From positions 337,334 to 401,333 of the forward strand of contig JAYRYC010000002.1 of assembly GCA_041917215.1 (NCBI GenBank): a stretch of 64,000 bases of DNA, read 5' to 3'. The position numbers and the translations under genes are program-made. Positions 1 through 64,000 of the stretch are shown in pieces. Below the pieces are notes generated by a model. It was not told the DNA's origin. It saw nothing but the letters and a program-made list of their open reading frames with translations, and searched no databases. Every line of letters starts with the position of its first letter. The first letter of the stretch is position 1. Source of the stretch: Tagaea sp. Lineage in GTDB: Bacteria > Pseudomonadota > Alphaproteobacteria > CACIAM-22H2.

Positions 1-214
1 CGGTGGTCACGCAGCCGGCGGTCAGAATAAGGGCGATAGCGGCGGTGGACACCGCGAATCGGGACGAAATTGCCATGGCTTGAGTAAAGCGCCGGGCGGT
101 TTTCCAAGCAAGCCGAGGCCGTTGTTGCGCGCAGGCGGGGGCGGGGCTAATTTGCCCGGCCGTCGCGGGTCCTTCGACCCGCCAAAAATTCCGGCCTGCA
201 GGAGAAATGCCCCC

Positions 215-1087
215 ATGTTCAAGGGTTCGTTCGTCGCCCTCATCACGCCGTTTCGTAACGGACAGGTGGACGAGCGCGCCTTTAAAAAATTGGTGGAGTG
301 GCAGATCCGGCAAGGCACGCATGGCCTGGTGCCTTGCGGCACGACGGGCGAATCGCCCACGCTGAGCCATGAAGAACACCAAGCCGTGATCGAGATGTGC
401 GTCGCCGCCGCCAAGGGCCGCGTGCCCGTGATGGCGGGGACGGGCTCGAACTCGACCGACGAGGCGATCAGCCTGACCAAGCATGCCGAGCAAGTCGGCT
501 GCGACGCCGCCTTGGTCGTGACGCCTTACTACAACAAGCCGTCGCAGGAAGGGCTTTACCGCCACTACGCGGCGATCGCCAAGTCGGTGAAGATTCCGAT
601 CTTCATCTACAACATCCCCGGCCGTTGCGCGGTCGACATGTCGGTCGAAACGATGGGCCGCTTGGCGCGCATCAAGAACATCGTCGGCGTCAAGGACGCG
701 ACGGGCGACCTTACGCGCCCCGGCTTGCAGCGCCTCGCCTGCGGTCCGGATTTCGTCCAGCTCGACGGCGACGACGGCACGGCATTGGCCTTCAACGCGA
801 CCGGCGGTGTGGGCTGCATCTCGGTCACCGGCAATATCGCGCCCAAGCTCGTGTCGAAGATGCAGGTCGCCTCGCTGAAGGGCGACACCAAGACCGCGCT
901 GAAGATCCAAGACAAGCTGATGCCCTTGCACAAGGCGCTGTTCGCGGAGACGTCGCCCGGCCCGGTGAAATACGCGGGCTCGCTGCTGGGCATCTGCACC
1001 GACGAGGTGCGTTTGCCGCTCGGCCCCATCATGGATTCGACGAAGGAAAAGGTCCGCGCCGCGCTGAAAGGCGCCGGCCTCCTTTAA
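215..1087 (+). CDS. dapA: 4-hydroxy-tetrahydrodipicolinate synthase (DapA)
   Basis: C-terminal 291 aa of ORF 80..1087; start at internal Met MFKGSFVALITPF (ATG at 215). Motifs GTTGES, TPYYNKPSQEG, IYNIPGR are typical of the DapA/NAL family. Confidence 0.9.
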   Translation: MFKGSFVALITPFRNGQVDERAFKKLVEWQIRQGTHGLVPCGTTGESPTLSHEEHQAVIEMCVAAAKGRVPVMAGTGSNSTDEAISLTKHAEQVGCDAALVVTPYYNKPSQEGLYRHYAAIAKSVKIPIFIYNIPGRCAVDMSVETMGRLARIKNIVGVKDATGDLTRPGLQRLACGPDFVQLDGDDGTALAFNATGGVGCISVTGNIAPKLVSKMQVASLKGDTKTALKIQDKLMPLHKALFAETSPGPVKYAGSLLGICTDEVRLPLGPIMDSTKEKVRAALKGAGLL

Positions 1088-1093
1088 TCCCGC

Positions 1094-1567
1094 ATGCCCG
1101 CGCCCGAGCAAGCCCGCAAGGTCGCGGCCACCAATCGGCGCGCGCGCCACGATTACACGATCGAGTCCACCCTCGAGGCGGGGCTCGTGCTCGTGGGCAC
1201 GGAAGTGAAATCGCTGCGCGCGGGCGGGGCGTCGCTGATGGACGCCCACGCCGCCACGCGCGACGGCGAGCTCTGGCTGCTCGAAGCGCATATCCCGGAA
1301 TACAAATCCGGGAACCAGTTCAATCACGAGCCCAAGCGCGCGCGTAAATTGCTCGTCGCGAAAAAGGAAATGCAGAAGCTCGCCGGGGCGATCTCGCGCG
1401 ACGGCATGACGCTCGTCCCCTTGCAGCTTTATTTCAACGGGCGCGGCATCGCGAAGGTCGAACTCGGCCTCGCCAAAGGCCGTAAAAAGGCCGACAAGCG
1501 CGAAGCGATCGCCACACGCGATTGGAAACGCGACCAGGCCCGCCTGCTGTCGCGACGCAACCGATAG
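1094..1567 (+). CDS. smpB: SsrA-binding protein SmpB
   Basis: 157 aa. NRRARHDY...GTEVKSLR...GNQFNHEPKRARKLL is the SmpB signature. Starts 7 nt after the dapA stop. Confidence 0.9.
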   Translation: MPAPEQARKVAATNRRARHDYTIESTLEAGLVLVGTEVKSLRAGGASLMDAHAATRDGELWLLEAHIPEYKSGNQFNHEPKRARKLLVAKKEMQKLAGAISRDGMTLVPLQLYFNGRGIAKVELGLAKGRKKADKREAIATRDWKRDQARLLSRRNR

Positions 1568-1584
1568 GCGGGAAGGGCCTGACA

Positions 1585-2130
1585 ATGCGCGCGCATATGC
1601 CCGCCGGACTCTACGCGCCCAACACGGCCGTGTTGCAGGACGGCGATTTGACGCTGCGCCCGCTGGTTCCCGAAGACGGCCGCCATTTCGAAGCCTTGCT
1701 GGCGGGTGACGAGGCGGGGATTTCGATGACCTCGCATCTGCCCTATCCCTTGTCGGCGCAGCAGGCGCGCGAATGGATCGTGCTGCGCACCGGGCCGGGC
1801 GGCCATGTCTTCGCCGTGCTCGACGCGGCCGGCCGGTTCTTGGGCTCGATGGGCTTCGGCGGCCCGAAGGACGGCGTGCCCGGTTTCGGCTATTGGATCG
1901 GCAAGGCGTTCCGCAACCAGGGTATCGCGACGCGCGCGGGCAAGCTTTGCGTGGCGCATGCGCGCAGCCTGGGCGTGCGAAGGATGGTCGCCGAGACGTT
2001 TCCGGGCAACGAGGCGTCCTACAAGGTCTTGCGCAAGCTGGGCTTTAAGGATGCGGGGCCGGTCGACCGCTTCTATCCTTTGCGCGGCGGGGCCCGGACG
2101 CTAAACTTGCATATCTTAGAGATCGTTTAG
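1585..2130 (+). CDS. GNAT family N-acetyltransferase (RimJ/RimL-like)
   Basis: ORF 1522..2130; start set at the first Met after the smpB stop (MRAHMPAG, index 21). Motifs RNQGIATRAGKL and ETFPGNEASYKVLRKLGF are typical GNAT A/B motifs. Confidence 0.65.
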   Translation: MRAHMPAGLYAPNTAVLQDGDLTLRPLVPEDGRHFEALLAGDEAGISMTSHLPYPLSAQQAREWIVLRTGPGGHVFAVLDAAGRFLGSMGFGGPKDGVPGFGYWIGKAFRNQGIATRAGKLCVAHARSLGVRRMVAETFPGNEASYKVLRKLGFKDAGPVDRFYPLRGGARTLNLHILEIV

Positions 2131-2207
2131 GTCGATCGTAACGACCAAAACAATCGGTTGGATCGCTGGAGGCTCGACCGGCATTCTTCTGTCCAAGGAG
2201 AAAGCCC

Positions 2208-2429
2208 ATGTTGAAGACCGTCACCTTCGCAATCGTCCACTTCACCGTCGCCTTCACGGTGGGTTACCTGATCACCGGCAGTTTCGTGCTGGCCTCGGCC
2301 GTCGCGTTGATCGAGCCGATGGTGAACACCGTGGCTTACTATTTCCACGAACTCGCGTGGAACCGCTGGGGCGGAAAAATCCGCGGCGCCGTCAACGTGC
2401 AGCCGGAACGCGCTTTGTCCGGGCGCTGA
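2208..2429 (+). CDS. small membrane protein (DUF2061-like)
   Basis: 73 aa, two predicted TM helices. AYYFHELAWNRWG resembles the DUF2061 family. 3' end overlaps the convergent gene at 2392. Confidence 0.5.
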   Translation: MLKTVTFAIVHFTVAFTVGYLITGSFVLASAVALIEPMVNTVAYYFHELAWNRWGGKIRGAVNVQPERALSGR

Positions 2430-3147
2430 ACGCGGCCACGAGCGGCGCGATCAGCACCAGCGCCGCGATCAGCACGAAGCATTCGCCGTTGATGTTCGCG
2501 ACGGCGATCCCGATCAGCGCCCAGACCATCGCGACGACATACCAGATATTCGCGCGGCCGCCGAAGATCGCGGCAAGCGCGATCGCGGCGGCGGGCAGCA
2601 GCGTCGCGAGCGCGTAGATCTCCGGCGACAGGCCGAACGGCGTCGCGCCGACGAAATTGCGCAGCCAGCTTGTCGTGTTGAGGCACACGGCCGCACTCAG
2701 CCAGCCCGCTTGCAGGCCGAACAGCACGGGCAAGGTTTTGTCGCCCTGCGCATCGACATGGCGCCAGCCCAGCAGCGTGCTCGCGAACATGCCGAAGATC
2801 AGCGGCAATTGCATGAGGCCCGAGCCCATCAATTGCGTCCACAACATCCAAACGGTGCCGAACGCGAACATCGCGGCCGCGTATGGCGCGACACGCCGAT
2901 AGGTGTCGTTCGCCGGATCGCGCCAATAGCGCACGGCGTAGACGAGGCCGAGCACGAAAATCGGGAACCAAATTCCGAACGCGTAGCCCGCGGGCGTTTC
3001 GGGGGCGGGCAGGCCGGCTTCGGTGGTGCGTGCACCGATCTCGCCGCCGATCCCGGTCAGGCGCGGGAAAAACGGGGCGATAAATTGCGCGATGGCGAAA
3101 GCGAGGACGAGGCGGGGCATATTGTTGTTACGCTCCCGCATGTTCAC
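2392..3147 (-). CDS. hypothetical polytopic membrane protein (Trp-rich, about 7 TM)
   Basis: 251 aa. Hydrophobic segments throughout, no recognisable catalytic motif. Start uncertain (Met at index 0, 2 or 9). Confidence 0.45.
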   Translation of the reverse strand: MNMRERNNNMPRLVLAFAIAQFIAPFFPRLTGIGGEIGARTTEAGLPAPETPAGYAFGIWFPIFVLGLVYAVRYWRDPANDTYRRVAPYAAAMFAFGTVWMLWTQLMGSGLMQLPLIFGMFASTLLGWRHVDAQGDKTLPVLFGLQAGWLSAAVCLNTTSWLRNFVGATPFGLSPEIYALATLLPAAAIALAAIFGGRANIWYVVAMVWALIGIAVANINGECFVLIAALVLIAPLVAAFSARTKRVPAAR

Positions 3148-3151
3148 CGGA

Positions 3152-3805
3152 TCAGCCGAGCTTCGGCAGCAACGCGGCGAACACCGCTTCGAACATCTCG
3201 GGCGTCAGGCGGCCGGTATTCGTGTTGTAGCGCGAGCAATGATAGCTGTCGGCGAGGATGCGCCCGCCGCCCAGATCGTGCTGCGCGCCATGCGCGAATT
3301 TCGCGGCCGACGCTTTGCGGTCCAAGGCGGCCAGCGCCGCGTCATGCGCCACACGGCCCAAGGCCACGATGGCGCGCAAGCTTTTCATGTCGGCGAGTTC
3401 GGCGACGAGGAAGGGCCGGCAGGTCGCGGCTTCCTTCGGCGTGGGTTTGTTTTCCGGCGGCAAGCAGCGCACGGCGTTGGCGATGCGCACGCCCGTCAGC
3501 GTCAACGTGTCGGGGACCCAGGCGCGGTCTTCGCGATCGGCGATGAATTCGCCTTTCGCGAGGTCGAATTTCTTCAGCGTCGCGTAGAGCAGATCGCCCG
3601 CGTAATCGCCGGTGAAGGGGCGCCCCGTGCGGTTCGCGCCCTTCAAGCCCGGAGCGAGGCCGACAATCAATAGCTTCGCATCGATCGGCCCGAAACTGGG
3701 GACCGGCGCGTTCGACCACGTTGGAAACTTCGCGCGGAGTTCCGTCCGCAAGCCCACAAGGCGCGGGCAGAGCGGGCAATCGCGCGAAGGTTCGGCGAAG
3801 CTCAC
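3152..3805 (-). CDS. uracil-DNA glycosylase superfamily, 4Fe-4S family 4/5-type (UdgB-like motif)
   Basis: C-terminal part of track ORF 3152..4465. CPLCP...GLAPGLKGANRTGRPFTGDYAGDLL...RCLPPENKPT...HCSRYN are the family 4/5 UDG motifs with Fe-S cysteines. No in-frame ATG; start set at GTG (V220 of the track ORF, 3803-3805), which overlaps the upstream NYN stop as GTGA. Confidence 0.7.
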   Translation of the reverse strand: MSFAEPSRDCPLCPRLVGLRTELRAKFPTWSNAPVPSFGPIDAKLLIVGLAPGLKGANRTGRPFTGDYAGDLLYATLKKFDLAKGEFIADREDRAWVPDTLTLTGVRIANAVRCLPPENKPTPKEAATCRPFLVAELADMKSLRAIVALGRVAHDAALAALDRKASAAKFAHGAQHDLGGGRILADSYHCSRYNTNTGRLTPEMFEAVFAALLPKLG

Positions 3806-4449
3806 TCGCGGTTGGTATCGGCCGGCGTGGGCATCGGCTGCTGCTGTTGCTGGCCGCCGTAACCTGACCCGGTCTGCGGCTGGTGGTTGCCGCCGTCGCG
3901 CCCGCCGCCTTGGCCGCTGCCGCCTTGGCGCGCGATATGGGCGCCGAGCTCCTGCAACTCGATGAACGTATCGGCCTGGCGGCGCAATTCGTCGGAGATC
4001 ATCGGCGGCTGCGAGCGGATCGTCGAGACGACCGAGACGCGCACGCCCCGGCGCTGGACCGATTCGACCAAGCGGCGGAAATCGCCGTCGCCCGAGAACA
4101 GCACGACATGGTCGAGGCTGGGGGCGAGGTCCATCATGTCGACGGCCAGCTCGATATCCATGGAACCGCGGAAGCGCCGGCGGCCCATATTGTCGGTGAA
4201 TTCCTTCATCGGCTTCGTCACCATGGTGAAGCCGTTGTAGTCCAGCCAATCGACCAGCGGGCGGATCGGCGAATAATCCTGATCTTCGGCCAGTGCGGTG
4301 TAGTAGAAAGCGCGGATCAGACGGCCCTTGCCCTGGAACAATTGCAGGAGCCGCTTGTAGTCGATATCGAAGCCCAGCGCTTTCGCCGCGTTGTAGAGAT
4401 TCGGTCCGTCGATGAACAACGCCAAACGCTCTTGCGGATAAAACGCCAT
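3802..4449 (-). CDS. NYN/LabA-like domain protein with Gly/Gln-rich C-terminal tail
   Basis: 215 aa. LALFIDGPNLYNAAKALGFDIDYKRLL...VLFSGDGDF is the NYN (COG1432/LabA) fold signature. C-terminal QGGSGQGGGRDGGNHQPQTGSGYGGQQQQQP is low-complexity. Confidence 0.75.
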   Translation of the reverse strand: MAFYPQERLALFIDGPNLYNAAKALGFDIDYKRLLQLFQGKGRLIRAFYYTALAEDQDYSPIRPLVDWLDYNGFTMVTKPMKEFTDNMGRRRFRGSMDIELAVDMMDLAPSLDHVVLFSGDGDFRRLVESVQRRGVRVSVVSTIRSQPPMISDELRRQADTFIELQELGAHIARQGGSGQGGGRDGGNHQPQTGSGYGGQQQQQPMPTPADTNRE

Positions 4450-4548
4450 AACGACTCTCCCTCAAATGTGCCGACGCGAAAATGTTCGAAGCCGGAATGG
4501 GGTCTATCTAGCCCGGCGCCACGTCGCGGACAAGCAGCAGGATCGCGA

Positions 4549-5046
4549 ATGATTCTCGTGGCCATCGGCGCCAATCTGCCCGGCAAGTTCGCATCGCCCG
4601 CCGATGCGATCGACGCGGCGTTCGGCGAACTCGACCGTGCGCCGTTGCGCGTCGCGGCGCGTTCGCGCATCTACGAAAGCCCGCCTTGGCCGCAGCCCTC
4701 GACCCAACCATGGTATGCCAACGCGGTCGTGCGGTTGGAAACCCAACTCGGGCCCGAAGCTTTGTTGGCGCATCTGCATGGGGTGGAGCGCGAATTCGGC
4801 CGGGTGCGGGGCGTACTCAACGCCGCGCGCACGCTCGATCTCGACCTGATCGACTATGACGGCAAGGTCCAGGACGGGCCGCCGATCCTGCCGCATCCGC
4901 GCATGGCGGACCGCGCCTTCGTCCTCTATCCGTTGGCCGAAATCGCCCCGGATTGGCGCCATCCGGTCCTGCACCGCCCGATTTCCAGCCTGATCGCCGG
5001 GCTACCCGCTGACACGGTCTGTCGGCCCATTCCGCCAAGGGCTTGA
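4549..5046 (+). CDS. folK: 2-amino-4-hydroxy-6-hydroxymethyldihydropteridine pyrophosphokinase (FolK)
   Basis: C-terminal 165 aa of ORF 3883..5046, internal Met MILVAIGANLPG (index 222). RIYESPPW...RTLDLDLIDYDG are HPPK motifs. The upstream part of the ORF is antisense to the NYN gene. Confidence 0.85.
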   Translation: MILVAIGANLPGKFASPADAIDAAFGELDRAPLRVAARSRIYESPPWPQPSTQPWYANAVVRLETQLGPEALLAHLHGVEREFGRVRGVLNAARTLDLDLIDYDGKVQDGPPILPHPRMADRAFVLYPLAEIAPDWRHPVLHRPISSLIAGLPADTVCRPIPPRA

Positions 5047-5076
5047 ACGGGCGGTAATTTTCCGGCTTTTCAGGGA

Positions 5077-5105
5077 TTGTGCTGCGGCGCGGAAGCCTCT
5101 ATATT
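5077..5105 (+). promoter_or_regulatory. candidate sigma70-type promoter for rpoZ-spoT
   Basis: TTGTGC (5077-5082), 17-nt spacer, TATATT (5100-5105), about 47 nt upstream of the rpoZ ATG. Confidence 0.35.
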
Positions 5106-5151
5106 CATTGGCCCTTTCCAAGGATTTCTATCCGTTGAGCCGGAGTGCCGA

Positions 5152-5547
5152 ATGGCCCGCGTAACCGTTGAAGATTGCGTCGTTAAAGTTCCCAACCGCT
5201 TCGAGCTCGTCATGCTCGCGGCCCAGCGCGCGCGCGAAATTTCGGCGGGCTCGCCGCTGACGGTCGAGAAGGACAACGACAAGAACCCGGTCGTCGCCTT
5301 GCGCGAGATCGCGGATGACTCGCTCGCGCTGGACAATCTGCGCCAGTCGCTGATCCAGGGCCTGCAGCGCCAGGTCGAAAGCGAAGAGCCGGAAGACGAC
5401 GCGATGGAACTGCTCGCGGCCGATCGCGACGTCGCCGGTGTGCCGGAAGACGCGGCGATGGACGGCATCGAAGACGAGATGGATATCGAAGACGCCGATA
5501 CGGTGAAGACCGACATCGCCGCCGACGACGCGGCGGTCGAAGAGTAA
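5152..5547 (+). CDS. rpoZ: RNA polymerase omega subunit with long acidic C-terminal tail
   Basis: Start at [30 protein letters not shown] (index 25 of ORF 5077..5547), the omega signature. The C-terminal 60 aa are Asp/Glu-rich. Confidence 0.85.
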
Positions 5548-5709
5548 CCGGCGGGCGGGGATTTGGGCCCCGACGGCACCACGGAGACCCAAGCGCCGCC
5601 GATCGAAGGCGGTACTGACGCGCGGGGTGCGGCGGACGACGCCGCAGCCCCCGTGACGTCCGTGTCCGTTCCGGCGGGGGGCGAAGCGCCGCGCAAAGCG
5701 CGCCCGCCG

Positions 5710-7887
5710 ATGATGCGCGCTTTCGAATTGGTCGAGCGCGTCAAAGCCTACGATCCCGACGCCGACGAAGATCTGATCAACCGCGCCTACGTCTTCTCGA
5801 TGAAGGTGCACGGCGCGCAGATGCGCGCTTCGGGCGATCCGTATTTCTCGCACCCGCTGGAAGTCGCGGGCATCCTCACGACCTTCAAGCTCGACACCGC
5901 GTCGATCGTGACGGCGCTGCTGCACGACACGGTCGAGGATACGCTGACCTCGATCGACGAGATCGAGCGCGTGTTCGGGCCGGAGATCGCGCGCCTCGTC
6001 GATGGCGTCACCAAGCTTTCGCGCCTGGAACAGCAGGCGCAATCCGATCGCGCCAAGCAGGCGGAGAATTTCCGCAAGCTGCTGCTGGCGATGTCGGCCG
6101 ATATCCGCGTGTTGCTGGTGAAGCTCGCCGATCGTCTGCACAACATGCGCACGATCGGCTTCATCCCGAAGCCCGAGAAGCGCCAGCGCATCGCGCGCGA
6201 GACGATGGATATCTACGCGCCGCTCGCCGAGCGCATCGGTATGCGCCGCGTGCAGGAGGAGCTGGAGGATCTCGCGTTCTCGCAGATCAATCCCGACGCG
6301 CGCGAATCCATCGTCACGCGGCTTCAGCATTTGCGCGCGCGCGGCGGCGACGTCGTCAGCCGCGTGGCCGAGCACATCGCCGGCGTGCTGAAGTTCGAAG
6401 GGTTGAACGCGCAGGTCTCCGGCCGCGAGAAGACGCCTTATTCGATCTGGCGCAAGACCCAGCGCAAGAACGTGGCGTTCGAGCAATTGTCCGACATCAT
6501 GGCGTTCCGCGTCGTGGTCGAAGACGTGGCCGATTGCTACCGGGCGCTGGGCGTCGTGCATTCGCATTGGCGCGTCGTGCCGGGACGCTTCAAGGATTAC
6601 ATCTCCGTCGCCAAGCCCAACGGCTATCGCTCGCTGCATACCGGCATTTTCGGGCCCGAAGGCCAGCGCGTCGAAATCCAGATCCGCACGCGCGACATGC
6701 AGGACGTCGCCGAATTCGGCGTGGCCGCGCACTGGTCCTACAAGGAAGGCCGCCCGATCGCCGAGACCGGGGTGGCGGCCAAGGATGGCGGCCAGTATCG
6801 CTGGCTGCGCGAACTTCTCGATATCCTGGAGCACACCTCGAACCCCGAGGAATTCCTCGAGCATACGAAGCTCGAGATGTACCAGGATCAGGTCTTCTGC
6901 TTCACGCCCAAGGGCGATCTGATCGCATTGCCGCGTGGCGCCACGCCCGTCGATTTCGCCTATGCCGTCCACTCGGCCGTCGGCGATCATTGCGTGGGCG
7001 CCAAGATCAACGGCCGCATGATGCCGCTGCGCACGGCGCTGTCGAACGGCGATCAGGTGGAGATTGTCACGTCGAAGGCGCAAGTGCCGTCGCCGACCTG
7101 GGAGCGTTTTGTCGTTACCGGGAAAGCCCGCGCGCGCATCCGGCGCTTCATTCGTTCCCAGCAGCGCCAGCAATTCGTCGAGCTCGGCCGCTCGATGTTG
7201 CAGAAAGCGTTCAAGGCCGAAGGCTACGATTACGCCGACAAGTCGCTGGAAGGGGCCGTCAAGCCGCTGAAGGCCGACGACGTGGAGGATCTGATCGCGG
7301 AAGTCGGCGCGGGGCAGATTTCCGATCGCGAAGTTCTGAACATCCTGTTCCCCGAAACGCGACCCCAGCCCAAGCCCGCGAATGTCGTGCCGATCCGTAA
7401 AGGGAAGGCCGCGACGTCGGACGTGCCGCGCAATCGCGTCCCCATTCGGGGCTTGATCCCCGGCATGGCGATCCATTACGCGGGCTGTTGCCATCCGCTG
7501 CCGGGCGATCGCATCGTGGGCATCGTCACCACCGGGCGCGGCGTCACGATCCACACGATCGATTGCGATACGCTGGAGCAATTCGCGGATCAGCCCGCGC
7601 GCTGGCTGGATGTCGGCTGGGAGATCGACGGCGAGACGCCCGGCGGGGCCTTCGTCGGCCGTATCGCGATGGTCGTGCGCAACGAGCAGGGCAGTCTCGG
7701 CACGCTGTCGACCGTGATCGCCAAGAACGGCGGCAACATCACGAACTTGAAGATCACCAACCGGACGACCGAGTTCTGGGAGATGATCATCGACGTCGAA
7801 GTGCGCGACGTGAAGCATCTCACCAACGTCATCGCGGCGTTGCGTGCGACCCCCGTCATCAACTCGGCCGAGCGCGCGCGCGGATGA
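5710..7887 (+). CDS. spoT: bifunctional (p)ppGpp synthetase/hydrolase RelA/SpoT (Rsh)
   Basis: ORF 5563..7887; start at [10 protein letters not shown] (index 49). HD hydrolase motif HPLEVAGIL...HDTVEDT, synthetase motif YRSLHT, and TGS and ACT regions are present. Immediately downstream of rpoZ. Confidence 0.9.
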
Positions 7888-8285
7888 TTTTGGGACTCGG
7901 GTCCGATCTGGTCGACATTCGCCGCGTCGACGCGACGCTGGCGCGTTTCGGCGAGCGCTTCACCCATCGCATCTTCACGGTGGGCGAGCGCGCCAAATCG
8001 GATCGGCGCGCGGCGCGTGCGGAATCCTACGCGCGGCGTTTCGCGGCGAAAGAAGCGTGCTCAAAGGCGCTGGGGACGGGTTTCCGCAAAGCCGTCTATT
8101 GGCGCGACATGGAAGTGGTGAATCTGCCCGGCGGCAAGCCCACGATGCGCCTGACCGGCGGGGCGGCGATCCGCCTGGCCGAAATGGTGCCGCCGGGTAT
8201 GAAAGCCCAGATCGACGTGAGCTTGACCGACGATCCGCCGATCGCCAGCGCCATCGTGATAATCTCGGCCGTCCCGGCCACTTGA
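7884..8285 (+). CDS. acpS: holo-[acyl-carrier-protein] synthase
   Basis: Start [14 protein letters not shown] (index 132 of ORF 7488..8285), ATGA overlap with the spoT stop. [14 protein letters not shown] is the AcpS motif. Confidence 0.85.
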
Positions 8286-8341
8286 CTTAAACGCCGCGCG
8301 GCGGCCTTATCCCGCCCGCATTAACACGGTTTTTCGGCATC

Positions 8342-9097
8342 ATGCAGACACCGCCCGTTCCCCGCGGCCAAACCGCCTCCGGCCTCGTCGAGTTCGTGAA
8401 AACGATCGTCTACGCGGTGCTCATCGCGCTCGGGATCCGGACCGTGTTGTACGAGCCGTTCAACATTCCGTCGGCGTCGATGGTGCCCACGCTGTTGATC
8501 GGCGATTATCTGTTCGTCTCGAAATTCACCTACGGCTATTCCTTCGCTTCGCTGCCCTACGGCATCCGACTGTTCGACGGGCGTATCGCGGGCTCGGCGC
8601 CCGATCGCGGCGACGTGGTCGTGTTCAAACTGCCGCGCGACGGCAAGACCGACTACATCAAGCGCGTGATCGGCCTGCCGGGCGACAAGGTGCGCGTGAG
8701 CGGCGGCGTGCTCTACATCAACGACGAGGCCGCGAATTTGCGCCGCCTGCCGGATTTCGTCGACGACGAGCGCGGCTTCGCCGTGCGCTACGCCCAGTTC
8801 ATGGAAACGCTGCCCGGCGGGCGCGAGCATCGCATTTTGAAGATGACGAACGAGGGGCCGTACAACAACACGCCCGTGTTCACGGTGCCGCCGGGGCATT
8901 TCTTCGCGATGGGCGATCACCGCGACAATTCGCAGGATAGCCGCGATCCCGAAGCCGTCGGCTTCGTGCCGTTCGAGAATATCGTCGGCCGCGCGCAATT
9001 TCTGTTCTTCTCGACCGACGGCAATTGGTCGCTGGCGCGCCCGTGGGAAGCGCTGACGGCGATCCGCTATTCCCGTCTGCTGGGCGCGATCCGTTGA
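8342..9097 (+). CDS. lepB: signal peptidase I
   Basis: 251 aa, N-terminal TM. SASMVPTL (catalytic Ser), KRVIGLPGD (Lys), GDHRDNSQDSR box. Confidence 0.9.
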   Translation: MQTPPVPRGQTASGLVEFVKTIVYAVLIALGIRTVLYEPFNIPSASMVPTLLIGDYLFVSKFTYGYSFASLPYGIRLFDGRIAGSAPDRGDVVVFKLPRDGKTDYIKRVIGLPGDKVRVSGGVLYINDEAANLRRLPDFVDDERGFAVRYAQFMETLPGGREHRILKMTNEGPYNNTPVFTVPPGHFFAMGDHRDNSQDSRDPEAVGFVPFENIVGRAQFLFFSTDGNWSLARPWEALTAIRYSRLLGAIR

Positions 9098-9789
9098 GCG
9101 CAAGAACGGACCTCGAGAACGCATTAGGCCATCGCTTCGCCGATCCCGATTTGCTGACCGCGGCCTTGGCGCATTCATCGCTCGGAAGGCGCGGCGACAA
9201 GAAGCGCAGCGGCGTGGGGTTCGAGCGGCTCGAATTCCTCGGCGATCGCGTCGTCGGCTTGGTCGTCGCCGATCTTCTGGAAAAACGCTATGGCGAGGAG
9301 AACGAAGGCGACCTCGCCAAACGCCACGCGCAGCTCGTGCGCCGCGAAACGCTGGCGGCGCTGGCCAAGGAATTGGATATCGGCGCCGCCCTTGAATTGT
9401 CGAACTCGGAGGAGCAGGGCGGCGGGCGCGAAGCGGCCGGCGTGCTGGCCGACGCGTTCGAGGCCTGCGTGGGCGCCGTCTATCGCGACGGCGGTATGGC
9501 GCCCGCGCAAGCCTTGGTCGCCAAGCTGTTCGCGCCCTTGCTCGCCAAAGCGGGTGCCCCGCCGCGCGAGCCGAAGACCGCCTTGCAGGAATGGTCGCAA
9601 GGGCGCGGCCTCAAACTGCCGATCTACGAAGTGCTGACCCAAACTGGCGTCGCGCATGCACCGCATTTCACCGTACGCGTGACGGTCGAAAGCCACGCGC
9701 CCGAAACGGGCGACGGCCCCAACAAACGCGAAGCCGAACGCGACGCCGCCGCAAAACTGCTGGCACGCCTGGAAGGATCGAAGATATGA
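9094..9789 (+). CDS. rnc: ribonuclease III
   Basis: ORF 9025..9789. ERLEFLGDRV (RNase III signature) and a C-terminal dsRBD. Start uncertain; TTG at 9094 gives a TTGA overlap with the lepB stop. Confidence 0.8.
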   Translation: MSARTDLENALGHRFADPDLLTAALAHSSLGRRGDKKRSGVGFERLEFLGDRVVGLVVADLLEKRYGEENEGDLAKRHAQLVRRETLAALAKELDIGAALELSNSEEQGGGREAAGVLADAFEACVGAVYRDGGMAPAQALVAKLFAPLLAKAGAPPREPKTALQEWSQGRGLKLPIYEVLTQTGVAHAPHFTVRVTVESHAPETGDGPNKREAERDAAAKLLARLEGSKI

Positions 9790-10700
9790 GCCGCTGCGGT
9801 TTCGTCGCCTTGCTGGGCGTGCCCAACGCGGGCAAGTCGACGCTGGTCAATCGCCTGGTGGGTGCCAAGGTCGCGATCGTCTCGCCCAAAGTGCAGACGA
9901 CGCGCACGCGCGTGACCGGCATTCTGGTCGAGAACGAAACGCAGGCGATCTTCGTCGATCTGCCCGGCGTGTTCGCGCCCAAGCGCCGCTTGGATCGCGC
10001 GATGGTCGATGCCGCGTGGCGCGGCGTCGAGGAAGCCGACGCCGTGCTGCTGGTCGTCGATGCGCCGCGCGCGTTGAAGCGCGGCGACGGCGACGAGGAG
10101 GAGAAGATCGTCCTCGACGGTCTCGCCAAGCGCGGCATGAAGGCGGATCTCGCGATCAACAAAATCGACTTGATCGCACCACATGAACTACTCGCTTTGG
10201 CCAAGCGCTATTCGGAGACGGGCCATATCCGCGACGTGTTCATGGTCTCGGCGCAGACCGGCAATGGCTGCGACGTGCTGAAAGCGAAACTCCTCGCGAA
10301 GCTGCCCGAAGGCCCGTTCCATTACCCCGAGGACGAGATCTCCGATCTGCCCGCGCGCTTGCTGGCGGCGGAGGTGACGCGCGAGCAGGTGTTCCGCAAG
10401 TTGCACAAGGAGTTGCCGTATTCCTCGGCGGTCGAGACGACCAAGTTCGAGGAACGCGAGGACGGTTCCGCGCGCATCGAGCAGACGATCCACGTGGCGC
10501 GCGAAGGCCAGCGCAAGATCGTGATCGGCGCCAAGGGCGCCATGCTCAAGACGATCGGGCAGGGGGCCCGCTTCGAACTCGCCAAGCTGCTCGACCGGCA
10601 AGTGCATCTGTTCCTGCACGTGAAGGTCGATCCCAAATGGGACGAGAAGCGCGATTTCTTCCAGGAATGGGGCCTGGAGTTCAATCCCGAGAAGGGATGA
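9786..10700 (+). CDS. era: GTPase Era
   Basis: Start MSRCGFVALLGVPNAGKSTLVN (index 65 of ORF 9591..10700), ATGA overlap with the rnc stop. G1-G4 motifs plus a KH domain. Confidence 0.9.
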   Translation: MSRCGFVALLGVPNAGKSTLVNRLVGAKVAIVSPKVQTTRTRVTGILVENETQAIFVDLPGVFAPKRRLDRAMVDAAWRGVEEADAVLLVVDAPRALKRGDGDEEEKIVLDGLAKRGMKADLAINKIDLIAPHELLALAKRYSETGHIRDVFMVSAQTGNGCDVLKAKLLAKLPEGPFHYPEDEISDLPARLLAAEVTREQVFRKLHKELPYSSAVETTKFEEREDGSARIEQTIHVAREGQRKIVIGAKGAMLKTIGQGARFELAKLLDRQVHLFLHVKVDPKWDEKRDFFQEWGLEFNPEKG

Positions 10701-10747
10701 GCGTCCCCTCTTGACGGCCCTATAATTGTCCAATGTATTATTGGGCA

Positions 10748-11905
10748 ATGTTGAGGCGTTTTTTAATTTACTTGATCGCGCCGTTTCTGGCCTTCGCTCT
10801 GTCGGCCGCGCCGGCCTTTGCGCAGTACACCATCCACGACGGCATGAAGGATCTGCCCAATCGCGGACCAGCCGCCGCACTCGGCCTCGTGATTTGGAAT
10901 CATGGCGTCTCCGGCCAGCACGAACAGAGCCACATCCCGCCGGCCTATGTCGCGACCTTGATGCGCGCGGGCTGGGACGTTCGCCGCATCGCGCGCGACG
11001 CGCTCAACGAAAGCAATTGGGCATCGGCCGGCCAACGCCACGTGGCGCGGACGGTCGAGGAAGTCGCGAAAGCGAAATCGGAGGGCTACAAGCGCATCGT
11101 GCTGGCCGGCCAAAGCTATGGCGGCGCGATTACGCTGGAAGCGGGACGCCAGACGGAAGTCTGGGCGATCGTTCCGAGCGCGCCGGGTACCGGCATTTCG
11201 CACGCCCAGATCGGCGCGTTCACCGATCAAAACCAGGGCACCAATCAGCTTTTCGCGGCGCTCGCTTCGACGAAGGCGGCGCGCGCGATCGGCATATTGC
11301 CGGCGCAGGACGAGTATTCGCTTTCCAGCCCCGAACGCGGACGGCGCTCGCGGGAGATCGCGACGGAAAAGGGCCTTCTCTATCTGGCGCTCGACGACGA
11401 TAGCGGCCTCGTCTCGCATCACGCGTCGAGCTCCGCTTTGATGAATTTCGCGTATGGCGAGTGCGTCGCGCGGTTTCTCGATCCGGAATTCGCGCCGAAA
11501 GCGGGCGTCAATCTCTGCGGCCAAAACGGGTTGCCCGTCGGGCCGCGCCGGCTTGCCGAGGCGAACTCGCTCGCGCCGGCGAAAATGCCGAGCGACCAGC
11601 CTTGGGCCTTCTATCAGGGCGTCTGGAGCGGCGCTTGGACCGATCCGGCTTTGGTCACGGTGGCGCTCGAGAAGGAAGGCGACGGCTATGCGCTCGTCTA
11701 TCTCTACGGCGAGCGCGGAACGGACAAGCTGCGTCGGCGCACGCGAACACCCGCGACGCTCGACGGGCGCAACGTCGTCACCCAAGTAAATCAGCAGAAG
11801 GTCACGCTGATCTACGATATGGCGACACGCCAAGTCCGCCTGCGGTGGGACGACCAGCAAGGCCGCTTCGGCACCACGCTGTTGCGAAAGGATCGCGACG
11901 GCTGA
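10748..11905 (+). CDS. secreted alpha/beta hydrolase (GxSxG), unknown substrate
   Basis: Signal peptide MLRRFLIYLIAPFLAFALSAAPAFA. Nucleophile elbow LAGQSYGGAI. Confidence 0.55.
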   Translation: MLRRFLIYLIAPFLAFALSAAPAFAQYTIHDGMKDLPNRGPAAALGLVIWNHGVSGQHEQSHIPPAYVATLMRAGWDVRRIARDALNESNWASAGQRHVARTVEEVAKAKSEGYKRIVLAGQSYGGAITLEAGRQTEVWAIVPSAPGTGISHAQIGAFTDQNQGTNQLFAALASTKAARAIGILPAQDEYSLSSPERGRRSREIATEKGLLYLALDDDSGLVSHHASSSALMNFAYGECVARFLDPEFAPKAGVNLCGQNGLPVGPRRLAEANSLAPAKMPSDQPWAFYQGVWSGAWTDPALVTVALEKEGDGYALVYLYGERGTDKLRRRTRTPATLDGRNVVTQVNQQKVTLIYDMATRQVRLRWDDQQGRFGTTLLRKDRDG

Positions 11906-12098
11906 TCGCCGCCGCATACGGCGTTTCGAGATTCGGACCGCGTTTGCGGCGTTCCGGTCCGATCCAATTATAAATCCCGCAACTGTGCGCTTCTGCCGCA
12001 GCTTCATTTCATGTCGGATTAAGCGGCCGGGCCCCGAATATCCCGTGCGCGCCCGGAAAGGGTTGCGAACGGATTTTACATTTTCGGGGGAGAAAAAC

Positions 12099-13454
12099 AT
12101 GTCCGGCACCGATAACGAACTTTCACGCCGCCTGGAATTCATCGCGCTCGATCCGGCGGCACGCGCCGTGCTGCGCGAAGCCAAGCCGATGGTCGATGCG
12201 GTCGTCCCCAGTGTTATGGACGCGTTCTACGACCATGTGCGCAAATTCCCGGAAATGGCGGCGATGTTCCAGGGCGGCGACGTCGCCATGGCGCGCGGCC
12301 GTGCGGCGCAGATCGAGCATTGGCGCAATATCGTCTCGGGCGAATTCTCGGCCGATTACATCGCGGCCGTCCGGCGTATCGGCCAGCGCCACAGCCGCAT
12401 CGGTCTCGATCCGCGCTGGTATATCGGCGGCTACGCCTTCATCGCCGCGCGCCTGATGGATGCGGTGGTGCGCGCCTATAACAGCCGCTGGAACCCCGCG
12501 CAGGCCAACGCGAAGATCGCGGCGGTGCAATCGGCGTTGCTGAAAGCGACCATGCTCGACATGGATTACGCGATCTCGATCTATCTCGAGGAAAACAAGA
12601 AGGCCGCCGACGCGAAGCTCGAAGCGCTGGCGGCCGAATTCGACGCCAGCGTGAAGAAGGTCGTCGATGGCGTGGCGCACGCGGCCGAATCGATGCGCTC
12701 GACGGCGGGGCAATTGTCGCAAGCCGCGACGCACACGACGACCCAGGCCGAAGCGGTCGCCAATTCCGCGCAATCCGCGTCGGACAACGTGCAGACGGTG
12801 GCGTCGGCGGCCGAAGAGCTTTCCGCCTCGATCCGCGAAATCGGCGCGCGCATGGAGGAAACGGCGCGTATCGTCGCGCGCGCGGCCGAGCAATCGCAGC
12901 GCTCGGACCAGCTCATCTCCGGCCTCGCGCAATCGACCGATCATATCGGCAGCGTCGTCGATCTGATCCGTCAGATCGCGGGCCAGACCAATCTTCTCGC
13001 CCTCAACGCCACGATCGAAGCCGCGCGCGCGGGCGATGCGGGCAAGGGCTTCACGGTCGTGGCGGGCGAGGTCAAAAGCCTCGCAGGGCAGACCGCGAAG
13101 GCGACCGAGGAAATCGGCAAGTCGATCACCGGCGTGCAGGAAGCGACGCAAGCCTCGGTCGGCGCGATCCGCGACGTCGACCGCGTGATCTCCGATCTCG
13201 ACAAGGTGGCGCAAGGTGTGGCCGCCGCGGTCGAGCAGCAGCGCTCGGCGACGCAGGAGATCGCGCGCTCGGTGCAGCAGGCGGCAAGCGGCACGACGGG
13301 TGTGACCGACACGATCAAGACCGTGTCGGATTCGGCCGCCGCGACGGGCCGCATGTCCGATCAGGTCGTCGAAGTGGCCGACGAATTGGGCCGCAACGCC
13401 GAACGTTTGAGCCAGGAAGTGAACGCGTTCCTCAGCCGGATCCGCGCCGCGTAA
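12099..13454 (+). CDS. globin-coupled sensor / soluble methyl-accepting chemotaxis protein (HemAT-like)
   Basis: Start MSGTDNEL (index 38 of ORF 11985..13454). N-terminal about 170 aa protoglobin-type sensor, then the MCP signalling core NLLALNATIEAARAGDAGKGFTVVAGEVKSLA. No TM or HAMP. Confidence 0.75.
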   Translation: MSGTDNELSRRLEFIALDPAARAVLREAKPMVDAVVPSVMDAFYDHVRKFPEMAAMFQGGDVAMARGRAAQIEHWRNIVSGEFSADYIAAVRRIGQRHSRIGLDPRWYIGGYAFIAARLMDAVVRAYNSRWNPAQANAKIAAVQSALLKATMLDMDYAISIYLEENKKAADAKLEALAAEFDASVKKVVDGVAHAAESMRSTAGQLSQAATHTTTQAEAVANSAQSASDNVQTVASAAEELSASIREIGARMEETARIVARAAEQSQRSDQLISGLAQSTDHIGSVVDLIRQIAGQTNLLALNATIEAARAGDAGKGFTVVAGEVKSLAGQTAKATEEIGKSITGVQEATQASVGAIRDVDRVISDLDKVAQGVAAAVEQQRSATQEIARSVQQAASGTTGVTDTIKTVSDSAAATGRMSDQVVEVADELGRNAERLSQEVNAFLSRIRAA

Positions 13455-14367
13455 GGGCCGCCGGCAACGGCGCGCCGGTCGCCAGATAGACGCCCGTCGT
13501 GATGGCCGCCAAGCCCAGCCAATCGGTGCTTGACGGCCATTCGCCGAGCAGCGGGATCGCGCTGAGCGTGGCGACGACGGGAACGAGCGAGGCGAGCGCC
13601 GCGCCGCGTGACGGGCCCAGGATCGTCAGCGTGCGGTTGAAGGTGAAGAGCGACACCGCACTCGGCAACACGCCTTGCATCAAAGCTTGAGCGAAGAGTT
13701 CGCCCCAGCTTTCGCGCAGCAGGCCCGAATCCTGCGACCACGCGACATAGATCGCGTAAGGCGGCAGATACAGGATCGCCGACCAGACGCAAACGACGGC
13801 CGCGACTTCGATCGCCGTCAGCCCGCTTTTGCGCATCGCGATCGTGTAGGACGCCCACAGCATCGCCGAGAATATGAACGTCGCTTGGCCGATCCATTCC
13901 TGGCCGGTGCCGTGATGGGCGCCGGCGAAAACCAGCGTGACCACGCCCAGCGGGATCAGCGCGAAGCCGATCTTGCGCGTGCCCGCGATCGTCTCGCCCA
14001 GCAACACGACTGATAGCAACGCGACGAAGAGCGGCATCGTGCCCGGCAGCATGACCGAGCCGTGGCTGATCGGCGCGTAGCGAAAGCCGATCGCCGAGAT
14101 GATCGCGTAGACGATTCCAGCTCCGCAGATCAGCGTCGTCCAAATGCCCCAGCCGATGCGCGCCGGGTGGAAGCGGCGCATGCGCAACGTCACGGGCAGC
14201 AGCACCAGCCCCGCCGAGGCGAAGCGCAACGCCGCGAGATCGAACGTGTCGAGCGTGGTCTTCGCGGCCGAACGCGTCGCGATCATCCACAGCGCCCAGA
14301 TCGAAATCGTGAGCAGCCCCCAGGCGTAACCGGTCAGCGCGGGGGCGGGCTTGGCTTGGTCGGTCAT
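13432..14367 (-). CDS. DMT-superfamily (EamA-like) transporter
   Basis: 311 aa, 10 predicted TM helices, duplicated EamA-like halves. 3' end overlaps the convergent MCP gene. Confidence 0.75.
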   Translation of the reverse strand: MTDQAKPAPALTGYAWGLLTISIWALWMIATRSAAKTTLDTFDLAALRFASAGLVLLPVTLRMRRFHPARIGWGIWTTLICGAGIVYAIISAIGFRYAPISHGSVMLPGTMPLFVALLSVVLLGETIAGTRKIGFALIPLGVVTLVFAGAHHGTGQEWIGQATFIFSAMLWASYTIAMRKSGLTAIEVAAVVCVWSAILYLPPYAIYVAWSQDSGLLRESWGELFAQALMQGVLPSAVSLFTFNRTLTILGPSRGAALASLVPVVATLSAIPLLGEWPSSTDWLGLAAITTGVYLATGAPLPAALTRRGSG

Positions 14368-14532
14368 CGGGGGCGAACGCTAGTGCGCCGGAAGCCCATT
14401 AGTAAATCAAATTGAAATCATGACGGCCATGACGTAAGCTAATGGCGTTTTATTGGTTCGATACACCCGCCAAAAGACGGGCGATTTCCGCAGAACCAAG
14501 TCCGCAGGGAAGTTACGCCAAGGAAAACATAG

Positions 14533-15426
14533 ATGAGTTCGTCGAGCATCAATGTCGGCCAGCTGCGCGCGTTTCTTGCCGTGCTGGAGGAGGGCGGGTT
14601 CACCGCCGCGGCGCATAAACTGGGTCTGACCCAATCGGGCGTCAGCCAGGCGGTCGCGGCCCTCGAGGAATCCTTGGGCGTCGTGCTGCTGCTGCGCAAC
14701 CGCGGCCGCGTCGCCCCGACCGCCGCCGGTGCGGCCATTCAGTCCGACGCGCGCCAAGCGTTGGAAGCGATCGAGCGCGTGCGCCATCGCGCCCAGGTGC
14801 TGATCGGCTTGCAATCGGGCCGCGTGCGCGTGGGTTCCGTCGCCTCGGCCGCTGCGCGATTGCTGCCGCCGATCGTCAAGAATTTCGGCGCGCGCTATCC
14901 CGGCATCGAAGTCGTGCTGATCGAAGGCACGGACAACGAAGTCCGCGACTGGGTGACCGGCGGGGCCATCGATATCGGCCTGACGGCCGAAGTGCCCAAG
15001 GATTACGATTCCGTGCCGGTGGCGGAAGACGATTTCCTCGCCATCATGCCGCGCAAGCACCGTTTGGCCGCGCGCCGCTCGATCCGCCCGGCCGATATCG
15101 CCGACGAACCTTTCGTCATGTCGAACGCCGGCTGCGAGGACGACGTGCGCGGCATTTTCCAGACCGACGGTATCGCGCCGAAGATCGCGTTCTCGGTGCG
15201 CGATCCCGCCGCATTGCTGGCGATGGTGCGTGAAGGCGTGGGCGTCTCGATCGTGCCAGAACTCGTCGTGCCGTCGGGCGAGCGGCGCTTGGCCGCGATC
15301 CCGTTGGAGCCGCCCGCACGGCGCAAGCTGTGCGCGGTCGCGCGCAAAGCGGGCCTCGCCCCGGCGGCGCGCGCGTTTTTGGATTCGCTCGCCGCCGCCG
15401 GTCGCCAGCACATGGCGCGGGGTTAG
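14533..15426 (+). CDS. LysR-family transcriptional regulator
   Basis: N-terminal HTH LRAFLAVLEEGGFTAAAHKLGLTQSGVSQAV and a LysR substrate-binding domain. Divergent from the DMT gene. Confidence 0.85.
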   Translation: MSSSSINVGQLRAFLAVLEEGGFTAAAHKLGLTQSGVSQAVAALEESLGVVLLLRNRGRVAPTAAGAAIQSDARQALEAIERVRHRAQVLIGLQSGRVRVGSVASAAARLLPPIVKNFGARYPGIEVVLIEGTDNEVRDWVTGGAIDIGLTAEVPKDYDSVPVAEDDFLAIMPRKHRLAARRSIRPADIADEPFVMSNAGCEDDVRGIFQTDGIAPKIAFSVRDPAALLAMVREGVGVSIVPELVVPSGERRLAAIPLEPPARRKLCAVARKAGLAPAARAFLDSLAAAGRQHMARG

Positions 15427-16743
15427 TTAGCGCCGCTTCTTCGCCTTCGGCTTGCCGAACACGCGCGCGAACAGCGTGTCGACGTGTTTGGTGTGGTAGC
15501 CGAGATCGAACATCGCGTCGATCTGCTTGGCGTTCATCTTCTTGGCGACGATCGGATCGGCTTTCAGCCGTTCCTGGAACGAGCCGCCCGCCGACCACGC
15601 CGCCATCGCGTTCGATTGCACGATGCGATAGGCGTCTTCGCGGCTCACGCCGGCTTGCGTCAGCGCCAACAGCACGCGCTGCGAATGGACGAGACCGCCC
15701 AGCGCGTCCAAGTTGGCCTTCACGCGATCCTTGTAGATCACCATCTTCTCGATCATGCCGGCGAGGCGATGGAGCGCGAAATCCAGCGTGATCGTCGCGT
15801 CGGGCCCGAACACGCGCTCGACCGCCGAGTGCGAAATATCGCGCTCGTGCCATAGCGCCACATTCTCCAACGCCGGCGTCACCGACGCGCGCACGATGCG
15901 CGCGAGACCGGTGAGGTTCTCCGACAGCACCGGGTTGCGCTTGTGCGGCATCGCCGACGAGCCCTTTTGGCCGGGGCTGAAATATTCCTCGGCCTCGCGC
16001 ATTTCGGTGCGTTGAAGATGGCGGACCTCGATCGCGAAACGCTCGATCGACGAGGCGATGACGCCCAGCGTGGCGAAATACATCGCGTGCCGGTCGCGCG
16101 GGATCACCTGGGTCGAGATCGTTTCGGGCACCAGGCCCATCTTCTTCGCGACATGCGCTTCGACGCGCGGATCGATATTGGCGAAAGTACCGACCGCACC
16201 CGAAATCGCGCAGGTCGCGATTTCCGCGCGCGCGGCTTCCAGGCGTTTGCGGTTGCGCAGGAACTCGGCATAGAAGCCGGTGAATTTCAGGCCGAAGGTC
16301 GTCGGCTCCGCATGGATGCCGTGGCTGCGGCCGATCGTCGGCAGATACTTCGTTTCGTGCGCGCGCTTCTTCAGCGCCGCGAGAACGCGGTCGAGCCCTT
16401 CGAGCAACAGGTCGCTCGCGCGCGCCAGCTGCACCGACAAGGTCGTGTCGAGCACGTCGGAGCTGGTCATGCCCTGGTGCACGAAGCGCGCGTCGGGGCC
16501 GACATATTCGGCGAGGTTGGTGAGGAACGCGATGACGTCGTGCTTGGTCTCGCGCTCGATCGCGTCGATGCGCGCGATCTCCCACTTGCCCTTCTTCCAG
16601 ATCGTCTGGGCGGCCTTCTTGGGGATCACGCCCAACGCGGCTTGCGCGTCGCAAGCATGGGCTTCGATCTCGAACCAAATACGGAATTTGCTTTCGGGCT
16701 CCCAGATCGCAGTCATCTGGGGGCGGCTATAGCGCGGGATCAT
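15427..16743 (-). CDS. purB: adenylosuccinate lyase
   Basis: 438 aa. MIPRYSRPQM...GSSAMPHKRNP (fumarate-lyase signature) and overall PurB-type length. Confidence 0.9.
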   Translation of the reverse strand: MIPRYSRPQMTAIWEPESKFRIWFEIEAHACDAQAALGVIPKKAAQTIWKKGKWEIARIDAIERETKHDVIAFLTNLAEYVGPDARFVHQGMTSSDVLDTTLSVQLARASDLLLEGLDRVLAALKKRAHETKYLPTIGRSHGIHAEPTTFGLKFTGFYAEFLRNRKRLEAARAEIATCAISGAVGTFANIDPRVEAHVAKKMGLVPETISTQVIPRDRHAMYFATLGVIASSIERFAIEVRHLQRTEMREAEEYFSPGQKGSSAMPHKRNPVLSENLTGLARIVRASVTPALENVALWHERDISHSAVERVFGPDATITLDFALHRLAGMIEKMVIYKDRVKANLDALGGLVHSQRVLLALTQAGVSREDAYRIVQSNAMAAWSAGGSFQERLKADPIVAKKMNAKQIDAMFDLGYHTKHVDTLFARVFGKPKAKKRR

Positions 16744-16869
16744 TTAGATGCACTCCTATTTAATCGGTCACACATAGCTGATCGGGTCCGATTTGGGCAA
16801 TTATGATCATTTCAGCAGTTGACAGGACAAAGCCGCATCACAACAATTGCAGGAGGCGGGTTCAAAGAA

Positions 16870-17664
16870 ATGAATCCATTGTGGATACAGATTGCAGAGT
16901 TAGGACAGGCAGCTAACCAAGCACTCTTGAAATGTTGTGTGTGGCTGGCACGGTGGCCTTTTGGTTTAGGCTATTTTTTTCAGTTTATTTTTTTAATTTT
17001 TTTTATTTTATATAAGATGCTCAGATGGGTTGGGCGTCGCGTTTTGATTTTCATTGCTTTGATCAGTGCTTTGTTCATCGCGACACAGCAAGAAGTGGTT
17101 AAGGAATACATCGACCGCTGGGCGCGCGGGTGTCGCATAGCGATTTCGATGGTCGAGCCAGCGCCCGACGAGGACAGGTTTTCTATTTTTCTATCAACAA
17201 GCGGCGTAATGCCGAATGAGATCAGTATAGTCGCTGCGATCAGCCTAAAGGACGAAAGTAAGGCTGATAGCGTGCCACGGATCAAATCGATCCGTACTAA
17301 AATTCCGACGGCTGGCGACAATCGTTTGGTTACCCGTGAATCGTTGTTGGTAGACAAAACGGAGGAGGAGCGGAAATCTGGTGTGTCCCAGCTTTCAATC
17401 AGCATACCCGGTCCGCTTCGCGGCGCTAATCATGTTGCGGAAGTAATGCTGACAAGAGCCGTTACTGAGGCGGATCGGAAGTTAGGTTGGCGTGTGTTTG
17501 GACTGGTTGCGATCGATGGTGGCACGCCCCCGGAGAAGGTTTGCAGTGTTTCCAGCCCGACTTATTTCGAAAATAAACTTGGCGCTGATGGCGCAAGGAT
17601 ATTTATCGCTTTAGTGCTTCTGCTTTTCCTTGGCTCCTTAGTTAGTCTGATAAAGAAGGAGTGA
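16870..17664 (+). CDS. hypothetical membrane protein (2 N-terminal TM + C-terminal TM), low-GC cassette gene 1
   Basis: ORF 16819..17664. TM segments WLARWPFGLGYFFQFIFLIFFILY, VLIFIALISALFIATQ and C-terminal IFIALVLLLFLGSLVSLI. Start ambiguous (16819, 16870 or 17017). No recognisable motif. Local GC is far below the flanks. Confidence 0.45.
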   Translation: MNPLWIQIAELGQAANQALLKCCVWLARWPFGLGYFFQFIFLIFFILYKMLRWVGRRVLIFIALISALFIATQQEVVKEYIDRWARGCRIAISMVEPAPDEDRFSIFLSTSGVMPNEISIVAAISLKDESKADSVPRIKSIRTKIPTAGDNRLVTRESLLVDKTEEERKSGVSQLSISIPGPLRGANHVAEVMLTRAVTEADRKLGWRVFGLVAIDGGTPPEKVCSVSSPTYFENKLGADGARIFIALVLLLFLGSLVSLIKKE

Positions 17665-18611
17665 AAATGCCAAATCTGTTCGTTGCGTTGGGCTTGGCGA
17701 TTTTCATCGCTTGCGGATACCCTGTATCCGAAGTCCTCGCTCAAGACGTGAAGTTCTCATTTAGAGCTACATATCTTGATGCGGGGAATACGCTATTGCT
17801 ACAGGGAGCCCCTGTCACAATTGAGAGTGAAAAGGCGACAGAAGTTTGGTGCGAGGCAAGAAGCGCCGAGGATGGGTCGATTGAATGCGCGGTCAGGAGC
17901 TGTGGTAGCGATTTGGATTCCAACAGAAGAGTTCATTACATCGTTTTTTCGGCCGCAGAATCTCGACGGCCCTCTCAACGGAAATTTCAAATTATAGCGC
18001 GTTTCCAGAATGGCCGATGTGTTGTTGAGCCGCAGACAGTACTGGCTGGTCCGACTGTGATTGAGTATCGAGATCGGATTCAGATCGCTTCGGCTGCGAA
18101 GTCTGATTTCGAGGCCATTTTCGGAGCGGCTACCGGCCTGTCCGCATTGCGTGTGGGCGGGGCCCGACATCAGATTTTTAGCAATAGCGTTGATGAGGCA
18201 TTGAAGCTTTTAGCTGACCCTATAGCGATCGATCGATTCACGGCTGTTCGAGAACTCGTTCAGCGCCAAGCCGCAGAAGCCGCGATGGAAAATCCCAGTT
18301 CCGCGAAGGCGGTCCTACTTAAGGCTCAGCTTGAGACATTGGCCGTCGCCGGCCTTTTAAGAGCGCAAGCTTTAGACGATCTCGAATTGAAAAGGGATTT
18401 GGTCGATATAGCGTTGGTCGGAGGATTGCCCGCTCTCGGTCGGCGCTTGCAAGAGACGCAAACAGGAAAATTGGACTCCGAACTCTCAGCTCAGATTTTT
18501 GACAATCTAGTTCTGCAATCGCAGCGTGGTCAATTTGGCCTTAAAGAATTTAGGAATTTAGAAAATCTCAATCGCGCTCTAATCATGATTCCTCGCGCGC
18601 AAGGAGGTTAA
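17661..18611 (+). CDS. hypothetical secreted/lipoprotein, low-GC cassette gene 2
   Basis: 316 aa. Signal peptide with Cys (MKMPNLFVALGLAIFIACG). Cys-containing N-terminal region, helical C-terminal half. ATGA overlap with gene 1. Confidence 0.5.
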   Translation: MKMPNLFVALGLAIFIACGYPVSEVLAQDVKFSFRATYLDAGNTLLLQGAPVTIESEKATEVWCEARSAEDGSIECAVRSCGSDLDSNRRVHYIVFSAAESRRPSQRKFQIIARFQNGRCVVEPQTVLAGPTVIEYRDRIQIASAAKSDFEAIFGAATGLSALRVGGARHQIFSNSVDEALKLLADPIAIDRFTAVRELVQRQAAEAAMENPSSAKAVLLKAQLETLAVAGLLRAQALDDLELKRDLVDIALVGGLPALGRRLQETQTGKLDSELSAQIFDNLVLQSQRGQFGLKEFRNLENLNRALIMIPRAQGG

Positions 18612-18617
18612 TTTGGG

Positions 18618-19253
18618 TCAAAGTCCGGCGAGTGCGGTGCCGATCATGCTGTCGCGGCCGACCAGGGCGGCGAGGCGGTCTTCGCTCCATCCCTCGGTCC
18701 CGGCCGGTCGCATCGGCACGACCAGATAGCGCATATCGGCCGTGGAATCGACGACGCGGATTTCCACGCTTTCGGGCAGGAAAGTCCCGAATTCCGCCAA
18801 GACCTTGCGCGGTTCTTTGACCGTGCGCGCGCGATAGGCGCTGGATTTGTACCAGGCGGGCGGCACGCCGAGAATCGCCTTGGGATAGCAGGAGCACAGC
18901 GTGCACACGACGACGTGATGGCGTTCGGGCGTGTTTTCGAGCGCCACGACGGTCGCCGAGTTGGATGTATCGACCCCCATCTCGTCGGCGGCGGCTTTCG
19001 CATCCTTCATCAGCCGCGCCTTGAACGCCGGATCGACCCAGGCGCGGGCGACGATCTTCGCCCCCATCGCCGGGCTGCGGCTGTCCATCAATTCGATCTG
19101 CTTGCGGATATCCTCCGCCGTCAGCACGCCCTTGGCGATCAGCAATTCGCGCACGGCGCGTTCCAGGCGCGCATATTCCGGGCGCGGCTCGGTCGCGCCG
19201 ACGGGGGCGTGATCGTCGTGGGTGTGCAGATGGTCGTGATGATCGCCGCTCAT
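18618..19253 (-). CDS. nitrile hydratase alpha subunit-like (Co-type motif) with His-rich N-terminus
   Basis: VVCTLCSCYP is the Co-type NHase / thiocyanate-hydrolase metal-binding motif. N-terminal MSGDHHDHLHTHDDH. Start at Met index 6, ATGA overlap with the upstream gene. Confidence 0.75.
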   Translation of the reverse strand: MSGDHHDHLHTHDDHAPVGATEPRPEYARLERAVRELLIAKGVLTAEDIRKQIELMDSRSPAMGAKIVARAWVDPAFKARLMKDAKAAADEMGVDTSNSATVVALENTPERHHVVVCTLCSCYPKAILGVPPAWYKSSAYRARTVKEPRKVLAEFGTFLPESVEIRVVDSTADMRYLVVPMRPAGTEGWSEDRLAALVGRDSMIGTALAGL

Positions 19254-19543
19254 GGCGCACGCTCCAGCCAATTCTCGTAAAGATCGGCGGTCAGGGTTTC
19301 GTTATGCGCGTTCGTGCCGGGAAACAGATCGGCCCGGTCGAACACGACCATATAGAGGGCGCGCTTGGGCGCGTCCTTGCGGCCGATGGCGAGGAACTCG
19401 GGATCGCCGAATTCGCCGATCAGCGTTTCGATCCGCCCCGTTTTGCCGCGCACGAAATGCGGCGTGCGGATATGGACCTTCACGCCCTTCGCCTCGGGCC
19501 AATCGTTGCGCACGGTGACGCGTGTACCCGGGGCGAAACTCAT
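19250..19543 (-). CDS. nitrile hydratase beta subunit, C-terminal half (separate ORF)
   Basis: MSFAPGTRVTVRNDWPEAKGVKVHIRTPHFVRGKTGRIE matches the NHase beta C-terminal barrel. Starts at the internal Met of ORF 19250..19648, with ATGA overlap to the N-half gene. Confidence 0.65.
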   Translation of the reverse strand: MSFAPGTRVTVRNDWPEAKGVKVHIRTPHFVRGKTGRIETLIGEFGDPEFLAIGRKDAPKRALYMVVFDRADLFPGTNAHNETLTADLYENWLERAP

Positions 19544-19863
19544 GCTTCCTCGCCGTCCTCTTCCTTGAGGTCGGCGAGTTTGAGGACGAGTTCCTCCTCG
19601 CCGATCACGTCCTTGGCGACCATGATTTCGGCGACCGCGTGGATCCATTTTTCGTAATAGAGCGCGCGGTCGTATTCGTCCGCCGGCATCGCCTCGATCG
19701 AATTGCGCATTTCGTCGACGCGCATCAGCGCGCGCGAGGGATGGGACAGAAGACTGACCAGCGCGTCGACGCGTTTGTCGAATTCCGACAATTCGTGTTC
19801 CGCGCGGTCGATCGGTTGCGAGGCGAACGGCTCGACGCCGCCCATGTCGTGATGGGATCTCAT
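19540..19863 (-). CDS. nitrile hydratase beta subunit, N-terminal half (separate ORF)
   Basis: MRSHHDMGGVEPF...YYEKWIHAV matches the NHase beta N-terminus (MNGxHDxGG). 107 aa. Confidence 0.65.
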   Translation of the reverse strand: MRSHHDMGGVEPFASQPIDRAEHELSEFDKRVDALVSLLSHPSRALMRVDEMRNSIEAMPADEYDRALYYEKWIHAVAEIMVAKDVIGEEELVLKLADLKEEDGEEA

Positions 19864-19876
19864 AGCCCCAAGACTA

Positions 19877-20599
19877 TCAGAACAACCCCATCGACTTGAA
19901 GCTGGTATGACCGCGCCTTCCGACCACGACGTGGTCGTGGACGGTCACGCCGATGACCTTCAGCGCCTTGTCGATTTCGCGCGTGATGTCGATATCGGCG
20001 CGGCTGGGTTTGCTGTCGCCCGAGGGGTGGTTATGGACCAGGATGACCGCCGAAGCGCCGATTTCCAGGCAGCGTTTGGCGACCTCGCGCGGGTAAACCG
20101 GCGCATGGTCGATCGTGCCTTTCTGGTGGATCTCGTCGTGGATCAGGCGGTTTTTCTTGTCGAGGAACAGCAGGCGGAAATGCTCCTGCTTGGCGCGGCC
20201 CATATCCGCCATCAGATAATCCATCAGCTTTTCCCAGCCGCTGAGGACGGGCTTGTCCGCCGCGTCGGCGCGCGCCAAGCGGACGGCCGCTTCGCGCACG
20301 GCGAGCAGCGTGTCGATCGCCACGTCGCCCAAGCCGTCGACCGACGCGAGTTCCTCGCGCGTCGCCGATAGCGCGTCGGCATAGGTCCCGAAGCGCTGGA
20401 TCAGCGCCTTGGCGAGCGGCTTCACGTCGCGGCGCGGGATCGCGGCGAACAACAAAAGCTCGATCAGCTCGTAATCCTGAAGGGCGCCGCCGCCCGCTTT
20501 GCGGAAGCGTTCGCGCAGACGCTGGCGATGGCCGTGATAATGCGGGGCGGGGCCTTCGGCCACGCCGCCCGGATCGTCGGAAGGGGAGTCGTCGGACAT
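19877..20599 (-). CDS. radC: RadC-family JAB-domain protein
   Basis: HNHPSGDSKPSRADIDITR JAMM motif and an N-terminal HhH region. Start MSDDSP (index 12 of ORF 19877..20635). Confidence 0.8.
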   Translation of the reverse strand: MSDDSPSDDPGGVAEGPAPHYHGHRQRLRERFRKAGGGALQDYELIELLLFAAIPRRDVKPLAKALIQRFGTYADALSATREELASVDGLGDVAIDTLLAVREAAVRLARADAADKPVLSGWEKLMDYLMADMGRAKQEHFRLLFLDKKNRLIHDEIHQKGTIDHAPVYPREVAKRCLEIGASAVILVHNHPSGDSKPSRADIDITREIDKALKVIGVTVHDHVVVGRRGHTSFKSMGLF

Positions 20600-20653
20600 C
20601 ACGCGGGCGATGATACACGCGTATTCGCGCCGCACAACCTTCGGGAAAGCGAC

Positions 20654-21487
20654 TTATCCGGCGAACGAATAGGGCGGGCGGTGCTGGCCGGTCGGGCTCA
20701 GCGTGAAAATCTCGTAGCCCGTTTCGGTCACGGCGATCGAATGCTCGAACTGCGCGGACAGCGAGCGATCCTTGGTGACGGCGGTCCAGCCGTCGGCCAG
20801 CACCTTCACGCGCCAATCGCCCGCGTTGATCATCGGCTCGATCGTGAAGAACATGCCCGGCTGCAAGCGCATGCCCGTGCCCGCCTTGCCGTAATGCAGG
20901 ATCGACGGCGAATCGTGGAACACGCGGCCCAAACCATGGCCGCAGAAATCGCGCACGACCGAGAAGCGCTGGCCTTCCGCCACGCGCTGGATGGCCGCCC
21001 CGATATCGCCCAGCGTGGCGCCGGGCTTCACGACCTCGATTCCCGCCATCATCGCTTCGTAGGTCGTGTCGACCAGCTTCTTGGCGCGCACCCCCACATC
21101 GCCCAGCAGGAACATGCGGCTCGTGTCGCCGTACCAGCCGTCGAGGATGACGGTCACGTCGATATTGATGATGTCGCCGTCTTCCAGCTGCTTGTCGCCG
21201 GGAATGCCGTGGCACACGACATGATTGACCGACGTGCAGACCGACTTGGGATAGCCCTTGTAACCGAGCGGGGCGGCGCGCGCCCCGTGCTTCACGATGA
21301 ATTCGTGGCACAGGCGGTCGATCTCGCCCGTCGTCACGCCGATCTTCACCAGCGGGGCGATATAGTCGAGCGTTTCGGCGGCGAGCTTGCCCGCCGCGCG
21401 CATGCCCGCGAATCCTTCGGGGCCGTGGAATTTGACGGGCCGCCCGTCGGAATCGAGGAGCGGCGTGGGGGCGATAACGTCGGTCAT
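20654..21487 (-). CDS. map: type I methionine aminopeptidase
   Basis: 277 aa. Metal ligands in VCHGIPG, DIINIDV, FCGHGLG, EPMIN. Confidence 0.9.
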   Translation of the reverse strand: MTDVIAPTPLLDSDGRPVKFHGPEGFAGMRAAGKLAAETLDYIAPLVKIGVTTGEIDRLCHEFIVKHGARAAPLGYKGYPKSVCTSVNHVVCHGIPGDKQLEDGDIINIDVTVILDGWYGDTSRMFLLGDVGVRAKKLVDTTYEAMMAGIEVVKPGATLGDIGAAIQRVAEGQRFSVVRDFCGHGLGRVFHDSPSILHYGKAGTGMRLQPGMFFTIEPMINAGDWRVKVLADGWTAVTKDRSLSAQFEHSIAVTETGYEIFTLSPTGQHRPPYSFAG

Positions 21488-21517
21488 TCTGCGGGTTATA
21501 TAAGCGCTCCGGCCGAT

Positions 21518-22213
21518 TTACGCCAGGGCTGCGGTATCCGTTTGCGGGTCGTCGGGGGCCCGGGCATTGGCGGGAAAATTTCGGCCCTTGGCGTAGTCGT
21601 CGGCCAGATCGGGATCGCGGCGAAGGGCGGCGACGGCGTGGGTGAGTTCGAGGGGGGTGACGTCCAGCCCCGCCGCCGCCAGCGCCTGGCCCAGGCCCTT
21701 CAACACCTGATCGCCGATCAAGGCGGGCTCCAGCGGAATGGATTTCGCGGGCTTGGTCGCGGGCGAGCGGCCAAGCTCGTAGCGCGCCTTGCAGAAATCG
21801 AGATCGCGCGAATGCGTGGCGCGGCAGCGATTGGGCCGTACGTCGTAGATCGCGCAAGCGCCGTCGATCAGGAAGGCGCAGGCGCGCTTCTCGGCTTTGC
21901 GCTGCGCGTTCGACTTGCCCAATATCGCAGGGGCGAGCCCGTCGAAGCGCTCGGCGAGTTTCGTGCCGTCGATGGCGCGGGCGATAGCGACCGCCTCGGC
22001 CGGCAAGATCGCGACATGCTGGTGGCAGCACCAGCCGCAGCCGGCCTTGCAGGCGATGGCGCCGACCGCGTCGATTTGGGGGAAGGCGCGCGCCCAAACC
22101 CGGTCGAACACCCGATGGGCGGCGAGGGCGGCTTCCGCGACGGCCAAAACACCGTGACCGCTCGACATTTGATCGGCGGCGGCATATTTGGCGGCGAGAA
22201 CGGTGTCGGTCAT
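21518..22213 (-). CDS. YkgJ-family Zn/Fe-chelating domain protein (CxxCxxCC)
   Basis: CKAGCGWCCHQHV plus downstream Cys (CAIYDVRPNRC), PF03692-like. Confidence 0.6.
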   Translation of the reverse strand: MTDTVLAAKYAAADQMSSGHGVLAVAEAALAAHRVFDRVWARAFPQIDAVGAIACKAGCGWCCHQHVAILPAEAVAIARAIDGTKLAERFDGLAPAILGKSNAQRKAEKRACAFLIDGACAIYDVRPNRCRATHSRDLDFCKARYELGRSPATKPAKSIPLEPALIGDQVLKGLGQALAAAGLDVTPLELTHAVAALRRDPDLADDYAKGRNFPANARAPDDPQTDTAALA

Positions 22214-22241
22214 CGGATAAATATACTAATAGGATTCGATC

Positions 22242-23003
22242 ATGTCAGACCAAGCCCCTACCGCCTGCATTCTGGTGATCGGCAACGAGATCCTCTCGGG
22301 CCGCACCAAGGACACCAATTCCGGCTGGATCGCCGAGCGCTTGACCGCAATGGGCATTCGCTTGCGCGAGACGCGGGTGATCCCCGACGACGAAGCGATC
22401 ATCGTTTCGGTGCTCAACGAAGTGCGCGCCAAATACACGTACGTCTTCACCTCGGGCGGTATCGGGCCGACGCATGACGACATCACCGCCGAATGCGTCT
22501 CCAAGGCGTTCGGCGTGCCCTGGGAAGTGGACGAACGCGCGCGCGCGATCTTGCGCAGCAACTACACGTCCGATGCGGAATTGACGCCGGCGCGCTTGCG
22601 CATGGCGACGTTGCCGCGCGGCTCGGAATTGATCCCGAACCCGATCAGCAAAGCGCCGGGCTTCAAGATCGGCAACGTCTATGTGATGGCGGGTGTCCCG
22701 CGCATTTTGCAGGCGATGTTCGAAGGCATCGCGTCGTCGCTGAAGGGCGGGCCGATCCTGCTGTCGCACTCGATCGTGTCGGAAGTGGCGGAAGGCAAAA
22801 TCGGCGACGATCTGGCCGCCTTGCAGAAGGCGAACGCGGACGTCGATATCGGCTCCTATCCCGGCCAGCGTCCGGACGGCACGTTCCGCAATGCCATCGT
22901 CATTCGCGGCGCCGATCGTGCGCGGCTCAAAACCGTCGCCGACGAAGCGGCGGCGCTGATCCGCAAACATGGCGGTACGCCCAAGGACGAACCGCCGCTA
23001 TAG
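22242..23003 (+). CDS. CinA-like N-terminal (MoaB/MogA-fold) domain protein
   Basis: ILVIGNEILSGRTKDTNS...FTSGGIGPTHDDIT are the CinA/molybdopterin-binding domain motifs. 253 aa (no C-terminal deamidase domain). Confidence 0.75.
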   Translation: MSDQAPTACILVIGNEILSGRTKDTNSGWIAERLTAMGIRLRETRVIPDDEAIIVSVLNEVRAKYTYVFTSGGIGPTHDDITAECVSKAFGVPWEVDERARAILRSNYTSDAELTPARLRMATLPRGSELIPNPISKAPGFKIGNVYVMAGVPRILQAMFEGIASSLKGGPILLSHSIVSEVAEGKIGDDLAALQKANADVDIGSYPGQRPDGTFRNAIVIRGADRARLKTVADEAAALIRKHGGTPKDEPPL

Positions 23004-23020
23004 TCCCGCCGCCGCGACGT

Positions 23021-23107
23021 GCCCGCTTGATGGAATTGGTAGACATACAAGACTTAAAATCTTGAGCCCTTCCGGGCGTGCCGGTTCGAGTCCGGCAGCG
23101 GGCACCA
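23021..23107 (+). tRNA. tRNA-Leu: tRNA-Leu (anticodon UAA), CCA encoded
   Basis: Hand-folded. 7-bp acceptor GCCCGCT/AGCGGGC, D-loop with GG, anticodon stem CAAGA/TCTTG with loop CTTAAAA (TAA), long variable arm GCCC-TTCC-GGGC, T-arm GCCGG-TTCGAGT-CCGGC, discriminator A, CCA. Confidence 0.85.
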
Positions 23108-23141
23108 CGCGAAAACGATACGCGAGAGGGAGGATGCGCCG

Positions 23142-23738
23142 ATGGACGATCAGGCCGCCAAATTTCGTGACGCGCTTCGGTTCATCGAGAATATCGACGC
23201 GCTGAAGAACACCTACCGGAAAAATCTGATTTTGAACCGCGCGCGGGAGGAAAGCACCGCGGAACATAGTTTCTCGCTGGCGATGGCGGTGCTTTGCTTC
23301 GGCGCTTTCAGCGACCGGAAGATCGATCTGATGAAGACGGTCAAGATGGCGCTGTTCCACGACCTCGCCGAAGGCTTGACCGGCGACACGTTCCATTACG
23401 ACAAAAACAAGGCCGTGCAGGAAGCGTCGGAGCGCGAAGCGCTCGAAACGATCCTGGTGCCCATCGCCGGCACCGCGCTGCACGCGGAAATTCTGGCGCT
23501 TTGGGAGGAATTCGAAAACGGCGACAGCCCCGAGGCGTTGTTTTTGCGCGGCCTCGATCGGATGCTGCCGATCTTCCACAACTACAAGACCGACGGGCAT
23601 ACCTGGCTGAAGCACGGCATCACGAAGGATATGGCGCTCAAAAAGAATGCCCATATCGAAGACGGGTCGAAGCTGATGTGGGAGGCAACAAAGGCGATGC
23701 TCGACGAAGCGCAGTCGAAAGGCTGGCTCGCCGCGTAA
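23142..23738 (+). CDS. HD-domain phosphohydrolase (YfbR-like 5'-deoxynucleotidase)
   Basis: AEHSFSLAM...ALFHDLAEGLTGD HD motif, about 198 aa. Confidence 0.7.
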   Translation: MDDQAAKFRDALRFIENIDALKNTYRKNLILNRAREESTAEHSFSLAMAVLCFGAFSDRKIDLMKTVKMALFHDLAEGLTGDTFHYDKNKAVQEASEREALETILVPIAGTALHAEILALWEEFENGDSPEALFLRGLDRMLPIFHNYKTDGHTWLKHGITKDMALKKNAHIEDGSKLMWEATKAMLDEAQSKGWLAA

Positions 23739-23931
23739 CGTGGCGGGGCCGTCCATTGGAAAATGTCGGCGCCGGGCAACGCAATTCGGTCCGGGCTATC
23801 AAGTTGGCTGAGTGCCTGTGCCGAAGGCCGGCCAACTCGAAGAATGTCATATAAAAAAATTTAATCCGCTTGGTTGGGCTTGTGGGACCTCTCCTTCGGT
23901 TGATAATCTCCGAATTCGGGGTGGGGAGGGG

Positions 23932-24729
23932 ATGATGTTTTTACGTCGATGCGTTGCTGTCATCGTTTTGATGCTGTTGGGGGCCTGTGGGCCAGAAGGC
24001 ATAAATGGCTCGGCCCCGCTACCGTTGGTGGGCAGCAAGCATTTCGATGCGATCAAGGTCGGTCGCATCGTCGTTCCGCTGCCCGAGGGCGAGTGGATCG
24101 TGATGGCCTCGGGTACTCGCAAGACGAACCCGGTGGATGGTTCGATGGCGACTGCGAACGACAAGGTCCTCTTGATCAGAAGGGCGACCAGTTCCAGTGC
24201 CTTGTTTGCGGGTCTCATCACGATTGAGACCAACCACGACACCCAGAATATTCGGTGGTTGCGCGACAGCGCCTGTTTCCAAGAAGATTGGATGAGCGTA
24301 TCGAACTATTTCGGTTCGGAATCCGAACAGCAATGCCTGCGAATGGCGGTTTGGAATACGAACTTCCAGTACAGTGCGAACTGGCATCCGGTCGATCGCC
24401 AAGCGATCGAATGGGCCGCCGCAAATGGGATTTCCCTCGCGCCGACGACGTTTCTCGGCGCCCGCTATCGCGTCGTTAGAAGGTCCGACTATCTCAGCGT
24501 CATCTATTACCGGACCAACGACGATCTGGGTGTCTTGCTCGGAAACTGGTGGCATCCCGTGGAACGCCAGAAGCGTCCGCCATTCGAAAAGGCTTATCAG
24601 GAATTTTTGAGCTGGGCGAAGGCCTGGGAGGCGCGCGTGATCGCCGGTGTCGAAGGTCGGCTCGCCCTCCCGTCTTCGTCGCTGCCCGTCGTTTCGTCGC
24701 AGAACACGCGCCCCGCGCCGGCTCAGTAG
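23932..24729 (+). CDS. hypothetical lipoprotein
   Basis: Start MMFLRRCVAVIVLMLLGACG (lipobox LLGAC; index 40 of ORF 23812..24729). No known motif. Lower-GC upstream region. Confidence 0.45.
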   Translation: MMFLRRCVAVIVLMLLGACGPEGINGSAPLPLVGSKHFDAIKVGRIVVPLPEGEWIVMASGTRKTNPVDGSMATANDKVLLIRRATSSSALFAGLITIETNHDTQNIRWLRDSACFQEDWMSVSNYFGSESEQQCLRMAVWNTNFQYSANWHPVDRQAIEWAAANGISLAPTTFLGARYRVVRRSDYLSVIYYRTNDDLGVLLGNWWHPVERQKRPPFEKAYQEFLSWAKAWEARVIAGVEGRLALPSSSLPVVSSQNTRPAPAQ

Positions 24730-24793
24730 GCGCGGACCGCTTGGCTTCTCGATTTTGGCAAATTGAGCGCCGAAAGAATTGAAGGAACTCCTG

Positions 24794-24817
24794 TGCGGGT
24801 TGCATTCGAACCCCGCA
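24794..24817 (+). terminator. hairpin downstream of lipoprotein gene
   Basis: TGCGGG-12 nt-CCCGCA stem-loop followed by ATCTTT. Confidence 0.3.
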
Positions 24818-24931
24818 ATCTTTCCGCTTCGCGGTTTAATTCGACGGCGACATCTGCGCCCGATCCGAAAATCGGCGCGGGTGCGTATGCGCCTCGGATG
24901 GACTCGGGGGCCGATGGCATAAAAGGGCGCG

Positions 24932-25288
24932 ATGCCTTTCGTGCCGATTCTCAGCGAGATGTCCTACATCTTCCGCGCGCCCGACGCGGCGATCGTCACC
25001 TATGGCGCGGATACGCCCTGGGGTCGGCTGGAAGTCGAGGTGACGCTGACCGATAAGGGCATCCACGGGCTCGAAGTCTTCCACCAGTCGAACAAGGGCG
25101 GGCGCGCCCCGTTCCGTCCGTCGGTCGACGAAGCCTTCCATTGGACCACGCTGGAGCCCGAGCAAGCGGCGCTGTTCGCGGCGACGGGCGCGTCGCGCTA
25201 TTTGGAACTGCGTAGCGAAGCGGGCGAGGCGACGATCGACGCCGCCGCGTTCCAGCGCTTGCTCGCGGAATTGATGGCGAAGCGTTAG
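24932..25288 (+). CDS. hypothetical protein
   Basis: 118 aa ORF, no recognisable motif. 3' end overlaps the convergent rimO by 4 nt. Confidence 0.35.
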
Positions 25289-26637
25289 ATCGCGGTGGCG
25301 TGCAGGTCGTAGGCGTCGGCTTTGTCGACGCGCACTTTCAGGAATTCGCCCGCGCGCGCCGCCTTGGCGTTCTTGACCTTGACCACGCCGTCGATCTCGG
25401 GCGCATCGGCCTTCGAGCGCGCGACCGCGACACCCTTCTTGGCGTCGACATGGTCGACCAGCACATCCATCTCGCGGCCGACGAAACGCTTCAAGCGCGC
25501 GGCCGAAATTTTCTGCTGGGCGGCCATCAGCCGATGCCAGCGCTCCTCTTTGACTTCCTCGGGCACGGCGCCGGGAAGATCGTTCGCTTTGGCGCCCTCG
25601 ACCGGCTCGAACTTGAAGCAGCCCACGCGGTCGAGCTGCGCTTCGTCGAGCCAGTCGAGCATGATCTGGAAGTCGGCTTCGGTCTCGCCGGGGAAGCCGA
25701 CGATGAAGGTCGAGCGCACGGTCATGTCGGGCACGTCGCGGCGCCATTGGGCGATGCGGCCCAGCGTCTTCTCGCCATGCGCCGGGCGCTTCATCGCCTT
25801 CAGCACCGACGGGCTCGCGTGCTGGAACGGGATGTCGAGATAGGGAAGGATTTTGCCTTCCGCCATCAGCGGGATCACGTCGTCGACATGCGGATAGGGG
25901 TAGACGTAGTGCAAACGCACCCACACGCCGAGTTCACCCAGCGCGGCGGCGAGATCCGTCATGTGTGCGCGCACTTGGCGGCGGCGCCATGGGCTTTCGG
26001 CATGGCGCAGATCGACGCCATAGGCCGACGTGTCCTGGCTGATGACCAGAAGTTCGCGCACGCCGGCGAGCGCCAGGCGTTCGGCTTCGATCATCACTTC
26101 GCCCGCGGGCCGCGAGACGAGTTTGCCGCGCATCGACGGGATGATGCAGAAGCTGCAGGAATGATTGCAGCCTTCCGAGATTTTCAAATACGCGTAATGG
26201 CGCGGCGTCAGGCGCAAGCCCTGCGGCGGCACGAGATCGACATAGGGATCGTGGACCGGAGGTACTGCCGCGTGCACGGCTTCGACCACGCGCTCGTATT
26301 GATGGGGGCCCGAAACCGAGAGCACCTTGGGGTGCGTTTCCTTGATGAGGCCGCTATCCGCACCCAGGCAGCCGGTGACGATGACTTTGCCGTTTTCGCG
26401 CAGCGCCTCGCCGATCGCGTCGAGCGATTCCTGGCGCGCGCTGTCGAGAAAGCCGCAGGTGTTCACGATGACGGCGTCGGCCCCGGCATAGTCGGGCGCG
26501 ATCTCGTAGCCCTGGCTGCGCAGCTTGGTGAGGATCCGTTCGGAATCCACCAGCGCCTTCGGGCAGCCGAGGCTGACGATTCCGATCTTGGGCGCGGCCT
26601 TGGCGGGGGCGGCTTTGGTGCGGGTTGCGGCAGTCAT
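25285..26637 (-). CDS. rimO: ribosomal protein S12 methylthiotransferase RimO
   Basis: Start MTAATRTK (index 49 of ORF 25285..26784). MTTase N-domain, radical-SAM CNHSCSFC and a TRAM domain. Confidence 0.85.
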
Positions 26638-26736
26638 GGGGCGCTCATATAGGCCCTCGGCGTCGTTTAGACCAGCCCGGCCCGCGCGGGTTTGTCGCAG
26701 GCGGCCAAGCGTGGGCGGCGGGTGTAGAATAACGCC

Positions 26737-27057
26737 ATGCCGCCCAATCGCATCGGACCCATTCTGCTGTTCCTCGCCGGTCATATGCTGATCGGCATCG
26801 CCGTCGGCTGGGCGATCCTGGGCGCGCTCCTGTGGTTCGACATCGGCGGCCTATGGCGCCTGATCGGCGGTTCCGCGCATATAGGCATCGTCATGACGAT
26901 GCTGCTGATCGCTTTTGCGGTCACCTTCGGCAGCGTGGCGATGGGCAGCGCCATCATGGCGCTGGAGGAGGACCGCAAAGGGCCCGGCGGAAAAGGCTTC
27001 CGCGTGCGCCTGCTGCGCCGCCTGGATGGCCGGAGCGTTCCCGAAACCGCGCTCTAA
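26737..27057 (+). CDS. small hypothetical membrane protein
   Basis: 106 aa, 3 predicted TM helices. Confidence 0.4.
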
Positions 27058-27064
27058 AATGAAA

Positions 27065-27134
27065 GACCCCGGCGCGGGGGCGCCGGGGCCCAAGTCCATA
27101 AAATGAATGACCCCGGCGCGGGGGCGCCGGGGTC
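27065..27134. repeat. two tandem copies of a 26-bp GC-rich hairpin (bidirectional terminator-like)
   Basis: GACCCCGGCGC-GGGG-GCGCCGGGG(C/T)C at 27065-27090 and 27109-27134, separated by an 18-nt AT-rich spacer. Lies between convergent genes. Confidence 0.5.
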
Positions 27135-27284
27135 TGGTGGCAATCCGATCGAGGGGGGAGGATCGGATTACATGCGCTCGTGCCGGGGGAGTGCGCGAGC
27201 ATGAACGTAGATATGGGTTTCGTTTGCCTCTCGGCAAGGGGGTAAATCGGAAAATCTCTGGAATATCAGTTATTTCACTCTGTA

Positions 27285-28301
27285 TTAGTGTATTTCAAAA
27301 ATACCCCAGCCGGCCGAATTGGGCCGCGACCCGAGCCGCTTCAGATGCAGCGGACGGCCGTAGATTTCCCAGATTTTCAGGCATTCCTCGAACGCCATCG
27401 AGCCGTCGCCGCCCCACACCATGTAATGCGTGCCGGCGGGCAATTCGCGCAACGCCGCGTCGACGCGTTTCACCCAAAAATCGCGATGCGATTCCGAGGT
27501 GCGCGACAGCGGCAGCCAGCGATTTTCCATCAGCGAATGCACGAGCTGATCGTCGATCGTGTATTCGTCCAAACCGCGCGTCGGCGGATTGACGGCGGCG
27601 AAGCACGGCACGCGCGGCTTCAAGCGCTTGGCGAGGTCCTTCATGTCGCCGACATGTAGCGCCGTGCGCTTGGGGCCCAGCACGTCGATCGCGGCGTTGA
27701 GCTCGCGCACATGCGCCGCCAACACGCTGGCGGGTTTCGCTTCGCGCGCGAGATAGGGTTTCCAATCGACGTCCTTGATCGCGCGCAATTGCTTGGGGTC
27801 GTGGGTGTAGAGAATCTCGAACCCGTCGACCATCGACGGCGCGAAGCCCAACGCCCAGCGCACGGCGAGATAGCGCAACCCGTCGCGTTCGGCCGCCGGC
27901 ACGTCGGCGTGATAAAGCCGGTCGAACACGTCGCAGACCGGCTCGGTCAGATAATCGCAGGCGAAATGGAAGGTCGGCACATGCGCCAGCAGCTTCGGTC
28001 GTTTGGCCGATAGCAGCGACGCGACGCGTTTGGCGTCGATCTTCTTGGCGCCGAACAGGAAGCGCGCGGCGAGATGCGAGCGCGGAGCGGCATCATTGAC
28101 CGTCAGCTTGCGCGCACCGGCGGCGGCGAACGCCATCGGCATCAGGCACGAGCCGGAGGTGAAGTCGATCATTTCCAGCTTCGGCCAGCGCTCCATCGGC
28201 ACGATGGCGGCGTAGGCCTTCAGGATCGACGGCACGTAATCGGCGATCGTGCCGTCGAGCGGCAGCATCGCCTTGCGGAGAATCTCGTATGGGATCGTCA
28301 T
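27285..28301 (-). CDS. hypothetical protein with methyltransferase-like motifs (FxGxG-like ... NPP)
   Basis: 338 aa from the internal Met MTIPYEIL (index 149 of ORF 27285..28748). The ORF N-terminus overlaps the rhomboid gene in another frame. LEMIDFTSGSC...TVNDAAP and CFAAVNPPT resemble amino-methyltransferase motifs I and IV. Weak, no family assignment. Confidence 0.5.
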   Translation of the reverse strand: MTIPYEILRKAMLPLDGTIADYVPSILKAYAAIVPMERWPKLEMIDFTSGSCLMPMAFAAAGARKLTVNDAAPRSHLAARFLFGAKKIDAKRVASLLSAKRPKLLAHVPTFHFACDYLTEPVCDVFDRLYHADVPAAERDGLRYLAVRWALGFAPSMVDGFEILYTHDPKQLRAIKDVDWKPYLAREAKPASVLAAHVRELNAAIDVLGPKRTALHVGDMKDLAKRLKPRVPCFAAVNPPTRGLDEYTIDDQLVHSLMENRWLPLSRTSESHRDFWVKRVDAALRELPAGTHYMVWGGDGSMAFEECLKIWEIYGRPLHLKRLGSRPNSAGWGIFEIH

Positions 28302-28921
28302 GCGGGTCTGCCTGCGAAAAAGCGATAAAGCACGAGCCCCGCGACGAAGCCGCCGATATGCGCGACCCAAGCGACCGAAGCGCCCTGCACGAGCTGGTTG
28401 GAGAAGAGATCGGGCAGTGTGAAGGCGGCGATCCACAACGCCGCCATGACGAAGATCGGACTGCGCCCCATGCGCCCGCTTTCGCGCAACGCCAGCAGCG
28501 CCGCCGACATCAGGCCCGAGATGGCGCCCGACGCGCCGATCACCGGCTCGGCGGAATTCGTGTAGACGGCATAATGCGCGCCCGCCGCGATCACGCCGCT
28601 CAGGAAGAACAGCGACACCGTATTGAAGGCGCCGATGCGCCGCTCCACGCCCGCGCCGAATGCGGCGAGGGTGACGAGATTGATGCCCAGATGCATCCAG
28701 TCGCCATGAATGAACAAATACGTGAACGGCGCGACGAACGCCGGCCAATCCAGTGGCACGCGCGCGGAATAACGCAGCGGCACGAAGCCGAATTGGTCGT
28801 AGGCGACCCAGCGCGCGTCGTCGCCCAGCAGCAACAGCGCGACATGGGCGGCGAAAACCAGGACGATCAAGGCGAGCGTCGCGGGCGGAAGATTGATTGC
28901 GGGTTCGGAACTTCGTGCCAT
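28298..28921 (-). CDS. rhomboid-family intramembrane serine protease
   Basis: 207 aa from MARSSEPAINL (index 72 of ORF 28298..29137). GASGAISG (catalytic Ser) and AHIGGF (His). ATGA overlap with the downstream methyltransferase-like gene. Confidence 0.75.
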   Translation of the reverse strand: MARSSEPAINLPPATLALIVLVFAAHVALLLLGDDARWVAYDQFGFVPLRYSARVPLDWPAFVAPFTYLFIHGDWMHLGINLVTLAAFGAGVERRIGAFNTVSLFFLSGVIAAGAHYAVYTNSAEPVIGASGAISGLMSAALLALRESGRMGRSPIFVMAALWIAAFTLPDLFSNQLVQGASVAWVAHIGGFVAGLVLYRFFAGRPA

Positions 28922-29042
28922 CTGCGCGACCTTATATAAGGAGTCGGCACGCGCGGACAATCTGCCGCTGGTTTTGAAGCGGCGCTTGGGGCAGAGTCCG
29001 CGAAATCGACGGCACGCAAACGCGCATCCCGCGAACGGATAC

Positions 29043-30935
29043 ATGACCTCGACCAGTTCAGACGCGCCGGAAGGCGACAAACGCCTATTCGCGCTGGCCC
29101 TCGGTGCGATCGGCGTCGTGTTCGGCGATATCGGCACGTCGCCGCTCTACACGATGCGCGAGGCCTTCACCGGCCCGCACCCGATGGACCCCACGGTCGA
29201 ACACGTGCTCGGCGTGTTGTCGCTGATCGTGTGGACGCAGGTGATCGTCGTCACGCTCAAATACGTGACCTACATCCTGCGCGCCGACAACCGGGGCGAA
29301 GGCGGCATGTTCGCGCTGATGGCGCTGGCCATGCGCAAGGCGCCCGGGGGCACGCATCGCGGCGTGCCGATTCTGGCGGCGGGCTTGTTCGGTGCCGCGC
29401 TGTTCTTCGGCGACGCGGTGATCACGCCGGCGATTTCGGTGTTGTCGGCCGCCGAGGGCCTCAAGGTTGCCGCCCCCGATTTGGCGAATTTCGTCGTGCC
29501 GATCGCCTGCGTCGTGCTGGTCGCGCTGTTCGTGTTCCAGCGCAAAGGCACCGCGAAAGTCGGCGCGTTCTTCAGCCCGATCACCACGCTGTGGTTCGCG
29601 GTGCTGGGCGTGCTGGGCGTGATCTCGCTGATCAAGACGCCCGAAGTTCTGCACGCGCTGAACCCGTATTGGGGGCTGCATTTCCTCTATGCCGACGGGT
29701 TGCGCGGCTTTCTGGTGATGGGGGCGGTGTTCCTGGCGCTGACGGGGGCCGAAGCGCTCTACGCCGATATCGGCCATTTCGGAAAGCGCCCGATCCGTCT
29801 CGCCTGGATTTGCTTCGTCCAGCCGTGCCTCGTCTTGAATTATTTCGGCCAAGGCGCCTTGCTGATCCGCGAGCCCCAGGCGGCGTCCAACCCGTTCTAT
29901 CTGATGGTGCCGGATATCCTCCTGTATCCGGTCATCGCGCTCGCCGTCGCGGCGACGGTGATCGCGTCGCAAGCGGTCATCACCGGCGCGTTCAGCCTGT
30001 CGCGCCAAGCCGTGCAACTCGGTTTCCTGCCGCGTCTGGAAGTGCGCCATACGTCGGAAACCGAAATCGGCCAAATTTACGTGCCGCGCGTGAATTGGAT
30101 CCTGTGCGCCTGCGTGCTGGCACTCGTGATCGGTTTCCAGGATTCGAGCGCGCTCGCCGCCGCCTATGGCGTGTCGGTCTCGGGCGAAATGTGCGTCGCC
30201 ACGCTGATCGCCTATGTCGTCGCGCGCCATGTGTGGAACTGGCCGCGCTGGATCGCCGGCGGCATCACCATCGCGCTGCTGACGATCGATCTGACGTTCT
30301 TCTTCGCCAATCTCGCCAAGATCGTCGACGGCGGCTGGGTGCCGCTGGTGATCGGCACCGGCCTGTACATGATTTTCACGACCTGGAAACTCGGCCGGCG
30401 CATCCTGAACGAACGCCTGCACGAAGGCACGGTGCCGCTCGATCCGTTCATCGCGCGCATCAAGGACGGCAACCCGCCGCGCGTGTCGGGCACGGCCGTG
30501 TTCCTCACCGGCACGACGGACGGCGTGCCTTACGCGCTGCTCCACAACATGAAGCACAACAAAGTGCTGCACGAGCGCGTGGTGTTGCTGACGATCGTGA
30601 CCGAGCAGATCCCCGCCGTCGCCGACAAGGATCGGATCGAGGTGGAGGCGCTGGACAAGAATTTCTGGCGCGTCGTGCTGCATTACGGGTTCATGGAAGG
30701 GCCGAACATCCCGCGCGCCTTGCGCTTGGCGATGCCCTACGGCCTTAAATTCGATCTGATGGACACGTCGTTCTTCCTGGGGCGCGAGAATCTCGTGCCG
30801 AAGAACAAGCCGCTGATGCCGCGCTGGCGCGAGAAGCTGTTCATCGCGTTGTCGCGCAACGCCTACGCGGCCACGCATTTCTTCCGCATTCCGTCGAACC
30901 GCGTCGTGGAGTTGGGCACCCAAGTCGAGATATAG
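29043..30935 (+). CDS. kup: KUP/HAK/KT potassium uptake protein
   Basis: Start MTSTSSD (index 50 of ORF 28893..30935). GALGAIGVVFGDIGTSPLY N-terminal motif, 12 TM helices plus a cytoplasmic tail. Confidence 0.9.
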   Translation: MTSTSSDAPEGDKRLFALALGAIGVVFGDIGTSPLYTMREAFTGPHPMDPTVEHVLGVLSLIVWTQVIVVTLKYVTYILRADNRGEGGMFALMALAMRKAPGGTHRGVPILAAGLFGAALFFGDAVITPAISVLSAAEGLKVAAPDLANFVVPIACVVLVALFVFQRKGTAKVGAFFSPITTLWFAVLGVLGVISLIKTPEVLHALNPYWGLHFLYADGLRGFLVMGAVFLALTGAEALYADIGHFGKRPIRLAWICFVQPCLVLNYFGQGALLIREPQAASNPFYLMVPDILLYPVIALAVAATVIASQAVITGAFSLSRQAVQLGFLPRLEVRHTSETEIGQIYVPRVNWILCACVLALVIGFQDSSALAAAYGVSVSGEMCVATLIAYVVARHVWNWPRWIAGGITIALLTIDLTFFFANLAKIVDGGWVPLVIGTGLYMIFTTWKLGRRILNERLHEGTVPLDPFIARIKDGNPPRVSGTAVFLTGTTDGVPYALLHNMKHNKVLHERVVLLTIVTEQIPAVADKDRIEVEALDKNFWRVVLHYGFMEGPNIPRALRLAMPYGLKFDLMDTSFFLGRENLVPKNKPLMPRWREKLFIALSRNAYAATHFFRIPSNRVVELGTQVEI

Positions 30936-31204
30936 AGCGTGATTGGTAGGGAATGAATCGTCTGCGTTGGGTATCCGGCGTGTGCGATCCGCGCGGCACG
31001 ATCCGAAGCCGATAGTGGTTCTATCGGCGAGGATCGCAACAAAGCGGGCGCCCGCCGGAACCCAACCCGAAGGGCCGCGTTCTTTTGCGCCGCAGGGGCG
31101 TCGAAGGGCTCGCGCGTAGAACCACTACGCGACTTCGCCCTTCTCCTACCTGCATCGCAAAATTCCTGCGGCGCAGGCGGTCCATTCCCTACCAATCACG
31201 CTCT
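30934..31204. repeat. 271-bp nested inverted-repeat element (MITE-like or structured leader)
   Basis: Perfect 22-bp terminal IR AGAGCGTGATTGGTAGGGAATG (30934-30955) and its reverse complement (31183-31204). Inner 11-bp IR TGCGCCGCAGG (31086-96) / CCTGCGGCGCA (31165-75). Two local 7-8 bp hairpins (31008-31028, 31112-31131) whose 5-nt loops (UGGUU / AACCA) are complementary. Confidence 0.5.
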
Positions 31205-31231
31205 CAAAAACATATCGGGAGGAAAGTGCTT

Positions 31232-31879
31232 ATGAACGGTCCGGATCCGTCGCAAGTGTTTCCCTTCGGCAAGAACGCCAAGCACACGGCGTTTCTGAAG
31301 CCGCTTTTGGAAGCGAAGCCCACGCCCAATATCCGCGCGGGCGAATATTCCTATTATTCGGATTTCGACGATCCCACGCGTTTCTTCGACCGCAACGTCC
31401 GCTACAATTTCGGCATCTCGGGCGCCGAGCTCGTCATCGGAAAATTCTGCGCGATCGCGCACGGCGCCACGTTCGTGATGGCCGACGCCAACCACCCAAG
31501 CGTCGGCCCATCGACCTTTCCGTTCCCCGTGTTCGGCAACGGCTGGGCGGACGAAATGCCGGTCGAAAAAATGCCCGTGCCGTCCAAGCGCGACATCGTT
31601 CTCGGGCACGATGTGTGGATCGGGTACGAGGCGATGATCCTGCCCGGCGTCAAAGTGGGGACGGGGGCGATCGTGGGAGCCCGCGCCGTCGTCGCCAAGG
31701 ACGTGCCGCCTTATTCGGTGGTCGTGGGCAATCCCGCGCGCGTGGCCAAGCGCCGCTTCGACGAGGCGACGGTCGAGAAGCTGCTGGCACTCGCCTGGTG
31801 GGATTGGCCGATCGACCGGATCACCCGCGCCATTCCGTCGCTGCTGGCCGGAAAGGCGGATGACCTTCTGGCGTGCTGA
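31232..31879 (+). CDS. xenobiotic acetyltransferase, Vat/CatB family (hexapeptide-repeat)
   Basis: Start [10 protein letters not shown] (index 49 of ORF 31085..31879), SD GGGAGG upstream. [63 protein letters not shown] are typical of streptogramin-A/chloramphenicol acetyltransferases. Confidence 0.8.
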
Positions 31880-31932
31880 CCGCAAGGCGGCTATTTTTCG
31901 TGCCGCCGACCATTCGGGAAAGGGAGTCGTCG

Positions 31933-32118
31933 ATGTCCGGTTTGCAGTCGTGGATTATTGGGATCATCGCCGCGCTGGTGGGGATCGTGGCGCTGTTTTT
32001 CGCCTCGGCCAGCCATGGCAGCGAGATGTATCCGGTCGCGCTGGTCGTCTTCGCGCTGATCGTCTTGTTCGAGTTCTGGCTGATCAAGCGCCATTTCGAC
32101 GCCCAGGAATCGCACTGA
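31933..32118 (+). CDS. small hypothetical membrane protein
   Basis: 61 aa from MSGLQSWII, two hydrophobic helices. Confidence 0.3.
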   Translation: MSGLQSWIIGIIAALVGIVALFFASASHGSEMYPVALVVFALIVLFEFWLIKRHFDAQESH

Positions 32119-32184
32119 TACCGCGAGTCCTCAGTTCGCCGAAAAAACCGCCAGCCGGTTTTTCTGGCGCGAAACCAAGCAGAG

Positions 32185-32225
32185 GGGGCGGGGGCCGTGG
32201 CTTCCGCCCTCTTTGATTCTAAAGG
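32185..32225 (+). terminator. rho-independent terminator candidate
   Basis: GAGGGGGCGGG...CCGCCCTC stem followed by TTTGATTCT. Confidence 0.35.
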
Positions 32226-32346
32226 GAAAAACCAACCCATTGGTTAATTTAACGATTTTACCGAATTTCTGACTCCCATCCGGCCAATCCCTGTGTTATC
32301 CCCACCGCACTTGCAATAAACCGCAACAAACAGGGGCGGCTTCGTA

Positions 32347-33471
32347 ATGATCGAATTGATCGTCGCTTTGGCGGTGGCTTCGCAGGTCGCGACCGATAAC
32401 GCGGCCCCCGCGATCCCGGCCCCGACGCAGATCGCCGCCGCGCGCGAGGCTCTGCCCGCCGGCGCCGAACGCGATCCGGAAGCCGCCGCGCCGAACGCCG
32501 CTCTCGATCCGGCCTATCTTCTCGACCCCAGCTTGCCCGTCACGTTCCTGGCGCCCGAAGCGGCGAAGGAAGAACCGCGCCGTCCGGCCGGCGCCGTCAC
32601 GCTCGGCCGCGCCATCGCCGGCGCGACCGGCCCCGAATCCGACGAAGCCTTCAACAAGGCGACGATGGGCGATTTCCGCGACGAAGGCCGCCAGGCCGCA
32701 CCGGAGTGGATGTCCGGCCCGCGCGCCAGCCAAAGCTTCGGCGAGGGTGCCGATCTGCGCACGCTGCAAGCGGTGGTGAAGCGCAGCGACACGCGCTATC
32801 GCGCCGCGAACCGCCAAGTGCGCCTCGAAATCTATCGTCCGGAGATGGACGGGCCGCGTCCGGCCGTTCTGCTGCTGCACGGGGCGTCGGGCATCGGCGA
32901 CGGTTCGTTCTATCGCGGTGCCGCCGAGATGTTCGCGAGCCAAGGTTATGTGGTCTACCTGCCGCATTATCTGGGCGAGCGGAACCGCAACCGTCCGCGC
33001 GGCAAGGCGCTGATTTCCGAATTCGAACAGCAGCACGATATCGTGCGCACCGCACTGGATCAGATGTCGCGCGACCGCGCGATCGACGCCAAGCGTATGG
33101 GCGTGTTCGGCTTCTCGCTGGGCGGGTTCCAAGCGATGGGCCTGTCGAGCCGCGATCCGCGCATCGCGGCCGTGGTCAACATGGGCGGCGGCATGCCGGG
33201 CAACGTGACGCCGCACACCACGCGTCTGGCGCCCACGCTGATCGTCCATGGCCGCCAGGACCGCACCGTCCCCGTCGCCCGCGCGCATATGACCCGCGAC
33301 GTGCTCAAGCGCCTGTCGGTGCCGTTCGAGTTCGCGTTGTTCCAGAACCAGGGCCATTTCTTCCGCGGCGACGCCAGCCGCGAGTCGATCGCGCGCTCGG
33401 TCGCCTTCTTCGACCGCTATCTGCGCGGTACGGAAGCGGTGGCGACGGGCGACCTGCTCGCGGGCATGTGA
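32347..33471 (+). CDS. alpha/beta hydrolase (dienelactone-hydrolase-like)
   Basis: LLLHGASG and nucleophile elbow GFSLGG. N-terminal Ala/Pro-rich region about 130 aa. Confidence 0.6.
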   Translation: MIELIVALAVASQVATDNAAPAIPAPTQIAAAREALPAGAERDPEAAAPNAALDPAYLLDPSLPVTFLAPEAAKEEPRRPAGAVTLGRAIAGATGPESDEAFNKATMGDFRDEGRQAAPEWMSGPRASQSFGEGADLRTLQAVVKRSDTRYRAANRQVRLEIYRPEMDGPRPAVLLLHGASGIGDGSFYRGAAEMFASQGYVVYLPHYLGERNRNRPRGKALISEFEQQHDIVRTALDQMSRDRAIDAKRMGVFGFSLGGFQAMGLSSRDPRIAAVVNMGGGMPGNVTPHTTRLAPTLIVHGRQDRTVPVARAHMTRDVLKRLSVPFEFALFQNQGHFFRGDASRESIARSVAFFDRYLRGTEAVATGDLLAGM

Positions 33472-33587
33472 AACGGCCGCGCCGGGTCCCTCCGGCGCAA
33501 TAAACCGCAATAAATCGTGTCGCGCGCGCCACAGTTCGGTGCCATCCTGATTCGACGCGCGGCACCCGTGCTAATCTGCACGGCGAA

Positions 33588-35252
33588 ATGTTCGCACCCC
33601 TCGTATTCCTGGCCGCAGCCCTCGCCGCCGCACCCGTTGCCGCACAGGCCGCGACCGCCGATCTGCGCCCCTATTTGCGCGACGGGCTGACGCGTATTTC
33701 TCTGCCGGCCGAACCGTCGGGCGACGCGCTGCAAAGCCTCTACGAAACCCGAAATTTCGAGCCGCTGTGGTTCGGCCCCGATGGCCCGACGGCGCGCGCG
33801 CTGCGTTTGACCGAAACGCTGGGGCGGGCCGCCGAATTCGGGTTGATCGCCGCCGATTATAAATTCGCCGATCTGGAGCGCTTGCGCCGGGCGAACGATC
33901 CGCAAGGTCTCGCCGAATTCGAACTCACGCTCAGCCGTTCGGCCGCGCGTTTCGCGGGCGATCTGGCGGGCGGGCGCGTCGCCTCCGTCGCGTTGCCCGC
34001 CGATGTGCGCATCGCACCGCGCGCGATCGATGCGGCTTCGGTGTTGCGCGAACTCGCGCGCAACGACGCGCCCGAAACCGTATTCGCCGCCTTGTCGCCG
34101 CAGGACGCGGAATATGCGGCACTGCTGCAAGCGCTCGCCGATCTGCGCGCGCTGAAAGCGAAGGGCGGCTGGCGCAATGTCGACCCGCGCGGCGGCACGC
34201 TCGAACCGGGCGCCGTCGATACGCGGGTACCCGCCTTGCGCAAGCGCTTGGCGGTGACGGAAGGGATCGCGCCCGAGCCCGAGGATCAGTTCGAGCTCGA
34301 GTATTACGGCTTCGAACTCGTCGACGCGGTCGTGCATTTTCAGCGCCGCCACGGTCTCGCCGCCGATGGGCGCGTGGGTCCGCGCACCTTCGCCGCGCTC
34401 AACAAGACGGTCGATCAGCGCATCGCGCAGATAGCCGCCAATCTCGATCGCTTGCGCGCGACCAACCCTCGCCCTGCCAAGGGCGCCTATGTCGAAGTCA
34501 ACGTGCCCGGATTCGAATTGCGCGCGATCGAGAACGGCGAGATCAAGCTGGAGATGGGCGTCGTCGTGGGCCGGGAGAAGCGCGCGACGCCGATCTTCTC
34601 GACCCGCATCACCGACATCATCTTCAACCCGACCTGGACCGTGCCGCTGAAGCTGGTGCGCGAGGATATGCTGCCGCGCTTGCGCGCCAATCCGCAGGCG
34701 CTGGTCGATCAGGGCTTCCGCGTCTATCGCGGCTGGGGCGACAATCGCGAGGAGGTCGATCCGCGCAAGGTGGATTGGCGCAAGGTCACGCCGCGCTCGA
34801 TGGGCTATTGGATGCGCCAGGATCCGGGCCCGAAGAACGCGCTGGGGCAGGTGCGCTTCACGATGCCCAACACCTACGACGTCTATCTGCACGATACGCC
34901 CGACCGGCATTATTTCGGCCGCGCCGATCGCGCCCTGTCGTCGGGCTGCGTGCGCTTGGAACGGCCGATCGATCTGGTCGAATGGGTATTGAGCCGCACG
35001 CCGGGCTGGGACCGCGCCGCGATCGACGCCGCCGACGCCGAAGAAGTCACCCGCAGCGTGCCGGTGCGGGGCGGGGCGATCCCCGTCCATCTGGTCTACA
35101 AGACCGCTTTCGTGAAAGACGGCGTGCTGAACTGGCGCGACGACGTTTACGGACTGGATGCGCTGTTCATCGCGGGCGTGGAGAAACGCCCTGTCGCGTC
35201 GCTCGCCCTGCCGCGCGAGGGCGCGATTCCCCCGCCGACCCTGGCGCCGTAA
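33588..35252 (+). CDS. L,D-transpeptidase (YcbB/LdtD-like) with PG-binding domain
   Basis: Signal peptide. HFQRRHGLAADGRVGPRT (PG_binding_1). YkuD domain with HDTPDRHYF...SSGCVRL (catalytic Cys). Confidence 0.8.
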   Translation: MFAPLVFLAAALAAAPVAAQAATADLRPYLRDGLTRISLPAEPSGDALQSLYETRNFEPLWFGPDGPTARALRLTETLGRAAEFGLIAADYKFADLERLRRANDPQGLAEFELTLSRSAARFAGDLAGGRVASVALPADVRIAPRAIDAASVLRELARNDAPETVFAALSPQDAEYAALLQALADLRALKAKGGWRNVDPRGGTLEPGAVDTRVPALRKRLAVTEGIAPEPEDQFELEYYGFELVDAVVHFQRRHGLAADGRVGPRTFAALNKTVDQRIAQIAANLDRLRATNPRPAKGAYVEVNVPGFELRAIENGEIKLEMGVVVGREKRATPIFSTRITDIIFNPTWTVPLKLVREDMLPRLRANPQALVDQGFRVYRGWGDNREEVDPRKVDWRKVTPRSMGYWMRQDPGPKNALGQVRFTMPNTYDVYLHDTPDRHYFGRADRALSSGCVRLERPIDLVEWVLSRTPGWDRAAIDAADAEEVTRSVPVRGGAIPVHLVYKTAFVKDGVLNWRDDVYGLDALFIAGVEKRPVASLALPREGAIPPPTLAP

Positions 35253-35288
35253 TCGTTACAGCGTGTTCCAGGATCGAATAAAATCATT

Positions 35289-35318
35289 TTGAAACAGCGG
35301 TTTGCCGGCCTGTTTCAA
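35289..35318. promoter_or_regulatory. 9-bp inverted repeat TTGAAACAG-N12-CTGTTTCAA
   Basis: Perfect IR between the ldt stop and the ycbK-like start. Weak terminator or operator candidate. Confidence 0.25.
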
Positions 35319-35395
35319 GATATTTCTTCGAGCTTGCCTCGGTAAAGTCAGATGTGCATTCTGCGCATATCTAGCCGAACGGGGACGCGCACACC

Positions 35396-36040
35396 GTGGA
35401 TTTCGACCTGCCCGACGACAATTTTCGCCGCCGCCTATTGATCGGCGGTTTGGCGGCCGGTCTGGTCAGCGCCGTTCCGGGGCTCGCCGAGGCCGCCGAA
35501 AAGAAGAAGGCGGCGGCCAAACGCACCGTCGCCGCCACGCCCAAGCCCGCACGCAATCTGGGGCCGCCCGCCGGCCCCGTGCCGCTGCGCCCCGCCGGTC
35601 AGCGGGCGTTGAGCCTTCAGGTCGTCAACACGGGCGAGCGTTTCGACGCCGTCTATTGGCGCGACGGCAATTACGTGCCGGAGGCGCTGCAGCGGCTGGA
35701 CCGCGTGCTGCGCGACCATCGCGCGGGCGTCGTCGCGCATATGGATCCGAAGCTTTACGACATTATGTGGGAGATGCAGCAGCGCCTGGACGTGTCGGAG
35801 CCGTGGCGCGTGATCTCGGCGTATCGTTCGCCCAAGACCAACGCGGTCGCGCGCAAGCATGGCGGTGTCGCGCGCAATTCCTTCCACCTCCACGCCCGCG
35901 CGGTCGATATCGATCTCGCGAGCCGTTCGACGCGCGCGTTGCGCCAAGTCGCGGTCCAGCTTCAAGCGGGCGGGGTGGGGCAGTATCCGCGTTCCGACTT
36001 CATCCATATCGATACCGGCCCGGTGCGCGTCTGGGGCTGA
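35396..36040 (+). CDS. DUF882/YcbK (MepK-like) M15-type peptidoglycan endopeptidase, Tat-secreted
   Basis: GTG start. Twin-arginine NFRRRLLIGGLAAG. SAYRSPKTN...SFHLHARAVDID is the DUF882 metallopeptidase motif. Directly downstream of the L,D-transpeptidase. Confidence 0.7.
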   Translation: MDFDLPDDNFRRRLLIGGLAAGLVSAVPGLAEAAEKKKAAAKRTVAATPKPARNLGPPAGPVPLRPAGQRALSLQVVNTGERFDAVYWRDGNYVPEALQRLDRVLRDHRAGVVAHMDPKLYDIMWEMQQRLDVSEPWRVISAYRSPKTNAVARKHGGVARNSFHLHARAVDIDLASRSTRALRQVAVQLQAGGVGQYPRSDFIHIDTGPVRVWG

Positions 36041-36104
36041 TCCTTGCGTCCGGGGTGACGCCGCGCTAAGCCATCACGGTCTTCCAACATCGGAGAGTTT
36101 TTCC

Positions 36105-36695
36105 ATGCGTCTCGAAGCGACCACCGCTCCGCTCGTCGACATCCTTTGGCCCGCGCGCGAGCGCGATCTGCTGCGCAAGGCGGCGCTCGTCGTGTTGGGA
36201 TCGGCGCTGCTCTGGGCGTCGGCGAAGGCGCAGGTGCCGATGTGGCCCGTGCCGATGACGATGCAGTCCTTCGTCGTGCTGGTGATCGGCTTCGCCTACG
36301 GCGCGCGTCTGGGCATGGCGACGGTGCTGTTCTATCTGGCGCAGGGCGCGCTCGGATTTCCGGTGTTCGCCGGCACGCCGGAGAAGGGCATCGGCCTCGC
36401 CTATATGATGGGCACGACCGGCGGCTATCTCGTCGGCTTCGTCCTGTCGGCGGGCCTGTGCGGCTGGCTTGCCGAACGGGGCTGGGGCACGAATCTTCCC
36501 TCGCTCGCGGGCGCCATGACGCTGGGCAGCTTGATCCTGTTCGTGCCGGGCATCCTGTGGCTCGCGACCTTCGTCGGCTTCGACAAGGCGATCGCGCTGG
36601 GCTTGATGCCTTTCGCGGCGGGAATCGTGGTGAAGGGCGCCTTGGGCGTCGCGGTCCTGCTGGCGGCGAACCGTCAGCTCGCGAAGAAGACCTGA
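36105..36695 (+). CDS. bioY: biotin transporter BioY
   Basis: Start MRLEATT (index 82 of ORF 35859..36695). ASAKAQVPMWPVPMTMQSF...MGTTGGYLVGF are BioY motifs. Confidence 0.8.
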   Translation: MRLEATTAPLVDILWPARERDLLRKAALVVLGSALLWASAKAQVPMWPVPMTMQSFVVLVIGFAYGARLGMATVLFYLAQGALGFPVFAGTPEKGIGLAYMMGTTGGYLVGFVLSAGLCGWLAERGWGTNLPSLAGAMTLGSLILFVPGILWLATFVGFDKAIALGLMPFAAGIVVKGALGVAVLLAANRQLAKKT

Positions 36696-36760
36696 AGCGT
36701 AACGAAAATTCCGCGCGATGCTCGGGAAATCCGAGCATTGCGCGCTTGAATTAATTCCAG

Positions 36761-36776
36761 GGTCTATCTATAGACC
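36761..36776. promoter_or_regulatory. 16-bp perfect palindrome GGTCTATCTATAGACC upstream of dctQ
   Basis: 7-bp arms with a 2-bp spacer, 74 nt upstream of the dctQ ATG. A second 14-bp imperfect palindrome at 36706-36746 (GCGCGATGCTCGG-GAAAT-CCGAGCATTGCGCG). Confidence 0.35.
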
Positions 36777-36849
36777 GGATTACCGTTGTCTTTGAGGCTC
36801 CGCAGAGGGCCCGGGACGATAGGGAGGCGCGTTTAGGAGGTTAACCGCA

Positions 36850-37404
36850 ATGGCGGGTTTGTTGGCGTTAAGCCGCGCGATCGATTGGGTAAATCTCAAG
36901 GTCGGGCGGGCGGTTTATTGGCTTGTGCTTCTTGCGGTTCTCGTCAGTTCGATCAACGCGACGGTGCGCTATGCGCTCCACACCAGCTCGAACGCTTGGC
37001 TCGAATTGCAATGGTATCTGTTCTCGGCGGTGTTCCTGCTCGCGTCGGGCTATACGCTGCTGAACAACGAGCATATCCGCATCGACGTGCTGGCTTCGAA
37101 CCTGTCGCGGCGCAAGCAGGTGTGGATCGATATCTTCTGCACGCTGACCTTCCTGCTGCCGTTCTCGCTGATCATCCTGATCCTGTCCTGGCATCCGGCG
37201 ACGATGAGCCTGATGTCGGGCGAGCAATCCTCCGACGCCGGCGGCTTGATCCGCTGGCCCGCGCGCTTCCTGGTGCCGATCGGCTTCTTTCTGCTGACGA
37301 TCCAGGCGATCTCCGAACTCATCAAACGCGTCGCCTTCCTGACCGGGCACGGTCCCGATCCGGCCGACCGTAAATCCGCGCACGGTCAAGAGGGACAAGC
37401 CTGA
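36850..37404 (+). CDS. dctQ: TRAP transporter small permease DctQ
   Basis: 184 aa, 4 TM helices. 1-nt overlap with the dctM start (TGATG). Confidence 0.85.
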   Translation: MAGLLALSRAIDWVNLKVGRAVYWLVLLAVLVSSINATVRYALHTSSNAWLELQWYLFSAVFLLASGYTLLNNEHIRIDVLASNLSRRKQVWIDIFCTLTFLLPFSLIILILSWHPATMSLMSGEQSSDAGGLIRWPARFLVPIGFFLLTIQAISELIKRVAFLTGHGPDPADRKSAHGQEGQA

Positions 37405-38927
37405 TGGTCGCGTTTCTGATCGAAAACATGGCGCCGTTGATGTTCGCGGCGCTCGTGTTCTTCCTGTTGCTCGGCTATCCGGTCGCCTTCGCGCTCGCCG
37501 CCAACGGTCTCGTTTTCGGCCTCGTGGGCATCGAACTCGGGTTGCTGCAGCCGATCTTGCTTCAAGCGTTGCCCGAACGCGTGTTCGGCATCATGCGCAA
37601 CGACACGCTGCTGGCGATTCCGTTCTTCACGTTCATGGGCTTGATCTTGGAACGATCGGGCATGGCCGAGGATTTGCTCGACACGATCGGGCAGTTGTTC
37701 GGGCCGATGCGCGGCGGTCTCGCCTATGCGGTGATTTTCGTTGGCGCGCTGCTTGCCGCCACGACCGGCGTGGTCGCCGCGTCGGTGATCGCGATGGGCC
37801 TGATCTCGCTGCCGATCATGCTGCGCTACGGCTACGACCGCCGGCTGGCATCGGGCGTCATCGCCGCGTCGGGCACGCTCGCGCAGATCATTCCGCCCTC
37901 GCTCGTTCTCATCATCATGGCCGACCAGCTCGGCCGCTCGGTGGGCGACATGTACGCGGGCGCGTTCATCCCGGGTATCGTCCTCGCGGCGATGTATGCG
38001 GGCTATGTGGCGCTGTTGACGATCTTCCGTCCGGAAGCCGCACCCGCCCTGCCGCTCGAAGCGCGCACGTTGCACGGCATGAAACTGTTCTGGCGCTGCA
38101 TCGTCAGCTTGGTGCCGCCGCTGGTGCTGATCTTCCTGGTACTCGGCACGATCTTCCTGGGCATCGCCACGCCGACCGAAGGCGGTGCGATGGGCGCCGT
38201 CGGCGCGCTGATCCTGGCGCTGATCAAGCGCCAGTTGTCCTGGAGCCTGATGCGTCAGGCGATGGATACGACCGCGAAACTGTCGTGCTTCGTCGTGTTC
38301 ATCCTGATCGGATCGACCGTGTTCGGTCTCGTCTTCCGCGCGGTCAACGGCGATTTGTGGGTCGAGCATCTGCTGCTGTCGCTGCCCGGCGGCCAGCTCG
38401 GCTTCCTGATCGTCGTCAACATCATGGTCTTCCTGCTCGCCTTCTTCCTCGACTTCTTCGAGCTGGCGTTCATCGTCGTGCCGCTGCTCGGGCCGGTCGC
38501 GGAGAAGCTGGGCATCAACCTGATCTGGTTCGGCGTGCTGCTGGGCGTGAACATGCAAACCAGCTTCATGCATCCGCCGTTTGGCTTCGCGCTGTTCTAC
38601 CTGCGCAGCGTGGCGCCGGCGAAGGAGTACATCGACGTCGTCACCAAGAAGCTGATGCAGCCGATCACGACGATGCAGATCTATTGGGGTGCGGTTCCGT
38701 TCGTCTGCATCCAGATCATCATGGTCGGTCTCGTCATCGCGATCCCGGAGATGGTGACCTGGTCGCTCGACGCGCCCTTCGCGGGCGACATCGATTCGAT
38801 CGAAATTCCGCCGCCGACGGTCGAGGAGGGCGGGCCCGCCGCCGATCCGGCGGCGAACAATCCCGCCGACCCGGCGCAGGACGAGACGCCGGAAATCGAT
38901 ATGGAGCCGGAAGAAGAATCGAACTGA
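37404..38927 (+). CDS. dctM: TRAP transporter large permease DctM
   Basis: 507 aa polytopic protein, DctM family, with an acidic C-terminal tail. Confidence 0.9.
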   Translation: MVAFLIENMAPLMFAALVFFLLLGYPVAFALAANGLVFGLVGIELGLLQPILLQALPERVFGIMRNDTLLAIPFFTFMGLILERSGMAEDLLDTIGQLFGPMRGGLAYAVIFVGALLAATTGVVAASVIAMGLISLPIMLRYGYDRRLASGVIAASGTLAQIIPPSLVLIIMADQLGRSVGDMYAGAFIPGIVLAAMYAGYVALLTIFRPEAAPALPLEARTLHGMKLFWRCIVSLVPPLVLIFLVLGTIFLGIATPTEGGAMGAVGALILALIKRQLSWSLMRQAMDTTAKLSCFVVFILIGSTVFGLVFRAVNGDLWVEHLLLSLPGGQLGFLIVVNIMVFLLAFFLDFFELAFIVVPLLGPVAEKLGINLIWFGVLLGVNMQTSFMHPPFGFALFYLRSVAPAKEYIDVVTKKLMQPITTMQIYWGAVPFVCIQIIMVGLVIAIPEMVTWSLDAPFAGDIDSIEIPPPTVEEGGPAADPAANNPADPAQDETPEIDMEPEEESN

Positions 38928-38952
38928 GACGCGTTCCGGCGCCAAAGAAAAA

Positions 38953-38987
38953 CCCGCCGGTGCGAAAGCACCGGCGGGTTTCGTTTT
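38953..38987. terminator. bidirectional rho-independent terminator
   Basis: A-tract, 11-bp stem CCCGCCGGTGC-GAAA-GCACCGGCGGG, then TTTCGTTTT. Between convergent dctM and dctP. Confidence 0.6.
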
Positions 38988-39005
38988 GGGCCGAAGCCCC
39001 GAGGC

Positions 39006-40103
39006 TTAGCCGCGGCGCTGTTGCGTCGAGGCGAGGTTCGCGTTGACGAACGTGTCGTATGCGGCCTCGTTGATGCGGAACCACTGGAACTGGTCCGTGC
39101 GGAAGCGGCGCCAGCTTTCGTAGATCTTCTTGAACAGCGGGTTCTTCTCGGCCGTTTCGTCGTAGAGCTCGTTGGACGCCTTCAAGCAGGCGAGCATCGT
39201 CTCGTTCGTGAAGCGGCGCAGCTGCGTGCCGCCCGCGATCAAGCGGCGCAAAGCCGCCGGGTTCTGGGCGTCGTACTTGGCCTGCATGGCCACATGCGCT
39301 TCCCACGAAGCCGCCTGGAACGCCGCTTTGTTTTCCGACGACAGACCTTCCCAGGCCTTGTCGTTGACGATCGCGGAAACCTGCGGCCCGCCTTCCCACC
39401 AGCCCGGGTAGTAGTAGTAACGGGCGACCTTGTTGAAGCCGAGTTTCTCATCGTCGTAGGGGCCGACCCATTCGGCCGCGTCGATCGTGCCCTTTTCAAG
39501 CGCCGGATAGATGTCGCCGCCGGCGAGCTGCTGGGGCACCGTGCCGAGCTTGGTCAGCACCTGGCCCGCGAAGCCGCCGATGCGGAACTTCAGACCCTTC
39601 AGGTCTTCGGTCGTCTTGATTTCCTTGCGGAACCAGCCACCCATCTGCGTGCCGGTGTTGCCGGCCGGGAAGGCGAGCATGTTGTATTGGCGGAACAGTT
39701 CCGCCATCGCTTCGGCACCGCCGCCCGAATACATCCACGCGGTCTGCTGGCGCGAGTTGAGGCCGAACGGCACGGCCGCGTCGAACGCGAATGTCGGATC
39801 CTTGCCGACATAGTAGTAGTTGACCGTGTGGCCCGCTTCGATCGTGCCGGCCTGGACGGCGTCGAGCACTTGCAGACCCGGGACGATTTCGCCCGCCGCG
39901 AAGACGCGGATTTCGAACTTGCCGCCGGTGATGTCCTTCACGCGGTTGGCGATGATTTCGGCCGAGCCGTAGATCGTGTCGAGCGATTTCGGAAAGCTCG
40001 ACGCCAGACGCCAGCGCACCACGCCTTGCGCGATCGCCGGTGCGGCCAGCGGGGCGGCGGCGAGGCCCACACCGGCCCCGACCATAAATTTACGACGTTG
40101 CAT
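39006..40103 (-). CDS. dctP: TRAP substrate-binding protein DctP family (copy 1), Tat signal
   Basis: Start MQRRKFMVGAGVGLAAAPLAAPAIAQG (index 75 of ORF 39006..40328). DctP fold motifs. Confidence 0.85.
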   Translation of the reverse strand: MQRRKFMVGAGVGLAAAPLAAPAIAQGVVRWRLASSFPKSLDTIYGSAEIIANRVKDITGGKFEIRVFAAGEIVPGLQVLDAVQAGTIEAGHTVNYYYVGKDPTFAFDAAVPFGLNSRQQTAWMYSGGGAEAMAELFRQYNMLAFPAGNTGTQMGGWFRKEIKTTEDLKGLKFRIGGFAGQVLTKLGTVPQQLAGGDIYPALEKGTIDAAEWVGPYDDEKLGFNKVARYYYYPGWWEGGPQVSAIVNDKAWEGLSSENKAAFQAASWEAHVAMQAKYDAQNPAALRRLIAGGTQLRRFTNETMLACLKASNELYDETAEKNPLFKKIYESWRRFRTDQFQWFRINEAAYDTFVNANLASTQQRRG

Positions 40104-40344
40104 GAAACGAAGTTCTCCTTGGGGTTTCCCTAAGTTCCGATTGATCGCGCCGGAATTGCTGCCCGGACGCGTTGGCTGTTGGTGAGATCGAACCACGGCC
40201 AATCGGTCCCTTATGGGCCGGGCAGGACCAATCCTCAAGAGAAATGGGGTATGCTGGTGTGCGGAACGTTTATGCCTGCCATGCACGCCGTCGCGGTGCG
40301 CGCGCCGCGACGTGTAAGCTGCGCGCAAATGAAAGGAGCGCGCC

Positions 40345-40719
40345 GTGGGTTATCTGATCGTATTTTTGGGGGCGGGCATCGGCGGGGCGCTGCGCCACGG
40401 CGTCAACGTCCTGGCGGCGCGCCAGTTCGGCGCGGATTTTCCCTACGGCACCATGTTCGTGAATCTGGCCGGATCGCTGACGATGGGGCTGATCGTCGGT
40501 TACTTCGCGTTCAAGGGCGATGGCGGCCAAGATGCGCGGCTGTTCCTGACCACGGGCATCCTCGGCGGGTTCACGACATTCTCCGCGTTCTCGCTCGACG
40601 TCGTCATGCTCGTCGAGCGCGGCGACATCGCGAACGCGGCGCTCTATGGCGGGATCTCGGTCGCGGGCTCGGTGCTGGCGTTGTTCGCCGGGCTTTGGCT
40701 CACGCGGATGGTCTTCTAA
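40345..40719 (+). CDS. crcB: fluoride ion channel CrcB/Fluc
   Basis: 124 aa, 4 TM helices. GxxRH and TGxLGGFTTFSAF motifs. Confidence 0.85.
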   Translation: MGYLIVFLGAGIGGALRHGVNVLAARQFGADFPYGTMFVNLAGSLTMGLIVGYFAFKGDGGQDARLFLTTGILGGFTTFSAFSLDVVMLVERGDIANAALYGGISVAGSVLALFAGLWLTRMVF

Positions 40720-40734
40720 ACCGGCAACGAAAAA

Positions 40735-40759
40735 CCCGCCGGCTTGCGCCGGCGGGTTT
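40735..40759. terminator. bidirectional rho-independent terminator (paralog of 38953)
   Basis: AAAAA-CCCGCCGGC-TTGC-GCCGGCGGG-TTTC. Confidence 0.55.
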
Positions 40760-40786
40760 CGTCGCGTTCGGCCAGAGGCGCGGGGA

Positions 40787-41884
40787 TTAGCCGCGGCGCT
40801 GCTGGTTCGACGACAAGTTCTGATAGACGAACTGGTCGTAGGCCGCTTCGTTCACGCGGAACCACTGGAACTGGTCCGTGCGGAAACGGCGCCAGCCTTC
40901 GTAGATCTTCTTGAACAGCGGGTTCTTTTCCGACGTTTCGTCGTACAGCTCGTTCGCCGCCTTCAAGCAGGCGAGCATCGTGTCGCGGCTGAAGGAGCGC
41001 AGCTGCGTGCCGCCCGCGATCAAGCGGCGCAGGGCCGCCGGGTTCTGGGCGTCGTACTTGGCCTGCATGGCCACATGCGCTTCCCAAGCCGCCGATTGGA
41101 AGATCGACTTGTTCTCGGCCGAAAGGCCTTCCCAAGCCTTGTCGTTGACGAGCGAGGAGAGCTGCGGCCCGCCTTCCCACCAGCCCGGGTAGTAGTAGTA
41201 GCGGGCGACCTTGTTGAAGCCGAGCTTCTCGTCGTCGTACGGACCGACCCATTCGGCCGCGTCGATCGTGCCTTTTTCCAGCGCCGGGTAGATATCGCCC
41301 GCGGCGAGCTGCTGCGGCACGAGGCCGAGCTTGGTCATCACCTGGCCGGCGAAACCGCCGATGCGCATCTTGACGCCCTTCAGGTCGTCCGGCGTCTTGA
41401 TTTCCTTGCGGAACCAGCCGCCCATCTGGGCGCCCGTGTTGCCGGTCGGGAAGGCGACGCAGCTATAGTTCTTGAACAGCTCGGCGACCGCGGCGGCACC
41501 GCCGCCCGCGTACATCCACGCGGTCTGCTGGCGCGAGTTGAGGCCGAACGGAATGGCCGTGTCGAACGCGAAGGTCGGATCCTTGCCGATGTAATAGTAG
41601 TTCGCGGTGTGGCCGCATTCGACCGTGCCGGCCTGCACGGCGTCGAGCACCTGCAGGCCCGGAACGATTTCGCCCGCCGCGAAGACGCGGATTTCGAAGC
41701 GGCCGCCCGAGCTTTCCTTGACGCGGTTGGCGAGAATTTCCGCCGCACCGTAGATCGTGTCGAGCGATTTCGGGAAGCTCGACGCCATGCGCCAGCGAAC
41801 GACGCCTTGCGCGATCGCGGGGGCGGCCAACGGCGCTGCGGCGAGGCCGACGCCGGCCCCGGTCAAAAATTTACGACGCTGCAT
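40787..41884 (-). CDS. dctP: TRAP substrate-binding protein DctP family (copy 2), Tat signal
   Basis: 365 aa, roughly 85% identical to copy 1 over its length, including an identical signal peptide. Confidence 0.85.
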   Translation of the reverse strand: MQRRKFLTGAGVGLAAAPLAAPAIAQGVVRWRMASSFPKSLDTIYGAAEILANRVKESSGGRFEIRVFAAGEIVPGLQVLDAVQAGTVECGHTANYYYIGKDPTFAFDTAIPFGLNSRQQTAWMYAGGGAAAVAELFKNYSCVAFPTGNTGAQMGGWFRKEIKTPDDLKGVKMRIGGFAGQVMTKLGLVPQQLAAGDIYPALEKGTIDAAEWVGPYDDEKLGFNKVARYYYYPGWWEGGPQLSSLVNDKAWEGLSAENKSIFQSAAWEAHVAMQAKYDAQNPAALRRLIAGGTQLRSFSRDTMLACLKAANELYDETSEKNPLFKKIYEGWRRFRTDQFQWFRVNEAAYDQFVYQNLSSNQQRRG

Positions 41885-42049
41885 TGCAGGAGTCTCCTTG
41901 GGGTTCCCTGTTTCGTTTTCCGCGCCGGCGTTGTTTTTCCGGTCGCGTTGGTCACAGCATTTCCGCCGTCGACCGATACCCCGTTATGGCCTTGGGACCG
42001 TCGAATATCAAGCGAAGTTAGGTAATTCCGGACGCCGGAACGCCCGTTT

Positions 42050-42805
42050 TCAGACGGGTTCGGCCGGGTTTTGGACGATCCGGCCTTGGGTATCGAGCGC
42101 GCGCCAACCCTCGCGGGTCAAGGCTTCGAGCGGCTGAAAGCGCACCTTGTAGGCCATTTTATCGCTCTCGCCGATCCAATAGCCCAGATAGACATGGGGA
42201 AGGCCTTCGGCGCGCGCGGTGTCGATCAGCGCCAGCACGACATGCGATCCCAACGAGCGCTTGGGCGTCTCGGGCTCGTAGAACGAATAGACGGCCGAGA
42301 ATCCGCTCGCCATCCGGTCGACCAGGCACCCGGCCATCAAATTGCCGTGCCGATCGCGGAATTCGATGACATGCGACGACGCCGCACCGACCTCGATCAT
42401 CGTCCGGTAATCCTCGAAATCCATCCGCGCCATTTCGCCGTCGCGATGGCGGCCGACCTGGTAGCGCGAGAACAGCGCGTATTGCTCGGCCGTGGCGATC
42501 GCCGGGCGCATCTGCGCGGTGAGGTCCGCGTTCGCGGCCAGCACGCGGCGCCATTGGCGCGTCATCTCGAAGCGATCGACCGGGATGCGCACCGCGACGC
42601 ACGCATTGCAGCCGGGGCAGGCGGGCCGATAGGCGAAGCCCAAGGACCGGCGGAACCCGGCTTCCGACAATAGATCGTAGGACAGCACGGCCTGCGGGCC
42701 GGTCAGGTCGACGAAAATACGCCGCTCCATCTTGCCCTCGAGATACGGGCAGGGCGAGGGCATCGAATAATAGAAGCGCGCGGACGAACTGCCCGAGACG
42801 GTCAT
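42050..42805 (-). CDS. bpt: aspartate/glutamate leucyltransferase Bpt (arginyl-tRNA-protein transferase family)
   Basis: 251 aa. N-terminal CPYLEG and C-terminal ATE_C-like region. Confidence 0.75.
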   Translation of the reverse strand: MTVSGSSSARFYYSMPSPCPYLEGKMERRIFVDLTGPQAVLSYDLLSEAGFRRSLGFAYRPACPGCNACVAVRIPVDRFEMTRQWRRVLAANADLTAQMRPAIATAEQYALFSRYQVGRHRDGEMARMDFEDYRTMIEVGAASSHVIEFRDRHGNLMAGCLVDRMASGFSAVYSFYEPETPKRSLGSHVVLALIDTARAEGLPHVYLGYWIGESDKMAYKVRFQPLEALTREGWRALDTQGRIVQNPAEPV

Positions 42806-43302
42806 GCGCCGCCCCCGTTGCGTCGGCGGACCGTCAGGCCGGTCAGCACGTCATGCAGCAGGCGCTTGCGCGGGTTGAAGAAGCTCCACACCAGCACGAG
42901 GCCCCAGGTGAAGGCGACGGTGAGGTAGAACAAAATCCAATGCGCGCCGGCCTGGATGAAATTCGCCGCGTGCCCGTCGAGCGTTTCGACTTTGATGCCG
43001 GCGAAGCGATGGCCGAACGTGCCGCGCTTGTCGCCCGACACGAGGAACGCGTGATAGAGCAGCGGCACGAGTGCCAGCAGCAGCGCCATCGGGCCCGCCA
43101 GCAAGCCGAAGCTCAACACGCCCAGCAGTGTCGCGGGGATCGCCAGCACGGCGCCGATCAAAATGACGATCGCCGCATCGACGAGATGCGCGACGATACG
43201 CCGCCGCCGCAGCCCCGCGATCTCGGCGGGGTCGGGCGGCAGGATGGTCGCGGCCATCACGATGGTGCTGTCGTCGTTCAATTTCGCGTTTCCTGCCGAC
43301 AA
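42802..43302 (-). CDS. RDD-family membrane protein
   Basis: 166 aa, 3 TM helices. 4-nt overlap with bpt. Confidence 0.5.
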   Translation of the reverse strand: MSAGNAKLNDDSTIVMAATILPPDPAEIAGLRRRRIVAHLVDAAIVILIGAVLAIPATLLGVLSFGLLAGPMALLLALVPLLYHAFLVSGDKRGTFGHRFAGIKVETLDGHAANFIQAGAHWILFYLTVAFTWGLVLVWSFFNPRKRLLHDVLTGLTVRRRNGGGA

Positions 43303-43343
43303 GCGTAGGCGACACGCCGCTTAGGGGCAAGACGCGTGCGCGC

Positions 43344-44405
43344 TTAATTCGTCAGCGGCACGTCGCGCAGCAGAACGATCGAGATGCGCCGGTTGCGCGG
43401 ATCGGACGGATTGTCGGCGATGAAGGGCTCGGTATCCGCGCGGCCGATCACGCGCGCGATGCGCGCGGGCTGCATGCCGCTTTCCAGCAGCGTGCGGCGC
43501 GCGGCGTTGGCGCGGTCGGCCGACAATTCCCAGTTCGTGTATTGGGCGCCGCGCGGGAAGGGCGTGCTGTCGGTGTGGCCGGTGATGGCGATCGGGTTGG
43601 GCAGGTTCTGCACGATGCGCGCGACGGTTTGCAGCAGGCGGCGCGTGCCGTCGGCGGGCGTGGCGGAGCCCGAGGCGAACATCGCGTTGCGTTCCTGATC
43701 GATCAGCTGGATGCGCAAACCTTCGGGCGTGCGATCGACGATCAGGTTTTGCTGCAACGGCTTCAGTTCGGGCACTTCCTGGATCGCCTGGCGGATATCC
43801 GCTTCGGCGCGCGCGAAGGATTGTTCCTCGCGCCGCGCCATTTCGCGCTGCATCTGCTCGTTGAGCGCGCCCATGCCTTCGTTCTGCTGGCCTTGCGGGC
43901 GCGCGCCCGTGAACAACTGGCCCGACGCGGCCGTTCCCGCACTTTGATTGCCCGACGGCGCCTGACCCGACGGACCCGGCCCGATGCCCGACGCGCCGCG
44001 CGCATTGGGCTGCGGGTTGGGCGTGTCTTCGTTGGCGGCGTTGCGCGTCTGCTCGAATTCGGGGCCTTCGGTGTCGGCTTCTTCGCCGGTGGGGGCGAGC
44101 GGCACGCCGACGACGATGCCGCCGGTCATCTTGGGAAGATCGCCGGGGCCGAGCGTCACGCCGCCCAACACGCCGCCGGCACCCGAGGTCGAGCGCGACA
44201 CGGCGTCGAAGGCGGTGAAATATTGCGCGATACCTTGGCGCTTTTCCTGGTCGGTGGAGTTGAGCAGCCACATCAACAGGAAGAACGCCATCATCGCGGT
44301 CACGAAGTCGGCATAGGCGACCTTCCAGCCGCCGCCATGGGCGCCGTCATGGCCCTTCTTGCCGCGCTTGATGATGATGACTGGGTGGTTTGAGTCGTCC
44401 GCCAT
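43344..44405 (-). CDS. motB: flagellar motor protein MotB (OmpA-like C-terminus), long Gly/Pro/Gln linker
   Basis: N-terminal WKVAYADFVTAMMAFFLLMWLL (plug/TM). C-terminal OmpA-like NRRISIVLL. No adjacent motA. Confidence 0.8.
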   Translation of the reverse strand: MADDSNHPVIIIKRGKKGHDGAHGGGWKVAYADFVTAMMAFFLLMWLLNSTDQEKRQGIAQYFTAFDAVSRSTSGAGGVLGGVTLGPGDLPKMTGGIVVGVPLAPTGEEADTEGPEFEQTRNAANEDTPNPQPNARGASGIGPGPSGQAPSGNQSAGTAASGQLFTGARPQGQQNEGMGALNEQMQREMARREEQSFARAEADIRQAIQEVPELKPLQQNLIVDRTPEGLRIQLIDQERNAMFASGSATPADGTRRLLQTVARIVQNLPNPIAITGHTDSTPFPRGAQYTNWELSADRANAARRTLLESGMQPARIARVIGRADTEPFIADNPSDPRNRRISIVLLRDVPLTN

Positions 44406-44547
44406 CGTCGTTCCTGGGTATGACGCAGGCTCAATATGCGTCGCCGCACCGCACGCTTCAATCCGCGCCCGGCTCGGTAAAATTCGTCTTAAATACTAAA
44501 TCAGGATCGTTAACGCGGGGTGAAAAACCGGCCAACGCATTGATTTT

Positions 44548-46908
44548 TCAAGGCGGCGTCAGGCGCAAGACATCCGCGTCTGACCCGAGTTCGGCCCGAT
44601 TCCGCGCCAAACGCAAATGCCGGCCGCTTGCCCAGATCGGGGCGAGATCGGCCCAATGCGCCGACAACGGATGGCCCGACTGGCCGGGGGCGACGACGAA
44701 CAGCGACGCATCCAGATCGGCAAGATCGTAGACCGCGCGATAGCCCGCGCCATGAATATGGGCGAAGGGCCGGTCCGGATCGCGCGCCGAATTCGCCCCG
44801 CGATTGACGGTGAAGTAATCGCCGTCGGTCGGGATATCGACCGACAGAAACCAGCCGATCAGCGGCAGGCGCGACAGCACGGGATTGTCGAACGGCGCCA
44901 TATGCTCGCGGCCCCAGCGCCATTGGTCGAGCGAACGGCCGTGCCGCGTTTCGATCCATTCGATCGCGGCGACGAGGGAGTCCGATACGAGCTTGGAACA
45001 ATCGCCCGAGCAATAGGGCGAGATGCGGTTCAACGCGTCGAGCACCATTTTGGGCCGTTCGCGCCCGAAATCGGCAGCGAGATCGCCCAGCGCGTTCTGC
45101 GTCAAACGCCGTGTCATCTCGCGGACCCAAACGTTGAAGATCAAGCCTTCGGGCTTGTCGGCGCGCACCGACGCGTCCCAGGCGCGCAAGCGTTCCATCG
45201 CCCCATGCGCACGCGGTTCGACGGGGCTGAGCCACGACGCCGCCGCGATCGCATCCCGCGCGAAGACCGACACCGCGTCGGCCAGCATCGCCTCGTGATA
45301 GGCGGGCGTTTGCGCGGTCTTCATATCGAGCATTTCGACGATGCGCCGTTGCCGGAACGGCGCGTCGAAGCCGCGCCCCAGATAGAACGGCCATTCGGGA
45401 CCGACGACGCGGTCGTTGCCGTTGGACAAACGCGCATTCGCCGGATCGACGCGCGCGGGCATCCGGTCGAACGGCACGAAGCCGTTCCAGCCCGAAGCGC
45501 CGGTCCAGCCGCGCTTTGGCAACGGTGAGTCGCCGCCGTTGCGCAGCGGGATGGCACCGACCACGCGCATTCCGATGGCGCCGTCGCGATCGGCGACCGA
45601 CATGTTCTGTACGGGGCCGAGCCATTGGCGCGTCGCGTCGAAAGCTTCGGCGACATTGTTCGCGCGGTTCAAGCGCACGATCGCGTCGGCGGTCGTATCC
45701 GGTGCCGCGATCACCGGCAGCATCAGCGCCAGCAATTCGCCGTTGGGCGCGGCGGACGCGGCACCGGCGTCGAAATCGGAAATCACGATTCCGTTGCGCG
45801 TGCGGCGCATCGTCAGCGTGACGGGGGCGGCCCCGCGCGCTTGGAACACTTCCTCGCGCAGCTCGAAGGCGCGCGGGCCCTCCGGCGTCAAATACATCGC
45901 CGGGTTCGACGGATCGACGCGCTCGATGGTGAGGTCGGCCGTGTCGGCGTTGGTGGTGGTGAAGCCCCAGGCGATGCGCCCGTTATGGCCCAGCACCAAA
46001 GCGGGGGCACCCGGTGCGGTGGCGCCGGCATAGACGATGTCGGTCCCCGTCACCGCGAGCCGTGCGAGATACCATTGCCCCGGCGCGCCCAAACCCAAAT
46101 GCGGATCGCTCGCCAGGATCGGCTTGCCCGACGCGGTTTTGGCACCACCGGCGACCCAGGTGTTCGACGCTTGATCGGGACCGGCGGGGCGGGGCAAGGC
46201 CTTGGCGATCGCGTTCGCCCAAGTCGCAAGCGCGGGTTCGGCTTTCGCGACGATCGCGGCGTCGCCCGTTCCCCATTGCGGCCACAACGCGGCTTCCAGC
46301 TCGGCGGTGTAGCGGTCGCCCAGACGCAGGCGGAACAATTCGTCGCGCCAATCGCCGGTCAACTGCATCGCCATCAACTGGCCCCACAACAGCGTCTGCC
46401 AGGATTCCCAGCGCTCGGGCTTGTGGCCGGTCGCCAGGAACTCGGGCGGCGGCGCGCCATCGCGCGATGCCAGCGCCGCGTTCACGCCCGCCGCATACGC
46501 ATCCGCGCGCATGCGCAACTCGGGGCTCGCGGCGATATAGGCGTCGCGCGCGACGCGCGACAGGCCCAGGGCGCGATAGAAGCGATCGAGCGGCAAGGCG
46601 CGCGGGCCGACGATCTCGGCGACACGGCCTTGGCCGAGCAAGCGCACGAGTTCGAGCTGCACGCCGCGATCCTGGGCATGCAGGAAACCCAGCGCCAGCC
46701 ACAGATCGCGTTCGTTCTGCGCCCAGACATGCGGCACGCCGAATTCATCGCGGGCGATCTCGATCTCGCCCTCCAGCCCGGCGATGCGGATTTCGCCGCG
46801 CGTATCGGCAAGGCCCGTGCGCAGATAAAGCAGGGCCGCACCGCCGACGATGCCGGTCAAAATTCCGAGTGCGAGAACGCCCGCACCGATCCATTTCAAA
46901 GCTCGCAT
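44548..46908 (-). CDS. penicillin amidase (Ntn-hydrolase S45) family acylase, possible AHL acylase
   Basis: 786 aa, signal peptide. Family-typical segments throughout. Confidence 0.8.
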   Translation of the reverse strand: MRALKWIGAGVLALGILTGIVGGAALLYLRTGLADTRGEIRIAGLEGEIEIARDEFGVPHVWAQNERDLWLALGFLHAQDRGVQLELVRLLGQGRVAEIVGPRALPLDRFYRALGLSRVARDAYIAASPELRMRADAYAAGVNAALASRDGAPPPEFLATGHKPERWESWQTLLWGQLMAMQLTGDWRDELFRLRLGDRYTAELEAALWPQWGTGDAAIVAKAEPALATWANAIAKALPRPAGPDQASNTWVAGGAKTASGKPILASDPHLGLGAPGQWYLARLAVTGTDIVYAGATAPGAPALVLGHNGRIAWGFTTTNADTADLTIERVDPSNPAMYLTPEGPRAFELREEVFQARGAAPVTLTMRRTRNGIVISDFDAGAASAAPNGELLALMLPVIAAPDTTADAIVRLNRANNVAEAFDATRQWLGPVQNMSVADRDGAIGMRVVGAIPLRNGGDSPLPKRGWTGASGWNGFVPFDRMPARVDPANARLSNGNDRVVGPEWPFYLGRGFDAPFRQRRIVEMLDMKTAQTPAYHEAMLADAVSVFARDAIAAASWLSPVEPRAHGAMERLRAWDASVRADKPEGLIFNVWVREMTRRLTQNALGDLAADFGRERPKMVLDALNRISPYCSGDCSKLVSDSLVAAIEWIETRHGRSLDQWRWGREHMAPFDNPVLSRLPLIGWFLSVDIPTDGDYFTVNRGANSARDPDRPFAHIHGAGYRAVYDLADLDASLFVVAPGQSGHPLSAHWADLAPIWASGRHLRLARNRAELGSDADVLRLTPP

Positions 46909-46953
46909 GGGCTTGTTTTATCGGATTGCGCGTGCCGCGCAACCCGAGCCGCA

Positions 46954-47832
46954 TCAGGGATTTTTACGGCCGATCAGGCGGGGCAGCGCTTCGTTCGCGA
47001 CAAGGCACGACAGCACGATGGCGGCGCCGATCATCGCGCGGGCACTGGGCGTTTCGCCGAAGGCGAGCCACACCCACAACGGGGCGAGCACGATTTCCAG
47101 AATCGCGATCAGGCCGATATCCGCCGCGCGCACCTCGCGCGACGCGATGGTCATCAGCAAACAGCCGCAGCCGAGCTGCACGGCCCCCATCGCCATCAAT
47201 ATGGCGATGTCGCGCATCGACGTTGCGTCGGCGAAGATGAAGGGCAGCATCGTCGCGACCGACATGATGCCCGCCAGGAACACGCTGGGGGCGGGGTCGA
47301 TACCGGCTTTTAATTTCCGCAGCATCAGGATCTGGAAGGCGAAGGAAATCGACACGCCCAACGCCGCCAGCGGCCCGATGATTGAGCCGAATTCCAGCGC
47401 GTCCCACACCATGATCGCGACACCGGTCGAGCAGAACGCCATCGCGATCCAGGTGCGTGTGGCGATGCCTTCGCCCAGAAACACGCGCGCGACGATGGCG
47501 GCCCAGAAGGGCGACGTGCTCATCAGGAACAATGCCGTCGCGACCGTGGTGTTGGCGACCGAAATCAGGAAGAACAGGAATTGCAGCGACAGCATGAAGG
47601 CGGCGGCGGCCCCGCCGATCCCCAGCGCTTTGATCGACGCTGTGGCGTCGCGCCCGTAGCGCCACACGAGATAAGCGCCGACCAAAGCGAGCATGCCCAT
47701 CGAGCGCCAGAACACCATCGATGGCGCGCCCGTGCCATCGAGCATCCGGACGAACAGCCCCGACGTGCTCCAGAACAGCGTGGCGCAGAGCATCAGCGCG
47801 ATTCCGCGCGCGGTGGTGTTCGCCGTGCTCAT
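46954..47832 (-). CDS. DMT/EamA-family transporter
   Basis: C-terminal 292 aa of ORF 46954..48915 from MSTANTTARGIALM. 10 TM helices. Confidence 0.7.
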   Translation of the reverse strand: MSTANTTARGIALMLCATLFWSTSGLFVRMLDGTGAPSMVFWRSMGMLALVGAYLVWRYGRDATASIKALGIGGAAAAFMLSLQFLFFLISVANTTVATALFLMSTSPFWAAIVARVFLGEGIATRTWIAMAFCSTGVAIMVWDALEFGSIIGPLAALGVSISFAFQILMLRKLKAGIDPAPSVFLAGIMSVATMLPFIFADATSMRDIAILMAMGAVQLGCGCLLMTIASREVRAADIGLIAILEIVLAPLWVWLAFGETPSARAMIGAAIVLSCLVANEALPRLIGRKNP

Positions 47833-48698
47833 TTCGCCCCGCTGCGGGCGGTGACTATCGCGTTGCCCGCCAACGCGGCGAGCAGGATCGTGCCGCCGAC
47901 GATCGTGCCGAGCGACGGCGTTTCGCCCACGCCGATCCAGGTCCAGACGGGCCCGAGCACGGGTTCCAGCAGCGCGATCAGCACGACTTGCACGACCGGC
48001 AAGCGGCGGATCGCGGCGTAGAAGAACGTCAGGCCCAGCGACATCTGCACGAAGCCGAGGATGAACAACGCGATCGCCGATTGCGCGGGCACGGCGAAAG
48101 GATTGCCGATCGCCCACGCCATCGCGACGGCGGCGATGGCCGCGAGCGTGGTGCCGGGGCGCAGATCCAGCGCGCGCTGGCCGCGGATCAGCGTCACGTT
48201 GATCGCCGAGAACAGCGCAACCGATAAAGCGGCGAGCTTGCCGAGCAACGCCCCTTCGGCGAGCGACGCCCCCATGACGAGGCCCAAGCCGCCCATCGCG
48301 ATGGCGATGGCGGCCCAGCTCGCGGCGGGCACTTTCTCCTTCAGGAAGAACAGCGCCAGGAACGCGACCATGATCGGCGACGTCGATTGCAGCAGCAGCG
48401 CGTTCGCCACGGTCGTCGACGTCATGCCGATGACATGCATGGTCAGCGTCACGCACACGCACCCGGCCGAGATCAGCACGAGGCGCGTATGGTCGCGGAA
48501 AATGGTCAGGCCCCAATTGCCGGTCATCGCGCGCAGCATCAGGGGAAAGAACAGCGCGTGCGACAAGGCGCGCCAGAACACGATGTCCCACGGGCCGGCT
48601 TCGACCATACGCATCACCACGCCGCCCACGCTCCAGCACAAAGGTGCGGCGATGGCGAACAGGTATCCCTGGGTGCGTTGCGAAAGCGCGGAAAACAA
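47829..48698 (-). CDS. DMT/EamA-family transporter (tandem paralog)
   Basis: 289 aa. ATGA overlap with the downstream DMT gene. Confidence 0.7.
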   Translation of the reverse strand: MFSALSQRTQGYLFAIAAPLCWSVGGVVMRMVEAGPWDIVFWRALSHALFFPLMLRAMTGNWGLTIFRDHTRLVLISAGCVCVTLTMHVIGMTSTTVANALLLQSTSPIMVAFLALFFLKEKVPAASWAAIAIAMGGLGLVMGASLAEGALLGKLAALSVALFSAINVTLIRGQRALDLRPGTTLAAIAAVAMAWAIGNPFAVPAQSAIALFILGFVQMSLGLTFFYAAIRRLPVVQVVLIALLEPVLGPVWTWIGVGETPSLGTIVGGTILLAALAGNAIVTARSGAK

Positions 48699-48787
48699 GA
48701 TTTTTTGGGGCGTTCGAGAGGGCCGCCGCCTTGTAGGCGGCGCGGCATGAGTTGTCCATAGGCGGGGCGTCGCGGTACAAATCGTCC

Positions 48788-49645
48788 ATGACTCCGCGCG
48801 ACCACAAAATGCCCGTCCTCGGCCCCGGCGGTTTTTTCCGTCTCGCTTGGACGGAATGGGGCCCCGAACGCGCCCCCGACCGCACCGTGATCTGCGTCCA
48901 TGGTTTGACGCGCAACGGCCGCGATTTCGACGCGCTGGCCCGCGCGCTGGCGCATGACGGCTGGCGCGTCGTGTGCCCGGATATGCCCGGGCGCGGCGCG
49001 TCGGATTGGCTGCATCGCGCCGACGATTATTCCTATCCGGTCTATACGCAGACCGTCGCGGCGCTCTATGCGCGGCTCGACGTCGCCAAGCTCGATTGGA
49101 TCGGCACGTCGATGGGCGGGCTCATCGGCATGCTGCTCGCGGCCCAGCGCGGCCATTTCATCCGCAAGCTGGTGCTCAACGATATCGGGCCGTTCGTGCC
49201 GGCCGCCGCCTTGCAGCGCATCGGCGAGTATTGCGGGCGCGATCCGCGCTTCCAGGATTTCGAGGAAGTCGAAGCCTATCTGCGCGAAGTCCACAAACCC
49301 TTCGGCGAATTGACCGACGCGGAATGGATGCATCTCGCCTTCCACGCGGCCGAGGAATCGGGCGAGGGCGATTTGCGCCTGCGCTACGACCCCGCGATCG
49401 GCAAACCCTTCGCGGGCCGCGCGGCGGACGACGTGGTGCTGTGGCCGTTCTGGGACCAGTTGCGCGTGCCGGTGCTGGCGATGCGCGGCGAAACCTCCGA
49501 CCTGCTGCTGCGCGAAACGCTGCTGCGCATGGTCAAGCGCCCGAATTGCCGCGCGGTCGAGGTCGCCGGTTGCGGTCACGCGCCCGCGTTGATGACGCAG
49601 GATCAGATCGGCACGATCGTCGAGTTCCTCTCCGCCAGCAATTAA
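48788..49645 (+). CDS. alpha/beta hydrolase
   Basis: Start MTPRDHKM (index 12). HGLTRNGRDF...GTSMGG (GxSxG)...GCGHAP. Confidence 0.65.
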   Translation: MTPRDHKMPVLGPGGFFRLAWTEWGPERAPDRTVICVHGLTRNGRDFDALARALAHDGWRVVCPDMPGRGASDWLHRADDYSYPVYTQTVAALYARLDVAKLDWIGTSMGGLIGMLLAAQRGHFIRKLVLNDIGPFVPAAALQRIGEYCGRDPRFQDFEEVEAYLREVHKPFGELTDAEWMHLAFHAAEESGEGDLRLRYDPAIGKPFAGRAADDVVLWPFWDQLRVPVLAMRGETSDLLLRETLLRMVKRPNCRAVEVAGCGHAPALMTQDQIGTIVEFLSASN

Positions 49646-49654
49646 GGCCCGGCC

Positions 49655-50359
49655 TTGATCCTCGTCCCGCTCAAGGACGACAACCCGACGCGAAGCTTCG
49701 CCGTTCTGACGGCGATCTTCGTGGCGATCAACGCCGCCGTCTTCATCCATCAGGCCACGCTCGCCCCGGCGGCGTCGGAGGAATTCATCCTGCGCTTCGG
49801 GATGATCCCGGCGGTATTGACGGGCGAGGCCTATATCGACGAAGCGTTGGCCCCGCCGCCCGCCTGGACGACCGTCTTCAGCGCGATGTTCCTGCACGGC
49901 TCGCTGATGCATGTCGCGGGCAACATGCTTTACCTATGGACCTTCGGGAACAACATCGAAGATTCGATGGGGCGGTTTCGCTTCATCGTATTCTACGCAC
50001 TCTGTGGCCTCGCCGCCGCATTCGCGCAAGGGGCTGTCGATCCGTCGTCGACCACGCCGATGATCGGCGCGTCGGGCGCCGTATCGGGCGTACTCGGCGC
50101 TTATCTGCTGCTGCACCCGCATGCGCAAGCTTGGAGCTTCGCTTTCTTCCGCTTCGCCTGGCTGCCGGCCTGGGCGGTGCTCGGCTTCTGGATCGTCGTG
50201 CAATTCGCCAACGCGTTCCTCGCCGATCCCGAACAAGGCGGTGTCGCGTGGTGGGCGCATATCGGCGGCTTCCTCGCCGGGATGGCATTGATCCCGATTT
50301 TCAAGCGCCGGGGCGTAAAGCTGTTCGAAGGGCGGACGCGTTCGGGGCCGTGGGGATGA
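49655..50359 (+). CDS. rhomboid-family intramembrane serine protease (GlpG-like)
   Basis: GASGAVSG (Ser), AHIGGFLAG (His), 6 TM helices. Confidence 0.8.
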   Translation: MILVPLKDDNPTRSFAVLTAIFVAINAAVFIHQATLAPAASEEFILRFGMIPAVLTGEAYIDEALAPPPAWTTVFSAMFLHGSLMHVAGNMLYLWTFGNNIEDSMGRFRFIVFYALCGLAAAFAQGAVDPSSTTPMIGASGAVSGVLGAYLLLHPHAQAWSFAFFRFAWLPAWAVLGFWIVVQFANAFLADPEQGGVAWWAHIGGFLAGMALIPIFKRRGVKLFEGRTRSGPWG

Positions 50360-51255
50360 ATGTCGAGAAATTCCGGCCGCGCTTTCCTTGGGTTGGTGCG
50401 GACCTTCAAACGCTGCGGAATTTCATGTCGCCCCCGCGCGTCGATCTGCCGTCCTCAGAAAGCGTCACGCTGCCGCTCGATGATGGCGATGCGCTGACCG
50501 GCGAGCTCAATCGCGTAGCGGGCGGCGTGGCGAAGCCGCTGGTCCTGCTGATCCACGGCCTGACCGGCAACGCGAACTCGACCTATATGCGCGTCAGCGC
50601 CGCGGCCCATCTCGCGGCCGGATCGAACGTGCTGCGGTTGAATTTGCGTGGGGCAGGAACGCGGCCCGCCAAGCTCATGTATCACGCCGGGCGCAGCGAA
50701 GATTTGGCCCAAGCCTTGCGCGCGCTCGACGCGCCGCACGGCATCCATGCCGTCGGCTATTCGCTGGGTGCGAATATGCTGCTCAAACATTTGGGCGAGG
50801 GGGCGGGCAAGATCGTCAAAGCCGTCGCCGTCTCGGCACCGATCGATTTGGCGGCGACGAGTATCCGCATGCGCGCGCGGCGCAATCGCGTCTATCACGA
50901 TCATCTGCTGCGCCAGATGCTGGCGGATGCGCACGAACCGCCGTCGGGGATTCGCAGTATCTGGGAATTCGACGATCGGATCGTCGCGCCGCGCAACGGC
51001 TTCAAGGATGCGGCGGATTACTACGCGCGTTGCTCGGCCGCCGGGTTTCTCGACGCGATCGCCGTGCCCACGCTGATCGTCCACGCGCTCGACGATCCGT
51101 GGATTCCACCCGACGCCTATACGGCGCGCGATTGGACGCGCAATACGCGCGTGACGCCGCTACTCGCGACCGGCGGCGGCCATGTCGGCTTTCACGAAGC
51201 CGGCCACGATTTGCCGCTGCATGACCGCGCGGCGCTACGATTTTTCGCGCCCTAA
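50356..51255 (+). CDS. YheT-family alpha/beta hydrolase
   Basis: Part of ORF 48973..51255. Start MNVEKFRP with ATGA overlap to the rhomboid stop. HGLTGNANS...GYSLGANML. Confidence 0.65.
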   Translation: MNVEKFRPRFPWVGADLQTLRNFMSPPRVDLPSSESVTLPLDDGDALTGELNRVAGGVAKPLVLLIHGLTGNANSTYMRVSAAAHLAAGSNVLRLNLRGAGTRPAKLMYHAGRSEDLAQALRALDAPHGIHAVGYSLGANMLLKHLGEGAGKIVKAVAVSAPIDLAATSIRMRARRNRVYHDHLLRQMLADAHEPPSGIRSIWEFDDRIVAPRNGFKDAADYYARCSAAGFLDAIAVPTLIVHALDDPWIPPDAYTARDWTRNTRVTPLLATGGGHVGFHEAGHDLPLHDRAALRFFAP

Positions 51256-51345
51256 TCGTCACCCCGGGCAAGCCGGCGGTTTCGCCGGCGCGACCCGGGG
51301 TCTCACGAGATCCCGGCTCTCGCTGACGCTCGGCCGGAATGACGG

Positions 51346-53477
<2,132 letters not shown>

Positions 53478-53498
53478 AAACAAAACCGGGAGGAAAAC

Positions 53499-54377
53499 AT
53501 GGCGACGATCGCATTCATCGGCCTCGGCAATATGGGCGGGCCGATGGCCGGCAATCTCGCCAAAGCGGGCGAGAAGGTGCGCGGCTTCGATTTGGCGAAA
53601 GCCAATCTCGATGCGGCGGTGGCCAACGGCGTCGCGGCAACTGCGTCGATCGCCGATGCGGTCAATGGGGCGGCGATCGTCGTGACGATGCTGCCCGCCG
53701 GGCCGCAATCGCGCGCCGTTTACGACGCCGTGATCCCGGCGGCCGAGAAGGGCGCCTTGCTGATCGATTGCTCGACCATCGACGTCGACAGTGCCCGCGC
53801 CATCGCCAAGAAGGCGAGCGCGGCGGGGTTCGAAATGGTCGACGCGCCCGTGTCCGGCGGCACGGTCGGGGCGGCGAACGCGACGCTCACCTTCATGGTC
53901 GGCGGCGGCGAAGCCGGTTTCGCGCGCGCGCAGCCGATCCTATCCAAAATGGGCAAGACGATCGTGCATGCCGGCGGACCCGGCAACGGCCAGGCCGCGA
54001 AGATCTGCAACAACATGATCCTCGGCATTTCGATGATCGCGGTGGCGGAAGGGTTCAGCCTCGCCGCCAAGCTCGGTCTCGACGCGCAGAAGCTTTTCGA
54101 CATTTCCTCGAAAAGCTCCGGCCAATGCTGGTCGATGACGAGTTATTGCCCAGTACCCGGCCCCGTACCCGCATCGCCCGCCAACCGCGATTACAAACCC
54201 GGCTTCACGGCCGACATGATGTTGAAGGATTTGAAGCTCGCCCAGGCCGCCGCCCAAGCGACGGGCCAAGCCACGCCGTTGGGGGCGGCGGCCGAATCCC
54301 TGTACGCCTTGATGGCCGCCAAGGGCGATGGGCCGCTCGACTTTTCCGGTATTATCAAGATGTTGCAGGGCAGGTAA
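53499..54377 (+). CDS. mmsB: 3-hydroxyisobutyrate dehydrogenase
   Basis: IAFIGLGNMGGPMAGNL (NAD-binding motif) and catalytic region GGPGNGQAAKICNNM. Confidence 0.85.
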   Translation: MATIAFIGLGNMGGPMAGNLAKAGEKVRGFDLAKANLDAAVANGVAATASIADAVNGAAIVVTMLPAGPQSRAVYDAVIPAAEKGALLIDCSTIDVDSARAIAKKASAAGFEMVDAPVSGGTVGAANATLTFMVGGGEAGFARAQPILSKMGKTIVHAGGPGNGQAAKICNNMILGISMIAVAEGFSLAAKLGLDAQKLFDISSKSSGQCWSMTSYCPVPGPVPASPANRDYKPGFTADMMLKDLKLAQAAAQATGQATPLGAAAESLYALMAAKGDGPLDFSGIIKMLQGR

Positions 54378-54445
54378 GAGGTCCTTAACCATTCGTCCCG
54401 TATTTATGTTAAAACTTTTCGGTATTTTTTCCGGGACCTCACCTG

Positions 54446-54940
54446 ATGTCGGACCTCAAGCGCGACTATCTCGATTCCGTTTCGCTCGTCGAGCGGCTGC
54501 ATCGCCAGTTCCTCGAAGTCGTGAAACTGGAACTCGACCGGATGAGCGTGCGCGACATCAACAACGTCCAGGCGCTGATCCTCTACAATATCGGCAAGGA
54601 CGAGCTGACGGTCGGCGAACTCACCCAGCGCGGCTATTACCTGGGCTCGAATGTTTCCTACAATTTGAAGAAACTGATCGACAACGAGTACATCTCGCAG
54701 GCGCGCAGCCCGCATGACCGCCGCTCGGTGCGCGTCAAGCTGACGGCGCAGGGCCTGAAACTGCATGAGCGTCTGGATCAGGTCTTCGCGCGCCATGCCG
54801 ACGAGTTGACGCGCACGCTGGTCAAGCCCGGCGACCTGACCCAGCTCGAACAGACGCTGCGCCGCATGGAGCAGTTCTGGATCGGCGCGATCGGCCAGGG
54901 CGGCTACGCGCCGCAGGTCACGACGACAGCAGCCGAATAA
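54446..54940 (+). CDS. MarR-family transcriptional regulator
   Basis: Winged-HTH LTVGELTQRGYYLGSNVSYNLKKL...RSPHDRRSVRVKLT. Confidence 0.75.
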   Translation: MSDLKRDYLDSVSLVERLHRQFLEVVKLELDRMSVRDINNVQALILYNIGKDELTVGELTQRGYYLGSNVSYNLKKLIDNEYISQARSPHDRRSVRVKLTAQGLKLHERLDQVFARHADELTRTLVKPGDLTQLEQTLRRMEQFWIGAIGQGGYAPQVTTTAAE

Positions 54941-55649
54941 TCAGCGGCACCAAAATCGCCGTCGCCAGCGCGTTGAGGCCGAGCGCCAAGCTCGAGAACG
55001 CGCCCGCCAATTCGTTCACCTGAAACGCGCGTGCGGTACCGATCCCGTGCGCGGCCGTGCCCATGCCGAGGCCCCGCGCGCGCCAATCTTTCAGGCGCAG
55101 CGCGTTCATCGTCCACGTGCCGAACATGGCGCCGAGAATACCGGTGAGGATCACCAGCACGGCGGTCAGCGCGGGGAAGCCGCCGATACTTTCCGAAATG
55201 CCCATCGCGACCGGCGTCGTCACCGATTTGGGCGCGAGGCTGAGCAGCGTGCGTTCGGAGGCGCCGAACAGCCACGCCGTGCCGACCGCCGAGACGATGG
55301 CGGTCGTCGATCCCGCGACGATCGACACGAAGATCGCGACGGCGTTGCGCTTGATCTCGGCGAAATGGCGATAGAGCGGGACCGCCAGCGCCACCGTCGC
55401 GGGGCCCAACAGGAAATGCACGAACTGCGCGCCTTCGAAATAACGCCGATAAGGCACGTCCGAAAGCCAGAGCAGGGCCACCAGCAGGATGACGGCGATC
55501 AGCACCGGATTGGCTATCGGCGTGCGGTCGAAGTGCTCGTAGATGCGCCGCCCGATCAGGTAGGCGACCAGCGTCACCGTCAGCCCGAGCAGCGGCGTGG
55601 TCGAAAGATAGACCCACAACTCGAACAGATCGCCGCCGCCGCTTTTCAT
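54918..55649 (-). CDS. lrgB: LrgB/CidB-family murein hydrolase modulator
   Basis: Start MKSGGGDLFE (index 35). Polytopic, LrgB family. ATGA overlap with lrgA. Confidence 0.8.
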   Translation of the reverse strand: MKSGGGDLFELWVYLSTTPLLGLTVTLVAYLIGRRIYEHFDRTPIANPVLIAVILLVALLWLSDVPYRRYFEGAQFVHFLLGPATVALAVPLYRHFAEIKRNAVAIFVSIVAGSTTAIVSAVGTAWLFGASERTLLSLAPKSVTTPVAMGISESIGGFPALTAVLVILTGILGAMFGTWTMNALRLKDWRARGLGMGTAAHGIGTARAFQVNELAGAFSSLALGLNALATAILVPLIIRLLSS

Positions 55650-55999
55650 TCGCCGTCTTTTGGCAAGGGTTTGGCGAGCTTCTTCATCAGCAGCGCCGTC
55701 ACCGCGATGGTGGCGAGGGTCGACACGATAAGCGCCGCAACGATCGCCTGCCATTCGGCGGCGATGAGATCGGCGTAGAGGATCACGCCCACGCCTGCGG
55801 GCACGAACAGCAGTGACAGATTGTCGAGCAGCGTGCCGGTCGTCTTGGCGAGATCGTCCGAGACTTTGCCGCGCATCATCAGATACGCGAACAGCAGCGC
55901 CATGCCCAGCACGGGGCCGGGGACCGGCAAGGCGAGGTAGCGGACGATCGCCTCGCCGATCAGCTGGCAGACCAGCAGAAGGGTGAGGGTTTCGAGCAT
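55646..55999 (-). CDS. lrgA: LrgA/CidA holin-like protein
   Basis: 117 aa, 4 TM helices. Confidence 0.8.
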   Translation of the reverse strand: MLETLTLLLVCQLIGEAIVRYLALPVPGPVLGMALLFAYLMMRGKVSDDLAKTTGTLLDNLSLLFVPAGVGVILYADLIAAEWQAIVAALIVSTLATIAVTALLMKKLAKPLPKDGE

Positions 56000-56001
56000 T
56001 T

Positions 56002-56739
56002 CTAGAGCGGCACCACGCAGAACGGATCGGCGAAGGCGGTGATCGCCGCGCGCAACTCCGCCGTCGCCGATTTCGGGATCAGCGCGCCGATGCCCGATGC
56101 TGTGCGCGTCAGCACCACGCCGTCATGCGTGACCATTTCCGCCGCGATGCGTTTGAAGCTCGCGGTCGTCTGGCAGATATAGACGTCGTGGAACAGATAG
56201 ACCGTGCCCGGGTGGCAATAGGGCGCCACGGCGCGGAAATCGGCGTATTGCGCCGTGTCGGTATGATCGGCATCGATGAAGACGAGATCGATGCGCCCGC
56301 CGAGTTCGCGTTCGACGATCGCGGGCACATCCTCGGGCGAGCGGCCGATCAGCCCTTTGAGATTCAAGCCGTGGTGCAGGGCGATCTGGTTGGTGAGGTC
56401 GAGGCCCGGCGCGCTCGTGCCTTCGGCGATATCGATCGCCACGACCTTCGCGGCGGGGTTCGCCACGGCAAGGGCGACGCTGCTCCATCCGAAAGAACAG
56501 CCGATACCGAAAACGGTCGCGGGCTTGAACGCGGCGGCGAGGCTATCGATCAGATAGACCTCCGACATCGAAATGCCGCCGCCATGCGCGCCGTAATTGG
56601 CGCCGTCCTTGACGATATAGGTGAAGGTCCCGTCCTCGTGCGAGACGTTGCTGATCTTGGTCAGCATGAACGGGCTGATCGAGGAGCGGATCGCGAAACC
56701 CGCCTTCTGATAGATATCGACGAGTTTCGCGAACAGCAT
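56002..56739 (-). CDS. class I SAM-dependent methyltransferase (TylF/CmcI-like, Methyltransf_24-type), copy 1
   Basis: C-terminal 245 aa of ORF 56002..57912 from MLFAKLV. VFGIGCSFGWSSVALA (motif I) and LVFIDADHT. Confidence 0.6.
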   Translation of the reverse strand: MLFAKLVDIYQKAGFAIRSSISPFMLTKISNVSHEDGTFTYIVKDGANYGAHGGGISMSEVYLIDSLAAAFKPATVFGIGCSFGWSSVALAVANPAAKVVAIDIAEGTSAPGLDLTNQIALHHGLNLKGLIGRSPEDVPAIVERELGGRIDLVFIDADHTDTAQYADFRAVAPYCHPGTVYLFHDVYICQTTASFKRIAAEMVTHDGVVLTRTASGIGALIPKSATAELRAAITAFADPFCVVPL

Positions 56740-56753
56740 TTCCGTTTCTCCGC

Positions 56754-57956
56754 TTACGGCCCGAAGGCTTGGATGCCGGTCTGAGCGCGGCCCAGGATCA
56801 GTGCGTGCACGTCGTGCGTGCCCTCGTAGGTGTTCACGGTCTCGAGGTTCACCATGTGACGGATGATCGGATATTCGTCCATGATGCCGTTGCCGCCGTG
56901 CATGTCGCGCGCCATGCGGGCGACGTCCAGCGCCTTGCCGCAATTGTTGCGCTTGATCAGGCTGATCGTTTCCGGCGACAGCTTGCCTTCGTCCATCAGG
57001 CGCCCGGCGCGCAACGCGGCGAGCAGACCGATCGACAACTCGGTCTGCATGTCGGCCAGTTTCTTTTGGATCAGCTGATTGGCGGCGAGGGGCCGGCCGA
57101 ACATCTTGCGCTCCAGCGTATAGGTGCGAGCCCCGTGCCAGCAGGCTTCGCCCGCACCGATCACGCCCCAGGCGATGCCGTAACGCGCGCGGTTGAGGCA
57201 ACCGAACGGCCCCTTCAAGCCCTTCACATTGGGCAGCAACGCGTCTTCGCCGACGCGCACTTCGTCCATCACGATTTCGCCGGTGATGGAGGCGCGCAGC
57301 GAGAACTTGCCTTCGATCTTCGGCGCCGACAGGCCCTTCATGCCCTTTTCGAGCACGAAGCCGCGAATGTCGCCGGCATCGTCCTTCGCCCAGACGACGA
57401 ACACGTCGGCGATCGGCGCATTCGAAATCCACATCTTGGTGCCCGAGATGACGTAGCCGTTGCCGTCCTTGCGCGCGCGCGTCTTCATCCCGCCGGGATC
57501 GGAACCGGCGTCGGGCTCGGTCAGGCCGAAGCAGCCGATCCATTCGCCGGTCGCGAGCTTGGGCAGATATTTTTGCTTCTGCGCTTCGGTGCCGTAGGCG
57601 TTGATCGGGTGCATGACGAGCGACGACTGCACGCTCATCATCGAGCGATAGCCGCTGTCCACGCGCTCCACTTCGCGCGCGATCAGGCCGTAAGCGACGT
57701 AGGACGTGCCCGCACAGCCGTAACCCTCGATCGTCGAGCCGAGGAAACCCATCTCGCCCATCTCGCGGAAGATCGCGGGATCGGTCGACTCGTTGCGAAA
57801 CGCTTCCTTGATCCGCGGGGCGAGCTTGCCTTGGCAATAATCGCGCGCCGCGTCGCGGATCATGCGCTCTTCTTCCGACAGATCCGCGTCGATCAGGAAC
57901 GGGTCCTCCCACTGGAAATCGAGCTTGGACGTCTTGGGAGAGGGCGAGGCGTTCAT
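56754..57956 (-). CDS. gcdH: glutaryl-CoA dehydrogenase (acyl-CoA dehydrogenase family)
   Basis: 400 aa. [11 protein letters not shown], catalytic region [18 protein letters not shown]. Confidence 0.85.
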
Positions 57957-57998
57957 GGTACTGCTCCGTATCGGAATGTGAGTCGGTCGGATTATAGG

Positions 57999-58403
57999 TC
58001 AGGCGCGGTCCGGGACAACCGCCGTCGCTTCGATCTCGACCTTGGCGCGCGGCTCAAGCAGCGACTTCACTTCGACCAGGGTCATCGCGGGGAAATTGCG
58101 GCCTAGAACGTCGCGATACGCGCCGCCGATTTCACGCAAGCTTGCGGCGTATTCGGCCTTGTCGGTCACGAACCAGGTGAGGCGCACGAGATGTTCGGGG
58201 CCCGCACCGCCTTCCTTCAGCAAGGCGGCGATGTTCGACAAGGCTTGGCGGACTTGCGCGACGAAATCGTCGGTCTCGAACGCCGAGGTCGCGGGGTTCC
58301 AGCCGATTTGCCCGGCGACGTAAATCTGCGTGCCCTTCGCGGCCACGGCATTGGCGTAGCCTTTGGGCTTGTCCCAGCCTTCGGGCAGCAGCGCGCGATT
58401 CAT
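57999..58403 (-). CDS. ridA: RidA/YjgF-family protein
   Basis: 134 aa from MNRALLPEGW. ATGA overlap with the upstream thioesterase. Confidence 0.75.
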   Translation of the reverse strand: MNRALLPEGWDKPKGYANAVAAKGTQIYVAGQIGWNPATSAFETDDFVAQVRQALSNIAALLKEGGAGPEHLVRLTWFVTDKAEYAASLREIGGAYRDVLGRNFPAMTLVEVKSLLEPRAKVEIEATAVVPDRA

Positions 58404-58861
58404 TCCTGTTTCTCTCCGGGTTTGGCGGGCGGCGTCCAATGCGCGGACGCGGCCTTGTAGGCGTCGAAGCGGGCGCGCAAGCCATCCGGAATCGGCGCCG
58501 ATTTGCGCGTGTCGAGGTCCATATGCACCGTCACGAGCTTCGCTTTCAAGCGCAGCACGTTGTCGGCGTGGAAATAGATGTCGATCGGGATCGACGAGCG
58601 GCCGATTTCGCCCAGCAGCACCGTGGCGTCGAGCGTGTCGCCCATTTTGGACGGCACGAAGAAATCGCAGCTGGCGTGCACGATGGGCGTGCCGCGCCGC
58701 GCTTCGAAGATCAGCTTGGCGTAGTCGACGCCCAAAGCGCGCGTGTAGAGATCTTCGACCGCCGCGTTGCAGAAATCGAAATAGTTCGGGAAATAGACGA
58801 TCCCCGCCGGGTCGGTATGGCTGAAGCGGATCGGCAGTTTCAGGGTGAAAGGCGCGTCCAT
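58400..58861 (-). CDS. hotdog-fold acyl-CoA thioesterase (YbgC/4HBT-like)
   Basis: FSHTDPAGIVYFPNYFDF. Confidence 0.7.
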   Translation of the reverse strand: MDAPFTLKLPIRFSHTDPAGIVYFPNYFDFCNAAVEDLYTRALGVDYAKLIFEARRGTPIVHASCDFFVPSKMGDTLDATVLLGEIGRSSIPIDIYFHADNVLRLKAKLVTVHMDLDTRKSAPIPDGLRARFDAYKAASAHWTPPAKPGEKQE

Positions 58862-58909
58862 CGGGAAATACTTTAGACTTAAAGCATCTTCCCGGCAAGG
58901 CGCCCCGGA

Positions 58910-59653
58910 TCAGCCCGGCGGCTGGGCGACCCAGCGGCGGAACAGCTCTTCCGATCCGGCGAAAGCGTGGATCGCGCGCGCGAGGCCCGGCTCCACCTCC
59001 GCCCGGCGGATCACCGCCATGCCCGACGGCGTGCGCGTCAGGATGTCGAGCTTCATGCCGTGGCGTTCGGCGAATTCGGCCGCCGTCGGGCGCATATCGA
59101 AATTCAATTCGTCGTGGCACAGATAGACGCAATCGGGCGTGGCGACCGCGCGCACGGCTTCCAGATCGCGGGCCAACGCCTCGCGGGTGTGTTCGCCGTC
59201 GATCAACGCAAACTCAACCGGGCCTTTCAATTCGCGCGCGACGGTGGGCGCGACGCCGCCAGGCGAGGGCGCGCCGACCGCGTAGCAATCCAGCGCATTG
59301 CGTTTGGCGATTTTGTTGGTGAGATGAATGCCCGAGACCGATTGCACATCCGCCCCGGTGTCGAGGCCCAGCGTACGCCCGTCGCGATTGGCGAGTGCGA
59401 GTGCAATCGTGCTCCAGCCATAGGAATTGCCGATCACCAGCGAACGCTTCGGCCGCCAGGTCGCGAACATGCATTCCAGCAGATAGACTTCCTGCATCGC
59501 GATGCCCAAACCCGGCGTCAGCGACTTGCCGCCGCGCATGAACCAAGTAAACGGCGCCTCGGCGCTGTTCTTCAAATGCCAGGAATTCAGGCCGGTCGAA
59601 ATCTCGATGCCCTCGGCTTCGTAAAGGGCGACCAAATCGGCAATGACGGGCAT
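58910..59653 (-). CDS. class I SAM-dependent methyltransferase (TylF/CmcI-like), copy 2 (paralog of 56002..56739)
   Basis: 247 aa from MPVIADL. LVIGNSYGWSTIALA and FALIDGEHT align with copy 1. Confidence 0.6.
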   Translation of the reverse strand: MPVIADLVALYEAEGIEISTGLNSWHLKNSAEAPFTWFMRGGKSLTPGLGIAMQEVYLLECMFATWRPKRSLVIGNSYGWSTIALALANRDGRTLGLDTGADVQSVSGIHLTNKIAKRNALDCYAVGAPSPGGVAPTVARELKGPVEFALIDGEHTREALARDLEAVRAVATPDCVYLCHDELNFDMRPTAAEFAERHGMKLDILTRTPSGMAVIRRAEVEPGLARAIHAFAGSEELFRRWVAQPPG

Positions 59654-59740
59654 CGGGGACTCCGCGAGGTTCGGCCGATATTCTGGGTTGAGTATCCGCG
59701 AGCGGTCAACGCCGCGCTTATTCGGTGATATCCTGGCGTT

Positions 59741-60625
59741 ATGGCCGATTCCGTTATCGTCACCGGGTCCGACGCGAAGTATTTCCGCTACGCGCGCGAC
59801 ACGCTGCGCTCGATCCAAGCCTTGCGCTTGGGCGGGGTGGCGCTCGCCATTCTCGATTTCGGGCTCGACGCCCAGCAATGCGAATGGCTGGCGGCGGAGA
59901 AGATCGTCCGTGTACCCGTCGGCTGGGATATCGAGCCGCGAAACAAGGACGCGGACGTCGCGAAGATGGGCGACGGCTATCGCGCGATGACGTCGCGGCC
60001 CTTCCTGCCGCGCTATTTCCCGCACGCGAACGTCATTCAATGGATTGACGCCGATGCTTGGGTGCAATCGGCCGAAGGCGTCACCGTGCCGATGGAAGCC
60101 GCCCGCCGCTACGGCTTCGCGATCGTGCCCGAGCTTCATCGCGCCTACGCGCATCTCTATTCCGGCGGGCAAGCAACGCAAGCCATGCACCGGAACGCCG
60201 CCGCCGCGTCGTTCGGCGAGGGGATCGCCACCGTGCTCGCCGCCAACCCGATCTTGAATTCGGGCCTGTTTGCCGGGCGGCGCGATAGTCCGGTCTGGGC
60301 GAAGTGGCAGGAATTCGCGACCGCCGGCATTTCCAACGCCGCGAATAAATATACCGAGCAGATCGCCCTCAACCTCGCCTGCTACACGGTGCTCGGGCGA
60401 TCGGATTCCGACAGCGTCCAGTTCCTACCGCCCGAGTATAATTTCTGCTGCGGCTTGGCGCTGCCGATGATCGACCGCGAAGCGAAGCTCGTGCTCGATC
60501 CCAAATATCCGCACGATCCTGTTCATGTCGTGCATCTGGTCGGCATGAACCAGCGCCGCGAATTCGCCACGCCCGACGGCGGCAAGATCGAAACCGCGTT
60601 GCTCTATTCGGAACTGCGCGGATGA
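59741..60625 (+). CDS. glycosyltransferase family 8-like nucleotide-sugar transferase
   Basis: VTGSDAKYFRYA, DxD in QWIDADAWV, LNSGLFAG, HLVGMNQ resemble LgtC/GT8 motifs. Confidence 0.55.
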   Translation: MADSVIVTGSDAKYFRYARDTLRSIQALRLGGVALAILDFGLDAQQCEWLAAEKIVRVPVGWDIEPRNKDADVAKMGDGYRAMTSRPFLPRYFPHANVIQWIDADAWVQSAEGVTVPMEAARRYGFAIVPELHRAYAHLYSGGQATQAMHRNAAAASFGEGIATVLAANPILNSGLFAGRRDSPVWAKWQEFATAGISNAANKYTEQIALNLACYTVLGRSDSDSVQFLPPEYNFCCGLALPMIDREAKLVLDPKYPHDPVHVVHLVGMNQRREFATPDGGKIETALLYSELRG

Positions 60626-60807
60626 ACCGCGAAGTCTTCTTCGAATTCCATCAAGTCGGGAATTTCGTGAAGGTCTCGGCGATCGACGCCGAGAGCGGCC
60701 TGGAGGTTTCGATCATGGGCCCGGCCAACGCGGCCCCGGTCACGCTCCGGGCCAACGCCTTGCGCAAGCTGGAAGCACAATTGCGCAAACAGGGCCTGGA
60801 ATCTTAA
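60622..60807 (+). CDS. small hypothetical protein
   Basis: 61 aa. ATGA overlap with the GT8-like gene. Confidence 0.35.
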   Translation: MNREVFFEFHQVGNFVKVSAIDAESGLEVSIMGPANAAPVTLRANALRKLEAQLRKQGLES

Positions 60808-60899
60808 AAACCGCGATAGCCCAATGGCTTGGGGGCCGATTGTGGCGCCCAAACGACATATGGTAGGTTCCCCCGGATTTTGGGGCTCCGGGACATTCC

Positions 60900-61331
60900 A
60901 TGACAGAGACGATCGCGATCGCCGCCGACCATGGCGGATTCGAAATGAAATCCTTGTTGGTCAAGGATTTGGAAGCGGCCGGCCATAAGGTCCTGGATCT
61001 CGGCACGCATTCCGCCGACAGCGTCGATTACCCCGATTTCGCGCATGCGCTGGCCGTCGCCCTCAAGGATGGGCGCGCCAAGCGCGGCGTGTTGCTGTGC
61101 GGCTCGGGTATCGGCATTTCGATCGCCGCCAATCGCCATCGCCATATCCGCGCGGCGCTCGTTCATGACGAGACGGGCGCGCGCCTCTGCCGCCAGCACA
61201 ACGACGCCAATGTCGTCGTGTTCGGCGCGCGATTGATCGGGATCGAGGTCGCGCGCGCGGCACTCAAGGTTTTTCTCGCCACGTCGTTCGAAGGCGGGCG
61301 CCACGAAAAGCGCGTCGCCAAGCTGGGTTGA
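60900..61331 (+). CDS. rpiB: ribose-5-phosphate isomerase B
   Basis: IAIAADHGGFEMK...LLCGSGIGISIAANRH. Confidence 0.85.
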   Translation: MTETIAIAADHGGFEMKSLLVKDLEAAGHKVLDLGTHSADSVDYPDFAHALAVALKDGRAKRGVLLCGSGIGISIAANRHRHIRAALVHDETGARLCRQHNDANVVVFGARLIGIEVARAALKVFLATSFEGGRHEKRVAKLG

Positions 61332-61346
61332 AAGGGTCTAAGCACG

Positions 61347-62651
61347 ATGTCTTCCGTTTCCTACGCCGAATTCGCCAAGGATTTCTTCGGAACGCCGCTC
61401 GCCAAGGCGGACCCCGAACTTAAAGGCGCCGTCGATCGCGAGCTGGGTCGCCAGCAAGGCCAGATCGAGCTGATCGCGTCGGAGAACATCGTGAGCCGCG
61501 CCGTGCTGGAAGCGCAAGGTTCGGTGCTGACCAACAAATACGCCGAAGGTTATCCGGGCCGCCGTTACTACGGCGGTTGCGAATTCGTCGACGAAGCCGA
61601 AGCGCTGGCCATCGCGCGCGCGAAGAAGCTGTTCGGCTGCAACTTCGCGAACGTGCAGCCGCATTCGGGCGCGCAAGCCAACCAAGCCGTGTTCTTCGCG
61701 CTGCTGCAGCCGGGCGACACGTTCATGGGCATGTCGCTGGCCGAAGGCGGCCACTTGACGCACGGCTCGCCCGCCAACCAGTCGGGCAAGTGGTTCAAGC
61801 CCGTGTCCTATGGCGTGACGCGCGACACGCAATTGATCGACTACGATCAGATGGAAAAGAACGCGCTTGAGCATAAGCCGAAGCTGATCGTCGCGGGCGG
61901 CTCCGCCTATTCGCGCCAGATCGATTTCGCGCGCTTCCGCGCCGTCGCCGACAAGATCGGCGCGATCCTGATGGTCGATATGGCGCATTACGCCGGCTTG
62001 ATCGCGGGCGGGGCCTATCCCAATCCGCTGCCGCACGCCCATGTCGTGACGACGACGACGCATAAGACGCTGCGCGGCCCCCGCGGCGGCATGATCCTGT
62101 CGATGGACGAAGACCTCGGCAAGAAGATCAACTCCGCCGTCTTCCCCGGCCTGCAAGGCGGTCCGCTGATGCATGTCATCGCGGCGAAGGCGGTGGCGTT
62201 CGGCGAGGCTTTGCGGCCCGAGTTCAAGGTCTACGCCCAGCGCGTGATCGACAATGCGCGCGCGTTGGCCGCCCGCTTGGTGAAGCACGGCTTCGCGATC
62301 GTGTCGGGCGGGACGGATTCCCATCTGATGCTGGTCGATCTGCGCCCCAAGAAGCTGACCGGCACGAACGCCGAGAAGAGCCTCGAGCGCGCGGGCCTGA
62401 CCTGCAACAAGAACGGCATCCCGTTCGATCCGGAAAAGCCGATGGTCACGTCGGGCGTGCGTCTGGGCACGCCGGCGGGCACCACGCGCGGCTTCGGCAC
62501 GGCGGAGTTCGAGCAGGTCGGCGATCTGATCGCCGAAACGCTCGACGGGCTGTCGAATTCCAATTCGGGCGACAACGCCGCGATCGAAGCGCGCGTGCGC
62601 GACAAGGTTGCCAAGCTGGTCGAACGTTTCCCGGTCTACACGAACGCCTAA
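61347..62651 (+). CDS. glyA: serine hydroxymethyltransferase
   Basis: 434 aa. [17 protein letters not shown]-lysine motif. Confidence 0.95.
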
Positions 62652-62678
62652 AAACGAAAAAACAAGGAACAGGTTCCA

Positions 62679-63146
62679 ATGCGCTGTCCGTTCTGCGGCC
62701 ACGACGATACGCAAGTGAAGGATTCGCGTCCGACCGAAGACGGCGGCGCGATTCGCCGCCGGCGGTTTTGCCCGTCTTGCGGGTCGCGCTTCACGACCTT
62801 CGAGCGCGTGCAACTGCGCGAACTCGTGATCGTGAAGAAGAACGGCGTGAAGGAGCCGTTCGAGCGCGATAAGCTTTCGCGCTCGCTGACGCATGCGGTG
62901 CGCAAGCGCCCGGTGGAGCCCGAACGCGTGGAGCGCATCGTGTCGGGCATCCAGCGCCGTCTGGAAAGCCTGGGTGAGAACGAAATCCCCTCGACGGTCG
63001 TCGGCGAAATGGTGATGGACGCGCTGCGCACCCTCGACCATGTCGCCTATATCCGCTTCGCCTCGGTCTATAAGAATTTCCGCGAAGCGAAGGATTTCGA
63101 GGATTTCGTCGGCAAGCTCGGTGGCGACGACGACAACGACGTCTGA
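62679..63146 (+). CDS. nrdR: transcriptional repressor NrdR
   Basis: Zn ribbon [17 protein letters not shown]...[12 protein letters not shown] and an ATP-cone. Confidence 0.9.
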
Positions 63147-63165
63147 CGCCGCAGCCCGCGTCCAT

Positions 63166-64000
63166 ATGGACGCGGCGCTGGCGTTGGCGCGGCGGGGGCT
63201 TGGCAATACTTGGCCGAACCCGGCGGTCGGCTGCGTTATCGTCAAGGACGGCATCGTCGTCGGGCGTGGCTGGACCCAGCCTGGCGGTCGTCCGCATGCG
63301 GAAACCGAAGCGCTTGCACGTGCCGGTTCCGCCGCGAAGGGCGCAACCGCATATGTCACGCTCGAACCGTGTTCCCATCACGGCAAGACGCCGCCTTGCG
63401 CAGATGCCTTGATCGCTGCGCAAGTCGCGCATGTCGTGGTCGCGACCGGCGATCCGGACGGCCGCGTGAACGGGCGCGGGATCGCGATGCTGCGCGATGC
63501 GGGCATCGCGGTCGAGCAGGGGCTTTGCAAGGCGGAAGCCGACGCGATCAACGCCGGCTTCTTCAAGCGCGTGCGCGACGGCAAACCGCTCGTCACGCTG
63601 AAGCTCGCGGGTTCGCTCGACATGCGCATCGCCACGAAGACGGGCGAGAGCAAATGGATTACAAGCGACGCCGCGCGGGCGCGGGCGCATTTGATCCGGG
63701 CGCAGCATGACGCGATCATGGTCGGCTCGGGCACAATGCTGGCCGACGATCCGTCGCTCGATGTGCGCCTGCCGGGTTTCGACAATTCGAGAAAGGTCCG
63801 CGTCGTCGTCGATGGGCGCTTGCGCACACCGTTGACCGCCAAGCTCGTGCGCACGGCGAAGATGCAGCCGAGTTGGATCGTCCATCGTCCCGACGCCGAA
63901 AAACTTCGCGCCGCCGCTTTTGTCGAAAGCGGGGTCGAGATGCTGGCCGTTGAACCGGGGCCCGAAGGCCACGCTGCACCCGACGCGATCCTGAAGGCGC
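63166..64000 (+). CDS. ribD: riboflavin biosynthesis deaminase/reductase RibD (5' part; continues beyond window)
   Basis: ATG at 63166. Hand translation MDAALALARRGLGNTWPNPAVGCVIV...HAETEAL...TLEPCSHHGKTPPC is the deaminase zinc motif. Not in the ORF track because no stop lies within the window. Confidence 0.75.
   Translation, partial: MDAALALARRGLGNTWPNPAVGCVIVKDGIVVGRGWTQPGGRPHAETEALARAGSAAKGATAYVTLEPCSHHGKTPPCADALIAAQVAHVVVATGDPDGRVNGRGIAMLRDAGIAVEQGLCKAEADAINAGFFKRVRDGKPLVTLKLAGSLDMRIATKTGESKWITSDAARARAHLIRAQHDAIMVGSGTMLADDPSLDVRLPGFDNSRKVRVVVDGRLRTPLTAKLVRTAKMQPSWIVHRPDAEKLRAAAFVESGVEMLAVEPGPEGHAAPDAILKA

Follow-up and report, generated by a model that had tools for sequence, protein, structure and literature searches.

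At the junction of purB and a nitrile hydratase (NHase) operon in a 64 kb stretch of a Tagaea contig (hereafter the window), a short low-GC segment carries two genes of no recognised family. The question is whether this segment arrived once in this genome or belongs to a wider pattern at the site, and what its two products might do. An earlier note on this DNA had described an inserted, horizontally acquired cassette. The comparison with related genomes points to a polymorphic site rather than a one-off insertion: with moderate confidence, we read positions 16744-18625 as one of several alleles, a null allele among them, of a small islet that is exchanged horizontally at the RadC-NHase operon/purB junction in a Tagaea-related clade of Rhodospirillaceae.

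Composition and borders of the islet

The GC content of 16744-18617 was 49.1%, against 64.2% for the whole window. In 300-nt windows, it was 0.41-0.54 across 16650-18750 and 0.62-0.72 on both sides, and this dip was the deepest within the 64 kb. The third codon positions told the same: GC3 was 0.50 in ORF1 and 0.48 in ORF2, versus 0.82-0.88 in purB, NHase alpha, RadC and MAP. Both the low GC at this junction and the T-rich run had been noticed before, and both were found as described. The cassette is transcribed away from purB and towards NHase alpha, whose stop lies 6 nt from that of ORF2. The neighbours assigned by Pfam were LysR, purB, NHase, RadC and MAP. The surroundings of the locus are composed of housekeeping genes, with no defence island.

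The edges were placed by comparison with two relatives that have no islet (L086 and L087). On the left, homology (94-98% DNA identity) resumes exactly at the purB ATG, 16743; this position had been taken for the purB end, but purB is on the reverse strand and 16743 is its start. On the right, homology reaches 18626, so the islet boundary lies at 18625/18626, inside the final NHase alpha codons and not at the NHase alpha stop as claimed before. The NHase alpha C-terminus is ...TALAGL* in the window and ...TALADTPA* or ...TALADTPKH* at empty sites. Insertion of the islet would thus have rewritten this C-terminus and split purB from its former operon; purB would now be expressed from the left end of the islet, or from read-through antisense across the cassette.

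Table 1. Positions of the islet, its flanking genes and the elements read within it (window coordinates).
Feature	Position	Strand	Details or basis
Islet	16744..18625	+	1,882 bp, ~49% GC; replaces native NHase alpha-purB spacer and last few NHase alpha codons
purB (adenylosuccinate lyase), flank	15427..16743	-	Pfam Lyase_1 and ADSL_C
NHase alpha, flank outside islet	18618..19253	-	Pfam NHase_alpha, 7.9e-83; Co-type VCTLCSC motif
NHase alpha last codons and stop, islet-derived	18618..18625	-	Junction comparison
Divergent control region purB/ORF1	16744..16869	.	Promoter scan and reading of sequence
Left copy, short imperfect direct repeat ATTTGGGCAA	16791..16800	+	Read from sequence
T-rich run	16975..17015	+	Upstream of conserved ORF1 Met50
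ORF1 conserved core, 215 aa	17017..17664	+	ORF list, hydropathy, alignment with L084
Shine-Dalgarno AAGGAG of ORF2	17656..17661	+	Read from sequence; 5 nt before ATG 17667, overlaps ORF1 end
ORF2, 314 aa	17667..18611	+	ORF list, hydropathy, alignment, AF2
Right copy, short imperfect repeat ATTTGGGTCAA	18611..18621	+	Spans ORF2 stop and new NHase alpha stop

A candidate sigma-70-like promoter for the cassette was read on the forward strand (TTGACA 16819-16824, 17-nt spacer, AACAAT 16842-16847), with 10 of 12 consensus matches, though sites of this kind were no more numerous than in shuffled sequence. On the reverse strand, a -10-like CATAAT (16805-16800) could serve purB; its best -35 element, TTGTCC, needs a 19-nt spacer. 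The T-rich run is probably a 5' leader or a promoter-proximal AT tract and not a coding transmembrane (TM) helix. A structured RNA, attenuator or riboswitch in this leader was considered and dropped (z-scores 0.30 and 0.55, no Rfam match).

The islet showed none of the usual hallmarks of mobility. There was no integrase up to 26.8 kb, in agreement with the earlier note, and no transposase near the islet; no tRNA target was found at the islet (the nearest tRNA is at 23021), no terminal inverted repeats of IS or MITE type, and no significant inverted repeats or attC-like hairpins at either end. The imperfect repeat ATTTGGG(T)CAA reported for the two ends is indeed present, but a shared 7-mer arises by chance in 29% of shuffled 100-nt end windows and in 6% of shuffled 40-nt ones, and the repeat is not reproduced in the sister species. 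A target-site duplication was therefore dropped, the repeat being neither significant (P = 0.06-0.29 by shuffling) nor conserved. The reverse complement of the left copy, GCCCAAA, matches the native NHase alpha 3' end at the empty site of L086.

The two predicted proteins

Two ORFs are present as first reported, at 16819/16870..17664 and 17661/17667..18611. The longest open frame in the segment (321 codons) exceeds all 500 dinucleotide shuffles (mean 131, maximum 281). For ORF1, gene callers start at 16870 or 16819 and stop at 17664. In the 264-aa reading, the 217-aa homologue of the sister species (L084) aligns from residue 56 onward only, which argues that the conserved protein starts at Met50 (ATG 17017) and has 215 aa. 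The frame upstream of Met50 is open for 70 codons, which is weakly unusual (4-9% of shuffles equal it). Read in this way, the Phe-rich "first helix" of the long version is the translated T-run.

ORF1 shows 27.8% identity with its L084 homologue, with ATQQE, C39 and C176 invariant. Hydropathy gave a basic N-terminus, a TM helix, a periplasmic domain of ~165 aa, a C-terminal TM helix and a short basic tail. The predicted periplasmic domain contains two conserved Cys, and a positive-inside pattern was seen at both ends in both homologues. ORF1 would then be an inner-membrane protein with both ends cytoplasmic and a disulfide-bonded periplasmic domain of ~165 aa. Of the topology proposed before, the pair of N-terminal helices is doubtful and probably mistaken. 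The AF2 model, made with no alignment, had a pLDDT of 49 and was confident for the terminal helices only.

ORF2 (alternative start GTG 17661) begins with a signal peptide that carries a conserved Cys16 and a possible lipobox, FIAC. A beta-rich middle domain of ~100 aa with four conserved Cys (62, 74, 79 and 118) follows, and then a helical C-terminal half with the motifs AVLLKAQLET, GG(L/I)PA and G(Q/K)FGxx(E/Q)FxxLE; the secondary structure was read from an AF2 model made with no alignment (pLDDT 52). The criterion for a lipobox was [LVI][ASTVI][GAS]C at the end of the hydrophobic region of the signal peptide. F-I-A-C is acceptable under the looser PROSITE lipobox rule. The sequence is F-I-A-C16 in the window and I-Y-L-C16 in L084; the two share the Cys, but the Leu at -1 in L084 is non-canonical. 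An alternative signal peptidase I site lies at VLA|QD. From these features we infer export by Sec with two disulfides, and ORF2 may be lipid-anchored through Cys16. The earlier note had described a secreted protein or lipoprotein with a helical C-terminal half; the lipoprotein status is uncertain in view of the L084 Leu. An envelope location, also proposed earlier, fits the TM helices, the signal peptide and the conserved Cys.

The two genes meet as AAGGAG (17656-61), TGA (17662-64), AA and ATG (17667), or as GTGA if GTG 17661 is used. The ATGA overlap claimed for the window is thus absent there, but the tight coupling is real: the homologous pair in L084 overlaps by ATGA, and this together with the close window junction indicates that the coupling is conserved. 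Translation of ORF2 would be coupled to that of ORF1, and a joint action of the two proteins in the periplasm is probable. The idea that the two are paralogues was considered as well and dropped (hhalign probability 0.1%).

Neither ORF had a match in Pfam, NCBIfam or PADLOC, in line with the earlier note, which saw no recognisable motif, and the homologues in L084 and in a more distant relative (L085) had no Pfam or PADLOC match. Five proteins from three alleles gave no match at E <= 1 to the 5,027 PADLOC models. In PHROGs there were only two matches for window proteins (E 0.23 and 0.34), and PDB sequences, searched with single proteins and family profiles, yielded nothing below E = 0.27. No match to either protein was found by tblastn in PLSDB plasmids and INPHARED phages, or in IMG/VR scanned with both family alignments. 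The AF2 models (pLDDT 52 and 49) were too poor to be used, and fold searches from them gave no informative match. For the toxin/immunity, surface-exclusion, phage-defence and abortive-infection roles suggested in the earlier note, PADLOC, PHROGs and the fold searches thus yielded nothing. No toxin or immunity domain was detected by Pfam or NCBIfam in any allele, and no export or lysis genes are adjacent.

A word-indexed protein search returned only self-matches and missed the 30% homologues that exhaustive phmmer found. Through phmmer on 1.84 billion cluster representatives, the ORF2 family was found to have three members, the window protein and those of two relatives, and all three adjoin NHase alpha. 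The match was full-length (E = 5e-33), with the same architecture and ~30% identity (30.7% with the L084 homologue). ORF1 relatives were sought by word-indexed search only, where the L084 homologue was missed, and wider relatives may exist.

Alleles and empty sites in related genomes

In five related genomes (L004, L086, L087, L088 and L089) the site is empty and NHase alpha abuts purB. L004, a Tagaea sp. MAG (purB 84%), has the order MAP-RadC-NHase beta-NHase alpha, then 18 nt, then purB. L086 and L087 (purB 96-97%, NHase alpha 95-96%) have spacers of 14 nt and 13 nt, and the site is empty too in L088 and L089 (NHase alpha 69%); the 13-18-nt range refers to the three empty sites read at the junction. 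In the empty-site relatives, purB is on the same strand as NHase alpha and directly after it. Judged from this comparison, NHase alpha followed directly by purB is the ancestral state, since the short spacers of the empty sites are homologous, as is their NHase alpha C-terminus (ADTP...), and so do not look like deletion scars.

Islet copies 99.96-100% identical were found intact on three metagenomic contigs. The sister species L084 has purB, the 217-aa ORF, P0004 and NHase alpha, that is, homologues of both genes, adjacent and in the same position, which supports the view that the two form a conserved, coupled pair. In L085, a third ORF2 variant (P0005) adjoins NHase alpha in convergent orientation. 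In the window and L084 the cassette is between NHase alpha and purB. The points at which their homology breaks off agree to 1-2 nt in the final NHase alpha codons, and on the other side both lie at the purB ATG. The L085 junction differs, its native-like NHase alpha C-terminus being intact. Thus the site is empty in 5 of 8 related backgrounds, and at least three mutually very divergent cassette versions, plus the empty state, occur at this junction.

The cassettes of L084 and L085 are also low in GC (0.48 and 0.55, hosts 0.65-0.68). The earlier note had held that homologues at the locus with native GC would speak against foreign origin. Homologues do sit at the locus, but with low GC and an identity of only ~30% they make a foreign origin more likely, not less.

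When the window is compared with L084, the flank proteins show 91.6-96.7% identity and the flank genes have a dS of 0.17-0.43 and a dN of 0.016-0.052, whereas the cassette genes show a third-position identity of 22-30%, a pS of 0.81-0.85 (saturated) and a dN of 0.80-0.85, and blastn found no nucleotide similarity between the two cassettes. Considering the saturated synonymous sites of the cassette against the flank dS, the alleles are far older than the host genomes and have been exchanged horizontally. This, with the five empty sites, bears out the horizontal acquisition suggested in the earlier note. Flank identity stays at 93-98% right up to the junction, and no rise of divergence or synonymous peak toward the islet borders was seen in the 0.65-1.5 kb of flank compared, at a background divergence of 7-12%. 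The four close relatives are about equally distant (88-93%), so DNA imported from a further relative of this kind would leave no visible trace. Homologous recombination between conserved flanks, with DNA from other members of the genus, would be the most likely route of exchange.

Taken alone the cassette looks one-off; three alleles and five empty sites make it an old exchanged polymorphism. The sample of three cassette alleles and five empty sites is drawn mostly from short metagenomic contigs and does not fix allele frequencies or the direction of events. The known islet family has three members, all from a single Rhodospirillaceae clade of which few genomes have been sampled, and bacterial genomes often contain small low-GC islets with unassigned envelope genes.

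Possible roles and comparison with known systems

Considering that the pair is dispensable, faces the periplasm and has deeply divergent alleles, exclusion or immunity seems to us the most likely role. From the population pattern alone, we might tentatively speculate on a specificity-determining envelope function under frequency-dependent selection: the pair might keep phages or foreign DNA from entering, or might protect against a toxin that acts in the periplasm. The full proposal is likewise possible and no stronger: an allele-specific, previously undescribed envelope exclusion or immunity system, made of an inner-membrane protein and an exported, possibly lipid-anchored partner, in which phages or competitors would exert frequency-dependent selection that keeps divergent and null alleles in several species, and whose exchange would take place at one hotspot without a recombinase, the NHase alpha 3' end, possibly by a targeted mechanism.

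A bacteriocin-like pair has much of the same appearance. ORF2 would be a toxin exported by Sec and either released from the cell or active in the periplasm of neighbouring cells, and ORF1 a membrane immunity protein whose periplasmic domain neutralises it, with the allelic diversity reflecting toxin-immunity specificity. One membrane and one exported protein form a coupled unit that is kept as a pair in L084, both predicted proteins face the periplasm with conserved disulfides, and the extreme allelic divergence and the null allele recall polymorphic toxin loci. Yet we consider this unlikely: neither the proteins nor the neighbouring genes showed anything related to toxins, immunity, lysis or export (T1SS, T2SS, T6SS, CDI), and ORF2 has neither a strongly hydrophobic hairpin nor a catalytic motif. 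The gene order, membrane protein then exported protein, is the reverse of the common toxin-then-immunity order, which is not decisive. Equally doubtful is a site-specific mobile cassette with its recombinase encoded elsewhere, the NHase alpha 3' end as target and ATTTGGG/CCCAAAT as target-site duplication. The homology breaks of the window and L084 agree within 1-2 nt, all known family members sit at the NHase alpha site, and CCCAAAT is found at both ends of the window islet; the L086 empty site contains GCCCAAACACT, and L084 keeps CCCAAACACT (10/10) ~65 nt upstream of purB, as if a true insertion had pushed native sequence aside. Against it stand the repeat, which chance gives in 6-29% of shuffles and L084 lacks, the missing terminal inverted repeats, the missing attC-like hairpin (6 nt remain after ORF2), the missing nearby integrase or transposase, and the different L085 junction with its native-like C-terminus. 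Moreover, the target is a spacer of 13-18 nt with a gene under selection on either side, where all insertions that can be tolerated would seem to share one site.

The two other explanations deny either the exchange or the function. An old, vertically inherited, lineage-specific pair, evolving very fast in place and precisely lost in several lineages, would explain why the sister species, and probably also the more distant relative, has homologues of the two genes at this position, and why mobility genes are lacking. We regard it as very unlikely: the adjacent genes have a dS of only 0.17-0.43 next to synonymous saturation in the cassette (third-position identity 22-30%), neutral DNA should remain ~70-80% identical where blastn finds nothing, the empty sites look ancestral by their shared spacer and ADTP... 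C-terminus, and GC3 is not shifted toward the host value in any allele. In-situ rapid divergence of the cassette was rejected on the same saturation. That the ORFs are chance frames or decaying remnants in AT-rich DNA is hardly credible. The searches gave no family, structure or annotation, the AF2 confidence is low and the region is AT-rich, but the longest open frame exceeds all 500 shuffles, the genes are tightly coupled and have a Shine-Dalgarno sequence, full-length homologues keep the Cys and motifs at ~30% identity (E = 5e-33), dN (~0.8) is below the saturated synonymous divergence, and intact identical copies occur in three metagenomes.

Among known systems, the phage spanins Rz/Rz1 also combine an inner-membrane protein with an outer-membrane lipoprotein and show little sequence conservation. 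The islet resembles them in its adjacent inner-membrane protein and possible lipoprotein; however, ORF2 is about five times the size of an o-spanin, ORF1 carries an additional TM helix at its C-terminus, and there are no lysis genes or prophage at the islet and no PHROGs matches. Integron cassettes are likewise short and recombinase-less, with genes without known relatives, exported or membrane proteins and a defined insertion point, but the islet has no attC or room for one, no integron integrase or attI, an unfit orientation, and two genes with a promoter-like region. Presence or absence at a fixed hotspot, low GC and a compact operon recall defence islands, from which the islet differs by having no PADLOC match, no recognisable enzymatic or nucleotide-binding domain or motif and no defence-gene neighbours.

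Exclusion proteins include TraS/TraT of F, an entry or surface exclusion pair of a conjugative plasmid, and the envelope proteins T5 Llp, phi80/N15 Cor, TP-J34 Ltp and T4 Imm/Sp, which serve prophage superinfection exclusion. Exclusion pairs consist of a small inner-membrane protein and an exported protein or lipoprotein, and their genes are often AT-rich, without detectable homologues, highly allele-specific and dispensable for growth. Such genes ride on the plasmid or phage they protect, and TraT is conserved. The islet, by contrast, lies on the chromosome between housekeeping genes, contains no genes of mobile elements, and varies in both of its proteins; the plasmid and phage searches gave no sequence or profile similarity between exclusion pairs and the islet proteins.

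Replacement flexible genomic islands, such as O-antigen, flagellar glycosylation and S-layer loci, occupy the same location in all strains with different sequence but similar function, and encode exposed cell structures (Lopez-Perez, Martin-Cuadrado and Rodriguez-Valera 2014, PMC4033161). Synonymous-substitution peaks occur in their bordering genes, and they have been proposed to be exchanged through homologous recombination between conserved flanks, with phages as the selective force (PMC4033161). The islet agrees with these islands in its same chromosomal position in the islet-bearing relatives (the window, L084 and L085), in versions without nucleotide similarity and with 28-31% protein identity but the same two-protein architecture, in borders without integrase or IS hallmarks, and in envelope-related predicted products. 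Unlike these islands, it leaves the site empty in 5 of 8 backgrounds, comprises no more than two genes in 1.9 kb, and has predicted periplasmic or membrane proteins as products where those islands have glycan-synthesis clusters; the hosts compared are also ~90-93% identical and not different clonal frames of one species. If the exclusion or immunity role is true, the islet would be a minimal "replacement" island of two genes, protein-based and with a null allele, and its specificity determinants could be mapped by allele swaps between sister strains, which is hard with large glycan loci.

Composition and coding content of the segment

The GC content fell from 0.62-0.72 to 0.41-0.54 across about 16650-18750 (300-nt windows), and in 1-kb windows 17001-18000 showed 0.495 against a typical 0.63-0.68. 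The segment 16744-18617 has 49.1% GC compared with 64.2% for the whole window, and GC3 was 0.50 in ORF1 and 0.48 in ORF2, the two cassette genes, compared with 0.82-0.88 in purB, nitrile hydratase (NHase) alpha, RadC and MAP. The low-GC anomaly described in the earlier note is confirmed, and no other in the window is as strong. The flanks are also as described, purB on one side and the NHase operon on the other, but position 16743 is the start of purB and not its end; the cassette genes therefore point away from purB and run towards the oppositely oriented NHase alpha.

Features of the cassette locus and nearby loci (window coordinates unless stated)
Feature	Position	Strand	Remark
LysR-type regulator	far side of purB from cassette		domain match
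purB	starts 16743	-	Lyase_1 and ADSL_C matches
-10-like CATAAT (weak)	16805-16800	-	islet left end, candidate for purB
Promoter-like TTGACA-17-AACAAT	16819-16847	+	cassette side; promoter scan
Alternative ORF1 start	16870	+	264-aa reading
T-rich run	16975-17015		
ORF1 start, Met50	ATG 17017	+	215 aa
ORF2 start	ATG 17667	+	
Promoter-like match inside ORF2	18533-18504	-	scan
NHase alpha	18618 side of cassette	-	E = 7.9e-83
NHase alpha and split beta	18618-19863	-	L004: 8734-9970
NHase beta (two ORFs), then RadC	beyond NHase alpha		domain matches
tRNA-Leu(taa)	23021-23107		
Second indel	23114-24862		about 1.75 kb
HD-domain gene (HD_3/YfbR-like)	23142-23738		in second indel
305-aa ORF	23812-24729		in second indel; no family

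The segment is filled by two long plus-strand ORFs, and the longest open frame (321 codons) was longer than in any of 500 dinucleotide shuffles (mean 131, maximum 281). The ORF1/ORF2 junction is AAGGAG-TGA-AA-ATG, and 5 nt separate its Shine-Dalgarno sequence from the ATG. The ATGA coupling suggested earlier is thus not present here, but it does occur in the sister species L084, where the two cassette genes overlap by ATGA. The 217-aa homologue of L084 has no alignment to the first 55 residues of the 264-aa reading, so the conserved ORF1 starts at Met50. The upstream start is possible, and the open frame before Met50 is weakly unusual compared with shuffles. With the start at Met50, the T-rich run would be a leader 3' of the promoter-like site and not a transmembrane helix. 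No structured RNA was found at the cassette by fold z-tests against shuffles or by Rfam.

ORF1 and ORF2 had no match in Pfam, NCBIfam, PADLOC or PHROGs, in agreement with the earlier reading that neither carries a recognisable motif, nor in PDB sequences or translated plasmid and phage collections. In a word-indexed search of 5.8 billion clusters, the query proteins were the sole hits. When 1.84 billion cluster representatives were searched exhaustively with phmmer, two ORF2 relatives emerged, P0004 from L084 (315 aa, 33% identity, E = 5.4e-33) and P0005 from the more distant relative L085 (fragment, 32% identity, E = 1.5e-10). ORF1 and ORF2 belong to two real protein families without described relatives, whose known members are very rare and confined to one small clade.

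The window locus was also found on three metagenomic contigs with 99.96-100% DNA identity. In one of these otherwise identical copies (JGI 3300043545 contig, 99.957%), NHase alpha was called as two ORFs (130 and 81 aa, positions 2348-2982), from either a frameshift or an assembly error.

After a basic N-terminus (MLRWVGRR), ORF1 has a transmembrane helix and then the invariant motif ATQQE. A soluble domain of about 165 aa, in which two Cys are invariant, leads to a C-terminal transmembrane helix and a tail that is basic both in the window (KKE) and in L084 (RRGEKT). The positive-inside rule serves as a guide to membrane-protein orientation, and by this rule both ends would be cytoplasmic and the domain periplasmic. 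The soluble region and C-terminal anchor proposed before are retained, but the first of two proposed N-terminal helices would be the translated T-run 5' of Met50. In the alignment with its relatives, ORF2 shares a Sec signal peptide and a conserved Cys16 where the hydrophobic region ends, a hint at a lipoprotein but no proof of one. Its mature N-terminal domain has four conserved Cys (C62, C74, C79, C118), and the conserved C-terminal motifs are AVLLKAQLET, GG(L/I)PA and G(Q/K)FGxx(E/Q)FxxLE. The P0005 frame, extending upstream at the 5' end of the L085 contig, has its Cys in the same arrangement (GSLECAVVSCE, NGTCV). In the secondary structure of an AF2 model that is poor overall (pLDDT 52), mature ORF2 has a beta-rich domain, with two likely disulfides, and its C-terminal half is helical. 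The two products would meet in the periplasm, ORF1 with its two ends fixed in the inner membrane and ORF2 soluble or lipid-anchored.

Empty and occupied sites in related genomes

Comparison of the purB/NHase junction, as the earlier note had advised, revealed empty sites in L004, L086, L087, L088 and L089. L004, a Tagaea sp. MAG and the closest species-representative genome (purB 84%), has the order MAP-RadC-NHase beta-NHase alpha-purB with 18 nt from the NHase alpha stop to the purB ATG. L086 and L087, recovered with NHase alpha as query (purB 96-97%, NHase alpha 95-96%), have spacers of 14 and 13 nt, and L088 and L089 (NHase alpha 69%) are likewise empty. The empty-site spacers (CGAAGGAAGTTCG and CGTAAGGACGATCG) are mutually alike, and so are the NHase alpha C-termini (ending TALADTPA and TALADTPKH); the empty sites are therefore the ancestral state, and deletion scars are ruled out.

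Homology between occupied and empty sites is lost in the last NHase alpha codons (between 18626 and 18625) and returns precisely at the purB ATG, so each cassette supplies a new NHase alpha C-terminus. This ends with TALAGL in the window (18618-18626) and with TALAMKPLIQPTTSLR in L084 (2505-2551), where 30 nt are shared with the 3' end of P0004. About 65 nt upstream of purB, L084 keeps CCCAAACACT, which in L086 is the native 3' end of NHase alpha; this points to a true insertion within this 3' end. L084 also contains about 45 extra nt between the retained CCCAAACACT and purB (800-880) with a short palindrome, GGATAT-TGAGCG-ATATCC, that may represent an operator or the remnant of a cassette end; folding of this region was no better than that of shuffled sequence.

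The P0004 and P0005 genes both occupy the same chromosomal position as the window cassette. The order in L084 is purB (minus strand), the 217-aa ORF, P0004, NHase alpha (minus strand), NHase beta and RadC; in L085, P0005 is convergent on NHase alpha, 11 nt apart. Since homologues of both genes are adjacent in L084, the genes are conserved as a pair. Between the window and L084, protein identity was 95.5% for purB, 96.7% for NHase alpha, 93.8% and 95.0% for the two halves of NHase beta and 91.6% for RadC, against 27.8% for ORF1 (over 212 residues, tblastn E = 4e-16) and 30.7% for ORF2. The L084 cassette has GC 0.48 and GC3 0.43-0.45, compared with a flank GC3 of 0.80-0.88, and the L085 variant has GC 0.55 in a background of 0.68.

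The window, L084, L086 and L087 are about equidistant (flank DNA identity 88-93%), and among close relatives flank identity is 93-98% up to the junction and collapses beyond it. By the Nei-Gojobori method, the flanking genes of the window and L084 showed dS 0.17-0.43 and dN 0.016-0.052, whereas the cassette genes showed random third-position identity (22-30%), saturated pS (0.81-0.85) and dN 0.80-0.85. Divergence in situ is rejected because synonymous sites are saturated at this low flank dS. Synonymous sites cannot reach saturation through selection on the proteins; the age of the alleles thus far exceeds that of the host split, and they must have arrived or been swapped horizontally. The islet is a multi-allelic, dispensable, horizontally exchanged two-gene unit at one chromosomal site. 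The earlier proposal of a horizontally acquired envelope cassette is thus backed by the empty sites and the synonymous saturation, and is refined to several alleles by the homologues in relatives.

Exchange and the neighbouring genes

We found no integrase (as noted earlier) or transposase among the neighbouring genes, no tRNA at the site, no terminal inverted repeats, and no attC-like structure or room for one. The ATTTGGG repeat reported before exists, but 6-29% of shuffles would contain such a repeat by chance. The most economical mechanism would be homologous recombination with same-genus donors through the conserved flanks, leading to replacement or insertion; since the relatives all lie at similar distances from one another, no mosaic would be visible after such imports, and we infer this step. 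A site-specific mechanism acting in trans is a possible alternative.

At the empty sites of L004, L086 and L087, purB lies 13-18 nt downstream of NHase alpha, as it formerly did here, and was presumably co-transcribed with it. It is now 1.9 kb from the NHase operon, and the intervening genes run in the opposite direction. A scan between NHase alpha and purB found no minus-strand terminator-like site, and the sole minus-strand promoter-like match was inside ORF2. Expression of purB may start from CATAAT at the islet left end or come from NHase-operon read-through, which would run antisense to the whole cassette.

The NHase comprises a Co-type alpha (VCTLCSC) and a beta split into NHase_beta_N (about 101 aa) and NHase_beta_C (about 97 aa), a three-subunit arrangement as in toyocamycin NHase and thiocyanate hydrolase. 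Only genomes of the Tagaea-like clade have an NHase operon between RadC and purB. No NHase separates the two genes in many other alphaproteobacterial loci, where purB follows the end of the RadC match after a few tens of bases to about 1 kb (for example L073, RadC 9245-9931, purB at 10001), so the operon itself appears to have been inserted at this junction at an earlier time.

A second indel (GC 0.58-0.59), without counterpart in L087, lies directly 3' of tRNA-Leu(taa); no integrase was seen.

Proposed role and comparison with known systems

Deep alleles at a fixed site under frequency-dependent selection by phages or competitors were argued for replacement genomic islands (PMC4033161). Deep alleles together with a null allele, at a fixed site and encoding envelope proteins, would be the signature of such selection, and this population pattern favours an allele-specific exclusion or immunity role, which we propose tentatively. 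The main functional rival, a pair of secreted toxin and membrane immunity protein, we consider rather improbable. Low-GC islets of unassigned genes are common; the evolutionary pattern of this one is clean and testable.

The cassette does not belong to the catalogued defence systems, the integrase-mediated islands or the integron cassettes. Its resemblance to entry-exclusion and superinfection-exclusion pairs is confined to architecture. Of known concepts, replacement flexible genomic islands (PMC4033161) come nearest. The cassette is far smaller, is not present in all strains, and shows no substitution peak in 0.65-1.5 kb of flank at its borders, the relatives being already at 88-93% flank identity; common to both are unrelated sequences of the same kind at the same site, no mobility hallmarks, and envelope products, which are predicted ones here.

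Follow-up and report, generated by a model that had tools for sequence, protein, structure and literature searches.

Does the long palindrome directly upstream of a vat/CatB-like acetyltransferase gene control that gene, or is it a selfish insertion? The element separates kup from vat in a 64-kb stretch of DNA, hereafter the window, from a Tagaea-like member of the Rhodospirillaceae. Sequence analysis delimits it as a 271-bp inverted-repeat palindrome with nested hairpins at 30934–31204 (Table 1). We conclude that it is very probably a recent insertion of a mobile family member rather than a vat regulator, and that this family is previously undescribed.

Table 1. Features of the kup–vat locus (window coordinates).
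Feature	Coordinates	Strand	Details
kup, upstream host gene	29043–30935	+	potassium uptake, 630 aa
kup 3' end	30927–30935	+	GAG ATA TAG (last two codons and stop)
Basal stem, 5' arm	30934–30966	+	22 nt perfect, 33 nt at 91 % complementarity (window copy)
Mobile element proper, delimited by inverted repeat	30935–31203	+	269 nt; tips GAGCGTGATTG ... CAATCACGCTC
Left inner hairpin, helices 2–4	30967–31066	+	apex 31008–31028, loop TGGTT
Mini-hairpin CCGAAGG at junction	31067–31073	+	two pairs; predicted fold
Right inner hairpin, helices 6–9	31074–31171	+	apex 31112–31130, loop AACCA
Basal stem, 3' arm	31172–31204	+	inverted-repeat partner of 30934–30966
Right junction and residual spacer	31204–31216	+	TCAAAAACATATC
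Shine-Dalgarno and vat/CatB-like acetyltransferase gene	31217–31879	+	GGGAGG at 31217–31222; ATG at 31232; 215 aa

The anatomy of the locus agrees with the preliminary description. The palindrome begins within the kup stop codon (TAG, 30933–30935, of which A30934 is the second base) and ends 27 nt before the vat ATG; its limits comprise the element proper plus one extra A–T pair. Perfect 22-nt arms, AGAGCGTGATTGGTAGGGAATG, occupy 30934–30955 and 31183–31204, and a 22-mer terminal match arose in 0 of 100 dinucleotide shuffles. The further 11-nt inverted pair reported inside the element was recovered at 31086–31096 and 31165–31175. So were two local hairpins with complementary 5-nt loops, namely apical hairpin 1, GCCGATAG-TGGTT-CTATCGGC, and apical hairpin 2, CGCGTAG-AACCA-CTACGCG. 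The element is 62 % GC, occurs once in the window and forms its strongest inverted repeat. Both the Shine-Dalgarno sequence and the coding sequence of vat are intact and lie outside it. The upstream protein scores above the NCBIfam cut-off for Kup, and exact look-up of this protein gave no record. The downstream gene had been called Vat/CatB-type; its product is indeed Vat/CatB-like, yet at 223.7 bits it falls under the Vat cut-off of 300 bits.

Comparison with related genomes bears on whether the element is a dedicated riboswitch-like 5' leader gating the acetyltransferase, a reading favoured by its position directly upstream of vat and its very stable predicted fold. In ~45 contigs from the Tagaea-like species complex to which the window belongs and from three sister lineages, the kup–vat spacer measures 3–30 nt, and the insertion point is the 26–27-nt spacer of this tightly linked pair. 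At kup–vat the element is limited to one sub-lineage, comprising the window, L003 and partial copies in six Logan contigs (L004–7, L009 and L011). Metagenomes with filled alleles include SRR12816580, SRR26835158 and JGI 3300058839. L003 is an independent JGI assembly whose flanks are 98.6 % identical and whose copy spans 4705–4972; its recurrence there and in the Logan contigs rules out an assembly artefact. Some Logan contigs end inside the element, an outcome equally compatible with multiple copies, with loss of coverage at hairpins and with strain variants.

Three empty alleles (L008, L010 and L039) encode an identical or near-identical Vat, and their flanks equal those of the window from −301 to +163, the junction excepted. 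All alleles of P0121, P0131 and P0126 are empty, as are the sister lineages P0002, P0003 and P0004. The element is therefore a presence/absence polymorphism among strains that are ~98.5 % identical. It is missing from every orthologous kup–vat junction beyond its sub-lineage, including alleles with identical Vat, and other family members adjoin unrelated genes. Moreover, no Rfam family matches at the gathering threshold; the best sub-threshold match is the plant MITE-derived MIR1437, at 26.7 bits against a required 168. These comparisons contradict the earlier proposal of a structured leader that evolved to gate vat, and we regard a riboswitch-like function as extremely improbable.

When the element was translated in all six frames and compared with a protein database, two additional copies emerged, L046 and L049, in other genomes and at loci unrelated to kup–vat; the search succeeded because gene callers read into two copies. 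The L046 copy (GCA_016850285.1, 7293–7561) interrupts a gene for a peptidoglycan-binding protein, for which L048 provides the empty site and P0137 and P0149 are uninterrupted orthologues. It preserves the host frame (+270 nt, or 90 codons), yet in-frame stop codons split the gene. Its core is 88 % identical, its arms are likewise spaced 205 nt apart, its apical hairpins match those of the kup–vat copy, and its terminal repeats run to 32 nt at 94 %. The L049 copy (526–795) starts 4 nt past an HpcH/HpaI aldolase gene and likewise has terminal repeats. In total, the family occupies three loci in three genomes, with clear polymorphism at two.

Across the family, core identity is 81–90 %, whereas the outer arms are just 57–76 % identical but co-vary. 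The outermost 11 nt, hereafter the tips, are conserved as GAnyrTGwTTG, and the apical hairpins are nearly invariant. The most conserved block is ~38 nt around the right apex, and the conserved core sequence reads GGCGTCGAAGGGCTYGCGCGTAGAACCACTACGCG. A coding role for the internal ORFs was rejected, as these are frameshifted in L003 or show only non-synonymous differences between copies.

Searches by other routes returned little. No second copy within one genome was seen in the window or in the rest of the 276 kb examined. Among 185,579 species-representative genomes, an exact terminal-repeat 18-mer gave two solo, chance-level matches without a partner arm (L001 and L002), and JGI metagenome contigs gave no useful match to the terminal repeat (19-mer, two-arm pattern); these exact scans used the window copy's repeat, the variable part of the family, and so tell little about copy number. 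Viral contigs held no match to the exact terminal repeat or to a 24-mer of the conserved core, plasmids and phages held none to the whole element by BLASTN, and a single minus-strand frame of the element found none in the protein database. A full-text literature search with the repeat sequence retrieved unrelated primer matches only. The lesson for method is that terminal-repeat scans missed a family that six-frame translation against a protein database recovered.

At its insertion sites the element replaced target bases and did not duplicate them. We saw no target-site duplication at the junctions of the three loci (TA/element/TC, AA/element/CG and TG/element/TA). Comparing the kup–vat intergenic regions of relatives, the route by which the preliminary description proposed to look for a duplication, brought none to light. 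Relative to the empty alleles, GAAATCTAAAAAAACATATC became GAGATATA-element-TCAAAAACATATC in the window. In L046 relative to L048, GGGC TTC GAC became GGGC AA-element-CG GAC, with the conserved codon TTC replaced. L049 is flanked by TG and TA. The net gain was +270 nt at both loci with an empty allele, with a few target bases replaced. Duplications of 2, 3 or 4 nt (TA, TNA or CTAA) were considered and rejected, as each requires at least four extra mutations. No motif is common to the left flanks, ATA, CAA and CTG.

Junctions with small replacements instead of duplications also fit a non-transposon origin, in which structured DNA would spread by hairpin-aided recombination, template switching or end-joining capture at breaks, and homologous recombination would then move the segment between strains. 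The flanks at kup–vat offer some encouragement. All empty alleles end kup with GAA ATC TAA, against GAG ATA TAG in filled alleles. The substitutions at 30929 and 30932 are synonymous and occur only together with the insertion, and the stop changes from TAA to TAG at 30935. All three changes are linked, fall within the final 9 nt of kup and are found only with the insertion, while the flanks otherwise equal the nearest empty alleles. Moreover, the filled right flank resembles the spacer of a ~7 % diverged lineage (L022 type), AAAAACATATC within the right junction spacer being L022-type empty-allele sequence, and the outer flanks match L010, which on these alignments suggests a mosaic. Against such an origin, the ends of all three independent insertions coincide with the inverted-repeat tips to within 1–2 nt, and the net gain is +270 nt at two loci alike, which argues for defined ends. 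In addition, lineages with 80 % sequence identity have kept both the structure and the tips, implying selection on the ability to propagate. We consider a non-transposon origin unlikely.

The predicted minimum-free-energy structure of the kup–vat copy is a three-way junction. On the + strand it folds at −170.9 kcal/mol, compared with a mean of −106 kcal/mol for shuffles (z = −13.1), and the minus strand folds at −169.7 kcal/mol. A rod at −143.4 kcal/mol, 27 kcal/mol worse than the branched form, was rejected as the selected fold. Outside the element, GAUAU (30929–30933) is predicted to be able to pair with AUAUC (31212–31216).

Sequence changes among the copies follow this fold. Compensatory double changes occur at 17 of 103 pairs in a sample of only three independent lineages, a level reached in 0 of 500 shuffles, with 0–2 in slid controls. 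Standard pairs fill 98.3 % of pair cells. The compensatory changes are spread across the basal stem and both inner hairpins: they affect 9 of 30 pairs in helix 1 and fall in helices 2 and 3 of the left inner hairpin, whose apex is almost invariant. The mini-hairpin is invariant in the family and therefore uninformative for or against structure. Judged from these alignments, the three-way-junction fold is maintained in the family through compensatory changes, although concerted evolution of the palindrome arms at the DNA level could be an alternative source of the covariation. The folding and covariance analysis that the preliminary description proposed thus came out in favour of structure, and the related copies carry compensatory changes.

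The kissing-loop geometry proposed earlier fared less well. The two apical loops are complementary, but this follows from the dyad symmetry of the element, and the sole informative loop substitution, TGGTT to CGGTT in L049, is uncompensated; we therefore rejected kissing loops as the selected fold. The apical hairpins contain reverse-complementary 11-mers placed symmetrically about a centre at 31069, and the residual dyad symmetry of the element is weak (z = 2.6). The idea that the inner hairpins are mutual duplicates was also rejected, the similarity being not significant (z = −1.2 direct, 1.9 reverse-complement).

The two strands are not equivalent. Wobbles favour the + strand, with G–T at 12 pair positions and A–C at 3 (one-sided p = 0.018), a modest asymmetry counted on a structure predicted under + strand RNA rules. 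In predicted folds, the + strand is the more stable in every copy, by 1.2, 10.2 and 12.8 kcal/mol.

Is the family then a classical MITE, an internally deleted IS that a DDE transposase mobilises in trans by binding its double-stranded terminal repeats, with target duplications very short or eroded? Its 22–33-nt terminal inverted repeats, small size, lack of coding capacity, A-rich spacer as insertion site and dispersal at unrelated loci fit that description, and the conserved tips would suit a classical transposase as well. Prokaryotic MITEs can number 1–22 per genome (PMC10969869). However, duplications are absent at both loci with a known empty site, including L046, where AA...CG took the place of TTC. 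The repeats outside the tips are less conserved than the core, yet co-vary. The inner hairpins, unconstrained by a repeat-binding transposase, also show compensatory changes, and the strand asymmetry of the wobble pairs likewise argues against such an enzyme. Queries with the window-copy repeat, which is variable within the family, found no parent IS in plasmids, phages, viral contigs, JGI metagenome contigs or representative genomes. What holds of the MITE-like insertion first suggested is its mobility, in view of the polymorphism, the absence from sister lineages and the copies at two unrelated loci; the missing target-site duplication and outer repeats less conserved than the core do not fit. 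We regard a classical MITE as possible but doubtful.

The conserved structure and + strand bias could instead mark a functional mobile ncRNA module, an mRNA stabiliser, processing site or sRNA that hosts keep for its effect on neighbours including vat. Co-orientation of + strand and host gene at each of the three loci, the position of two of three copies at or shortly after a stop codon and the free vat Shine-Dalgarno agree with this. Yet the element is polymorphic within the species and most strains lack it, one copy disrupts a conserved gene, and the interior evolves at about the neutral rate, with 3.7 % divergence between the window and L003 compared with 1.4 % in the mostly coding flanks. 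Neither an Rfam family nor an intrinsic terminator or sigma-70 promoter is predicted in or beside the element. A host-maintained module is very unlikely.

Combining these observations, the explanation we favour, with a probability of about 0.5, is that the element belongs to a low-copy family of ~270-nt non-coding foldback elements, MITE- or REPIN-like, whose mobility in Tagaea-like Rhodospirillaceae depends on their fold. We give a single-strand, structure-dependent mechanism an even chance. Under such a mechanism, propagation would require the folded + strand, in the form of ssDNA or RNA, and an enzyme supplied in trans would recognise this strand at the near-invariant apical hairpins and conserved tips. 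This recognition would be closer to that of REPIN/RAYT or IS200/IS605-type systems than to a DDE transposase acting on double-stranded terminal repeats. An approximate E. coli RayT query found no RAYT-like gene in 276 kb, a tiny sample. At kup–vat, the element would ride as a passenger in the kup–vat transcript, so that any change in vat expression would be a side effect and not evolved control. There, a basal stem of ~38 bp would loop out 270 nt, placing the kup stop beside the vat ribosome-binding site, and this stem would be a plausible RNase III substrate.

A bolder alternative is a new type of mobile element altogether. It would move as a ~270-nt three-way-junction single strand, through an ssDNA or RNA intermediate, and insert with a single orientation with respect to transcription or replication, with no target duplication, 2–4 target bases replaced and a fixed gain of +270 nt. 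Two invariant apical hairpins, rather than terminal repeats, would be recognised, by an enzyme or mechanism so far unconnected with elements of this sort. We think this rather unlikely.

The analysis corrects a tempting reading, in which a large structured leader controls a resistance-type acetyltransferase, to one of selfish insertion. It adds a new and structurally unusual family of non-autonomous bacterial elements, from an uncultured Rhodospirillaceae lineage. Being small and polymorphic within the species, the family offers natural comparisons of filled and empty alleles for the effect of a 270-nt foldback on a translationally coupled gene pair. With covariation throughout the fold, strand-biased wobbles and no target duplication, it is also a test case for hairpin-dependent, single-strand transposition beyond REP/RAYT.

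REPINs are REP doublets that form hairpins and are mobilised by RAYT (TnpA-REP) tyrosine HUH transposases. Like them, the element is non-coding, carries a short palindromic motif twice in inverted orientation (TAGTGGTTCTA / TAGAACCACTA, 103 nt apart, with the centre of the element midway between them) and can adopt two forms, with separate hairpins or with a single long stem. Published REPINs fold in ssDNA or mRNA and carry compensatory changes (PMC3116915); the two share a fold kept by such changes, the lack of target duplication and a proposed action in ssDNA or mRNA (PMC3116915, PMC3733652). In contrast, the element is 270 nt long, against about 70–120 nt for REPINs and about 100 nt for typical ones, forms a three-way junction on a long basal stem, and occurs once per 64 kb where REPINs reach tens to hundreds of copies. 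One copy lies in an operon and one in a gene, whereas typical REPINs are extragenic, and no conserved GTAG or CGTC tag (PMC3733652) was evident at the base of a stem. GTAG does occur within apical hairpin 2, in its stem (CGTAG...CTACG), as well as in the window terminal repeat, but not at a stem end, and it is not conserved in the repeats of other copies.

Correia elements (CREE/NEMIS) of Neisseria and ERIC elements of enterobacteria are likewise small, bounded by terminal repeats or palindromic, and found between co-transcribed genes; they are transcribed within mRNA and fold into long stems. RNase III cuts Correia mRNA at the terminal repeats, and ERIC elements alter mRNA stability (PMC10969869). 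By analogy, they are the best models for a possible effect on kup–vat mRNA. Correia elements differ in their TA duplications, their IHF site and a copy number in the hundreds, and ERIC elements in being simple imperfect palindromes of 127 bp. The kup–vat element has no sequence similarity to either, lacks a duplication and has a branched, covarying fold.

With classical MITEs the element shares a length below 500 bp, terminal inverted repeats, the lack of an ORF, insertion polymorphism and a transcript predicted to fold stably (PMC10969869). It differs in lacking flanking direct repeats, in being GC-rich where MITEs are AT-rich, and in having repeats less conserved than its core and no related IS found. 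Rickettsia palindromic elements and intragenic REPs are palindromes allowed inside protein genes, as L046 is with its host frame kept. Unlike Rickettsia elements, L046 splits its gene through in-frame stops, shares no sequence similarity with them and belongs to another host clade. PATEs, derived from IS200/IS605, have subterminal hairpins and insert 3' of a fixed tetra- or pentanucleotide, whereas the ends of our element pair mutually over >30 nt and its left flanks are dissimilar. Their strand-specific, hairpin-dependent mobility without target duplication is nevertheless the mechanistic model suggested for the element.

The 271-bp palindrome between kup and vat is the top-ranking inverted repeat of the 64-kb window and occurs there once. 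The preliminary description is confirmed. The element starts at base 2 of the stop codon of kup, stops 27 nt short of the vat start codon, and combines perfect 22-nt terminal arms with an inner 11-nt repeat and two apical hairpins bearing loops TGGTT and AACCA. The terminal arms in fact reach 33 nt at 91% complementarity. The predicted RNA fold of the + strand is a three-way junction of -170.9 kcal/mol (shuffled sequences average -106; z = -13), in which a ~38 bp basal stem bears two inner hairpins of ~100 nt each; the minus strand folds at -169.7 kcal/mol. A rod conformation was rejected, being 27 kcal/mol worse than the branched fold in the model. The complementary loops, proposed as a kissing-loop geometry, follow from dyad symmetry, which places the apices 51–52 nt either side of the centre, and the sole loop substitution in the family (third copy, L049) lacks a compensating change.

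Coordinates of the element, its relatives and neighbouring features
Record	Position	Feature
Window	23021-23107	tRNA-Leu(TAA); sole Rfam or ARAGORN match in the window
Window	27067-27088, 27111-27132	Two identical 22-nt GC-rich hairpins (CCCCGGCGC-GGGG-GCGCCGGGG), 44 nt apart, between convergent genes
Window	30929, 30932	kup substitutions
Window	30934-30955	Left arm, AGAGCGTGATTGGTAGGGAATG
Window	31183-31204	Right arm, reverse complement of left
Window	31081 (three contigs exactly), 31118, 31133, 31148	Equivalent ends of Logan contigs L004-L007, L009, L011
Window	31212-31216	AUAUC past the element
Window	31232	vat ATG
Window	31495-31510	Divergent patch inside vat
Window	31933-32118	61-aa ORF, 54 nt past vat
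L046 (MAG GCA_016850285.1)	7293-7561	Second copy
L049	526-795	Third copy
L049	829-838	10 nt matching the right terminal repeat of window type (ACCAATCACG), ~30 nt past the third copy
L001 (alphaproteobacterial MAG MFD04651.bin.1.176)	2679-2697	Solo 19-nt identity to right terminal repeat, intergenic

Two neighbouring features deserve mention. The GC-rich hairpin pair has no further copies in the window and could be REP-like repeats or a bidirectional terminator pair. The 61-aa ORF, called in every relative including sister lineages at 78% identity, has no Pfam match and may encode a conserved small protein.

Comparison with relatives shows that the element is polymorphic at kup-vat. The Kup protein is a genuine potassium transporter. 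The protein encoded downstream resembles Vat/CatB but scores under the NCBIfam Vat cut-off, and its cluster puts the organism beside 'Tagaea sp. CACIAM 22H2' (family Rhodospirillaceae). An exact look-up of the Vat protein retrieved independent assemblies ~98.5% identical to the window. One of these, L003 (JGI), contains the entire element with 10 differences in 271 nt, and six Logan contigs contain its right part, all terminating inside it. Such ends could arise if read coverage drops at the hairpins, if strains vary, or if the sample contains further copies; Logan contigs with empty alleles cross the junction. The element is absent from L008 and L010, which encode an identical Vat, and from L039, whose Vat has a single residue changed; in each of the three, 27 nt separate kup from vat. 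The ~93% identical alleles (P0121, P0131, P0126) are likewise empty, with spacers of 26–27 nt, as are sister lineages P0002 (85% protein identity), P0003 and P0004 (78%), with spacers of 30 or 3 nt. The 3-nt spacing of sister lineages L014-L021, L044 and L045 (TGA TCG ATG) backs the view that kup and vat were ancestrally coupled in translation, an arrangement interrupted by the element. The ancestral state is a closely linked kup-vat pair, probably translationally coupled, and the element is a recent gain in one sub-lineage.

Because alleles are empty in near and distant relatives, the element is not an evolved vat leader, and the idea of a vat riboregulator is rejected: orthologous junctions lack the element even where Vat is identical. 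Window and L003 differ by 3.7% in the interior against 1.4% in the mostly coding flanks, a roughly neutral rate that speaks against strong selection for a function in the host.

The nearest empty alleles and the window are identical at every position between -301 and +163 of the site, junction excepted. The best-matching empty spacer, of L022 type, is GTCGAAATCTAAAAAAACATATCGGGAGG, whereas the filled junction reads GTCGAGATATA[269 nt]TCAAAAACATATCGGGAGG, a net gain of +270 nt. A target-site duplication had been suggested as detectable by comparing kup-vat regions; empty alleles were indeed found, but filled and empty alleles revealed no clean duplication. The kup 3' end is GAA ATC TAA in every empty allele and GAG ATA TAG in filled alleles, that is, two synonymous substitutions plus a TAA to TAG stop change, all three seen only with the insertion. 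The two synonymous substitutions turn AAUCU into GAUAU, which is fully complementary to the AUAUC lying past the element; this pairing is predicted to lengthen the stem on the far side of a 7-nt bulge. They may have arisen by selection or by templated mutation, or have been carried over with a donor sequence. Within vat, the window has five differences in 16 nt from L003, L008, L010 and L039 amid nearly identical surroundings, which looks like a short recombination patch.

Further copies lie at unrelated loci, supporting the preliminary reading of a mobile insertion. Searching genomes, metagenomes, viral contigs, plasmids and phages for the terminal repeat of the window copy yielded no convincing match. 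The solo L001 match has neither element body nor partner arm and is near chance expectation in 596 Gb, yet falls in the right bacterial class. We then translated the element in all six frames, joined the products into one protein query and matched P0135, a 505-aa protein in MAG GCA_016850285.1, whose own kup-vat site is empty (L040/L041). The copy there has an 88% identical core, the same apical hairpins, and 32-nt arms (94% complementarity) 205 nt apart as in the window. It is intragenic; the reading frame is unchanged across the element, and in-frame stop codons cut off the host protein's C-terminal peptidoglycan-binding part. With P0135 as query, a HMMER search recovered the uninterrupted orthologues P0137 and P0149 (...KPPGFDYHWG...) from 1.84 billion representative proteins. 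The empty site (L048) is GGGC TTC GACTAT and the filled site GGGC AA[269 nt]CG GACTAT: a few bases are replaced, the net gain is again +270 nt, and target duplication is absent. The same search led, via a spurious ORF (P0158), to the third copy, which lies 4 nt past an HpcH/HpaI aldolase stop codon; the 10-nt match downstream of it may be a solo-end remnant, or chance. A profile from four element sequences found no additional copy in the 276 kb of DNA searched. These comparisons establish a dispersed, insertion-polymorphic, non-coding family whose ends are defined, whose fold is conserved and whose selfishness extends to disrupting a gene.

Between loci the core is 81–90% identical, the apical hairpins and ~38 nt around the right one are almost invariant, and the outer 21 + 21 nt are 57–76% identical with complementarity retained. 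Standard pairs fill 98.3% of pair cells in the consensus three-way junction, and the folding and covariance check proposed earlier found compensatory double changes at 17 of 103 pairs, nine of them basal-stem pairs and the other eight divided between the helices of the two inner hairpins. None of 500 shuffles matched this count and slid controls gave 0–2; the sample comprises only three independent lineages, and apparent covariation can also arise when palindrome arms are homogenised at the DNA level. One-sided changes leave G-T on the + strand at 12 pair positions versus A-C at 3 (p = 0.018), counted on a structure predicted with + strand RNA rules. In each copy the + strand folds more stably than the - strand (by 1.2, 10.2 and 12.8 kcal/mol), and at each of the three loci it runs in the direction of the host gene.

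We infer that propagation would need the single-strand fold of the element, because compensatory evolution reaches parts unconstrained by a repeat-binding transposase, wobble pairs are strand-biased, and insertion makes no target duplication. A classical MITE mobilised by a DDE transposase is a serious rival, favoured by tips conserved across copies as GAnyrTGwTTG ... CAAwCAyrnTC. Under fold-dependent propagation, the two apical hairpins, nearly invariant and inverted relative to each other, could act as counterparts of two REP units.

At kup-vat, the element is most likely carried within the operon transcript. No promoter or terminator was predicted at it. The basal stem would loop it out, leaving the vat Shine-Dalgarno sequence free, and the 22-bp perfect duplex is a putative RNase III substrate by analogy with Correia elements, which RNase III does cleave (PMC10969869).

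The element is a new addition to the small palindromic non-autonomous mobile elements. Its proposed mode of propagation resembles that of REPINs and IS200/IS605-type elements, which work as single-stranded hairpins, insert without duplicating the target and have undergone compensatory changes (PMC3116915, PMC3733652). Unlike a REPIN, it has an ill-fitting size and copy number, lacks a conserved GTAG or CGTC tag, and has one copy inside a gene and one inside an operon; an approximate E. coli RayT query matched no RAYT in the 276 kb searched. A truly new mobility mechanism is improbable, and what room there is for one comes from the covarying branched fold, absent duplication and fixed +270-nt gain, a combination unusual among small palindromic non-autonomous elements.
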